From Pseudovirgaria hyperparasitica (lineage: Eukaryota): DNA of 64,000 nucleotides. The position numbers and the translations under genes are program-made. The notes under the pieces were generated by a model. That model saw nothing but the letters and a program-made list of their open reading frames with translations. It was not told the DNA's origin and did not search any database. Positions 1-64,000 of this stretch are shown here, one piece after another. The stretch lies in the NCBI GenBank assembly GCA_010093815.1, contig ML996584.1. The stretch is one strand, 5' to 3'. The first letter of the stretch is position 1. Each line of letters starts with the position of its first letter.

Positions 1-2
1 TG

Positions 3-266
3 CAAACAGCTGTCGGGGCAAACCTCCTGGAAGCTCACGAGTGGAGGACTGTAGCTCAATGGGGAGAGAAAAGTCTAGAGATCGGAAGGACTCTACCTCC
101 TGAATGCCGTTCGCAAGCGAGCTTGGTGGCAACTCAGCTATCAATCATGGAGACGCTATTTTATGATCCGCCTGTCGACAACATTGAACGCTTCGCTGGT
201 ATGATCCAGGGTGCAAAGCTTGTGGAGGAGACACAAAACGCTATCCGAGACTTTCTCTTTCGCTAG
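3..266 (+). CDS. 3' end of a gene entering from the left edge; probable paralogue of the adjacent SET-domain gene
   Basis: Frame from nt 3 is open to TAG 264-266 (QTAVGANLLEAHEWRTVAQWGEKSLEIGRTLPPE...DFLFR*). VAQWGEKSLEIGRTLPPE aligns with AVVWGEKFLAISETLHPD in the C-terminus of the 656-1681 protein. Confidence 0.6.
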   Translation, partial: QTAVGANLLEAHEWRTVAQWGEKSLEIGRTLPPECRSQASLVATQLSIMETLFYDPPVDNIERFAGMIQGAKLVEETQNAIRDFLFR

Positions 267-655
267 GAGCAAGCAAATATTACTATCCATGTCGACCACA
301 TAAGCCATACCGCTAAAGGAAAGTATTGGGACCGGACTCAGCATCCGGAAATCAGACTGGTAGCACTTGGCTATCGTGATCGCAGGCCTCAACTCAGGAT
401 ATAGACAAGGGTTCTCAATTTGTGTACACACTATTCCTTTCCAGTCTTCAAGTCCTACCGGATCGAAATGCAACGTGACGTATGTTTTGACCGGTCGAAT
501 CTCGGACTTTGAAGAGTGTTGACTTTACCACAGCCTTGTGTGTTAACTAGGTAACTGATTGTGCTTGTTCTCCTCTGCAGAATTTTTACACGCCATGACA
601 TCCACAGTGAGCTGCTCAAATCTCGGCCCTCCGTCCATCATCCCATCTCGAAGTT

Positions 656-1681
656 ATGGAGTCGTCAAACATGTTCACGGCACTTTTGCCCCCAGGTACG
701 CCATTTGAGATACGAGCCTCGCCGGGCAGAAGACTGGGCGTGTTCGCTACGAAAGATATACCTGCAAAGTCATGTATCTTCCGCGAAGAGGCCTTGTTTG
801 TGATCAAAAGGCCTTTTAACATGATTGGACCAGAAGATGTCGACGCCGCATATCGACAGCTTGACTCTCGTAAACAGGCCCTATTCAAATCCCTGGTTGA
901 ATACGAACGCCATCAAGAGGGGCAGAAACATTTCTTCCCGCAGGTGGAAGCTTTCAAACGCAACCAGTTCGACGTGTCCGGGCAGATGCATGATTACGAC
1001 CAACCTATTCCACATGCTCAAGGGCTCTTCCTGATTTCATCTCGTCTGAATCACTCTTGTATACCGAATGCTGTATTTCCTCGCATCCAGCCCAAGACAG
1101 GACACGGCTATAGGCCGGCAGTGTTGCTAGCTCTCCGGCCCATAGCCATAGGAGAAGAGATCCTTTTCGACTACGATCCTGCACACGCGTACCTGACTGC
1201 CAAGCAACGTCGAGCAGTACCGTACTGGAAATTCACCTGTACATGCGCTGCATGCGATGACAATTATCCGCAAAGAGTTGAGAGCGACATGAGACGTGCC
1301 TTGTTACGCGGTCTGCACTATCTCATCCACCGAAGAGATGTCCCAGAATGTTCGCGCCTGAAGCCACCAGTCCTTCAGAATGCCACCAGCGGACGCCCGG
1401 ATCCGAATACAATTGCCATGTGGCAGGCCATATCTGGATACATTGCTGAAGCAGAGGGACTAGCTATGCTGGCAATCTATTTCTTCTACGAAGCTCTAAA
1501 GATAATGATCAGCGTTTCCGGGAGCACAGCTGCTAGTAACCGAGGTCTCAAGCTCGCGGTTGTATGGGGTGAAAAGTTTCTGGCGATATCTGAAACGCTT
1601 CACCCTGACGCAGTCGAAGGAGTCGGAGCGGTTGAGCAGCTCATGGCTGTGTTCAAATCGATGATCGATGGGAAGACCTAG
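656..1681 (+). CDS. SET-domain protein (SMYD/Set5-like lysine methyltransferase)
   Basis: Intronless 341 aa ORF with SPGRRLGVFAT, SRLNHSCIPNA, GEEILFDY and post-SET FTCTCAAC motifs. Confidence 0.9.
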   Translation: MESSNMFTALLPPGTPFEIRASPGRRLGVFATKDIPAKSCIFREEALFVIKRPFNMIGPEDVDAAYRQLDSRKQALFKSLVEYERHQEGQKHFFPQVEAFKRNQFDVSGQMHDYDQPIPHAQGLFLISSRLNHSCIPNAVFPRIQPKTGHGYRPAVLLALRPIAIGEEILFDYDPAHAYLTAKQRRAVPYWKFTCTCAACDDNYPQRVESDMRRALLRGLHYLIHRRDVPECSRLKPPVLQNATSGRPDPNTIAMWQAISGYIAEAEGLAMLAIYFFYEALKIMISVSGSTAASNRGLKLAVVWGEKFLAISETLHPDAVEGVGAVEQLMAVFKSMIDGKT

Positions 1682-3049
1682 AAAAACTCTGAGAGATTAC
1701 TAGTTGACAGCCGGATACAAATGTTCTACGCAACCGAGAAGTAGGATAGCGCACAAACTATAGCATATGAAGTAGCAGAGTTAGTGTATGTATGTAGATG
1801 CCAGCTTATTGATCTGTTCATACGCACATGTCTTCCAATGTATCGTGTAAAGCGAAAGAACGCCTTGCATACCCCACGAGAAAGGTAGTCATGCTACAGA
1901 TTGGTGTGCCCCTGACCTGTAAAAGATGCAGTGTCTGCTCTCAGGATAGTGCCGCCACTCGCGCCTGACGCTTATAAGAACGTCTTTGCCTCGTGCTTCT
2001 CCCACATTAAGCTACCTCGTCGCTTCTTACTAAAATGGCAAGTCTCGATACATGCGACTTTCTATGTGGCGCAGTCGTGGATAGTGCCAGTCCAGCTTCA
2101 GGCTTAAATGTAGCAAGGACCTTGAGGCATTCGTGAGCCGTGCTATTCTTGCTATCTTGATCGTCGCGGCTACGAGTAGACAAGCTTGTAATGCATACTC
2201 GAGATGTGACTAGACAGCTCAGGAACACTGTGATGCGCTGTTTGGTAACCTAGGAGAAAAGGGGAACCTTGAAGGGTCTAGAAGGCTTTGGTTCATACCT
2301 TACAACTATAGTTTGTCTGGCCATGTATGCTGCTCAGCTTCTCTAGATAGCCTTCTATGACCTTGCGTGATTTGCACGACGGAGAATCACGAGGGAATAT
2401 TTTCGAGCCAGGGGAAGAGATGTCGTTTGAGCCTGGAAAAGCTCCGTTGCTTGGGAATGTTCAGGCTAGCGAGTCATATAAAGTCACTAATTATATAGCC
2501 GTAGTCGTACTTTCAACGCGCAGAGGACCACATGGCATATTTCTCCACGCCATGTCCCTCGCCCCTATCCAGTGCTCCATCAACACACGAACTAGCTCAA
2601 CAGCCACGCCTAGACCCCACAAAACCAGCCACAACCACGCTTCCCACCTAGTCCCGTACCACAAACGCCCTTTCTCGCTAATCTTGCGTGAATGGGGCGA
2701 AGGGCTTAACCTCACTGCCCGTTTGTTCACATACCAGCTGGTGCATTCGAACGCGTCTGGAAAAGCCTAGCTGCTGCGGCACAGTATTCATGTAGGCCCT
2801 TACAACATGGCATGGCGAAGCAAGCCACGTGCGCACCTGAAGGGACAGTAGTGGTATTCTCGAATGCGAAAGTCGATTGTAAGGTGTGATTCCCATACGA
2901 AGCCTCGGGCAATAGAGGGGGCTTGGGCTTAAGAGTGGTATTCTGCCCGCTGGAGTGGGTGGGTAGCGCTTGAGAGCATCCCGTCCCTTCAAGCACCACA
3001 TAGCAGGATTCCTCCCTCTGGATAGTCATCAGTCGCACAAAATATAATC

Positions 3050-3988
3050 ATGGGCTTCTTTTCGAAAACGTCGTCGCAGACCGCCTCGCTGGATGTCAAG
3101 CGCCCGACTCAAGCGCGTAATGACAGCCATCAAGACAGCACGGCGCCACCTGGCTGGTCCGCTCGCAGTGCGGATGGTCGGGTCTACTTCGTCGAGGAGA
3201 AGACAGGCCGTATACAGTTTGACAAAGCGCCAGATTCAAATGGCCAGGTGCATGGCTTACAGGCCGGACAAGCAGAGGGCAATCCACCACAGATGAGATT
3301 TGGCGGTTATCCTGGCGCGAGGGGGAGTGCTGCTGAGTACTACGATACCGGTATCGAGTTTGGTGATGCAAAGCCTAGTGCCAGTAACTTGGGCACCATC
3401 GCCATGACAGGGAAGGAAGGCAAGAAGGAGAAGAAATCGTCGGGATTGATGAGCAAGGTTCTTCTTGCTGGTGCTGCAGGAGCGGCGGGACTTGCTGTTG
3501 GCAAGGCTTTGGCTGGGAAGAAGGATAAGAAGGATAAGAAGGACAAAAAGAACAAGGGTAGGTGTGAGATTTATTTGGCCAGACTGATATGCGCTAATAA
3601 CTCGATTACAGGAAAGAAGGACAAGAAGTATGAAACTGTGGTGGAAGATGACAGTGAGGACGGACTAGACGACGGCGATGAGAATTCGGAAGTCGAAGAG
3701 GAAGACTCGGAGGAAGAGAACGAGGATGAGGAAGTAGATGATACTGAGGATGACGAGGAAGAGGAGGTAGAGGAGGATGATGAGGAAGAAGAAATAGAGG
3801 ATGAAGAAGGAGAGGAAGAAGAAGTAGAGGAAGCTGACGCTGACGCTGACGTTGATGTCGACGAAGCAGAGGAAGAAGACGATGGAGATAATGACGAAGA
3901 AGAAGACGAAGAAGAGGACGAAGAAGAGGACGAAGAAGAGGAAGGGGAGGTCGATGTTGAAGATGAAGACAGCTCAGATAGTGATTGA
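3050..3988 (+). CDS. WW-domain protein with Gly/Ala hydrophobic patch, KKD repeats and long Asp/Glu tail
   Basis: PPGWSARSADGRVYFVEEKTGRIQFDKAP is WW-like, with the second W replaced by F. In-frame 54 nt intron at 3558-3611 (GTAGGT...CTAAT...TACAG). Acidic tail of about 115 aa. Confidence 0.75.
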   Translation: MGFFSKTSSQTASLDVKRPTQARNDSHQDSTAPPGWSARSADGRVYFVEEKTGRIQFDKAPDSNGQVHGLQAGQAEGNPPQMRFGGYPGARGSAAEYYDTGIEFGDAKPSASNLGTIAMTGKEGKKEKKSSGLMSKVLLAGAAGAAGLAVGKALAGKKDKKDKKDKKNKGRCEIYLARLICANNSITGKKDKKYETVVEDDSEDGLDDGDENSEVEEEDSEEENEDEEVDDTEDDEEEEVEEDDEEEEIEDEEGEEEEVEEADADADVDVDEAEEEDDGDNDEEEDEEEDEEEDEEEEGEVDVEDEDSSDSD

Positions 3989-4190
3989 TGTAGTATTCAC
4001 TCGGAACGTTTCCTGTGTCCATGACTCAATATAAGAATCCCTACCTGCGCTCATGACAAGAACACCCTTCATCTCCACTATATTAGATGATAGTGATCTC
4101 TCATTATAGCCACAACCCGACCATGATGCGCCAAGCCCTTTGTTGCATAATATCACATCGAAGAAAAATACAAAGGTTCTCAGAATAACG

Positions 4191-4968
4191 TCATTCGGCA
4201 AGCCTATCAACAGATTAGATTTATACTTCATATTGTTAATTAGCCTTAGGTCAACCCACCTATAGCTAACGATCGTTTCCACTTTGTGATTACTTGTGCT
4301 GAAAGGTCTCAGCTTCACCTTTTCCCCGTTCTTGATTTCTCTCGCGTCACTGTCACCCCACTCGGCCGGAACCTCCGAATCTGCATCGGCGTATACCAGT
4401 ACGTTGAATGTACAATCTGCGTCAAGCATAGGAAGAAAGCTCACAGAGGCAGTGATCTGGCGGAAGAGAGCTTGGATTTCCTGCTGTATCTCCTGGTCTG
4501 TCTTTTCGGGCTCGGCCTCTGCAGTCGCGCTACACAGATATTAACAACGAGATCATATCTTGATGTCTGAAAAGCTTACTCCCCACTGGAATTCTCTTTG
4601 TCCGTACTCTTCTTGGACGATTTCGATTTGGATGATTTCCCGTATATATTTACGTCGAATTGCCATCGCTCAACGTTCTCGCCTGTCTCTTTGCTTGTTA
4701 TGACCACCACTAAACTCGAAATTTTGCTCCCGTACATCCAATCTTTCAATTGAGTCATGATCTTCTTGATATATGCCTTGACCTGATCATCTGCCGACAC
4801 CATCATTGTCAAGCCGTATTTCTTGACCGCTGAGAAGTCCTCCGCGGGGTATACGCCTCGCTGGAACAGTATGGTATTGATTGAATATTCGAAGAACTCG
4901 GAAACGATTTTCGAGGACCCTCGCAGGGCTAATTTGTGAGTCTTGGCTTGTTCTTTTTTCGACGACAT
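4191..4968 (-). CDS. MAD2: Spindle assembly checkpoint HORMA protein Mad2
   Basis: LRGSSKIVSEFFEYSINTILFQRGVYPAEDF, VERWQFD and FSTSNHKVETIVSYR motifs. Exons 4968-4580, 4529-4260 and 4203-4191 with GT-AG introns. Confidence 0.96.
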
Positions 4969-5331
4969 TGCTGTGATTGTCTCGGTCTGCTGAATGCGTG
5001 ATGGAAGCTTCTTGAGCGTCACTATTACTGCTGTGTTTACACCCCTCTTGTTTGAAAATAGCCAGCGCCACCGGTTGATACTCGCGCAATGTGATGTTTC
5101 AGGGAATCGATGACAGCCTAGAGTTTCTAATTGCTGCAGTCTGTTATAGAAAGAGGCGAAGGAGGGTGTAAGTCCTTCTCATGATCATGTCCTGGCCTGA
5201 CAGTATTCACCTCGGCGACGCCCGCTCCCAAGACAAACGCTCCGTGATAAGGAGCTTATCCCGAAATTTCATAGTTCTCATTTGCAGACCGTGCTTCCAA
5301 CGTTGAGAGAGCATTTGCCAATGTCAACCCC

Positions 5332-7344
5332 ATGCCATCATGTTCGGTGCCTGCGTATGGCTTTCTGCGTAGCTCAAGGCTCTTTACGACCGCGGTGAGG
5401 ACCGCGACACTCCTCGAACGAGTCACACACCGGCGAACCTCCATACCTTTCCGATACTTTCGCGACGCGACTCGTCAGTATGCCACGTCGCATAAGGTTC
5501 AATCAGAACTCGAAAAGCGCATTGCAGCGATCCCGATCGAAAGATATCGCAACTTCTGCATTGTAGCACATGTAGACCATGGCAAGAGCACGCTTAGTGA
5601 CCGTCTCCTCGAGCTCACTGGTACCATCAAACCGGGAGAAAACAAGCAGATTCTAGACAAACTGGATGTCGAAAGAGAACGTGGAATTACTGTGAAGGCT
5701 CAAACATGTTCGATGATCTACAATCATGATGGAGAGGATTACCTGTTGCACCTTGTGGACACCCCCGGCCATGTCGACTTCCGTGCTGAAGTATCGAGGA
5801 GTTATGCTAGCTGTGGAGGGGCTCTTCTACTCGTTGATGCAAGTCAAGGAATCCAAGCACAAACCGTTGCGAACTTCTATCTTGCTTTCGCGGAGGGTTT
5901 AACCTTGGTACCGGTTGTCAACAAGATAGACTTGCCATCAGCTGAACCGGAGAGAGCACTGGCACAAATGAAGGACACATTCGAACTAGACCCAGAGAGG
6001 GCAGTACTGGTATCTGCCAAGACTGGAATCAATGTTGAGGCCCTGTTACCTGCTGTCGTGAACCAGATTCCGGCACCCGTAGGCAAGACTGAGAACCATT
6101 TGAAATTCCTCCTGGTAGACTCTTGGTACGACAACTACAGGGGCGTCATTTTGCTTATAAGAGTGTTCGAAGGGGAAGTCAAGCCAGGTGATCACGTGCG
6201 ATCCTTCGCGACAGGTATCAAATACATTGTTGGAGAGGTCGGAATCATGTACCCAGGACAGACTCCTCAGACAGTTTTGCGAGCTGGCCAAGTCGGCTAC
6301 ATATTCTTCAATCCTGGCATGAAGATATCAAAGGAGGCTAAAGTTGGCGACACATTCACACATGTTGGTTGCGAGAAATTGGTGGAGCCACTGCCTGGCT
6401 TCGTTGAGCCTCAATCTATGGTTTTTGTCGCAGCGTTCCCTGTCGACCAAGACAAACATGAGCATTTGGAAGATAGCATCAACCAAATCATGCTTAATGA
6501 TCGCAGTGTGACAATCCAGAAGGAATCTTCCGAAGCTCTCGGAGCCGGTTGGAGATTAGGCTTCCTTGGAACATTACATTGCTCTGTGTTCGAAGATCGA
6601 TTGCGCCAGGAACATGGAGCCTCTATCATCATCACCCCGCCCAGTGTTCCGTTCCAGGTTGTGTGGAAGGATGGGACAACCTCAACGATATCAAATCCCA
6701 ATAATTTCCCGGATGATGAAACAAAGAAACGCCAGGTTGTTGAGCTTCTGGAGCCGTACGTCGCAGCTACCATCACACTGCCAGCAGAATATATTGGCAC
6801 TTGCATTGAGCTTTGCGAATCAAACCGCGGCACCCAAGTAGATGTCAGCTTCTTCACAGCAACCCAAGTCATCTTGAAGTACGACCTTCCTCTGGCATCA
6901 CTCGTTGACGATTTCTTCGGAAAGCTCAAGTCTGCCACAAAAGGATATGCATCACTCGACTACGAAGACGCTGGATACCGCACATCCAACATCACCAAGT
7001 TACAGCTACTCATCAATGGAGACCCGGTAGATGCGGTGTCTCGCGTCCTGCACCACAGTCAGACTGAACGCGTGGGCAGACGCTGGGTGGAAAAGTTCAA
7101 GCAGCACGTTGATCGGCAGATGTTTGAGGTCGTTATCCAGGCGTGCATTGGCAGAAAGGTCGTAGCGCGATCGAGCGTCAAACCCTTCAGAAAAGACGTA
7201 CTGGCGAAACTGCACGCAAGTGACATATCCCGGCGAAAAAAACTCCTTGAGAGGCAGAAAGAAGGACGCAAGAAGCTACGCACGGTTGGAAACGTGGTCA
7301 TCGAGCAGAAAGCATTTCAGGGTTTCCTTGCCAAGGACGCATAA
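5332..7344 (+). CDS. GUF1: Mitochondrial translation factor GUF1 (LepA/EF-4 GTPase)
   Basis: Arg/Ser-rich presequence, [47 protein letters not shown] and the LepA C-terminus [14 protein letters not shown]. Confidence 0.97.
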
Positions 7345-7481
7345 CACCTTGATGGTTATACATGTATATGGTCTTGATTTAATACTGTACACAAATTTTA
7401 GCGGAGTGTTGCTGTATAGATCTGTATATGTCAATGTTGCACTAGTCGATTGTGATGTCCTCGTGTGATCATTACGCTTCC

Positions 7482-7829
7482 TCAGATATTCTTCGGTTTC
7501 GACTCCGGGTATCCACGGTATTTGCCGTCCTCAACCTCATCGACGCCCTTCGCAGCGATGCCGGCATTCTTCGTCACGCCCTCCTGCTCGTTGAACGCGC
7601 CATCGACAGCCTGGTTAAAGTTGCCACGGATCGCTTCGCCGAGACCCTATACCCGTAAGCTGATGTGCTCACTATATCTACTTGCGTGATTTCTACGTAC
7701 ATGAATCTTGGTGGCGCCTTCCTTGATAGCTTGGCCGATGTTACCTCCTGTTTGACTTGCGCCGGTGGAGTGTGTGCCAGGGGCCGAGGCACCCGCGGTT
7801 GTGTTGATGTTGTTGGTGTTCGTTGACAT
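7482..7829 (-). CDS. Small (about 97 aa) hydrophilic Gly/Ala/Asn-rich hypothetical protein, two exons
   Basis: Exon 1 7829-7701 (MSTNTN...GATKIH), intron 7700-7647 (GTACGT...TAG), exon 2 7646-7482 (GLGEAIRGNFNQAVDGAFNEQEGVTKNAGIAAKGVDEVEDGKYRG...*). Splices in frame. Confidence 0.75.
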
Positions 7830-9903
7830 CTTGGTATCACAGATAACTTGCTTGGATATGAGATAATATCGGTGAAGTTTTGGGCCGTGATATGGATGCG
7901 GGATACGTAGGCTCGTACTTGATAACCTCTTTTAGCTCGCATTCTTAAGGTTCTGGAACCCATCGTGTCTGGTGACGGGCACTGACGGCATCAATCATGA
8001 TGACGTCGTTGGTCCTTGCTAACGCCAGCTCCATGCTGCACAGTATTTTGTCGTGCTATGAGTTTAGTGCACATAGTGGAGAACTTGCTCGAAAATATAT
8101 CGCAGAGAATTGCATGAATGCATGTGATACGAGTTATCGTGTGCAACGGCTTTCCGTCGCATCCACCAGATGTGTTGGAGAGAACGATGGTCCGTGCGCC
8201 TGCATGCTTTAGATATCTATCGATGACTTATTAGGGTTATCAACAAGACCTCATTGGTCCTACACTTCACGTCCGAAAGATTTACCTCGCGAGGAGTTTC
8301 CCAGTTGCTATGATGGGTTTCAAGAATGCGATATTGAAGCGGATAGACAACTGAGGCCCACCAAGACATTCAGCACCTCAGAGGTAGAGCGACAAAGCGT
8401 GGAAGCACCTTTCTGCAGCACATTTCAGAGATTACAAGGATTGTCCTTGTAACCGTGAATTCTATGATCATCAGCCAGTCAGGACGCTCTTGTATGCCTT
8501 CAGAACCATCTGAGCTACGCAACGGCCTGGCGAGCCACAATATGGCATTAACACACATCGTTGTAGAGGAAGTGTTATGGAAACCAATATACTTAATAAT
8601 ATATACTTTATACACCTGATTCTATAAGCACAGAAAATATGGTAAATATGTCGAGTATGAACATGGTACCGACACTGTATCAATACTCTCATTGGCAAGA
8701 TAGATCACATGGACGAGAAAGATAACTTTTAGCTTGTCTTTCTGCCCAAATCTAACCTCCAGAATTGCCCTCCACCATTTGTGCCCAACAAATGACACAA
8801 TAATATTGGACATACACCTCAGTTGCCGTCAAGGTCGCCATCAATGATTGGGACGAACTACTTGAAGGCGGAGCATATTTGGGCGATCGGCGCTCGTCCG
8901 ACTGGACAAGCGACGTTCATACTTGCTTTCAACATACTAATACTGGACATCGAGTCATGGGCGACCTGCACGGACATGGATGTGAATAACGAATCTGGAG
9001 TGGCATTTTAGCGGGGACAGGGATCTGTATGCAATTGATGATGATTTGGGCTATCCATGATTGTGATATCCGCATACAGCGTCGCATGGTGGACTGATGC
9101 TTGCGAAGAATGATCGCGCGATATGTGCGTTGAATCTTAATGTTCAACAGGTGTATTCAGGCTGCTTTTTGGTGAAACGGAGAGGACTTTGGCGCAGAGA
9201 GGCGCGCAATACGGCTTTAGAAACTCTTGTAATAACTGAACTCACAGCCTTCCAAAAAACGAATGTTTGAAGGGTTGTCGACTAAATCATCGTACGCTTT
9301 TGGACTGCTCTGGCAGCTTGAGTTCCGTAGAGTGAGCATCCTGGCTAATCCGTCCGGGTTCATGTGCCGGATCTCTATTCCGGACCTCGGTTGATCTCGG
9401 AGGTGACCCGAAGCCATCGAGTCGTCGTGTCCTCAAGCCAGCATCCATCCCAGTCACACAAGAGTTTGCAGAGACGAAGGATTCTCATTTTGCGACCATG
9501 CCCATCCCGTCGCGGCTGCCAAGCTGAGGTCGAGAGGGGTGCCGTTGAACTAGTGTCCCCTGACGGCAGAATTCACAGCAACACAGGATCTCCAAGCATG
9601 TACGATGCTCCGTCAGGTCTGGACCGAAAGATGCGTTTCACTCCATCATTGATCGATATACTCGGCTAACGGTGCCCTATCCGTCATACTTCCATTCAGC
9701 CTGTGGAGGTCTTTCTTCGACTGGGGCGCTATCCGATAGCGACCACGCCGCGCCGTCAATACCCCGCCTTCATGGTCTTCGTGACCTGAAGACGAAAGTT
9801 ATATAGACTGATGAGGGCTCTGGTAATGTAAATGATGGTGTTCTTCATCTTTGACGAGAGCAATTGATACGCTCATCTTTCGGCAATATCACAATACCAC
9901 AAT

Positions 9904-10650
9904 ATGACGGCCAAACCAACCATTATCTTTGTTCCTGGGGCATGGCACTTGGCAAGTGGGTATGACGCAGTTATTGCAGAGCTCAAAGATGCGGAATACG
10001 ATGCGGTGAAGGTAGAGCTCCCGTCTATCGGGGTCGAGCCAGGTCTTCAAACATGGGAGAAGGACGTCGAAAGCGTGCGTTCAGCAATCAGCAAAACCGT
10101 TGAAGCCGGCAAAGATGCAGTACTAGTCGCTCATTCGTATGGTAGTATGCCAGCGAACGAAGCCGTGAAAGGCTTCGAGAAGACGGCTAGACAGGAGCAA
10201 GGAAAGAGTGGCGGAATAATCAGTTATGTATATTGTACTGCCTTTGTGCTACCGGAGGGCCTGTCGCTCATTGATGCACTTGGAGGAAACGATCTCCCCT
10301 GGTGGAAGAAGTCGCAAAATGATACGATTGTCGAACCAATCGATCCGGCTACAATATTTTACAACGACCTAAATGCGGAAGCCCAGAAGAACTGGATTAG
10401 CAAGCTAAAGACTTTCAGCTATCGGATGTTCTATCATAAGTCAACATACGCAGCATGGCGTCACCTACCATCTTGGTATATATACTGTACGCTCGATAAT
10501 GCGATCCCTCATCCAGTACAGCAGAGCATGGTTCAAGGAACAGGTGTCAACTTCCGGAGCGTTACTCTCGAGGCCAGTCACAGTCCCTTTTTAAGCAAGC
10601 CAAAGGAGACAGCGTATGCTATTCGCAATGCTGCTGGTGAGAATGTTTGA
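9904..10650 (+). CDS. Alpha/beta hydrolase (Abhydrolase_6 / methylesterase-like)
   Basis: IFVPGAWH, nucleophile elbow LVAHSYGS, CTLDNAIP and ASHSPFLSKP. Intronless 248 aa. Confidence 0.92.
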   Translation: MTAKPTIIFVPGAWHLASGYDAVIAELKDAEYDAVKVELPSIGVEPGLQTWEKDVESVRSAISKTVEAGKDAVLVAHSYGSMPANEAVKGFEKTARQEQGKSGGIISYVYCTAFVLPEGLSLIDALGGNDLPWWKKSQNDTIVEPIDPATIFYNDLNAEAQKNWISKLKTFSYRMFYHKSTYAAWRHLPSWYIYCTLDNAIPHPVQQSMVQGTGVNFRSVTLEASHSPFLSKPKETAYAIRNAAGENV

Positions 10651-11325
10651 CGATGGTGCGGTTGTGAGAGATGAGATACCCTGGAGGTTGTAAACAGAAA
10701 TCCTTATCTTAGTTTTTACTTTACGGATCCCTAATGGTTGAGCTGAATGTGTTAGACATCTGTTCGTCACTGCAATGAAAATGTCTATACGGGTTCTTAC
10801 GCAGTCCGCACCCATAAGTGATTCAACTTTTACACAACCTGGAAAACCATAAATGAAGAGATGTGGGACTAGGTCGATGCTGCGATTGCGGGGATTTCGA
10901 AGAGTTGACCTTTACAAGTCTAACTCAGAGCAGTTTAGCTTGAGTTAATATCTATAGCACTTAGCGTTGCTCGTTACTTACAAAGAGTGATACTCGATAT
11001 AATAATTTCAATCAGACTTGAGCTTGCAGTAAAAATATTCCACAACTCTCTGATCTTTTGGACATACGCTGGTGAAAGCTGCGTCTTCTCGTCTAGAAGA
11101 ATATAATATGCTCAAGTGCTATTCGTGACGCAGAAAACTGACCAACCTGTCGCTGCAGAGTTCTTGCCCAGGCTAGTTTCTTGTATGCGAAGTCTCGAAA
11201 GCCAGACTCATGGTCTAGTCTACAGTCGCCGGGCAACTGCTCTATATGCTAGTCAAGAGAGTCTAATACTTGCTCTCAGCGGTATCGATATTGATGAAAC
11301 CATCGGCTATCACCCAAAGGCAGCA

Positions 11326-11951
11326 TCATTTTTCGTCATCCACGTTTTCCACCTCCAGGCGTTTCAGAAAGCCCTTCGTGAAACGAACCATCTGTTCGTA
11401 TGCAATCGTGAAGCCATCCTTCCCACCATAATAAGGATCGGCGACTTCTTCGCCCTTCCGCCCACCGAAGTCACCGAATAGCCTAAGCTTTGCGAGCTCC
11501 CCATCCGGATTTCCATCTTTTACTAGCTTGTTGCGCATGCGTTGTAAGAAGTCCAGATTATCGTCGTCCATTGCCATGACGTAATCAAAGGTCTTGAAAT
11601 CACTGGGCTGGAACTTGCGAGCGTGGTGTCTGTACCCAGTGATACCGTTGTCTGCGAGTGTGCTCATGGTTCTCGAGTCTGGATCGTCCCCAACATGGTA
11701 GGCACCTGTTCCGGCGGAGTCGATGTGACTGATAAGGGGATGCTGCGGTCGGGTAGTTTTTGTGAGGTGTTGGAATACACCTTCAGCCATGGGCGAACGA
11801 CCTGGTACACTCTGGAATTAGCTTTTCGTATGGTCTCAAGGAGTTTCAAAGAGCAGAAAGATATGTGGTGGATCATACAGATGTTTCCTAGACAAACAAA
11901 GACCACTGATACCGGCCTCCGGCCTACGCTGTCTGATCCCCTGGGTGCCAT
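11326..11951 (-). CDS. LTP1: Low molecular weight phosphotyrosine protein phosphatase
   Basis: Splicing out intron 11878-11802 restores the P-loop VFVCLGNICRSPMAEG. Also DSAGT, FDYVMAMD and DPYYG. Confidence 0.93.
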
Positions 11952-13163
11952 TTCGAGATGACCGGAAAAGTGGACCCTCTGTGTAGAAGAGAACAGTGAA
12001 GTTAAAGGTTGCGTTTATCGAAGTAGGCGGGGTGGTGCGTGCAGCGAAGCTGCGGTACATGGATGGTATTAGTGCTAATGCCATCACCCGCTTTGAGTGC
12101 TGATCTTCCGGACAAACATTGCGTGTCTATTGGGGCTCAGCTTGCACTATAGTGGGGATTCCAGCTGTATGTATCATTAGAGAGGAACCTGGGAGCCTTA
12201 TTTGTGTCCCGAGACGCTTCATGCCTCAGGCCGTAATAGAGTCCCAGCGGACGACGCTAGCCAATCCTCAACCTGGAGCACTGTTATGCGCCACTTTACT
12301 CTACTAGAGCATGCGCTCGTCTTTAATACTGGTCATGAATGCTCAGGTCCGTCAGCTTTAAAGCCACGCATCCTCAGACCAAAGCAATGCAGATCTAGAA
12401 GTACGCCACGGCGCAATTCCCACAGTCCAATCTAAGAATTGTACACTCTGCTTGATCGTCTTGAGCCCACCGTACCGTACCATCGCGGACCATGGGGGAG
12501 AAGTGTGCCGTCAAAGTTTGGAGAACGTTTCGAGTCTCTGAATAGAGAACAGGGCTGCAGAGCCTTGTCGACGAGCAAAGCCATCGTCTGAACGACTGTG
12601 CCGGTAGTGATTAGGCATTGTTACCGTCATGATAGACTAGACATCCCGTAATTGGGCGGTGAGGCGACATAAAGAGCTGGTGTCGCGTCGATTGAGGCTG
12701 TGGAGGACCATTTAAAGATGCACGGCGCGCAGTGGATCTTCTGGACCCCTGCTGAATCCCTGTCGTTGCTTGGCTAACAGTTGAGCGCGCTGCTACTCCA
12801 TGCGGGCGCGCACGCACGTACAACTGCACGACTCCAACTCTTACTTATCACCAAACTCTCCGCAGCCTTTCTCTTGACCATCTTACTCGCTAGCATTATT
12901 TTCGCTACCTTCTGCTAAGAACCATCCGAATTGCGACCATCGTTCTAACGTCTGCTAAGCATACACTTACGGGAATGGTTCGCAGCGCAGCGCTTCACTA
13001 ATCCTGAAACAGACCAGCTTGGTGGTTCATTTTATCTTACGTCTCCTTCAACGAGCCCCTGCTCCTTCACGGCCAAAAAACACGCTGCACGATCTGCACG
13101 CGGTGATTATCGCTAGGAAGTGCCCAAGATATAGATTGTCCGTAGCCTTCCTTACTCCTCATC

Positions 13164-16100
13164 ATGTCTTACAATCGCGTCGGTACGTGCCTCACTCTCT
13201 TTGTTTTCTCTCCCCGTATGACGGCACAGCCTCCAAGAAAACATTTCGCACACGAGACCCTTGTGCATTCTTGTGCATGGAGCTACACTCTAGCCGGCAA
13301 TAGCATCGAGCTATACACTCACTCCCTTTTGCGATCCCTTCATCCATTCATTTGTTTTGCTAACCATATCTTTCTCCCTAGGCTCTGCGGAGGACTATCA
13401 CCCAACAATGGATCCACGCCAACACGATGGCCGCTCGCCTTCTCCAGGTCGCCCCTTGCAAAGCTACCAGCTTGAAGACCGTCCTTATATGCCTCAAGAA
13501 CCTCCACTAGAGATCCCCATGGGTCCTGGGACGCCTGGGGATAGGTTACAGGTACAGCCAACAGTGAGTAGCATGGCGCAGCGACAAAGTGAGGTCGACA
13601 AATCTTAACAACATTTCTGTAGTATTCAGTCGAGAATGTCAGCAACACATACGGTCATAACGAGCAATATAATGACGACCACCACTACTCACCTCACCAA
13701 TACCGCCCGAATAACGACTACGCCCTCTCACCCGAAGAGCACCACGATGCTTATTACAATCAGTCTTACAATCCCGCGCCGCATGGGGGCGATCCTTATT
13801 GGCAGGACGATGATCACCGTCCTATGTTGCAACCAGACAACGCATACGGGCCTGATCCTCATTCAGGACTGAGTCCTCATGATCACCCAGAAAATCCATT
13901 TCAGGATGAGCCACGTCCTACACCAAGTCCGGCGCCGATCAAGAGATGGAAGACGGTCAAAGAGGTGCAACTGTTCAAGGGCAACCTTGTGCTCGACTGT
14001 CCGATTCCACCAAGACTGCTCAATCAAGTTGAACATGCGCAACCTCCCGAGCGTGACGAGTTTACTCACATGAGATACTCTGCTGCGACGTGTGACCCAG
14101 CCGACTTCTACAACGAACGTTTTACTTTACGCCAGAAACTGTTTGCCAAACCCCGCCACACCGAGCTATTCATCGTTATAACCATGTACAACGAAGAGGA
14201 CGAACTCTTCGCACGGACTATGATGGGTGTGATAAAGAACGTGGAGCATATGAATTCGCGCAATCAGAGTAAGACTTGGGGTAAAGATTCTTGGAAGAAG
14301 ATTGTGGTATGTGTCGTAAGCGACGGTCGTGCGAAGATAAACCCTCGCACTCGTGCTCTTTTGGCTGCTATGGGTGTATACCAAGACGGTATTGCCAAGG
14401 AGGCTGTGAACGGCAAGGCAGTGACAGCGCATATCTACGAATACACGACGCAGATGAACCTGGAGATCAAGAAGGGCATAGTTAACGTCAAGAAGGGGAA
14501 CACACCCGTGCAGATGCTATTCTGCTTGAAAGAGATAAACCAGAAGAAAATCAATTCGCATCGCTGGTTCTTCCAGGCATTTGGTAGTGTTCTGGACCCG
14601 AATATCTGTGTCCTGATCGATGCTGGTACCAAGCCAGGAAAGGACTCAATTTACCACCTCTGGAAGGCTTTCGATTTAGAGCCAATGTGCGCGGGCGCCT
14701 GCGGTGAGATCAAGGCTATGCTAGAGCACGGCAAAAAGCTACTCAATCCTCTTGTCGCGACACAGAATTTCGAATACAAGATGAGCAATATTCTTGACAA
14801 GCCTTTGGAGTCAGCTTTTGGGTTCATCTCCGTTCTTCCGGGAGCTTTCTCAGCATATCGCTATGTGGCTCTGCAAAATGACAAAAGTGGAAATGGCCCA
14901 CTCGAGAAGTATTTTGCGGGCGAGAAGATGCACGGTGCGAATGCTGGTGTATTCACAGCCAATATGTATCTGGCAGAAGATAGAATTCTGTGTTTTGAGC
15001 TGGTATCGAAGCGCAATTGCCACTGGATCCTACAGTATGTCAAATCGGCTACGGGTGAAACGGACGTCCCGACAGAGATGGCCGACTTCATCCTTCAGCG
15101 TCGACGATGGTTGAATGGTAGTTTCTTTGCTGCAGTATACGCTCTTGCCCATGCCCTTCAAATATTCAGGAGTGGCCACTCCTTCCTCAGGAAGATGATG
15201 TTCTTGGTAGAATTTTTCTATCAAACCGTTAGCATGATCTTTGCTTGGTTTGCAATTGTAAGAAAGCTCTTGATTTGCGAAAACTGCCTCATACTGATAT
15301 GCTTTAGGGTAATTTTTTCTTGGTATTCCACATCCTAACCAACTCTCTCGGTGACGATGCGTTTTTGGGCACTGCCGGCCGCATATTGGCTGTTATCTTT
15401 GAATGGACTTACATCGCTGTCCTCATAACTTGCTTCATACTGGCCCTCGGTAACAGACCTCAAGGGTCTAACAAGCTTTATATGAGCATGGTGTACTTCT
15501 GGGTCATCATCATGGCGTAAGTCGACGTTGTGCGCAACTCCTATAGGCTTTAATTACTGACACTGATAGCTATCTCATGTTCGCGTCGATCTTCATAACC
15601 GTAAGATCCATTCAAGAGGAAACCAAGGATGGCAGTTTCAAGTTCGGTGACATCTTCACGAACCCTTTATTCTACACTCTAATCGTCTCCCTTCTGTCGA
15701 CCTACGTCCTCTACCTGCTCGTATCCTTTATATTCTTCGACCCGTGGCATATGTTCACATCATTCTTCCAGTACCTGCTCCTGACGCCAACTTATATAAA
15801 CATCCTGAACGTCTACGCATTCTGTAACACCCACGATATCTCATGGGGTACTAAAGGCGATGATAAAGCGGAAAAACTACCGTCAGTCACGGTCAAGGCG
15901 GATGGTAAAGCAGATATCTCTGCACCTACAGATGATGCTGATCTCAACTCTCAATACGAGAAGGAATTAAGACAATTTGCAACAAAGTATGAGGCCCCCA
16001 AGAAGATCCCGACGCCCCAAGATAAGCAAGAGGATTACTACAAGGGTTTCCGTTCAGTTGTTGTTTTGTTGTGGATGTTCTGCAACTTAGCTCTCTGTGC

Positions 16101-16335
16101 TGTTGTCCTTCAAACAGGGGGCTTAGAGATTACTGTGTCAACCGGGGAAGACGCAGATGCAGCTCAACAGAGGAAGGCCACGCTCTATCTTGCCGTTATT
16201 CTTTGGAGTGTAGCAGGCCTCAGCGCCTTCAGATTCATCGGTGCCATGTGGTTTTTAATCGTTAGGATGGTAAGCTACACAATCGGAACACTCGGGAATT
16301 TTTCACTAACCTAGGATTAGTTCCGCGGTGTATAG
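13164..16335 (+). CDS. Chitin synthase, division I (class I-like)
   Basis: Exons 13164-13182, 13382-13563, 13623-15257, 15308-15516, 15570-16269 and 16321-16335. Motifs [40 protein letters not shown] and HDISWGTKG. The MSYNR start and VRMFRGV end resemble class I enzymes. Confidence 0.95.
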
Positions 16336-16923
16336 TTCATGATGTATGAGTCAATGCATTTGGAGGTGATATCGGTTTGTTCTTAGATACCAATGGTTTG
16401 CGTATCATTTCCTTAGTCTTTACGTTCCAGACAGCACGAAATGATATATCATCATGTTCCCAATGAATGTGTCAGTTTCCATCTTAGGCCGGACCCTTGC
16501 TTATCTCCTCGCAATTTCAAGTGAATTCGTGCGCGGGTAGTTGCTTAATCCGGTTGTTGACGTCGCGAACGCGTTTACCGAAGTAGGGCCTGACAGGAGT
16601 TCCGTTTCATTAAATTCAATTTCACCTTACGCTCACTAGGCCCTTACCTTCACATCTCCCTCAATAAATCTTCCTTTGAAAGTCCTTCAACTTCTGATGC
16701 ACCGCTTTAAAACTGTCATTACATCGCTGCAATTTTAGGTAAGAGCCTTTCTTCGTCCTCTCTCTGCTTTGGAGGGTCAAATCGCTCTCTTTGTGCAGAG
16801 TGCACATTAATCAGGGCTGACAGTGCCTTCCAGGCGCGCACTGGCAGATCTGAAATCAACCTGACCTTCTTCCTCGCCCTCGTCCGCCAATTTTCACTCT
16901 TGCAACACGTTCTTCCTTTCATT

Positions 16924-18760
16924 ATGTCCTGGCAACACGACACCGGTATGTTGCTCACTCTCCTCAGTGGCAGATGAATACCACTAATCCGACATGTAGG
17001 TGATTCCTGGACTGCTGATGTTGGCGCTGGAGGTGACACCTGGACTGCCGATGCCGGCGGTGGCGGCACTAATGGCTTCGACAGCGGCAATACCAATGGC
17101 TTCGAAAGTGTCAATAACAATGGCTTTAGCGTCGGTGGCACTGACGTGACTTGTCGCAAGTACGCTTCATAGCTCTCACGCTCATGTGGCCCGAAGCTAA
17201 CATAGAATTCCAGCTGCAACATGGAAGGCCACTTCAGTCGTGACTGTCCTGAACCAAAACAAATGACTGGAGAATGCTTCAACTGCGGTGAGGTCGGGTA
17301 AGTACGGGAAGCTCCACCCCCAAAGTAATTGTGCTAAACTCAAAACCTAGTCATACCAAGCAGGACTGTACTAATCCTAGGGTTGAACGTGAGTTCACTG
17401 GTACATGCAACACTTGTCAAGAGGTCGGTCACCGCGCCGGGGACTGTCCTACCAAGCCGAAGTTCTGCAAGAATTGCCACTCGGACCAGCACAAGACTGG
17501 TGATTGTACCGACAAGCGTAAGCTCGTATGGTATGATGTCCCTGATGTTGAGCCCGAGGTAGCTTGGCAGTTGATGATGAAAGCGGACAAAGAAAGAGAT
17601 CTTGATGACTTTAAAGGCGTATGTTCATTCAGATCTCTGAAACAGCAAAGCGCAAACCTAACATACAGTTCTAGGCACTCAAGGCCTACGGTATGAAGGT
17701 TGAAGATTTCAGCTTTGCTGACATCGAGATGGCCCTTCGCGATGCCGCTCAACACAAAGAGGGCGGTAACATATTCTTGATTGGCCTGGAGCGCGAGATC
17801 CCGAACACTTTCACTCTTGTTGACCTCAAGGGCAACACTGGAAAGAAATACTCTCTTGGCTTCTACTTCAGTGAAAAGCCACGTCGTCGAAACGCTGGAG
17901 AGGGCTGGCCAAAGACACCCGAAGACAACTTGGAACGTCTCAAGGATGCCGGTTTCCCGATGGATGCCCTGGTCATCAAGTGTGGTCGCTGTGCAGGTAT
18001 GCGATTTCTCATATCAATCACAGCCTTCCACTGACTATCGTCTACAGAGCTCGGACACATAGCCAAGAATTGCAAGGAAGAGAAAGCCTCGACCGCTGTT
18101 GAGATCAGCTGCGCCCTGTGCTCTGAAGTCGGTCACCGCGCCCGCGACTGCACCCAGCCGCGCGTTGACCCTAATCTTTGCAGGAACTGTAAGCAGCCTG
18201 GGCATAGATCGACCGACTGCACTGAGCCGCGATCTGCGGAGAACGTACAGTGCCGCAAGTGCGAAGAGTGTACGTACTCATCTTGCGCTTCGTTGAACAC
18301 TTATTAACGACACCAGATGGCCATTTCTCGAAGGACTGTCCAAACGCCCCTGCTCGCGACAATAATTGTAGGAACTGTGGTGAGGAGGGACATATGGCTA
18401 AAGAATGTGATAAACCGAAGAATCCCGACAACGTAACTTGCAGGAACTGCGATACAATGGGCCATTTCTCGCGTGACTGTCCTCTGCCTCGGGACTACTC
18501 CAAGGTACAGTGCTCCAACTGCCAAGAATGTAAGTGTCGATGGGACTTTTGACGAGTGTGTTCCTTACTAAATGTGGGCAGATGGTCACACCAAGGTTCG
18601 CTGTAAGAAGCCCGAAGCCGGCGGCAGCTTTGGTGGTGGGTATGACAATCTTGTTGAAGGAGCCAATGCGCCTACTGCTCCCATCACAGGTGAATGGAAC
18701 GATGGTGGTGCTACTGCTGACAACTTTGCGCCTGCTGGTATCGCTACCGGTGGGTGGTAG
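16924..18760 (+). CDS. Multi-CCHC zinc knuckle nucleic acid-binding protein (CnjB-like)
   Basis: Eight exons (introns 16946-16999, 17160-17213, 17298-17350, 17619-17674, 17997-18047, 18270-18316, 18530-18581) join into one frame. It has 11 CX2CX4HX4C knuckles (4+7) around a central domain. Confidence 0.88.
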
Positions 18761-20984
18761 ATTGGTTATTCCATCCCTGTATGACGCACATCACACCAAA
18801 GCATAGCTATCGGCAGTCAAATTGGCCACATGTGGACAAGATGTGGTGGACAGATAGATATATGGAGTTTCGGGTATCACAGGCAAAACACAAGCTTCAC
18901 AGGATCACAAAGGCAAGGCTTTGGGGTCAGAAACTGGATGCAAAAAAGAACTGCGAAAGCGCAATGTAATCAATGCTAGAGCTAGTTTCAGTAAGCCTAG
19001 ATATTGAAGCATAAGAATGAAGGTCTCAAACTATGATGATGGTCTCGAAGCGATTCTGTTCACCACAACTGTCACCTCCCATATCTCTTGGCAGAAAAGG
19101 CCCCGAGTGCGTTCCTCCGGAAGTCAATCAGTGATCCATTCCTATCGTTTCAACTGAAGAAGAACTTGCTATCGTGTCCAACACTCAACGTCCGTCATTA
19201 ATATAAAGACTGAAGTCTGCTCAGTAAGTAATCCATGCTTCCAGCTTTGCTGGACAATAGCTTCTTAGTGCATGGAGACAAGTCGATCGACATAACAGGT
19301 TGCCTCGAGAAAATTTCACTATCCAAGCATGTCAGTAAGTAAAGATTACCTTGTCATTTGACGTTATAGTTCGTGGTACTTATGGTTTTCTGGTAATGAT
19401 AAGCCCATATGTCTCTAGGCTTAGTAAAACTTAAAGAGTCCGGGTTCCACTTTGCACTGCAACTTGGTTCTGATCAGAACTGTGAGGCAAAGCGAACCTT
19501 GAGTGGTCGTATGATTAATATATGCGCCAAAACTAGAGATCGTAACATATCGAAAGGCTTTCTTGTTCATTTTTTACATTGAGTCACCCAGAAGAGTCAA
19601 GGGCGCGTATTAATCTTGATCGCACGACCTGCTCATGAATTTGAACGTTCGGACATTGGGGCTAGTAGAGGCCTAGGTGGGGCGGAATTGCCTTTTTGGG
19701 AAAGCCGTGACTCGAGTTTGGACAAACCGTACTTCGTATCTTACACATTGTGTCAGGTTGCTGTAGGCTGCTGTATGCGAGTAAATCCAAGTTTCTGATC
19801 AGTGGATTGAGAGCTTTCGCATGTCAGATTCGTTCCACCCACAATGAAGCAGAATTCCTAATTTGGCTGTGCGAGGTGAGGCTTGAATCCTTAGTAGCAC
19901 TTTTCCTTCCCGATAGCTGTGTTCGAGTTCTAGCGATCGTAAGTAGGATTTCTGTTCAAGTCTCTGGGCACAGAGGATGTGTATAAATCTTGTAATCTTG
20001 TCTAGGACCGAAGCCCACGATACCCCTGCTACGATATAGTCCGTGCTCGTCGACTACGAGGCTGAATCCCACGTTCTGCGGTGGCCCTATGTCTTCTTTA
20101 CACAACATACGATACGTGCAGCAGTCAGTGTAAGGAGTGCGTCGTCTCTTGTCTTATGATGGAAGAACAACGGAACATCGTACGGCTAGACACCGGGTAT
20201 TTCCACATCCCCATGGGTTCTAATTGCATTGCCGGGGAAATAATGGAGAGGGTCAACTGCCTCCCCACAGCGACCAGCAAGGAAGCCCACGACTCGAACC
20301 GGACAGGCTGCGGCTCGCAGAGTAGTTCGGCCTTGGTGGTATAACAACATCTCAGCGCAATGAAGAGATATATCGCATCGAGTCAAGACTCATGGCGTTG
20401 AGTGCGCCATTCTGGTTCTTCTCATGGGCATGTTGATCTGTTCTTCGTGCTTTCCATGCTTGAGTGCCAAGCTCTCAGCTGCCGACTTTCTGCTGCCTTG
20501 AAGAGGTTAGAAGCTGGCTAATAGAGGCTTATAGGAAACAAATTAGAAGCGCTCGAGGGGCCAAAGTGCGCCAGGAGGCTGGGAAATAGGGCCGGATTAC
20601 CGAATGAGGAAATGCGAGTAAGCAAAAGTCCTGCGTCATTGGCAGGTCGGCCGATTTCGAGAGAGATCGGCGGGACTCCACTCTCTCCACGCATTAAACA
20701 TCTGCTTTTCCTCCACTTAATACCGTGAAATTCGAGATGACCAATGAGAAACCGTTGGAGAAGTTCCCGGCGCTGGCCGTTGCACCAATTCATGTTCGAC
20801 TACCGTTAGTTTGTTATAAAGTCTTCTCGGCTGCCTGTCTAATCTTGACAATATAACACGAACTTTGTACTTTGTGTCGTCGGGATACGTGTTTCCCTGG
20901 GCGAGATATTCGAATTTGTGCGCGCCTGACCACCGATAACACCACTATCGAGTCCACCTCGAGTGCAGACACAAGACCCACAGC

Positions 20985-22750
20985 ATGGGCTTGTTTCCCA
21001 AGTACCTCGGCCTTCGTGGTAACCGACTCAATGTGGCCATTGGTGTCATTGCCGGTTTGGACTTTTTGTGAGTGTGATCTTCGAACACGAAAGTATCTCA
21101 AGTTCTATACTGACGCTAGACAGCCTCTTTGGATATGATCAGGGTGTAACGGGTGGCTTACTTACACTGGGGTCCTTCCTACGCCAATTCCCCGAGCTCA
21201 ACGTAAACGCTGTTCCAGAAGGCCCTGAGCGTGATCATGCTACGAACATCCAAGGTATCTCGGTCGCGTCCTACAACGTCGGTTGCCTCTTCGGTGCTAT
21301 CGCGTGTATCTGGATTGGAGATATGCTTGGTCGCCGAAAGACCATCTTCCTCGGTTCCACAATCATGGTCATCGGTGCTGCATTACAATGCTCTGCATTC
21401 GCACTGCCACATTTGATTATTGGCCGCATCATTACAGGTCTTGGGAATGGTCTAAACACATCCACCGTCCCAACTTGGCAATCTGAGACGTCCAAGAGCC
21501 ACAAACGAGGGCAGATGGTGATGATCGAAGGCGCTCTCATTACAGGAGGTATCTGCTTGAGTTACTGGATAGACTACGGCTTCTCTTACCTCGAGCCTAG
21601 TTCAATCTCGTGGCGATTTCCGCTTGGGTTCCAGATCGTTTTTGCTCTCTTAATCCTCGTCTTCATTCTCGAGCTTCCTGAATCTCCTCGATGGCTGATT
21701 CTGAAGGGTCACGAAGAGGAAGCTCAAAATGTGCTGGCAGCCCTTAGCGATCTTCCAGCTGACGACCCGTACATCCAGACTGAGTTCGTTGCGATCAAGG
21801 ATACTGTCCTTGAGATGGCTAGCGCTGGTTTCAAGGATGTGTTTACCATGGACCGCGATCGCCATTTCCATCGCGCGGCTTTGGGCTACGTTAACCAGAT
21901 GTTCCAGCAAATATCAGGAATAAATCTAATATCTTACTTCGCTAGTTACATTTACGAAAATCAGATTGGGCTTTCGCCATCACTCGCTCGTTTGTTGGCT
22001 GCTTGCAATGGCACTGAATACTTTGCGGCGTCCTGGATCCCAGTCTTCACGGTGGAGAAGTTTGGCCGTCGACAGCTCATGCTGTTCGGTTCCGTTGGCA
22101 TGGCTGGCACTATGGCGATCCTTGCTGGAACTGCGAGTCTGCCAGGGAGTGGTCCAGGTATTGTGACTGTCGTTCTTGTAAGTTTTCATAAAATGGATCT
22201 ATGTGGGAATCATTCTAATCCCCCTCCAGCTATTCGTCTTCAATACCTTCTTCGCCATCGGCTGGCTTGGGATGACATGGCTGTACCCTGCCGAAATCGT
22301 GCCTCTTCGCATCAGAGCCCCCTCAAATGCATTAAGTACTTCAGCGAACTGGGCCTTCAACTTCATGGTTGTCATGATAACACCGATCTCCTTCAACTCC
22401 ATAGGCTACCAGACCTATATTATCTTTGCTGCCATGTAAGTCCCTACTAATTCTCCTTCCAGTAAAGGCGGACTAACACATTCTCTAGAAATGCTGCTAT
22501 TATCCCTTGTGTCTACTTCTTCTATCCCGAAACCATGGGCCGCTCCCTCGAAGAAATGGACGCCATCTTCCACAAGTCTAAATCTGTCTTTGACGTTGTT
22601 GCCATTGCACGCAATGAACCGCGCCGCTATGGTAAGAAAGGCGAGTTGCTTATCAACTACGAGGAGACAGAGGAGTTCCAGGCACAACAGCGCAGGCGCA
22701 GTAGTGTTATTGGTGGTAGCGGTGCGGATCGTGAGAAGCAGCACGTGTAA
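20985..22750 (+). CDS. MFS sugar porter (STL1-like sugar/polyol:H+ symporter)
   Basis: Exons 20985-21067, 21124-22177, 22230-22435 and 22489-22750. Motifs LFGYDQG, GDMLGRR, LPESPRWL, QQISGIN, EKFGRR, WLYPAEI and YPETMGRSLEEMD. Confidence 0.93.
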
Positions 22751-24309
22751 CAGAAGGAGGGGTCTGATAATTCTGTATGAAGATGCAATGACCAGGCGTT
22801 TTTGAATGGGCTGTCATGTTCTGCGTTGCCGGCTTGAGCCCTCTTGCGATGTTTTGAAGTTCAGGGCGCACTATGTTTTGTTGATAGTAGCTACGAGATG
22901 TAGCATGCCGAATATACCCCAGATTTACCTTTTCGATTACGTCTAAATAAGTTTCATATATCTCGTTTCGATGGCGTAGAGATCGTCAATTCATACACTA
23001 TGTGTTGAGTGCCTATATTGTATTGTTAGAATCGGTATCTCCTTTTCACTAACAGAAGCAGTGCAGCCACGAAAGTGACGGTACAGATAATCTGGTCCTT
23101 CAGTATAAGCGGACGGAGCTTCAAGCTAGAGTCTCGTGTTTCTCATCTGTCCTTCTTTCCTACCCTTAATCCCAAGATTCTCACAGTATCAGCTTGAAGT
23201 GAACTTCCCCTTCAATGGTTTTTCGACTGATGGAATGAGCTTAGGTGCAACATACGCTCTTTTTACAGTAGTCCCCAGTCTCCTACGGTACACAGTTCGT
23301 ACGAGATTTGCTAATCGACTAAGTCTCAATTCCAATTTTTAATAACTTGTTACGTGGATTCCGGGTTGGACGTTCAGGGACCAACAATTCTACCAATTGG
23401 TCTTAGTAATAGAAAAACTTAACTGATTAACGACCACTAGCTTCGTCGATCATATATACCTAATACCACTACAGAGACGTCGTCCCTGCCATTTCCAAAC
23501 GATGTATTAGCAGGCCTGAGTCTCCATAGGCGATAAGCCGATGTATAGCTAGCTTATTGCCGTCCCATATGGAGGGTATCTCCTTCTAAAACCTCTAATA
23601 TCATTGGAAATGACCATCGAAGAACGAAGAAGGCTCCCATAAATACATAGCCAGGAGCAATATTAGAGGGTTCCCTATACGGCGGTTGTAGTCGATAGCA
23701 ATGGGACCCTCAGACACTAATGCACAGTCATGGGTTTGATTTCTGATCGCTGCAGAAAGCTTGCGACAGTCCTCCCGTGGCTCGCGTCTGCGTCTAAATG
23801 GGAGGCCTCTATGCTATGTCAAATGGATCTATATCATGACATGTCTAAGTAAGTATCACTTCAAGTGGCCGAGGAGCAAAGAAGAAATTTTAATTAATAC
23901 CACCTAGCTAAAGAAGAAGGAATGTACACTATCATTGGAAGTCGGATGCAGGTGGGGCCCGGATAGGAATCCATGGAATTAAGAAGGCACCGGCTGTCTA
24001 GCGCCTAGAACTCATCCTATATTCCAGTACTGTTGATTGGGGTGGTTGCAAGGAGTGAATAAATACCCTCTGCCAAAAATTCCTTCATCCTTGGAAATTT
24101 CTTTTCACACAACCAGGATATATTTTTCTTTGCCATTGCCTTTACGATCTCTTTTTCTATGCCCCCTATCTTGGTTAAAGCTCATCAATACATTGTGCTG
24201 GATTCTGTTTCATGAGCTGAGCGTTTCTCCATTCGTTTTCTCAACACAACCGAAACAAAGCTTTTCCTCGCGCGCGCTGTGAAACGCGTTTCCTGACAGA
24301 CGAGAAAGC

Positions 24310-25131
24310 ATGCCCAGCGAGCTGAGGGAGAAGTCGGGTCTGCATTTCTTGCAGCTGCCGGCCGAGATCCGTAACAATATTTACGAACATGCACTCGTGT
24401 CTTCCGAGCCTGTTCGTGGCGACGTGAAGCCACACCGAAACAATCTCGCACTCAAGATTCTCCGTCTGAACTGCCAGATCTGGTGTGAAGCAAATGTCAT
24501 GCTGTACGCCCGGAACGTCATCGATATCTCGCATATAACCAGCTGTGTCGAGTTTGGGAACCTGTTGACAGGCATGGGCGCTTTTAATGTCTGTCTCCTC
24601 CGCCATATCAGGATCCCGTTTCCAAGGATCCACCACTATTCTCGTGCCGCTTTCCAGGATGATTATCGCTGTGCGCTCTCCGGAAGTCCGTTCATCCACT
24701 TCGACCTCTCCATTCTTGCCAATCTGGAGACAATCACATTCGCTATCGAGTCGTCAACCCTTGCGAATAACGAAGTCGACACATACGATCTCGTCGAGGT
24801 CATGCGTCCTGAGATCATCGAGATGAATGAATCATTCCGGAGATCTCCTCGCCTCAGGGAAATCGTCATGGAAACCCACCCTGATCATGTGAGCGAGGAG
24901 TGGCGGCAGGTCTTGGAAGGTTGCGGATGGGTGATTAAGGAGGTCTTGTTTCCATTCGAAGATTCTCACTCTGAGCTGTCTTCAGACGACTCTTGTACTG
25001 ATGGGGAATCGTCTGATGAGGGTGATTCCGCCGACGAAAACGATCTCCAGCATGCTAGGTACGAAGACGACAGCGATCCCCAGCATGCCAGGAACGACGA
25101 TAACGACTGGGTACCTTACGACGCCCTATGA
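24310..25131 (+). CDS. Hypothetical protein with N-terminal F-box-like FLxLPAEIRNxIY motif and acidic tail
   Basis: Intronless 273 aa ORF. FLQLPAEIRNNIYEHAL and ILRLNCQIWCEANVMLYARN are typical of expanded fungal F-box-like families. Confidence 0.75.
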   Translation: MPSELREKSGLHFLQLPAEIRNNIYEHALVSSEPVRGDVKPHRNNLALKILRLNCQIWCEANVMLYARNVIDISHITSCVEFGNLLTGMGAFNVCLLRHIRIPFPRIHHYSRAAFQDDYRCALSGSPFIHFDLSILANLETITFAIESSTLANNEVDTYDLVEVMRPEIIEMNESFRRSPRLREIVMETHPDHVSEEWRQVLEGCGWVIKEVLFPFEDSHSELSSDDSCTDGESSDEGDSADENDLQHARYEDDSDPQHARNDDNDWVPYDAL

Positions 25132-25389
25132 AAACACTCCCTGTCATGCGAGAACTGCATTACACGTTATAGACAAATCCTGTTTAGTCGTGTTTAATTC
25201 ATGTAATCGCTGATAGCTACGGCAACCTCGCAGATGCTCATGGACACACCCCTGAGGCCATAGTTGTACACCGCCAAACACTCCCACACTGGCGTCCTCT
25301 CAGATCCTGGTTTTCTCGGTACCCATATGACGGAAACAAGACTTCTACAAGCAGGAACTAAATGAATAGAGCAAACCTCTTTCACGATC

Positions 25390-25839
25390 TATTGGCGTTG
25401 AGTACGGCAGTCAACTCCGGCATTTTGACACTGAGCGCATCTCACCCCTTCTTGGAGTAGTTCTCAAGAATGAGCCCGATGATTTCATGGGACAATTCGC
25501 CGCCTCCTTCCAGTAAACGCTGAAGCTATATAACACAGGCAGCTTCGCGAACTCTACCGAACACCGTAAATATATGCATAGCGTGTCAAAGAAGGAACTA
25601 GGACAGACAGCTATACGTCGGGGTTCTCGGTTTTTCCGATGCCTACTTTGGAAGCATCCGAGTTTTTGGAGTTGGCTACTTTTAATGCAAAACCGTCCGA
25701 GAAACATGCTCAGATTGCGTTCGGAACACTGCGGTTCCTCCAACATATTCTTCAGCACTGCCTTGTCTTGAAAAAGACCAGTGGATCTCTGGATATCAGA
25801 TCATTTTCAGATGCTTCTTGGCATATCTTCTTCCGCTGA
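25390..25839 (+). mobile_element. Degenerate Ty1/copia retrotransposon fragment (RT C-terminus / RNase H start)
   Basis: 25639-25839 reads LATFNAKPSEKHAQIAFGTLRFLQHILQHCLVLKKTSGSLDIRSFSDASW. This matches the copia pattern LSrF..nP...H..aakrvLRYL......L.......l.gySDAdW. Upstream frames are broken by stops and frameshifts. Confidence 0.6.
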
Positions 25840-26181
25840 ATGGAAAGCACAATTGCCTGGTCAAGCAAGAGTCAATTACTGCCTGTATAATAGTACCATA
25901 GAACATCTCAATTCCAACACGTCCTGATACCTGTTTCTCAGCTCCGCTACCACACAGATTTCCCCTTTGCTCCATTCTAGTCTATCCTCATATGTAGCCT
26001 CCAGAAATCTGTTTTTTTATGTTAGACTTGTACTTATTGTTCGGAGGGCACGCAGGCTCACATGTACTGATCTCCCCCTGTATGGATGCATAGTGCAGGT
26101 CGGGTATATACCATGGTGAATAACACATATACAGACACTCACTAGAGCCAGATTCTGCAAACTTCTCCAGATATCTATCAT

Positions 26182-27066
26182 CTACTACTACTACTACTAC
26201 TACTACAGAATAACATCCCGGTAGAAAAGATTATACCGTTCTCATTTCGATATGAACAATCGACCAATTGACTAATTGTTCCAAGCGACCCAAGCAATCC
26301 AAGCAATTCAAGTGATAAGATCAACGTGCTCTCGTCCTCTCACCGCTCAGCCTCCTTACGGGAGTAGTAAGCAAGCGGCAAAGCAGCAAGCAGTGCTCTC
26401 GAAACAGTCCCATTTGCCCTTTGCATCTGCCTCTGCCTCTTGCCTTTTGCCTCTGCCTTTTGCCTCTGCCTTTTGCCTCTGCCTTTTGCCTCTGCCTTTT
26501 GCCTCTGCCTCTTGCCATTACCTCTTACCCTAGCCTTCCTTGGCCGTGAAAGAGAGAAAGAGAGAAAGAGAGAGAGAGAGAAAGAGAGAAAGAGAGAGAG
26601 AAAAAGAACGAACGCAAAAAAAGCCCAAAAATAAAGAAAGACCAAAATCCCAAAAAAAAACGAAGAAAGAATCAGAGGCCAAAAAAAGGGATCAAATAAA
26701 TATATATAGATAGATATATAGCTAAATACACACAACAAACCAAAACAAGACAAGACGGATATTTCCTCCCCCCTCCTAGCCCTCCTTCCTGTCCCCTTTG
26801 CCCCTCCTATTCTCTCTCCCTCTGCTTTCCTACAATATCCATATCCAAATCCAAATCCAAATCCAAATCCAAATCCAAATCCAAAACCAAATCCAACCCC
26901 CCCTTATCATCCACTTTCTTCCCCTCTCTCTCCCCCAAACTCTTTCTCTCTTCTACATCCATCCTATTTCCATCCTAAATCGAGCAGTAAAAAGAAAGGT
27001 GAAAAAAAAAGGACAAGGAAACCGTCTTCAGCTTTAAAGCTCAGAGATACATGCGCATATGCCCAC

Positions 27067-27107
<41 letters not shown>

Positions 27108-27550
27108 CAAGGCTCCAAAAAAAGCCCCCTCGTCTTCCCTCTTCCCTTCTCCCTCCTCCTTCCCCCAATACCCCTCTCGCCACCTCTCCTCCCCTTCCAT
27201 CTAGGACGGAGAAGCAAGCGCGCGAAAAAGAGAAAAGAGAGAAACCAGGAAAAAAAAAAAGAAAAACAGAAGAGGAAAACAGAACAAGAACATGTAAATG
27301 CCGCTACGTTTCCATCGTAAGAGTCGTTGTTGTTGAAAAAAAAAGATTTTTTCGCTTTTTAAAAATTACCAACTCTGCCAACCCACCCCCAAAATCCCGA
27401 TCGGCCTCCACCATCCACCCAACCACCCCCTTTTTTACCACACGGAAAAACAATAAGATGTTCCGGATTCACCATGCTGCTAACCCACGTCGCTGAATGC
27501 TGCTGTTGGTTGTTATATTTTATTTGTTCGGCCGCCGCCGCCGCCGCCGC
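26182..27550. repeat. Cluster of microsatellites and purine/pyrimidine tracts
   Basis: (CTA)8 at 26182-26205; TGCCTC/TGCCTTT array at ~26415-26515; AG-rich tract at ~26550-26600; (ATCCAA)n at ~26843-26896; (CA)n at ~27075-27103; (CCG)6 at ~27532-27550; several poly-A runs. Confidence 0.9.
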
Positions 27551-27587
27551 TTATGCATCGCAGGGTTTCGCGTAAAAAACTTCTCGC

Positions 27588-30500
27588 TTAAAATGTCTCG
27601 CTTTCGAAGCTATCGCGGTAACTCGGGATACTCTCTGCAAGAAAAGGCCAAGAATCAGCAAACACGCCCAGACCAAAACTATAAACAACAATAATCCCCT
27701 AGCGCAAGAACCTTCTCATAAAGGACTTACCAGCATCTGCTTCCCTTGCGCTTACTGGCTTCCTCCGTACCGTGCCAATGTTGGCAGCAGGTGTGTTGCC
27801 GCTTCCACTCGTGGCGCCTTGGCCGCTTGTCGTCCTCATCGGGCGTGGCCCCGTGATTTTGCGCGATGGCGAGCTCATGCCTTGGCTCTTGTGTAGACTG
27901 GGGCTGGGCGTGAGGACTTGTCTGTCCGTTTCCAGGCTGTACCTGACCTCCTGGATGGGCTCAAGCGGTGCGAGATGGCCCTGTGAGTACGGTGATGAGT
28001 AGCCTTCGTAACTGCTGCCATACGAACGGCTCGGTGCCGATTGCTCGACTGACACCTTTGGTGCGATTGCTGATTGCTGCTGCTGCTTTGAAGGTGCCTG
28101 AGCTTGTTCGCTTGCCGAATGTCCGCTGTATCCGCCTTCGGAATCGATCGGGCTTAGACTGCGGCCATGGGTGTATCTTTCTGAGCCGCCGCTCAAGCGA
28201 TTGTTACGCCCTAGCACAAGGCTAGGATTTGACCCCCACTGATCAAACTTGTTGTCAAATTCGTCATCTTGTCCGTGTTCGGACCTGGGAGACAGCGGCA
28301 TGTTGCCAAAAGAGACAGCTTGGTTCTCCAGATGTCCAGTACGACGATGCGTCGGACCAGGACGAGGCTGCGGATGTTCGAGATTGAGTGAATTGCGATG
28401 AGCTTTGTACTTGGGATCATCATAATCCTCTTCAGGTATCAACGGTGAAGGAGATCTGCCTTGGCTGCCGCCAAGACTTCGCGCTTGACCTTCACCGAGA
28501 GTAGACTTTGAACGTAGGCGGTCATCGGGGTTCATTCGATAGTCATCATCATCATCATAAAAGTTCAGATCAGCCTGAGATCCAGACCGAGAATGATCAG
28601 AGTATATTTGACTCTTGCGATCTATACTGTTCCGCTCTGGGGCAGTAGACGTCGTCGTCTTGGACCATCGTGAGATCTTGGGTATACCAAAGATTGATGA
28701 TGAGCCGGATTTGTGTTTCCGTTTCGGTGTGTTCTCTTGGCTTTGCGCTGCAAACTGACCTGATGCTTGTGTTGGCGGACTGTTCTCGTGGATCTGCGCA
28801 CGCCGGACTTCTTGAGTTGGGGTAAGAAGTCGTTCGTTGTTCTCGAACCCGACATCCAAGGCACGAGCCTCGTGCTCGTCAAGAGTGTCCTCATCGCCCT
28901 CGAGTACAGTGCTAATGCGGTGCTCGGACCCGCGGCGCCCATCATAGCCAGAATGCATGGCACCGCCGGATTGTCGCAACGATGAAGGATTTGACAAGTA
29001 TCCTGAATGATTTGGCGTTGACGACGTACCGGCCTGTCCGTCAGGCTCATATCCTGCGTCGCCACTAGCTCTAAGGTTCTCGTAGGACGTGAGACTGTGA
29101 GATTGACTCCTGATTTGAGTAAGCTGAGGCTGAGAGGCCGTCTGCATCTCCTTTAATCCTTCAACTTCGCCCAACAATTGCACTAGCATATTCTCGATGT
29201 TAGCCATGTCGTTGGTGCTCTTCGCGCTGAGACCTTTCAGGGCCCGCCTGAAAACATTGCGCCTCTTGGTCGGAAGATCCTCTGATCCATCATCTGTAGA
29301 AGCCTGTCGAGGTATGCGAGGAGATCCAAGCGGTTGTGGGCGAGGACCTTGCAGGATTTTCTGCTCGATACCCACTGCTTTTTGATTGGTGTTTTGCATG
29401 AGGGCAGCATCTTGTACCGCAATAAAACGTTTCATATCCTCGAATTGGTTGCGCATCTCGGCTGCACTGCGCACAAGCGTGACAAGGATCTCAGTATCGC
29501 GAGCATTACGTTGAGCATCTCGCACTGTGAGATGATCCATGAGGGCGACCACGTCCTTAGATTGGATTCTGTCCATGCCCCGACCCGTGGCACTGTCGTA
29601 AAGTGGGGACTCCATTCCGTGAGAATTCATACTCACATGTCTACCGTGCTTGCCAGTCGTGGCGGGACCGAAAGGATCGTCGGCAGCGATGTCAGGAGTG
29701 TATTGGCCTCCTTGTCTCGCGTCTGCATAGTAGTCCCGGACCTGAGAATCGGGCGTGATGGCACCAGCGTGAGCGGCAGAAATATAGCCTTCATCAAGTC
29801 GTAGACTTTGCGGACTGAAAGGATTCTTTGGGTGTGCTGTGGGTTCATCATCATAATCGTCCTCCACGCGAGCATTGTACTCATCCTCCAGAGAAGGTTC
29901 ATAGTTTTGCTGATCTGGAGAATGTTGGTCCTGGTCTCTTTGGATCCGAGCAGCGGCGGCCGCGGCAATACCTGCAGCAGTCGCAGCACCGGCACCAGCA
30001 AGAAGCGTTTTCCCTTGCCCATCGAACTGGTCGATATCCTTTCCTTGGGAAGCGTTGCCTTTCAACGGCGTCACCTCGAGAGGCCAATGAGCCCTATCGC
30101 CTCCATAGTGCTCGCCGCCTAGTGGCCCTTGTATGATTGACGGATTAGTAGTAACCTCGGACTGCTCGTCACTATCGAAACCGTGGCCTATCTCAGGCAT
30201 AGGGTCATGAGCCAGTGGGAGCGCATTTGCAGAAAAATCGATAGGTTCTTCCTGCTCCTCGTGGGCGGAGTGATTGACACTCTGTTGCGGAGAGTTGTGG
30301 GAATTATGCTGCGAGTTCGACTTTGATGAAGACAAAGATCGCGCTGCTTGCTCCTTCAAGGTGCTCCATCTCTCCTTTGTAGGACTCAGTCGACTGGACG
30401 GATCTGCTTCTCTCGTAGTTTGGGGAGATGGCAATTCTTTGGCGAGCTGATCCTCATAGGTAGAATACGCAGAAAAATGACTCTTCTTCTGAGGGCTCAT

Positions 30501-32990
30501 TTCTGACGACTGCCCGCTGACATTCGATGGCTCGTGTAGGGACGCGACAGCAGATTCAACGGCAACTGGAGTGCGCACGTACTCTGGAATCGCACCCACT
30601 CCTCGAATGTCCTGGCCAGCAGTCATCCTATCCATGAAAGGACCGTCGACACTGTCGTCAGTGTATCCGGTATTTCGTTTATAGCTCGTAGGTGATTCGC
30701 CTGCCTCTTCAAGCTCTCGCCGATATCGTTCATTTTCCTCATGGTTTACTTGAAAGAATTCATCGGCCTCCTTTCCAGGTGTTCCATGGTCGCCGCGATC
30801 CCCTAGGATCATACTTGGAGTCTCCAGGGTGACTGCCTTGGGTCGTTCTTTAGCACGTGGCATCTTATAGCTCGGAGTTGAGGTCGCAGAATTCATAGAC
30901 ATATTTGAGTGTTTCCTGTCATAGCCTCTCCCGAGGGACGATACAGATAAAGGACTGCGAGGCGAGTCAACATACTCGCGTCGACCGCCTTGAACGTGTT
31001 CCTCTCTATAGCTGGCATCGCTTTGTACAGGACTGACTTCCCTCGTTGGAGTATACTGAGTGTAGTCGCGATTGATATCCTGCTTTTCTGTAGCATGAGA
31101 TAGTGTTACAGCCCCAGTAACTCCTGCAGCAGTAATTGCGGCAGTCTTTGATCCGGACAAGCTCCGATCGCTTTTGGCACTCCTTGGTAGACTTCCCAGG
31201 GAACGATTGCTGTGCTGGCTATATAAACCCCTCGAGAGAGCGGCAGGAGTTCTTGTTGGTGTCTGAGGATCTGGAGATGTGACAGCGCCGGCTGAGCCAC
31301 GAGAGACTTCGCGGACAGGCGTGTGCTCCCCTTGCGAAGACACTGAACGACGACGACGCTCGGTGCCTGACGACATAATCGAATCCCGGGTAACCTCAGA
31401 ACCGTGCAGAGTGCTTTGCATGGGCATTGGAGGTATGTGTTCATCTCGTTCGGTCCGGCCAACACTCTCAGAGATGCTCGCGCTTCTGCTTCGACTACTG
31501 CTACGATGCTTTCTGTGGTGCTTGCGGTCGACACTTTCTTTGGAGTCATGATGTTTCAGCGCGGCAGCTGTCAGACCAGCACCTATCAGACCAGCTGCTG
31601 CGACCTCACCCTTGGATCGGTGCCGGCTGCCACTGCTCTTCCTACTCTCTGACCGTGATTCTGGTCGCGAATCGCTGGAATCACGACTTGATCTTCTGTG
31701 CTTCCTGCCTTTGATAGAATCGCTAGAGAGCACTACGCCAGGATCATCACCATCTCGGTTGAGCACAACCTTAGGCCTCGATTTAGACATGTCCGGAGCG
31801 CTGGCATGCTTTGACACGCGGCGTTTGAGCTCATCTCGGGAGCTGTACGATCCAACCGAATCTCGTGCAGCCGCCTTCTCGAACTTATCTCTGTTCTTCT
31901 GCGTCTTTTGTTCCTCCTTCAGGGCGTTCAGCTCGGGCAAGATCAATCTTCGTATAGCGTCTTCGACGGTTTGTAAAAGCTTTGGATTGTTGATCGAGGA
32001 CGCTGCCGATACGCCAGATCGCATTGATATGGATTCTCCAGATTTGCGATTCGCATTCGAAGACACAAGGCTCGACTCGGCACTGCCACTTAAGTCGTCG
32101 CCTTTGTGAGACCTACCAGTTCTTCGTGGCGAACTGACGCCTCCGGCTGCGACATCATCTCTGCTTGACTTTCGTCTGCTGGAAGCCTTGACGTCTTTTG
32201 TCACATTCATAGACTCTGCAGGTTTCGCAGTCAACTTCTCCATGACCTTCTGTGTGATGCGCTCGCGACTCAGACTCCTACTACGCTTACGATCTGGCGC
32301 TTTCAATGAGTCCTTGATGATGACCTCTTCCTTCTCTAGGTCACGCTCCAAGCTCTGGCTCCGCCTGCGAGTGATTATGGGAACGAGTGGTCCGTCCAGA
32401 GTGCTGTCCGGTGGCATGGATGATATGGCTGAATCTGTAGGTAGTCGGTGACTCGCAGAAATATCCGACTGCGAGAGATCGCTTGCGTTCTGCAAGACTT
32501 CCACCTCTACCGGCGGCCGATCCGAAATAGCAGATTCGCCCGAATAAGAAAGTTCAGTCGCCTCCCCAGCCTTCTCGTCGGCAGCCTTGTTGCCTAAGGA
32601 TATGCGCCTCGTATACGAAGGCTTCCTGTCTTTCCCAAGCTCTGTGACGCGTAGCTGATCACTTGCGGTTCTTGATCTCTTGTGCGAAGAAGGAGTCACC
32701 CGGACCCGGACGCTCGGTCGTGAATGAACCTTGTCCCCTGTTTTTGCGGCTTCGAAATATTCGATTAGAAGGGATGTCTGGGAGTGATTTGTATGTTTTG
32801 TGAGCGCTCCGTCCTTGTGTCGTTTTGTTGCGATTGTTACCGGACTGCCGTCCTCGGGTATGGAATATGAAGTCTTGTCTGTGGCACGAGATAGATCTGT
32901 AGCTAGGTCGTCGGTAGTGTTGTTTCCGTTATCGACGGAACTGAGGTCTGTGGGAGCTGGTAAGGGAGGTTTGCGCGTGTCTACGCCCAT
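27588..32990 (-). CDS. Large (about 1770 aa) Ser/Arg-rich, mostly disordered hypothetical protein with short helical/coiled-coil islands
   Basis: 5.3 kb open frame. Terminal intron 27730-27635 (GTAAGT...CTGAT...TGCAG) gives the C-terminus DAESIPSYRDSFESETF*. Ordered islands: SQTSLLIEYFE, TVEDAIRRLILPEL and ALMDHLTVRDAQRNARDTEILVTLVRSAAEMR. Confidence 0.88.
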
Positions 32991-35000
32991 CGTGAGGTTT
33001 GGCGCAAGATGTCAGAGGAGAGTGGCGCTCGAGCACATGGATGGCAGGTAGTGAAGTGGTATGAGAGGTTCTATGGCGGCGGCAATGCGGAAAGTCGCGG
33101 GATCGAGAGTGGTAGATTCAGAGCAGGCTGTCAGAGATATGAAGCTATGTTGCTGTAGCTGAAGTGGTATCGTTCTCGAGATTTGCAATTCTCCACTGTG
33201 GAGGGATGTGCACGGATGGCGGAGACAATCGCCTTTAAGCCGCAGACTCAACGACAACACACAGCTCCCGCCTCAACACCAGCAGAACAGAGAGCAATGT
33301 TGGTGAAGAAGACTAGAGCATTTTCGTGTGATTTATGAGCAGAGCTAGCTTGCGACCTTCACAGAGGGATGTTCGCAGGGAGCAGATGTCGAGGTAATAG
33401 TGGGTTGTTGATATGGTGCTCGGTCGGTGCAGGCTGCGGTCACGATGCCGGGTTGCGAACAAAGGCCCTATCGTCGGAGAATTGGATGAAAACGGCTAAC
33501 GGCGATAGCTGAGCACGCTTTTGTGTGGGATGCTGGGACCGGTGGATATAGGGATAAGAGAATGCAGGATCGCAGCAGAAGTATTTGGGCGAAAATGATG
33601 CAAAAAGTAAAAGGTCGAGCGACAAACAACAAAAGTCGGGGGACAGTAGAGGGCAGACGGGGAGGAAGGGCACTAATTCCTGGGCAACAGGGCACTTGTT
33701 GCTTGAGAGAGCGAGCAGTGTAGGGACTTGCAGGACTTGCTGAGTGATGGATGGAGCTGTGTGGGTCGACAACAATGCGCGCTTGGACCTGGCTCGGTGG
33801 GCAGCGGGCTGGGGCACAGCGATCAAAGAGCGATCAAGCGATCAGACTTCGGATTCAGTAGTTAATTAGTTCATGGCTATTATGTCAAAGTAAGCGCAGC
33901 ACAGCAGTATAATCGGTAATATAGAAAGTGATATAGAAGTCCGTAACCAATGGAATGAATCAACAGCTGTAGTACGAGAATATACACTCAGATGTCTGCT
34001 TCCCAGCCTCAGCCCCAGCCACCCTACCCGCACCGCCACAGATGGAGCTGCGGTTGCTCGGGCGGCCGTACCACAGTTTTTTGCTATATCATACTATTAT
34101 AGTGTCTACAAAATATCACCAATCTATAGCCATGTCCACACATCTGTCTGAGCCATGGATCGTCGACATTCTCTCACCGGCAGCATCAAAGGCTCATACA
34201 TGCTTGCACTTTTATGTCTTGAGATCTTGATTCCGCCGTTCTGTTGCCTTACGAGAGAGACCCTTGCTCCGAGAGCAATGCATGCCAGCAATGCACCTCT
34301 TCTTGACGCCATACTCGACGCCTATTGGATCGTGATGCTTGGTCTATCCATGTCTTGAAATGGAGGTGCTGCTTGATCAAGATTTCCCTTTGCTGACTTC
34401 GCTTGACCGCTCCTATTATGTACCATCAACCACACGCTGCCCAAGGTGGTGTGCTATGGATATCAGTAGCAGATGTCTAGAGCAATTTGCATTTCGCATC
34501 GCATCATCTCACCTCTCCATACTTAATGGGTGCAGCAGCATACATGAATCACAGTAGTAGACTCGTACTTCCCCAAACATCTCCGTTTCTAGGCCAACCT
34601 TTCATCTAGCCTCGCGCCTTAAGCCTTGAGGGAAAGGGCCGTATCGCCGGCCGCTGGGCTGAGTGCTGAACATGCTTAAGCGCGACTTTTTGGGGGTGCG
34701 TGGCCTGTCATTGGCCAGCCTGCCCATCCACCACAACTTGACAACTCATCAAAAGACAATCTCGAGCTTTGCACTGTGCGCGGAAAACCTATGGTGCACC
34801 GCCTACGCGCGCCCGTCACACCGTTGAACAACATCTAACTATCGGAAGAAGCCCAGAAGGACAAAAGTCCACCTGAACCAATCACAGATACAATGTCCGG
34901 TGGCCATGAAGAAAACAAAATCTTTTTTTGTGCCGACTTGCGCCAACGCTACTGAATTGTTCCTCCGTCTCCGGCCAGAACGAATCTATCCCACGTCCTA

Positions 35001-36835
35001 TTAGTCCCTCTCTCCCTCAAACCGTTTCTTTCCAAATTTCTTCACCTGTTTAGGCTGACTGCCATATGCTCTCCTGCCCTCTTGCTTGTTTCGGCTCATG
35101 CTTGCTCCGAGCTGGATATCTACCCGTGGCGGTGTCGAGAAACCAAAGGACTTTGCCACTTTCACCAAATCAAGCTTTGATATGTCGAACACTGACCGCA
35201 GGCTGTGTGATGCGTACGCGTGCAAATATGACCGATATCCGTCTTTGGCAGACTATCCCTCACGTTAGTTCAAGCCAAGGTGTGGCAAGCATGCGATATT
35301 CCATACCTGGTTCAAATAGTAATTCTTGCTAATCAGATCCTCAAGTCCTTTCTGGATGTTGATGATTTTTTTCGGCGGCAGCTCGAACTCAACGAGTGGA
35401 ACACGCTCGTCCTTCAATATCTTCAAGAAGCCCACCTCCGAGGGCAAAAGGAACATAAGGCTTCGTCCCTTGCCGTTTGCGCCTCTGGCTGTGCGGCCAA
35501 CACGGTGAATGTAGTCGCGGGGATCGTCTGGAGGATCGAATTGAATGATCCAGTCGACGGCTGGAATGTCGAGGCCTCGAGCAGCCACGTCTGTGCATAT
35601 CAGTGTCCCGTGATCAGTGTTGCAGAACTCAAAGAAGGTATTTGTCCGCTTTTGTTGCTTGAGCTTCCCGTGTAGGTCCAATACCGGCAGATCAATGTAA
35701 TTGAGAAGTTCGGCGTAAAACTTGACCGAATTACAACTGCTGAAGAAGACAATGATCTTCTTTTTCTGATGCTTCTTCAAGAACGAAAACAGCAAGCGGA
35801 AGCGGTTGTCCGAGTCGCAAAGAATGTAGCCTTGCTCTAGACCTTCGACTGTGCTGTGCTCTTTCCGATGATCCACATTGATGTATAATGGGCCAGGTCG
35901 AAGTGATATGCGCGCGAGATCCTCGACTTTCGTCGTTTGCGTTGCTGAGAACAACATGGTCTGCCGTTCCTCCTTTGGTAGAATTTTGACAATCTGCCGC
36001 ATTTCGTCTTCGAAACCAACGTCCAAGATGCGGTCTGCCTCATCTATGACCAATGCGCGGATATTCTTGAAGACAAAGCCAGGTGTGTTTTGCAGGTGAT
36101 CCAAAAGTCGTCCGGGCGTGGCGATGAGAAGGTTGATACCTTTACCGAGCTTCTCAACTTCCGCTCTGCGATTTGCGCCGCCCATAACTATGCCGAATGT
36201 TTGTGAGTGCTTCTCCATCAACTCGCGGGCTACACCAAAAATCTGAAGCGCCAACTCTCGAGTAGGCGAGACAACAATCACACCGGTACCTGTACCAGAT
36301 TAGTATTTCCTCTGAGGTAGAAAAGGTACAGAAGCTTACCATTGCGTGGCTTGAACCTGAGAGAACTCAGCATTTCCACTGCAGGAATCAAAAAAGCCAG
36401 AGTCTTTCCCGAGCCTGTTTTCGCGGCACCCAGCACATCTTTGCCCGCTAACAGGGGCGGGATACCTCGCTGCTGTATCTCTGTCAACTTCTCAAACCCC
36501 ATCTCTTGAATGGCTTCCATGGTCTTTGCTGACAGACCAAGCTCGTCAAATTTCTGAGGTTCGGCACTTATTGCAGGCAAGGACGCAACGGAAGGCAATT
36601 CTGGTATTGGGATTGTCTCAGCCTCCTCCTCGCCGGCGTCGTTGAAATGCACCGGAGCATTCTCAGCTCCAGTGTCAGAACCACCCATATCTGCTTCACT
36701 TGTTCTCGCCTTCTTTCGTGGAAGAATGGGCACGTCTGCCACTGCGGTCGGCGCAGTCTCTTGCGAGTCGCCATTGTGAGACTTGGATTGATGCTTTCGC
36801 TTCCTCTTTTTCGACTCGGTTTCTATGGGAGGCAT
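35001..36835 (-). CDS. HAS1: ATP-dependent DEAD-box RNA helicase Has1 (DDX18), ribosome biogenesis
   Basis: Exons 36835-36340, 36289-35307 and 35252-35001. Motifs [46 protein letters not shown] and AYASHSL. Confidence 0.96.
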
Positions 36836-37761
36836 TTTCAGATGTGAAGTGGGGATTCTTGAGACTGTTATTAGGTCCCGTCACGAACCTATGTAGACGG
36901 AAATGTGCAAGGAAAAAGTTGGCGCACGGGCTAATATGTAATCTAATCTAATCTGAATCTGATCTGGATAAACCACGTCACGTGTCTACATCCATCTCTC
37001 TGCGGACGGCCAACCCGGGCGAAAATGAACCCAAATAATAGAGAGAGCACCTACTTACCTACCCAGGTCCCTGGCCAGACACCTGCTTTAAGTTAAACAA
37101 GTGGGCAGTATTCGCTCCATTTCTAGAATCAAAAGCACTTCCGCTCCTTCCTTATGTCGTCCAGTCTCACAGTGATGGACGAAGTGCAAATGGAAGAAGT
37201 GTTACATAAATCATAATTAATTATTACTTTTCTCGGTTCATTATGCCAGCTCTGTGGCCGCATTGCCACGTTGGTAGTTGGTATATAGTACATTATGACC
37301 GTACAAACAAAGATAATCCCAAGACGAACAATTCCTCTTCTATCCAGAAGCAGTCCAAGGCAGCCGATTGATCGGTAATAGACGGAGGCAGACAGCCATG
37401 AATCACTGGAGCACTTCTTTGTTCTGTGCTCTGCGCTACTACCTTTGCTCTCAGTGCTTTGATCGACCCCGAGCCGCACTGCAGTTACCGTCGCCACAAG
37501 AGGAAGACCGACCCTATCAGGTTGCCCTGAGGAAAAGTCGCCTATCTTGTGATGACAGCAAAATTGGTATGACCCAGGGTGAAACCGAAGCAAATAAAAC
37601 AAGGGTAGTAATGTAGAGCACAAAGCAAACAAGCGCCACAGCGAAACAGAGAACCGCCTTGCCCACCGAAATTCCCAACCGCACAGCCACCGTGGACCGC
37701 TAACTCCTACCCAAGACTCCATCGACTTCCCCACCTCCCCCACCTCCCCCAACCCGTTGGC

Positions 37762-40700
37762 TTAGAAAGCCAACATCTTGGAGACCGCTCCCTCCCCTCC
37801 CTCGTCTATACTTAGACGTCGAGAAGGAGGAGAGGAGAACTTTGGCGTGGCGACCGCCACCCTATCCTCCGCCAGCTCACCGTGTAGAGTGGCCCCTCCC
37901 ACTACCCACGTGAGGCGCTCCTCAGCGAGGGTAGTGGGAGTTACTGGGCTCACTCTATCCTCCTCCGGCGACGTGCCCGGAGAAGAGATAGCTTGGGTGA
38001 GCTTTGGGAGGGTAGGTGCGGTCGCCACCCTGAGGTCTTTCTCCTGGGTTGGGGAGGCGATGAGGGGAGGCCCAGCAAGATTGCTGGTGTTCTTGGGCTT
38101 CGTGGCCATCGACGAAGCGAGGCCGATGACCTTGGGGTGAGCCCTAGCCACCCCAGGTGCTGCTGCAATGATCGAGGCAGCAGCATCCTGGGGTGTAGAG
38201 CTCACCGAGGGCCGGGAAGTCGATGGAATACCTGTAGAGGTACGTTTTTTGTCGACACCTTCAGCAGCGAAGATGTTTGGCCTGGGAGATGTTGCCGGTG
38301 CGGAAACTCCTGGGAGGGTGGCATGAGCAGGCGTTGGACGAGGAGGTGGTTTCGAAGGTGTGTCAAGAATCAATGTGCTCTCGTCATCGTCATCGCTGTC
38401 TTCTGGTACGGTAAAGGTGGATCCACCTTTGGCATGACCACTCTTGCGTTGCTCAATCTTGACTTGCTCGCTGTTCATGTCGATGCTGGGCGTGTATATG
38501 CTGCTATCATCATCGTCGGTGTCGGGGACAACGAACTTGCCAGAGGTCCTCGATCGGGACGTGGATTTGGAGCGATTGCGATTCTTGGGTGTCTCATCCA
38601 TATACGTAGTAGAGTCGAAAGGTAACTGTGGGAGGTATGTCTGACTCGTGTTGAATCTGCGGTGAAAGATGAGGTTTTCTACGTCGACCAGCTCACTCTC
38701 ACAATATGCTTTGGTGAGCGCTATGCGATTGGCGGATGTGAAGTCGGAGAAGGAGCTGAAGCCCGGTAGCCAGCGCTTCCATTTTTCTTCGTCGCTACAA
38801 TACCACTGCATGTAGCTCGACATATCCAATTGCTGTTTATCAGAGTTATTGCCGAACATCATGAGGAACCACTTGAGTCGCAGGTGAGGAGGTGCGCCAA
38901 GGACTTGATACATAGCGCGACAGAGCATGTGACGCCATGAGAAGATGACCGGGTCCGTGGTGCCATTCGCGTTCGTGAATATCTGCTCAGCCTGAATGTA
39001 CGCTCTTCGAGGTAGTGCTGGCAATTTCTCTCCAGGTCTGCGCAGGTCTGGGACGCCAATTGGCCAGGCCTCAGTTTCGGAAATGTACGTATCGTCCATC
39101 TGGCTATCATCGAAAGCACCAGGCATTGAGTACCGCTTCCGTTTTGATTTTCCGTCCAATTCAGAAAGACCTCTCTTCTGAAGGGTCTCTTGCTCGTCAA
39201 CCGTCTCGGCCTCAAAAGATCTCTTTGCAAGAACTCTGCTGCGGGCTCTTTCTTTCTTTCGCATGCTCTCCGCTTGCATGGATCTTTCTTCGAGAGATTC
39301 CGTTCGGCTTTCGCGAGCAGTCTGTGGTGCAGTATTGTCGTTGCGTTGTTGCATTGCTGAAGCACGTTCAGGACTGGCTTGAGAAGGGCCATGGCTCGCC
39401 ACTCGCGACGTGCGAGATCTAGGCCGTTGTACGGACTGCGACCATCTTGGCGACGTACCTCGTGATCTGTTAGCGACTTGTTGGGTGCCGCTTTGAGATG
39501 TGTTCATTAGTGGCCTGGATGTACTTGGGTACGTTCCAGACCGAGTTGCGCCGTCACGCCACCAGTCTGCTCCGACTCCTGGTTCGTCTCTATCTGTAGA
39601 GGCTTCTGATTCTGCGATATCGGTGGCGGGTTCAATGGTGGGCTCAGTGGCGGATTCAGTGGTGGCTTCAGTGGCGGGTTCGGTGGTAGATTGAGTCGGG
39701 GCTTGCTGTGCAAGGATCCTCTGTCGTTCTTGAGGATTGCGTCGAGCACGGCGGAATGGTGACAGAGCAGCGAGGGTATTGCCTGTGATGGTTCCCACTC
39801 TTCTAAATAGAGAAGACCGCTCGGCTACAGCCCGGCCAGGTCGAGGCTCGGTTTGGGCACGATACTGCTGTTGCTGAGCTTGCTGTGGTGTGTCTGGAGC
39901 TTCCTGTTGCTATTATGGTGTTAGCTGACTGTAAGAGTCTTCATGTCCGATCACTTGAGGGATGAGAACTACCTGCAATGGGAGCTGATGCTCATGTTGG
40001 AAATCAACCTCATTTGGGCCGCGGGACGTGGAGGATCCGGCTTGAAAGGTTGACTGTACGTCTTCGCGGGTCGAATGCACGTTTCGAGGGGTTGACTGAT
40101 CGTTCTGTCGGCTGCTGGAGTCTTGCTCGGCGTTGATACGAACGACAGCTTGCTGAAGCACTTCATGGAGAGCTTCGTCAGTGGCTACTGCACCAGTTCC
40201 GCCGCGGTGGGAGACTGAGACGTCATCAGTATCTTCGTCGGTTTCCGGTTCTGCTCGCTGCGTCGAAGTAAGATCTGAGGGATGAGTGCGACGGTGCATA
40301 TTCGCTGCTCCAGGATCTGGTGAATCTACACTCTGGGTCGACGCCATCATTTTCTTCTTACGGAGTCTTGTGAACGTCGATGGAGATCCGCTTCGTTCGG
40401 CTAAATGACGCAACAATGTGGCGTCGGACATTCGGACGGACGTGATAGCTTTGTTGGAACCGGTAAGAGTAGCCTCGATGATGTGCTCGGAATTGATGTT
40501 GTCGTTTGTCTCGAGAGCTATGAATTCCTTTAGTATGGCGTTCTCACGTACTGCTTTCTTCCATTCGGCATTCTGAAAAAGAACTTTTTGACTGAAAGTG
40601 AAAACCTGTCCTGGAAACATGTGACCGAAGTCGTCCGCTAATAGCTCTTGTGCATCTGAAATGAGAGGGTCGACTGAAGTTTGAAATCGCCTACGTTTTT

Positions 40701-43394
40701 TACCCTCGCGCCTACTTTGACTGCGCCTGATCTTCTGCTCGAAATCATCTAGCTCTTTCTGTGTCTTTGGTAAGGAGCGACGAGAGAAAGGTTCAAGCTG
40801 TTTACCACGGGGCGCCTCGCGCTTCTTACCACGACGACTTGCAGTGCGAACAGCGTAGAAGCCGTCATCTTCAGACTCGTCGGAATTGTCACCGCTGTTG
40901 CTGAGTAGATGTGGCTGTGGATCAAACAAGCGCGACCGACTTTTTTCTGCAGGAGTGTCTCCTGAAACTTCCTTGCCGCCATCAACAGGATTGTTCTGTG
41001 CATCAGTGAGGGGTGGATAGCGCGACCGACTTTTTGCTGCANNNNNNNNNNNNNNNNNNNNNNNNNNNNNNNNNNNNNNNNNNNNNNNNNNNNNNNNNNN
41101 NNNNNNNNNNNNNNNNNNNNNNNNNNNNNNNNNNNNNNNNNNNNNNNNNNNNNNNNNNNNNNNNNNNNNNNNNNNNNNNNNNNNNNNNNNNNNNNNNNNN
41201 NNNNNNNNNNNNNNNNNNNNNNNNNNNNNNNNNNNNNNNNNNNNNNNNNNNNNNNNNNNNNNNNNNNNNNNNNNNNNNNNNNNNNNNNNNNNNNNNNNNN
41301 NNNNNNNNNNNNNNNNNNNNNNNNNNNNNNNNNNNNNNNNNNNNNNNNNNNNNNNNNNNNNNNNNNNNNNNNNNNNNNNNNNNNNNNNNNNNNNNNNNNN
41401 NNNNNNNNNNNNNNNNNNNNNNNNNNNNNNNNNNNNNNNNNNNNNNNNNNNNNNNNNNNNNNNNNNNNNNNNNNNNNNNNNNNNNNNNNNNNNNNNNNNN
41501 NNNNNGTGGTTGAACGAAAGGGCCTGAGACCCGTAAGCGTCGTCCGTAACTTTGACTTGGTCTGCAGTCGCCGGGCTGATCAGTGTATGCTGTGACACGT
41601 GAACGGTGTCCATCAGTGCACTGTCGAGATGTATAGCCCCGTCTTGAGCGCCAGCTGGAGCAGAGGGAGAGAAGAATATGTGCTCACTTGCGCCAGGCGA
41701 GGAATCAATGGATCGGTGCTGGGACACACGACCACTGTTCGTGACTGTCTCTTCGCCGTAAATATCATCTTCGGACCGGACAGCTGGAGGGGAACATTTG
41801 GACGAGCCATGCTCGAGTGCAGGCGACACGTCATGGTCTCTGGTGGTAATGTGACTCTTGGGTGAGCCGTGGCCTTGAGGTTTATCAGAACCTTCATCTT
41901 CGTCCATGAAATTCGACGCATTATCGTGATTGTGATTGTCATTCCCGGCGAACGTAAACCCTCCCCTAGCTNNNNNNNNNNNNNNNNNNNNNNNNNNNNN
42001 NNNNNNNNNNNNNNNNNNNNNNNNNNNNNNNNNNNNNNNNNNNNNNNNNNNNNNNNNNNNNNNNNNNNNNNNNNNNNNNNNNNNNNNNNNNNNNNNNNNN
42101 NNNNNNNNNNNNNNNNNNNNNNNNNNNNNNNNNNNNNNNNNNNNNNNNNNNNNNNNNNNNNNNNNNNNNNNNNNNNNNNNNNNNNNNNNNNNNNNNNNNN
42201 NNNNNNNNNNNNNNNNNNNNNNNNNNNNNNNNNNNNNNNNNNNNNNNNTGACGCATTATCGTGATTGTGATTGTCATTCCCGGCGAACGTAAACCCTCCC
42301 CTAGCTGGAACGGGTTCAGGAGGCAGTGAGCGACGTATCTCATGAGAGTGTTCCCAGGCGGGGTTATCAGGACCTTCGTCCATGACATCATCGTCATTGT
42401 CGCTGTCAGTCCAGGCCGAGCTCTTAGCAGAACCTTCGTCCGAGGAATCCGACGCATTATCGTCATTGCGATTGTCAGTCCAGGCGAATGTAAACTCTCT
42501 CCTAGCTTCAACGGGTTCAGGAGGTGGTGAACGACTTGTCTCACGAGGGTCTTCCCAGGCGGGGATCTTGTCAGGACCTTCGTTCATGAAATTCGACGCA
42601 TTATCGTCATCGTGATTGTCATTCCAGGCGAACGTAAACTCTTCCCCAGCTTCAATAGGTTCAGGAGTCGGTGTACGAGAAGTCCCATAAGGGTTTTTCC
42701 AGGCGGGGATCTTACTAGGATCTTCGTCATCAGACACTCCCTTGACATCTTCGTAGTCACGTAGCTCGCCGTTTGGTAACATATCGGTTATGGTGTCTTC
42801 TGAGAATTGTATGGGTTTTCCATGGATCAAGATGGGGCCATCTTCATCTTCGGATGATTCGGTGTCACGAGATTGCTGAGTCCGATCATTGTGCTGTTCA
42901 GCGTCTTCGACATTCTGTGGCAGCTGGTTGGCAACTCCATCATCGCTCATCTCGACTTCAGGGGACTGAGTCTTGAGGGCAAACTGGGTTTGAGACTGGG
43001 TTACAGAACCACCGGCATTCTCGAGCTCTTCATGGCCCTGGGTTTGGGATTCGGTCGCTTCAATTGACTGCTTGATCTCTTGCTTAAGTTGCTCATCGGC
43101 CATGATGTCATCTTCGGCCTCAGCATGAGCTTCAGCATCGACGTCCTCAGGAATTTCCGAGAAATCCAGGGCTTTTGGTCGTACTCTGCGTCTTCCGCGC
43201 TTGGCTGGAGGCTTTTTGGTGACATTAGCACCCGTCACACTTGACTTAGAGCGAGCAGAAGATCTCTTGGACAGGAGCTTATCCAGATCGTTGCTATCAA
43301 GCAGTGGAGAGGCATTTGATCCAGGCTGATTAGAGCGGGCACGGGTCGTACGGCGGGTGGTCGCAGGAGTAGAGGGTTGCTTTGAGCGCGCCAT
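37762..43394 (-). CDS. Very large low-complexity hypothetical protein with internal tandem repeats, spanning two assembly gaps
   Basis: Starts MARSKQPS at ATG 43394. The repeat copy right after the gap is in the frame of ORF 39913-41907. Intron 39972-39910 (GTAGTT...CTAAC...TAG) joins that frame to ORF 37762-39798. Confidence 0.7.
41042..41505. other. Assembly gap (N run)
   Basis: Run of N. Confidence 1.
41915..42730 (-). repeat. Intragenic degenerate tandem repeat (units of about 144-201 nt)
   Basis: GACGCATTATCGT recurs at 41915, 42250, 42451 and 42595. Peptide unit is PAW...SRxPxPEPxxAxxxFTFAxxDNxxxDNAS. Confidence 0.85.
41972..42248. other. Assembly gap (N run) flanked by identical 57 nt copies
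   Basis: Run of N. 41915-41971 is identical to 42250-42306. Confidence 1.
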
Positions 43395-44740
43395 TTCGAT
43401 GATGAGGTGCAAAGATACTGTAGGAAAGGTTTATAAGGTTCAGAGTTTCTCAATTGAAGAAATGTGAAGTAGAATTGACAAAGAAACGTTGAATAGTGGT
43501 TTCTGTGTAGGTGGGAGAAAGAGAGGCGGAGGCGGCGTGCAGAGATTTTCTGTTTTGACTTACCGCGGGGTCGCGAAATCTGTTTACATGTGCGCGCTCG
43601 TAGCCCAAGGCGACCGGGCCTCGCGTTGCGTGTCGTGATGCTTTTACTTCACTTGAACAATGTTGAAGATGGTGAACAATGGCCGGCGCGTTCTGCCACC
43701 GCCCTCGACAGGACCTTGGCACCGCGCTAGCCACGCGAGCATGCCGAATTTAACCCGACCAATTAGCAACCTTAAAAAGTCACGGGTTGCAGTTGCAACA
43801 ATCAGGCATTTAGATGTGGACTTGGATACTCTATTGCTCGTTTGTTTCTTCATAATACTTTTTGCCGATGTATCATAGTCGCCTCAACGTCCTAGCTCGC
43901 CAAGATAGCATCTTCCATGATATGTAGTACCTCTACTACAATCTATGCCACAAGGCATACCTCTCCTGTATCACACTAACACAAAGACGTCCCCATGACT
44001 CATAAACATCACCCTCTGATCGAGGGAATCTTGCTCAAACATCGCCTTAGGTGTCACAACCTAACTAGGACAAGCAAGCAGCCAAGGATGATGCAGGGAT
44101 GTGAGTCTGAGCATTTACCAAGATCATCCATGTCAACTCCGTCGCGTTAGACTATGCACATCTATATACCGTGCCTGGATCAGCGTTGGTAGATAGGGGG
44201 AGGATCTGGGTATCTGGGCGCACACTTTAGGGAATGAAGTGATCGATCTGCATAAGTTCCGGACGGGCGAGGATGAGCTGGGTGTTGTGGTGGCATAATT
44301 TGATGATAACCGGGTGAGGAGGGCACGTGTCGAAGGGCAGTTGTGAGAGAGGATGAGAAGGATGATCCTAGGCGTCAATGCAGCGTTTTGAACGAGTAAG
44401 CAAGCAGATAGAAAGCAGTACCACCGATTGCTACGCAGAACAGAGGTCTTGGCATGCGAGAAGTGAGAACTAATGAGAATGACACAGATCAAACAGAGTT
44501 CATCTAATGAGTTTTCTATGACACAGACAGACTACGCACCGCACTTACAACATGAACCGAATGTTGTTTTTGGTATACATCGACAGTATTTGTTTCAATG
44601 ATAATACGTACTTACCGCAGCAGCATTGTGTGCACTAGGTACTCCTGGACGCCATTTAATGCAATCAGAGATCAGTTTTGATGGTGAGTGGGAGCAGAAT
44701 TGTTGGGATATCCAATGCTGTAAACTTCTAGGGGTTCGCT

Positions 44741-46217
44741 TCAGTCGTAGTTGAATAGAACACTGATGCTTTCACCATGGTGGACTCTGCGGATTGCCTG
44801 AAGATTGGCTGTCAGTATTATTTTGGAGCAATATGACGAATCATTCTTACCTCAGCGAAGACATGACCAATGTCCAACACTTCAAGCTTAGGGCACTTGG
44901 TCTTGTGCTCCGTCTGGTCCACACTGTTGGTGACCACTACTTTGTCTAGAGCACTTGCATTGATCCGATCGATTGCATCTCCGCTCAAAATTCCGTGGGT
45001 AACCAGAGCAATGACCTTAGTGGCGCCCTCGTTTTTCAGAAGCTTCGCAGCCCGTGTTATGGTGTTCGACGTATCCGCGAGATCATCAATCAATATTGCA
45101 GTCCTTTCAGCGACATCTCCAACCAGCATCATGGTCGCGTTTTGACGGTCATTGATCTGTGTCGGTCGTCGCTCCTATGTGACATGTTAGAAAACAGTTC
45201 GACTACTAGGCCAAGTAGCTGGAATCCGACCTTGTGGATCAGCGCGAAGGGCATTCCAAGAGCATCAGCAATTGCCGTAGCTCGTTTCGCACCTCCAGCG
45301 TCCGGACTCACAACTACGGCGTCCTGATATTTGGGGATGTTGTATTGGATGTATTTACGAAGCATGTGGCGACCGTAGAGATTGTCCACTGGAATATCAA
45401 AAAAGCCCTGGTACTGAGGGTCGTGAAGGTCCATCGTGATGACATGGTCTGCGCCAGCGCAGGTAAGCAGGTCGGCCACGAGGGTTCCTGCTTGTGCGAC
45501 CCATTGACGATAGCCACGTTGGGGCTGGAACGCGGGGAGATTTGCATTTCTCAGCTGTCCCTTGTTCCCTTCCTTGCGATTATCCTTATCCGCCTCATGA
45601 GTACCGTTTACGTTATGATCGCGTGAACGGAAGTAGTCAAGGTTTGATCCAGAGGATTCTGCAGTATCAGATCGTTTTGGCGGGCCGTAACCATTGGTTT
45701 TTGTGGGGCTTCGCTGGGTGGCAGCGTCACTCTTGCGGTCAGCTATTCTCAATTCGCTCAGGCGAGAGTTGATAGCATCTGTGCCTGTGTTCAATCCTTG
45801 ACTTTCCTGTTGTCCAGGGTAAGGAGTCTGCGGTCTACTATCAAATGTATAGTGGTTCTTGCTGGAAGATCCGTTTTGACCCTTCGCCAGCGGCGCACCA
45901 ACTTTGTTATAGGGAACGTCGCTTTGTCGAGAGTAGGGGAAAAGCGGAAGTACTGCGGTGACTCTGCGCGCTGAGGCAATTTTGCAGGCCGAGATCATAA
46001 TGACCAACTCCATGAAATCATCATTTACTTTCCCACCGCCAGATTGCAGTATGAAGACGTCCTTGCCTCGTACTGACTCAATAATCTCGACTCTCGTTTC
46101 TCCCACAGCAAATTTGCTGAGTAGGACTTTAGCGGGAGGTATGCCTAGGTGGTTGCAGATGCCTTCGGTGAGCTGCGGGTGGGAACTTCCGCCCAGGATC
46201 ACGATGTTCCGCACCAT
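44741..46217 (-). CDS. PRS5: Ribose-phosphate pyrophosphokinase, PRS5-like (long non-homologous insertion)
   Basis: Exons 46217-45231, 45174-44851 and 44797-44741. Motifs LPLFPYSRQ, [insertion], WVAQAGTLVADLLTCAGADHVITMDLHDPQ, VSPDAGG, ILIDDLADT and AEAIRRVHHGESIS. Confidence 0.9.
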
Positions 46218-47508
46218 AATTACGATCGTACAGATGATGTGGCTAGACAAACGAGGCGCGAGCCGAGACGGACAGAGGGCGATAGAAGGTTATAATGGGG
46301 GATCGATAGACCTTTGGCTGTAGCTGTTAGAAAGGCGTTTGAATTAACGCAGGACTTACACCCACGAAGTAGGAATTATGCTAGAGGTTAGTAGAGCGCG
46401 ACCAGGTATTCGTGCATTTGCACAGGAGAGCGCAGGGCCAGAAACATTTTGACCAAACTGCAAGAGGGGAACAGAAGAGAAGAGAGAGGTTCGAGGCGGA
46501 CGAGCCGCATAGTGAGTCGACCGAAAAATTCGTGTCTTGGCGACACTCACCGAAACCGAAAGGGCATGGCAAGGCGCGGAGCAGCATGTGGTAATTAGTG
46601 GTAAGTTTGCTAAACCATGGAAGTCCGGGCCAGGATAGTAAAGCACGCAAGCATCATAAGTTATTTGTCCGATGGGGAGACGTGTGCCTTCAATCTATTC
46701 GACTCCTACAGCATCGATAACGTCCGCAATATTGGGGGAATGACGTCGGGCTTTATACAGACCGTGAACGGGATACAGCGAAGCTGCTGCAGGACGACAA
46801 CAGTGCAGTGCAGTGCAGTAGTAGCCCCAACCTTATCGTTCACCGTTTCACCGCCCTGCTGTTTGCCCATTCACAGCGAGTCGTTTGCAATCAGTCGTTG
46901 TATCAAACGGTCACCCCCCCGTTGCAGCCACGTTTCCTCTCGCGACCCGCTGCAGGGTCAAGACGGATCTTTTCATGCAGCCTGGAGACATTGCGCCCGC
47001 GACGCGCAGCTATCATGACACGCGGTACGAGATGCCTCGGGTAACGAGACCATGTCGCGTGCCGAATGTACTAAATAGTAGTTCACGTTTTCAGTGGTGT
47101 GTGCTGTACACATTAGGTCTAGCACTGCGAAGCCACAGATCATGCTTATCCATAGGATTCTTCAACACATGTGTTGTAACATCACCATCAGCACGAGTCA
47201 AGAGAGCCAAATTATGATATAAGTCTATTCTGCGAAAGTCTAAGGGTTATAGAAGCTGCAATGCGTCTGTCTACTCTTTACGTCAGAGACAGGACAGAGA
47301 GGAAAATTTGTTGTTTTTGACAAACGGAAAATGGGGTATCAAGGGTGACGGCTCCAGCTATTACAGCGGAGCCAAAAGGAGTGTCTATATCCAGTGTTAC
47401 TTTCTTCTCCAACATTATTATCCCGTCGCGGCGGGTGTTCCAGGTGCCGGCATCCTGGCGAGGTATATCCTTCCATATATCGACCGTCATCGTAGCATTG
47501 CCGATGCC

Positions 47509-48523
47509 TCAAACTGGGCAGGTCAGGCTTCGCTTGTGACTGATAGCGTTGGGCTTCATCATGAGGCGCAATTTCCTCGGTAGAGCAACGTGACCCCAAC
47601 ACTGATGAGCTAACATTTGAAGGTAGGCTTCCTCCTCCTGGCGCAATTTGGCCTGACGTTTCGCAAGTTCGGAAGGTGACACTTTGATGGTGCCATCATC
47701 CTTCTGCAAGACGTTCGAAAAGTCCATCTTGTGAGACGTACGGACCGGCGAATTCGCTGGAGATAACACCAGCGCTTCAAGCTCTTTGCATTGTTCGATC
47801 ATCGCCCTCATTCCAGTGCTGAATTGCTCTGCACGCGAGTACAGGTGTTCGGAGAAGGACGCTCCCCACAGTGGATCGTCAAGCATCGCGGAGCGCATTA
47901 CGCCTAGAAAGAAAGATAGCTGTGGTAGAGTGACAGACTCTGAAGAGACGGGCATGGATTCCGAGAGGAGAACGGCGGCGATAACGAAACGAATATGGGT
48001 ATCGGAAGACAACGTCGTGCTGACAACACATGCTACTCTCTTCGTCAGTCCTTAGGTTTCACACCACTGTATGGTCTGCTCACCTGGACAGCCTTCTGAA
48101 TGGCACCAGTCACCTTCGTCCTCCAAGAAGCATTGCAGACTCAGGAAAGCATCTCGTGCGTCATCACGGAAGGCCAACTCCCAGTCATCGGGTGTGGTAG
48201 AGCAGAGAGCGGCTTGCGCTAGATCTGCGGCACGATTGAAGAGTTGTACAACCGGCATGACTACAGCATGAATGATATCGCGGTGAAGGATCCATTCCTC
48301 GTACGTTTCTTCGGAACATTCGAAGTGTTCTTCGCAGAGGCTAGTGGGCATTTGTTAGCATACATTCAAGCCCAGAGTCCTGGTCGACAGACATGTGATC
48401 CTGTGTACCAGCGAGATACGAGCGCAGAATTTGGAAGCCACGTGAATCGTTAATGATATCAACGACTTCAGGGCGGATAACGAATGGCGACGCGCCGTGA
48501 GGTGTAGAGTAAGTGCTCGTCAT
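47509..48523 (-). CDS. Hypothetical protein with Cys/His cluster (LCEEHF...WCHSEGCPACVV)
   Basis: Exons 48523-48420, 48340-48084 and 48032-47509. Introns 48419-48341 and 48083-48033 have GT, branch and AG sites and join three ORFs in frame. Confidence 0.78.
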
Positions 48524-49975
48524 GTTGAATCGATGTTTGGCAAGACAGGGTTGATGATTGTGAAGAGCAAATAATGGTGGGCACGGGCATTGAACTTGGG
48601 AAGAAGTAAGGAGTGACGAAAAGCAAATGCTAGAGAATTGGTAAAAAAAGAGTGGAAGTAGTGAAGTATACGAGCCTTGAAGTTAGTCTTCAGGTCGTCG
48701 AAAGTCGAGAGATTAGCCCAAGCTTCCAGATTCCCAATAGGGTATAGTACGTTCAGGGGGTTAGGTTGGCTCAGAGCTGAAAAGCAACAGAATCTGCCAC
48801 TGATCTTTACCACGAACACAAGACACACTCTGGCTATTTGTATGCGTTCGGATTGCAAGCTTCACTTCCAGCGAAGAGTCGCTGGCATCGCACAATGCCT
48901 GTGATCCTGGAACAGACACATCGCTGTCTCTACGCCATTGGCCTTACTCACGAGCCTACTGCAGAGTCAGTCATACATGGCGGGCAGACCCACTGGCTGG
49001 CTATGCGTGGAGTCAGTACAAAGTATCTTGCTGGCGATCTAGATTCTAGAAGTCGAGTGAGCTGAAGATAGATAACAATGTTCGCGACGGAATAACAGAT
49101 CGTAATTGGTGATATTGCGCCATGTATGCATAAGAAGGCTTTCACACCCGTCGGCCTCAGCTGCACCTGTCGGTTAATCTCGCCGAAGATGCCGAATGTG
49201 TTAGCAGAAGGTGTTACAGTAGTTCGGAGGAATCATGTAAGTTACCGGTGAAGCATCAATGGGTTTACTGCAAGCTGCATGCATCGTGCTTATCGAGTTG
49301 CATGAAAGTGACGATCATATTTCATAGAGTATAGGGAGTGAGACACTCCAGGCGCATACAGATTCGGAACAGGTGGAGAGATAGCAGCGGGTCCCTATAA
49401 TGGATTGGGGTTTGTGGGGAGAGGATTATACCGTAACCGTAGTAATGTAATGATGAAAGATTCCAACGCACAGGACACTGCAGCCACAGCCTGACCTTTC
49501 CACAGCCTTATTATATGCTTGCGCATCTTGCATGACCCAGGCTGTTGACTTCACGATTGTTAGAGGTTCTTGCCGACTGGAAGGGTCTCGTGCCGTGGTA
49601 TTTCATACCTACACTGCTGACTAGAGTGACTGAACTGGTTGCCAATGGTAGGAGCGGGGATGCTTCACTTATCTCCGGCCACCTTCAGAAGTGCCAGTGC
49701 CCCTCCACCATCAATGAGCACCCCGTTTCCCAATTCCCATCCCATCTGCCCTTCGACGAGATCAATAACTTAGTAGCGGATTTGGCTTGTCTTCTATCAC
49801 CGAGCACCATCAGACCCGACAGCGTCCATACACATCTCCCTTAAAGACACCTAGGTACAGTGCTGCAACAGATCCTCTGAGTGCCCAGCCGGAAGCAACT
49901 GGCCGACTTAGATACGGGCATCTGCAGACTACTTCAACCCCTTCCACCTTTTACATCAGTAGCAACACATTCATC

Positions 49976-51675
49976 ATGGTTGTACTACTCGATCTCTCGG
50001 CAGAGCTGCTACAGTATATTTTGCTCGAAGTGAACCCCCTGGATCTTGCTTCGCTGTCTAGGACCTGCTATGCATTGAATCACTATATCAACCCAAACAA
50101 ATTGCTCTGGAAAGGTGTATTTCTCCGTGCCTATGTGAGTAAGAGGAGTTCATATGTTCTAGCGAGTCCATACAACGGGCATGCAGCTTATTCTGTACGT
50201 CCAGTCTCAGCTAATGTTGTAAAGGACTGCCCTACCAATCTACCAGAAGGCACACAGCCGGATTGGGGAGCCTTGCTCCGCAGCTACGTCAGCATGGAGA
50301 AAATTCTGGATTCTGACGATATCTCAATGAAGGTAGATGATCGCTTTGACGACAGAAGCGTACTAGAAGCTAATCAGTACTCGTAAAACAGAGAGCTAAT
50401 TTCAAGAGTGTCGCGGAAACAAGTTTGAATAGGGTTCTTTCCTCACATCGCAAGTCTGCGATGTCGCGGAATCTGGCATCAATGGATCGGCTATTCTCCA
50501 TCCAGGAGAATGTCGATATATTCATCTCCGCTTCTTCTTTATTCAAGGATGGTGGATCCGCAAGTCAATGGCCGAGAAATAGTGAAGAAGAACGTCAACT
50601 TAGTGCCAAGCTCCACGTTCTTTTCGGCGTACCGGAGGTTCCACGATCGAGAGCCCTGCAGCAAGCCGAGCTCCATGCTCACGCCAAGGCACGGGTATAT
50701 GATCTTCGACAATATACTGACAAAACTGCATGGGGGCCCTTTGTTAATGATGGCAGCATGCGTGTAGATTGGGAGAAGGCTGAAGCCATCATGCTCGACC
50801 TCGCACACAACCTAGAAAAGTTTACGAGCCACGCGTGTAACCACTTTGCCTCCAACTTTATATGGCCTTCGCGCTTCCAAGGCTGCTCTGCAAACAGCTA
50901 CGAATCAAAACCTCTTCATGAATATCCTGAGCCACGCGCAGTCATAGGCCACTTCCTGCCCAGTACACCACCTGACATAGCACCCCTCTACCACGAACCA
51001 GCCTTACCACTGGATATCATAGATCCATATGGCGTCACCGGCACATGGCGCAGAGTTGTCTGTTTCCTCGATTACACCGACCTCTACCGTATCAATTTCG
51101 AAATGGAGCAACCAGCTGCAGATGCACCCAGACCTCCCCTCGACGAGCAAGAAGCCATCCGACTCATCAGAATCAACCTGCGGGTGACCAGAGTAGAACC
51201 TCCAGGCGAGCACGATGGCAAAGACTACCCGGTTGTCCACTTCAACGGCAGGTCTCGCTCCATGCACACTCATTGGGATCCCAACGCCACCTCCCGCATT
51301 CGCGGCTCCGTTCGACAAACTCCTGAAGGCGAGATTCGGTGGACCTCCTTCAGTCTCTTCCACGGCGAGGAGCGTTGGCGCAGCGAAGGTATTCAGGTCG
51401 GCGGAATCCGCTCTTCACGCGGTATCCTAGGAACTTGGTTCGACAAGTAAGTCTTCCGCTACAGCTACTCGTACACATCTTTCGCTGACCCTGTATCTAG
51501 GGACTATGAAGAAGCCGGACCTGCAGGACCAACGGCATTCTGGAAGACAAGCGACGACATCATCGAGGAGAAGCGCCAGCCACAAGCCGCTGCGGGCAGC
51601 TGGCACCACGCGCACCACACCGCGCACTATTCGTCTGACGACGACGACGATGACGATGATGACAACAGCGATTGA
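49976..51675 (+). CDS. F-box domain protein
   Basis: N-terminal LLDLSAELLQYILLEVNPLDLASLSRTCYAL. Exons 49976-50134, 50225-50332, 50392-51446 and 51501-51675. C-terminal WRSEGIQVGG...GTWFDKD...GPAGPTAFWK. Confidence 0.88.
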
Positions 51676-52566
51676 ACAGGCTCATTTGGATTTCCTTAGC
51701 ACGTCGATGTCTTTGTGGCATCTCGTAGGTAGTTTGGTGTTTTGACACATGTCTTGGCGTCATCAGTTTGTGTGGGATTCGTGCGGTGCATTCATTGCCG
51801 GTTTGGCTTTTGTTGGGTGACAGCGCATCGCACCGGAAATTCTCTTCATTAATTACCTTGGTAGACATGATGGGACGTGGTCCCCACAATAGAATGCATT
51901 ATTGAAAATGCTGACTTAATACTTTTCCCTTGAACGAATAAAACACTGTCGCGTCATTTGGAGACCAACGTGACATTCTTTGACTACCTATCGGTCCTAT
52001 CGGTCCGTTTACAATGAAGTAGACCGGAGTAAAGCTCCACTGAAACTATTGAAAGGAGGATTCCTCAGTCACGTGTTGTGTTCCTCCCGACCTAAATAAC
52101 TAGCTGGGTGCGACTGCGGCCATACCGCAGTGATCAACATGTTTCGCCGTTGTTTCACCGTGCGACGCACGTCACTCTGTACAGACACAGTAGAAATGAC
52201 AGTATGCATAACTTTTTCTATTTGGAAATAGTATCACGCATTTATTATCATTGCGTTGGGACGTAGTTGCTGCTAAATTGATATATGTTAAGCACCACCA
52301 GCCGCAAAAGAACTCATACGAGACGTCGAACCGTTGGACCACCCAGTCCAATCGCTGTTTCTGCTCATCACCCAGTTTCCCTATGATTGTTTCCATGTAC
52401 GCCGTGACCGAGATAGAAAGAGGTAGATAAGAAGGACATAAGCGAGAAATTTGCATGAGATGACGCGGGGATCTGGTGAGATGTCCAGATCCGAATGAGG
52501 GAGGGAAAAAAGAAACAAGGTTGTATAGTACAGTAAACCGGAGCGCGCGCAAATGGGGCTCGACAG

Positions 52567-53469
52567 TTACATTTGCATAGCGTCGTCCTGTGGAACGATA
52601 GAAGAGATATCGGCGGAGGCTGTAGACATCTCTACCTCAAGAGTGCTGGGTTGACCAGGAGGTGTGTTGCGCTGAGCATTGATGCGGTCGCCGAGAACAG
52701 CAGGGACAGGGCGAACTGTAAGGTTGGACACAGCAGACTGAAGGTCATTGCCAATCAATTGGCACCATGACAGGCTATCGTGAAAAAGCCAATATTTCGC
52801 CAGACCATGAATGTCTGTCGCGCGAACCAAGTAGGCAGACAGACGCTCACTTTCAAGCATGATGGTTGCATTGGTGAGAGCAAAGTGATTCTCGATGACG
52901 CGAGTGTACGCGCGGGTCGATGCAGTAGGATCCGCCATCATGTTTGCCCATCCGACACCAAGCTCAGTGATGAGTTGGTTGATGGTATGACCTTGTTCGT
53001 CAATGACGACGCTCGCTTGTTGGTCTGGTTCCGTCAGGGAATCAACGCGACTGGAGCGAGTGCGTGCTGATTTGCGCGACACCGCGACGGGACGAGACGC
53101 GATCTCTCTTTGTTCTTTCTCCGCTTTCTCTTCGGCCCAGGTGCCTGTTTGTGATTCAGCGCCAATGTGAAAGCCGGTTCTGTCGTCAGGGTAAATTAGG
53201 GTCATGCCAGGCCCGTATATGGGTTCAGGCTTGGGCTTAGGTGGAGCAGCGTTGGGGCAGTCGGCAGGACGGTCCTCAGGGTCGACGTCTTGTATAGATC
53301 TTTTGCGGCCAGCAGCTGAGGTGTTTACCGCAGCTTGATAGTTGAGCGAAGGAGGAGTAGGATGTCTTCGTATGGGTGAAGTTTGTCGAGCGTGGGCGGA
53401 GAAGTAGTCTGGGGGCTGCTGTGGAGGGAGGACGACGGTTGGAGATGAAGCGTAATAGTTGAGCGCCAT
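52567..53469 (-). CDS. Hypothetical protein, 300 aa
   Basis: Intronless ORF with Pro-rich N-terminus, possible NLS (AGRKRS), EPIYGPGMTLIYP, AESQTGTW and a globular C-terminus (LGVGW...YWLFHD). Confidence 0.8.
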   Translation of the reverse strand: MALNYYASSPTVVLPPQQPPDYFSAHARQTSPIRRHPTPPSLNYQAAVNTSAAGRKRSIQDVDPEDRPADCPNAAPPKPKPEPIYGPGMTLIYPDDRTGFHIGAESQTGTWAEEKAEKEQREIASRPVAVSRKSARTRSSRVDSLTEPDQQASVVIDEQGHTINQLITELGVGWANMMADPTASTRAYTRVIENHFALTNATIMLESERLSAYLVRATDIHGLAKYWLFHDSLSWCQLIGNDLQSAVSNLTVRPVPAVLGDRINAQRNTPPGQPSTLEVEMSTASADISSIVPQDDAMQM

Positions 53470-55677
53470 TGCGACTGCGAGTTAGTAGATCAGAGAAATC
53501 AAACAACAATTGACTAGATACTAAAGCTTCACATGCAACACGACACGTAATAGGTAGTGCTGGTGAGGCTGGAAGCGTGCCGAAGGTGAGGTGCAACGAG
53601 GCGTCGAGCAAGGTAAGGTGGGTGGACGAATGCGAAGAGATACCTGTCGAGGGAGAGAAGAAGGAGGAGGAGCTTCAAGAGAGGCGGAGGTAGGAAGTGA
53701 GAGTATTTGTATTGGTGGGACCGAGACGTTTGGTGGTGCAAGAAGGTGGGTGGGAATGAAAGAGAGACAAGAAGTGGATGGGATGGGCGGGTTTAAGACC
53801 TCAGAAGCTATAGATAGAGTACAGCCAATCATGAGTACGAAGGGACTCCAGTGAGCGCTAGACCGTTTGCAGCTGAAGGTTCGACACGGGAGCTTGGCAC
53901 TGCATCACTGCCAAAAGCAGGGCGAACGGCGGTATGACTTTCCGGTGGCTGGCAGCTAGTCCATTTCCATTGGTAGGGCAGGAGCAGTCAGCAAGGTCTG
54001 CCTTGTTGCCCTACAGTGGTGGTCCGACTTGCTCTCTATTAATTTTAGCGAGTGTATGCTTTCGGAGTAGTGTTGTACTCGTAAGGAGCCATAGTCACAT
54101 GAGTGAGCCGCGCTCGGGCTTTACATAATTCTGGCATATTCAGGCACGTGACGATATTTCTCCATCATCGTTACAAGGAAGGATTTGTAAGTCAACTGTC
54201 ACCCTGCTACCCTGTACCTAGATAGGGATCTGAGTCGAGCGTCTCAGCCACATATAGCATTCTTCAACATCTATAGGCTCAGGTTAGAGATGTCAATCAA
54301 CTTTTTTCGACTTTCTGTACGGTACATATCGTCTTGGTGTATAAAATAATTAGGATTTTCGAATATAATACTGTCTGTGTATTCTTATGCGTCGCTATTC
54401 GCTGTATTTATATCATTTTTGTCTCCTGATTGCTCGTTGAATGACAGACAGCAACAAGCTGTTGCTGTGGAAGAAAACCACTCCACGCAACGTAGAAGAG
54501 GCCAGCTATCATATACTCTAATCATTGGTTGTCTTGATGCGGAAATCTGAAGGCGGGACTTGGAATGTGGAAATCCGAATGTGTGTCTCTGGATATGCAC
54601 ATCTATTCCAAAATTCACCTTCCCCATCCCATCCAACTCTTTCAGACGATATACCATATTATCACCCTTATGCGTGTGAAGCCTCAAGAGAGCGCCATGT
54701 ACCACACTTATCCCCGCAATCTCGACAGAATGCCATCACTAAGCAGTCCAAGTAAGCAGGTGCGCTGATTGTATTCGTCGTCATCGATCTATTGCTCGAC
54801 GAAGAACTTCAGATCTGACTGCTAGCTGATTCATCCTCGCGACGTGTACACCCTTCCAGAGACCCTTAAGTGGATCGCCCGCGTCGGTGTCGAAGCCATG
54901 ATACCCCAGCTTCTGACAAGAATTCATGTGGAGAAGGATGCTGTCGTGTACTTGGACGTGACACTGCGTCAATTTAGATGTACTATATACTTATCTGGTG
55001 CGACACGCCAGCCTTCGGGACAGTCGATATTTTGATATGTGAAATCGAAGACCCGAAGCATAAGATGACATCATGGGCTAATCTGGACGATCTTGAGGTC
55101 AATGTCGAGATCGTGGAATGGGGAAGACTTGGAAGCCATTTCTATATAAGTTTGCTATTTGTATTGAGACACTTCATGCATGTAATCTGCTTCGTAGACT
55201 ATTGTTCACCTAATTTGATGATACTCAATCGAGGTCATACGTATGGTCTATCGATGAGACGGGTCTTCAAGAGCGCAAGGACTGCTTTGGAGCTGATCGC
55301 TACATACAAGACAGAGTAAGAGCTGTTGTTCGGTAGATAATCTGTATATATAAGAGTAGCGACTACCTCGAGAACAAAAGTGTAGACACTATAATTTACA
55401 ACAAGACAGATGGAATAGTCATTTTAGCTGTGTGAGAATCCATTGGACTCTTGCCTAGCATCACACTATCTTGGAAACCATATCCAGGTTTTCAAGAAAG
55501 CGAAGTCGTCAATTACCTGGGCACTGCACAGCATCATTAGATATCCATTGTCATTTGCTTAATTCATCGACAGGTCAGATACTGTGTCAAACTGCATGGT
55601 AGGTGTCTCGCTTTTCGGCTACGTACTGCCTTACCATAATGGCAGGTTCCACCTACAGCCATGTCTACTGTACCGAT

Positions 55678-56994
55678 TTACTTCTTCTCGGGCTTCACTG
55701 GATTCTTGTTTCCTTCCCACTTTAATTCTCTTGGAGTCATGTATGCTTCTAGCACATCATCTGTCACCTCCTTTCGTCGATCTTGATAACCCTTCACATA
55801 CTCTTGTAACTTTGCAACACAAATCTTTTTCAGTGCGCCGGTTCCTAAGTCTCCTTTTCTGTACTGCTGTGCGAGCTCATCCAGCTTCGCATCATCGTCA
55901 TCAAAGTAGCTCAAGTATTGATATGCGACGTCAACGTCCGGGTTACCACCAAGCTCTTTGTGTAGCTCAATAGTCTCTTGTCCTCCTGAGAAAGCATGTT
56001 TGTTGATTTTCTTTTCTATTTGCTTGGCGGTGTCACTCATGAAGATGGCGGAGTTGGGGTCGCTTGACGACATCTTGCCACCGGGCCCGTACAGGCCGGT
56101 CAGGAACTTCGAATGGATGAGAGCAGCCTTCTTGATCGGCGGCTTCATCTTGTGAGAATTGTCTCTGACTAAACGGAAATAGGGGTCTTGGTCGATGGCA
56201 CAGGGTATTAAGCAGCGTATCTTGGAAGATTTCTTGCTACGGTTGCCAGCTGGATCATCACCGAAGATGTGAGGGTATGAGGTCGGATATGCGGCAACAC
56301 ACTGAAGAGCAGGAAAGAAAATGCGGCCGATGTTGGTGCTCAAGTCGAAACCAAAGGCTCCACGAACTTGGTTGAATGTAACTGCTCTTGCAAACTCCAA
56401 TGCATTCTGATAGAAGTGACCGCCAATGTATTCCGTGTCCATGTATATGAACGTCTTTTTAGGATCGAATCCAACAGCAATAATATCTTTCGCATTCTCC
56501 CGGGCGAACTGGCGCACATCTTCTATCTTCAAATCGTTCTTGAACAGGAATTTCTCGTCGTCCGTCAACATGATCACCAACGGAACATCGAAGACGTCTT
56601 GCAGCCATTTTGTGAATTCGAAAGGTATCGTGTGCCCAATATGCATGCTTCCACTACTCGGGCCTCTCCCTGTGTATAGCATGAAGGTCTCGCCGCGCTC
56701 GTAGCAGTCGAGGATCTCGTTGAAGTCGCGGTGGCTGAAGAAGAGGCCTCGTTTCAACCAGCGATGAGGTTCTTTGCCAGTCACTTTGGTGAATCGTGCC
56801 AGTAGCTCGTCGTCGATCAGCTTCGTATTCCATTGCTTCGATATTGCAGCGTAGTCGAATTCCTTCGCGTTTCCTTGCTCATCGGTCCCAGCAGAGACGT
56901 TCCAGGGATCGATAGCTTGCTCTGTAGCTTTTGTAGCTGTGTCGGTGACAGCAAGCGCCGCCACAGAAGGTGGCTCGCTGGGCTCGTTCGTCAT
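55678..56994 (-). CDS. WRS1: Cytosolic tryptophanyl-tRNA synthetase
   Basis: LYTGRGPSSGSMHIGH (HIGH), LIPCAIDQDPYFR, KMSSS and KINKHAFSGG. Confidence 0.97.
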   Translation of the reverse strand: MTNEPSEPPSVAALAVTDTATKATEQAIDPWNVSAGTDEQGNAKEFDYAAISKQWNTKLIDDELLARFTKVTGKEPHRWLKRGLFFSHRDFNEILDCYERGETFMLYTGRGPSSGSMHIGHTIPFEFTKWLQDVFDVPLVIMLTDDEKFLFKNDLKIEDVRQFARENAKDIIAVGFDPKKTFIYMDTEYIGGHFYQNALEFARAVTFNQVRGAFGFDLSTNIGRIFFPALQCVAAYPTSYPHIFGDDPAGNRSKKSSKIRCLIPCAIDQDPYFRLVRDNSHKMKPPIKKAALIHSKFLTGLYGPGGKMSSSDPNSAIFMSDTAKQIEKKINKHAFSGGQETIELHKELGGNPDVDVAYQYLSYFDDDDAKLDELAQQYRKGDLGTGALKKICVAKLQEYVKGYQDRRKEVTDDVLEAYMTPRELKWEGNKNPVKPEKK

Positions 56995-57024
56995 GCCAAA
57001 TTATGTGTATGACGAGAGTATAAG

Positions 57025-57077
57025 GAGTCAAAAAGCGTGAAATGTGGTTTCAGTCCATCGCAAACAGTAAGACTCAT
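57025..57077 (-). promoter_or_regulatory. Possible Gcn4/Cpc1-type elements upstream of TrpRS
   Basis: TTGACTC (57031-57025) and ATGAGTCT (57077-57070) on the minus strand. aaRS genes are known cross-pathway control targets, but these short motifs could be chance. Confidence 0.25.
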
Positions 57078-57667
57078 TCGGCGCGGGGCGTTTCGCCGGT
57101 CTCGTTTCTCGTTAAATTCTGCCCCGCCATGGATAAGAAACAAAGCCCACCATACCCTCCAGCTGATCCGCTGCCCGTAAAGAAACGCCCTTGCACAATA
57201 ATTTTAAGTTTTAATCACTTGGTTGGTAAACAAGGTTTTGCTTGCTTTAGTAATTTGATGTACTCAGAATTCAATCCACGTTCGATCTCAATGGCAGCCA
57301 TCATTGTGAGGTAAAGTATGAATAAGCTTCCCTGCTTCGGTTCGAGATTGGGATAGACATCGTGGTTGAAGAGGAAGCCGAATGTAAGTGTCGAGTCTTG
57401 ATACATGTACAGAGATATGGAGGCAATGTTGGAACTTGGTCTTCTATCATGATCCCTTCATAACCTCCGAGTCAATAACCGCCCAGAGGTGGTTCTATTT
57501 TTATGACAATGCTGTTATAGCGCTGGCATGAAGAATCGTACTGGCAAACATATGTTCTATAGCATCAGCGACTTGCCTCTCACTGTACACAGGTGAAAAG
57601 GATAACGCTATTCTCATTGGACATATGTACATGAAGGTATGTATAAATTGTACAATTCGGAAGAAGT

Positions 57668-58202
57668 TCACGCGTTGCTTTTGCGAATCTCTTGCTTCTG
57701 TTTCTCCATCTCAGCAGCCAACAGTCTACGCGTCTCCTCTGACGCCTCTCTTGTAACTGCTCTCTCCTTTTCTTGGGCTTCTGCAATTGCACCCCAGACT
57801 GTAGACTGTCAGGATACGGTACAAAGGGTGATCCACGTGACCATAGATCATGATAGTGAAGGCTCGTACTATTCTTATCTGATTTAGCATTGTCCTTTAG
57901 CCTGTTGACGAAAGCATCGAATTCTTCTTGGTTCTTGGCTCGATTCTCTAACGAACGCTTTTGCAATTCTGGGTTATAGCGCTGGCGATGATGTCAATTT
58001 CGTGCATCTTGCACATCGTCTATCTCTGCTCACTTTGAATAATTCTTCCTCTGTCGGTTGTACCCACATGACCAGGGCTGGTCCTCCAACGCACAAAACT
58101 ACGCCTCTGAGATGACTTCAAAACGTGTAATCCATCAGGGGCTGGGAGTTGAGCTTACGAGGCAACCATTTTGATCCAGCCCTTTGTGGAAAGACCAGGC
58201 AT
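57668..58202 (-). CDS. CBP4: Cytochrome bc1 complex assembly factor Cbp4
   Basis: Exons 58202-58159, 58106-58034, 57981-57870 and 57798-57668. They give [53 protein letters not shown]...AKSDKNIW..., the Cbp4 pattern. Confidence 0.88.
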
Positions 58203-59469
58203 GGTGACGTTGATGACTTGAACACACACTTATGAGATGCGAGAATTCAATTGCGATTGGAAGATCAATATGATAAGATCTCGATGACTGGGCAAACAAA
58301 CTATGTTCACGATGAAGCCAGCCGGTGCAAAACATGCAGACCCGACTCCGAAAGTGGTGATGTTCTGGAAGTGTTCGATGTGGCGCTACTGTGGCTGGGC
58401 GGCCAATCTTAATTTCACGGGACGGGGGCGCGTTTGGGAAGCGTGAATTGGGCAAGACGAAGAGAAGATCTTGTGATTCAGACGTTGGAACTACTGTAAC
58501 TAAGCCTTACCAACCCAAATTTTCACGTGGGATATTCCAACATATTCCCGTCAGTTGGGGGAATGATTCGCAGTTTGCAGGTGATCCACGAGTGTTTCGC
58601 ATGGCTGAAGGCGGGGCGGGCAGTCGTTGAGGCTAGCTAGGTGCAGGCGGGTGACGGGTGTGGGCGATTCCCCCTAGATCCCATGTCGAAACACCAGGAA
58701 ATGAAGATTGTTAATGCGAGGGTAGCAGTAGCATAGGAATCAGGCCTGTAGCTCCACATGAACACGGTATATCCCATAACCCTCTGGGCCCGCTGACGTC
58801 TCTTGTGATCCTTTACTGGTGCGCATTGTCGTGGCATTGCCTACATGTGCCGCTCGTCTTAACGTGGGCTGGAGCTTGATGTATGCCATCTCTGTTCCCT
58901 CGCACCCACACGCGCTCTTCCAGCCTCCATCACCACCTGTCCTGACCAGCTTCCATCTACCAACGCTCGTTTGACTTCTACTATCCTTTATCCCTTACAT
59001 GTCACTGAGTCTACAAGCGCGCAGCTCCGAGAACCTTGCATGTCTGCAGATTTACGGCCCGGCTGTGGATCTTGCGCAACACTCTCATCAACGCCATCTC
59101 ACCTTTCAAAGCCGTGACCGTCGTCCAAGTGCTCAACATACCTTCATTCGACCATCTAGTAGCCTGATTGTCTCGTCAATCGCGCTCTGTCCCCACATAT
59201 GACAGCATTCGAGTCAGACTTACAGTGCTGGTCGCTGTTTAGATCTTGAGACAATATACACATATCACGCCTGAGTGACAACCTAGAAAGACCTTCCACT
59301 ACGTGGCCTCGAAGATCATATCACTGCTCTATTCCCTGATCATCCCTACGGAGGCCGTGTGCCTTCTTGATCACTTAGAAAAGGCCCTCAAGTCTGGAGT
59401 CTCTATACGTCAATTCGCAGCTCGAAGCCATTAATTGGGATCGATAGTACATCGATACGCGCATCTGCA

Positions 59470-62400
59470 ATGGCTTACGACTCGCACGCAGACTACCAAG
59501 CGCCGCCGCGACGATACATGGACCAAGGAGCGCAGCAGCGACCACCTTCAAACCAAAGGAACAACGCGTACAGTGGGCAACATCAGGGAGAATACGCATA
59601 TAATGACTATGGATATCAGCAAGATTTCTACGGACAGCAACAATATGGCTCAAAGCCGACTCAAGTCAATCGAGGTCCCAGACCACCACCACGACAACAA
59701 CCACAACACCAACAAGAGTATCAGCAAGACGAGCTTGGTTATGGGGATCTTATCAGCGGGTATGAGGAGAGCAGCCAACAGGCTCCAAGAAATCAGGGTC
59801 CTTCAAGAGCCGCTGTACCTCGACAGCCAATATCCCGCCAAGATCATTCCTATGGGTATGATGAGGGATATATTGAGCAGAACAATGGGTATGAGCAGCA
59901 GTCCAGACGTCCTCCACCAGGCCCTCGGCAGCATTCTGGGGGTCGTGGGCCTCCTATGCGGGGACCGCCGCCTCCAGGCTATCATCCGCAGCAGAGTATG
60001 GGTCGAGGAGGAAGGCCACCACCTGAACAACGTCCAGATCCAAGGGGTTCTGCAAATCAAAGTAGAGCTCGTCCCCCGCCAAACTTCGAAGGCCGTCCAC
60101 CTTCTGATCAGCCAGGCAACAGACCACCGAGTAAGTAACGTGGATATAGTGCATCGCATAATTCGCCTGACAAGGTTACAGCTCGCGAGCGCATACTAAA
60201 TAAGCAGCCACCGCTGAAATTGTCTCAAGACAATGCTTTTCCAACTTTTGGGGCGACGAAAGCAACTCCGCCGGCGGCGGAATTGGAGAACCCGATGGCC
60301 AAGCTGAATATCCAAGACGCACGGGGGAGTGAGGATCGCGCGCGACCACCTACATCTGCAAGCCATAAGAGTAATGGATCAATGAGAGGCCCACCACAGA
60401 ATGGATTCCATGATTCGGGCTACCAAGACAGTTTTGAACCTCCATTTACTCAACAGCGCCCAGGCTACGCGTCCAAGGACAGCTTCAACTCAAGGCCCTC
60501 ACTAGACAGCTCACGCGATACGCGCTCATCTCAACAGCGGAACTCTCCACCAAGGCCACCGCCTCTCAACCTCGGGACCAATCAGGCAGAGCGTGTAAGC
60601 GGCAGCTCACATCATCTAGCGCCTTCATATAGTACTTTTGGTCCCATATCGAGGGCTGCAACTATGCCGAATAACAGCTCAGCTGATTCTAGGCTATCTC
60701 AGCCTCAGCAACAATGGGCCCGCGCTCAGACCGATAGCTACCAAGGCCCTGCTTCACCAAGCTACATGGGTCGCCCATCTACTGCGAGTGGATCAGGTCA
60801 AAACTGGAACAGCAGGCCCACCACGCAAGATGCCCAAAAATACAAGGCCTTCACATCGCCCAAGTATGAAACCCAGGATCCTCTCGATCTAAATCATACG
60901 AGAGATGAAAGTCTTTCGGATCTCTACGACGACTACGCATACGACGATGATTCGAAGCACACGCGTACAAATAGCAGGGAGGAGGCTATCGAGTTGGAGA
61001 TGCCAAACTTCGATGCGATACCAGCAGCTAGCAGCCCTCGATTTACGCTACATTTCAATTCGCCAACGTTCAATGTGGCGCCCTCAACAGACTTACCAGA
61101 GGTTGATGATGGGAACGGCTTTTACAAGCAGGCCAAAATGAGTCGTTCACAGCCGGACCTACGGGCTCAGGCACGGGAGGGATATCACCAGTACAATGGG
61201 AACAACGTCCCTCCTATGCCACGCGGCAACATGACTCCAGCTCCACGCGGGCGTGGAAGCGGATCGGGGCCAGGACCGAATATGAATGGCGGTTATGGCC
61301 ACAGAGAAGGACCAAGAGGCGCACCAGGACCTCACGGACATGGTATGGACAAGCCGCAATCTGATTTGGATACTACTGACCAGTTTCAATACTCAGATTT
61401 GGGTTCTCGCTCTTCTATGGATATTCAAAGACCTAGTATGCAAATGAACGAGCCACATTACAGCAATCCAGACGCTTTGCCTTCGCATCCTGTTCCAGTA
61501 CGGCTTGGGCTAAACGACTCTACCAGTCCCTCGAACAGCAATCAAGGTCCACACCGACCTCCGCCTGTCCGACAATACAATGATCCTGCCACTGCGCGGA
61601 ATTCAGTGGGTGGCACCTCAATACCGGTCACTCACGACGAATTGAACAGGTTACGAACTGTTGTTTCAACAAATCCCCACGATCGAAAGTCGCAGCTTCT
61701 CCTCGCAAAGAAGCTCGTTGAGGCAGCACGCGTTCTAGCCGACGAAGGAGGCTCAGTTGACATAAAGACACGAAACAAGAATCGGGAGAGATACATTTCC
61801 GAAGCCCACAAGAACGTCAAGAAGCTCGTCACACTTGGTTATCCCGAAGGGATGTTCTATATGGCAGACTGCTATGGTATGGGTCAATTAGGCCTCGAGG
61901 TAGATACCAAGGAGGCCTTCAATCTTTATCAGGGAGCGGCGAAGATGGGCCACGCGCAGTCCGCGTATAGAACTGCCGTGTGCTGCGAGATGGGAGCCGA
62001 GGAAGGCGGTGGCACGCGCAAAGATCCACAGAAGGCTGTGCAATGGTACAAGCGTGCCGCTGCTCTGGGTGATGTTGCTGCCATGTACAAAGTCGGTATG
62101 GTACTTATGAAAGGCTTGCTTGGCCAGCAAAAGAATATGGGCGAAGCTGTCAACTGGCTCAAACGTGCCGCAGAACGTGCAGACGCGGAGAACCCCCATG
62201 CGCTGCACGAGCTTGGTCTCCTGTATGAAGGTGTCTCGACTAACGCGTCTGGTCCGGTCATACGTGACGAGAATCATGCAGGTCAACTGTTTCGGCAGGC
62301 TGCAGAATTAGGATACAAGTTCTCGCAGTTCAGACTTGGCCAAGCTTATGAATATGGCCAGCTTGGTCTACCAATTGACTCTCGAAACAGTATTGCTTGG

Positions 62401-62831
62401 TATACGCGCGCTGCGGCGCAAGGCGAACATCAGAGCGAACTGGCCTTGAGTGGCTGGTATTTAACTGGCAGTGCTGGTTTGATCGAACAGAGTGATACGG
62501 AGGCATATCTGTGGGCTCGAAAGGCGAGTACGGCAGAAGTTCCGTTACCCAAAGCAATGTTTGCCATGGGTTACTTCACTGAAGTGGGCATTGGATGTCC
62601 AAGAAGTCTAGAGGAGGCGAAGAAATGGTATGGGAGAGCTGCAGGTATGTCGTGCGAAACCCCCCGGCGTTGCGGGATTTTATATTGACACTTTGCCTAG
62701 CACATAAATTTCCGAAAGCACAAGAACGTCTCGAGGAATTGAAGAAGGGTGGCATGAAGGCACAAAAGAGTCGTGAGAGATTGAGTCGTACCGACAGAAA
62801 GCAGCAAGACGAGAATTGTGTTGTCATGTAA
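59470..62831 (+). CDS. Chitin synthase activator Chs4/Skt5-like (Sel1 repeats, C-terminal CaaX)
   Basis: Exons 59470-60130, 60182-62644 and 62701-62831. Long P/Q/G-rich N-terminus, Sel1-like repeats (AVQWYKRAA, AWYTRAAAQG, ELALSGWYLTG) and a CVVM* prenylation motif. Confidence 0.9.
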
Positions 62832-63702
62832 GGGACCATGTCCTACTTCCTGCTACCTTTGTATTATTGCCGACTGCGTCTGAAATGCCCTGTATTGAAG
62901 ACCATCTCTCCGATTTGCGTGGAAGGCGTTTCATCTCGAAGCTCTCGCGATCATTTGAAAAGGCGTTATCCGGGTGTACAGCTGTATGTTTAGGACGTGA
63001 AAGGACCGAAGATATGTAGCAGGCTATGTCTACGTTTGGGGCGGAGTTTGGCGCATACAAGCCACCAGAAATGAATATATGGAGGTATGCACCGCAATGT
63101 ATGAGGCTGATTACGGGGTATATAACCTGCATCGGACTCCGTTCGTGCACTGACAGGGGCGAGTGCCAAGAGCCTGCCTGCACGTGTCAACAAACGAAGA
63201 CGCATCATGGATGCAACACGATGAGTTCGAGTTCATGTGGAATGTCAACACTTTCTTGCTACTGCCGACAGGAGTGAAGTCAAATGAAGCATATGATAAT
63301 CCTCGAAGCACTGAGATTGGATGAGCAGGTACCAAATTGTCCGTACATGGAGACTCTGACTTACAACCGCATAGCATCGAGCATCAAGTCGGCCACAGAC
63401 AACAAACAATCTGCAGCTCTCAAACTTCCTCCGCCGGATGATTATGAACCCGTGCACTTTCAAATCTGCAATATGCAGATCCCCTACACATGTGCTTCCA
63501 TTGACGCCCTCTCCTGAAGCAATCTTCCCATGTATATAATGAGTCCAAATCTACACCTGATGCTTTTCCGTCTCATCACACTCACTCACATCCACTCTAC
63601 AACACATTCACTTACTTTCCTTTACTACTACAACTTACTACATTCACTCTTTACAACACTTTCAAGCCTTTTCAAAGCCTCACATAAAACAACATCCTTC
63701 AC

Positions 63703-64000
63703 AATGCGTGCTACTGCAGTCCTCATCGCCATCTTCGCGAGCTCCGCGCTTGCAGCTCCTCTCAACGCTGTAAGCTCCCCTAACGATCCCCCACCTTTTC
63801 ACAATTCTCCACTGCCTTTTACAGGTGGTCCATCTTGCCGGAATATGCAGCTAACTCAATACTACAGGCCCGCCAAGCTGGAGAGGCTGATGGCTACTCC
63901 TATGGCTACGGCCACGACGTGAAGAGCGGCCATGGCGAGCATAAGCGTCAAGGTCCCGGAGGCGAAGACTATGGCTACGGCTATGGTATGGAGAGCAAGA
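63703..64000 (+). CDS. Secreted repeat protein, probable Kex2-processed peptide precursor (3' truncated by window)
   Basis: Signal peptide MRATAVLIAIFASSALA-APLNA. Intron 63770-63867 (GTAAGC...CTAAC...TACAG). Exon 2 reads ARQAGEADGYSYGYGHDVKSGHGEHKRQGPGGEDYGYGYGMESK and is open to the window end. Confidence 0.75.

Follow-up and report, generated by a model that had tools for sequence, protein, structure and literature searches.

A spliced gene for a probable Kex2-processed repeat protein with nine identical Tyr/Gly cores in Pseudovirgaria hyperparasitica

The right-hand edge of a 64,000-nucleotide stretch of Pseudovirgaria hyperparasitica DNA (hereafter the window; G000:C20:270201-334200 in a searched genome of 35.4 Mb and 122 contigs) raises a question in two parts: does the reading frame cut short by that edge belong to a real precursor of secreted peptides, and, if so, what kind of peptide would be released from it? 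An initial annotation, made from the letters of the window alone, had placed a hidden, spliced precursor of Tyr/Gly repeat peptides there and had considered that it might be of the dikaritin (RiPP) type. Its locus was correct, but not its exact starting point of 63703: the ATG of the precursor gene lies one base to the right, at 63704.

The gene is on the plus strand. A TATA-like box (TATATAA; 63533..63539, +), followed by a C/A/T-rich leader, is located about 165 nt 5' of the ATG and, from its sequence, may act as the promoter. Exon 1 (63704..63769, +) contains 22 codons, which encode a predicted signal peptide (63704-63754) and the start of a propeptide. A 98-nt phase-0 GT..AG intron follows (63770..63867, +); its donor reads GTAAGC, its branch site GCTAAC (63850-63855) and its acceptor TACAG. 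Eleven GT..AG pairings would preserve the frame of the repeats, and this is the one with both a consensus donor and a branch site; without splicing, the frame reaches a stop after 72 codons. Exon 2 begins at 63868 and continues past the window edge (63868..64000, +). The whole exon, G000:C20:334068-335264, comprises 398 codons (product P0001) and a TAG stop at G000:C20:335262-335264, giving a spliced product of 420 aa.

Exactly positions 63770-63867 were missing from contigs of both public runs, X1 and X2 (joint 770->869 of L004), the shorter flank of the joint being 192 and 255 letters long in the two runs. Because the contigs skip the exact intron in both runs, the intron proposed initially can be regarded as established and the precursor gene as transcribed and spliced; it is a real, spliced gene. 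The run contigs span most of exon 2, to about C20:335601. The two runs represent one sample from one study, and their type is unrecorded, yet two GT..AG introns are missing from their contigs; as contig depth is no basis for ranking genes, the runs show transcription and splicing, not expression level. A 46-nt GT..AG intron was spliced at window 63329-63374, between the precursor gene and an upstream Sel1-repeat gene that we take to be Chs4-like, and a single run contig, some 4.9 kb long, crosses this splice and reaches exon 2 of the precursor gene. This arrangement suggests that the upstream gene has a long or read-through 3' UTR over the precursor promoter; the contig is no proof of one transcript.

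The spliced protein consists, in order, of the signal peptide, a short propeptide to Arg24, a variant unit, nine main units, and a 142-aa acidic tail. The signal peptide was predicted by rule at residues 1-17 (one basic residue, an h-region with a window-11 hydropathy of 2.49, and A-x-A at 15-17), as the initial annotation had anticipated. Variant unit 0 (residues 25-49; 63874..63948, +) opens with Gln after a single Arg, carries a GYSYGYG core and ends in KR. Unit 1 of the nine starts within the window (63949..64000, +), with its QGPGGEDYGYGYG core at 63949-63987. These correspond to the two units quoted in the initial annotation, and both are present in the spliced frame; its KR-delimited repeats then continue beyond the window edge for eight more KR units (units 2-9, to C20:334835, +) before the tail. 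The main units together occupy residues 50-278, each with 25-26 aa divided among the invariant QGPGGEDYGYGYG core, a variable linker of 10-11 aa (His/Glu/Gly/Lys), and KR. All nine begin with Q-G-P, variant unit 0 alone beginning with Q-A, and all nine contain ED-YGYGYG. The acidic tail (residues 279-420; C20:334836-335261, +) again opens with Gln; it contains one RR site and three copies of the NPLAALAP motif set in spacers rich in Glu and Lys.

KR ends each of the ten units, and Gln, already noticed at the start of each unit after a basic site, directly follows 11 of the 12 predicted Arg, KR or RR cuts. Gly makes up 31% of the repeat region, Tyr 12% and His 9%; the net charge of the repeats is -10, and the predicted released peptides have a pI of 4.65-5.26. 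Cys and N-glycosylation sites are absent from the spliced protein, as are hydrophobic segments past residue 25 (maximum window-11 hydropathy there, 0.17), and a Pfam scan of the exon 2 product returned no family. A GPI anchor, membrane segment or enzyme domain in the tail was ruled out on the latter two results; the frame past nt 64000 also does not close early, the other outcome that the initial annotation had considered fatal to its proposal.

The repeats carry a clear record of constraint. The nine KR+QGPGGEDYGYGYG stretches have a single protein sequence but nine distinct DNA sequences. Across the copies, each of the 15 core codons shows third-position variation, and first and second positions are constant; pS and pN are 0.62 and 0 in the core, versus 0.64 and 0.21 in the linker. 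At least 18 changes are required among the core copies, every one at a third position. Only 31 of the 135 possible single core changes are synonymous, and the probability that all 18 would be synonymous under neutrality and independence is about 3e-12, a rough value given that the copies are related. Variation that is synonymous alone implies a peptide under selection, and DNA sequences that differ among all nine cores imply that the copies are old, not a fresh product of slippage. The KR of the units is likewise invariant in the protein, with synonymous changes only, in nine of nine units, and Gln comes next each time. These patterns indicate that selection preserves the N-terminal 13-mer together with the KR site while the linker drifts, and they point to a repeat array that is not due to chance.

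A predicted signal peptide, at least three near-identical repeats (here nine identical cores and one variant), and KR between the repeats characterize Kex2-processed repeat proteins (KEPs). Umemura's filter for such proteins further uses KR, RR or KK as Kex2 sites and allows no piece of more than 100 aa; the longest piece predicted here has 99 aa. Judged by its sequence, the precursor is probably a KEP, cut into about ten short peptides. The architecture would thus be of a known kind, and what appears new is a repeat sequence without a match in the searches made. Umemura (2020; PMC7329392) reported 7878 KEPs, 2560 of them stand-alone. At about 5 per ascomycete genome, KEPs are common; for most of them no function is known, and another one is therefore no surprise. 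DUF3328 was found near 22% of those KEPs, at a mean distance of 3.09 genes; the other 78% had no DUF3328 within 15 genes, and Tyr still occurred in 38.2% of their repeats. KEPs without DUF3328, as described by Le Marquer (2019; PMC6339444), Umemura (2020; PMC7329392) and Vogt (2022; PMC9769878), resemble the precursor in having a signal peptide, at least three KR-bounded near-identical units, a second repeat type, Gln-initiated units, and no linked cyclase. The precursor differs from known KEPs in its repeat sequence, which had no match in protein searches, and would be a stand-alone KEP.

We scanned 97 of 143 long ORFs around the gene (36 of 46 in the window and 61 of 97 in a 60-kb stretch that starts at the gene and extends rightwards); most of the omitted ones were antisense or overlapping frames. 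Leftward of the precursor gene lie the Sel1-repeat gene and one for a Trp/Tyr-tRNA synthetase. Rightward come genes for a PDR ABC transporter, a Zn2Cys6 factor, a NIPA transporter, V-ATPase subunit E, an AMP-binding enzyme and an MFS transporter, along with housekeeping genes. Of the 97 ORFs scanned (window plus 59 kb beyond), none matched UstYa, a tyrosinase or a peptidase. For the window itself this agrees with the initial annotation; the tailoring genes that it expected to the right did not materialize in the scanned ORFs of the 59 kb beyond. Nor was the UstYa-type HxxHC context present among 17 loose matches in 123 kb (the strict pattern recovers 8 of 12 true loci). Genome-wide, the UstYa search gave at least 27 matches, grouped into 12 loci, and the nearest of these matches, at C20:731240, is about 396 kb from the precursor gene; of 19 tyrosinase matches in the genome, none is on contig C20. 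As a positive control, about 10 kb on each side of the 12 UstYa loci was inspected: clear KR-repeat precursors were present at three (on C11, C19 and C29) and a repeat ORF lacking KR at a fourth (on C10), whereas eight had no repeat precursor within that distance. With clear KEPs beside UstYa at three loci, this genome keeps dikaritin-like precursors near their cyclases, and the QGPGGEDYGYGYG gene is by position not one of them. The introns and the Zn2Cys6 and UstYa genes suit a filamentous ascomycete.

The repeats themselves give a mixed answer. Like UstA, PhomA and AprA, the precursor has Kex2 repeats, an acidic ED before Tyr and a Tyr-rich core, and a Tyr core follows an acidic leader in nine of nine units. 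Unlike them, it has no linked peptidase, no UstYa/DUF3328 gene within about 15 genes or 10 kb, and no linked tyrosinase of the ustiloxin/phomopsin type; it also has an N-terminal Gln and a His-rich follower of 10-11 aa. We know of no dikaritin repeat with a long His-rich follower like this one. The ED-Y junction is not diagnostic of a dikaritin, because the repeats of unlinked KEPs so often contain Tyr (PMC7329392). EDYxI, the core motif of ustiloxin and phomopsin precursors (PMC6339444), is replaced by EDYGY in all nine units. Together with the distance to the nearest UstYa match and the lack of tyrosinase matches on the contig, this counts against the dikaritin reading of the initial annotation.

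We give an even chance to the following scheme: the gene encodes a stand-alone KEP that yields about ten linear, pGlu-capped secreted peptides, of which the N-terminal 13-mer (pQGPGGEDYGYGYG) would be the working part, serving as an extracellular signal or effector. Along the known KEP pathway, the precursor would enter the ER by way of its signal peptide; Kex2 in the Golgi would cleave behind every KR; a Kex1-type carboxypeptidase would trim off the basic C-terminal residues; and a glutaminyl cyclase would cap the exposed Gln as pyroglutamate. The resulting 22-24-mers would be released through exocytosis, and their variable C-terminal linker may be trimmed by exopeptidases. The weakest step is the last, in which the capped core would act, with no side-chain cyclisation, as a diffusible extracellular ligand or effector on the fungus's own hyphae or on other organisms. 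We infer cleavage, capping, secretion and function of the peptides.

The genome contains enzymes suited to this pathway. A single kexin is encoded on C17, with a P domain, a membrane anchor, an acidic tail and what we take to be the catalytic motifs. A glutaminyl cyclase gene is present on C14 (L053; E 2e-23 to solved QC-family chains). Nine M28 loci had been considered for this role and were by eye unlike a glutaminyl cyclase; L053 then fitted. Precedent exists for the predicted products: KEP peptides that begin with Gln were detected in linear form, carrying pyro-Glu and trimmed at the C-terminus, and in axenic culture six kep knockouts had no phenotype (PMC9769878). The splice, Gln after nearly every predicted cut, a core pN of zero beside a drifting linker, and a neighborhood free of cyclase and tyrosinase all speak for a stand-alone KEP, as do the kexin and glutaminyl cyclase genes, the pyro-Glu precedent (PMC9769878) and the occurrence of Tyr in unlinked KEPs (PMC7329392). 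Against it, identical cores would suit stacking or enzyme recognition equally well, the ED-Y motif is like that of dikaritin leaders, and expression is known from one sample.

In a rival reading, an unlinked UstYa, with or without a tyrosinase, would cross-link Tyr in trans into a cyclic peptide as in asperipin-2a, and the precursor would be dikaritin-type, with a QGPGGED leader and a YGYGYG core. The eight UstYa loci that lack a repeat precursor mean that spare cyclases exist, and action in trans is therefore possible; the ED-Y junction recalls EDYxI (PMC6339444), three Tyr stand at i, i+2 and i+4, internal Tyr make asperipin bicyclic (PMC9233826), and a Zn2Cys6 factor and an ABC transporter adjoin the precursor gene. 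We nevertheless judge such cyclisation improbable: the nearest UstYa match is far outside the usual spacing of linked DUF3328 genes (PMC7329392), the same genome has clear KEPs next to UstYa genes at three of its 12 loci, including one with a tyrosinase, core position 3 is Tyr and not Ile, and the long follower is not known from dikaritin repeats. An unusual alpha-type mating pheromone precursor would also be single-copy with identical cores, and lack of DUF3328 linkage is typical of pheromone KEPs (PMC7329392). This identity is nonetheless extremely improbable, as the Ste13 dipeptides XA/XP do not follow KR in any of the nine main units, the protein is free of Cys, and neither a two-Cys nor a PYG[L/M]P[I/V]G core (motifs as given in PMC6339444) occurs.

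Stacking is the basis of a structural explanation, which we consider possible but unlikely: Kex2-released YGYGYG strands would assemble into amyloid-like or coacervate wall or matrix material at acid pH, their His/Glu linkers binding metals and general oxidases cross-linking Tyr, much as with Rep1 but by a polar Gly/Tyr zipper. The synthetic peptide GY7 (Ac-GYGYGYG-NH2) forms fibrils and retains Cu, Ni, Co and Zn (PMC8163036, PMC10510724), and the DYGYGYG of the core is one residue away from it, with alternating Gly and Tyr, three Tyr, and a match at 6 of 7 residues; the Gly-, Tyr- and His-rich composition and acidic pI of the repeats are also consistent with such a material. In Ustilago maydis, the repeat protein Rep1 is cut by Kex2 into peptides that form amyloid in the wall (PMC3133707), and like the precursor it is a pre-pro-protein with Kex2 sites that give about ten peptides and a larger piece. 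The Rep1 peptides, however, have 34-53 aa and are amphipathic (PMC3133707), whereas those predicted here have 22-24 aa and are polar and acidic, with no amphipathic segment like that of repellents at the low hydropathy found past residue 25. GY7, moreover, is a prion-inspired 7-mer, used at 500 uM and with capped ends because of a higher critical concentration (PMC10510724); the precursor motif is natural and has a Pro/Gly/acidic leader before it and a charged, His-rich linker after it, in repeats of net negative charge. In a single-sequence AlphaFold model, each repeat contributes two stacked strands, KR stretch included, but the model counts for little because its mean pLDDT is 53 and a fold search with it gave no match at E <= 0.001. 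To the more specific version, in which pGlu peptides with a Gly/Tyr zipper and His/Glu arms would form a secreted, metal-binding (Cu/Zn) functional amyloid of the ascomycete wall or matrix, made from a pheromone-style precursor and with no known relative, we assign a small chance; the gene would then be a natural source of GY7-like material. The same model, with strands running through the KR stretch, and the hydrophilic, charged tail could instead describe a largely uncut Gly-rich secreted protein, either a beta-solenoid of repeats or a hydrophilic matrix protein. That is very doubtful: a KR that varies only synonymously in every main unit, always with Gln next, has the character of a cleavage site under selection, and the model is of low confidence (pTM 0.42).

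Relatives of the precursor were sought with the exon 2 product alone (P0001), the signal peptide being excluded. No homologue was found among proteins of 218-697 aa at E <= 1e-5, and neither residues 1-110 of P0001 (against shorter proteins) nor residues 256-398 gave a match at E <= 10. Proteins longer than 697 aa were covered solely by a search of 1.84 billion representatives, in which three weak matches were on reading compositional. The PDB sequence search gave no match, and the Atlas search gave one, at 0.77, a lead at most. A DNA pattern located nine metagenome loci; the motif is in frame in two of them, once each in a 752-aa ORF, and is a repeat in none of the nine. Within the genome the gene is single-copy (one match), and nine scattered single EDYGY-coding matches outside it, versus four for a control pattern, were taken as chance and not as paralogues. 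At 90% identity, the neighboring tRNA synthetase (TrpRS) forms a single-member cluster in the protein collection, so close relatives seem to be absent from it and blank homologue searches carry little weight. TrpRS itself is in the collection, where the precursor had no self-match; the precursor gene may be absent from the deposited annotation or may have been withheld.

In the literature, no text was found that links YGYGYG with a fungal secreted peptide, and no such peptide appeared among the matches listed for GYGYG, as judged by title and start of abstract. GYGYG is absent from the supplements of PMC6339444 and PMC7329392, as are the control motifs YAIG and YVIP (the large table consists of accessions), so these absences carry no information; an accession in that table could stand for the precursor or a relative. 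In the searches made, the repeat sequence was not found elsewhere, which is weak evidence of uniqueness.

The precursor makes a good test case, with a splice that has been shown, an exact 13-residue core under apparent selection, predictable peptide masses, and a capping enzyme in the genome. For the linear pGlu forms stripped of their basic C-terminal residues, the calculated monoisotopic masses are 2242.89, 2306.91, 2309.93, 2347.94, 2402.98, 2410.94, 2485.98, 2498.02 and 2500.00 Da, the last shared by two units. Self-assembly or metal binding would make the peptides nature's equivalent of a designed amyloid; cyclisation would show that dikaritin cyclases are able to work on a precursor to which they are not linked, one that cluster-based genome mining would miss.

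Several other features of the window and genome were observed. ORFs of 1770, 715, 780 and 605 codons at window 27702-33011 (-) and 37765-43430 (-) had no Pfam match at E <= 0.001. A chitin synthase gene (13623-16311, +) and the Sel1-repeat gene (59371-62831, +) share the same 50 kb with the precursor gene, probably by coincidence. On C11, a UstYa gene lies beside a KEP with four Tyr-free repeats, KR-GSPVPPLFDGGVD (G000:C11:510300-512100; L023, L024). On C29, three UstYa genes lie beside a signal-peptide KEP with four 40-aa repeats that contain AVNYILVLQKA (G000:C29:14700-20962; L019, L020). Just 3' of the UstYa match at G000:C10:1082397-1083130 (L032), an ORF has acidic repeats of about 47 aa with PQEGY and no KR, possibly a precursor cut by another protease. 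On C19 (L029, L030), two UstYa genes and a tyrosinase gene at 555071 occur together with a precursor, near 552262 (+), in which KR-DLVDDDVVYPDY is repeated about 11 times; the region G000:C19:548321-555667 is likely a dikaritin-type cluster.
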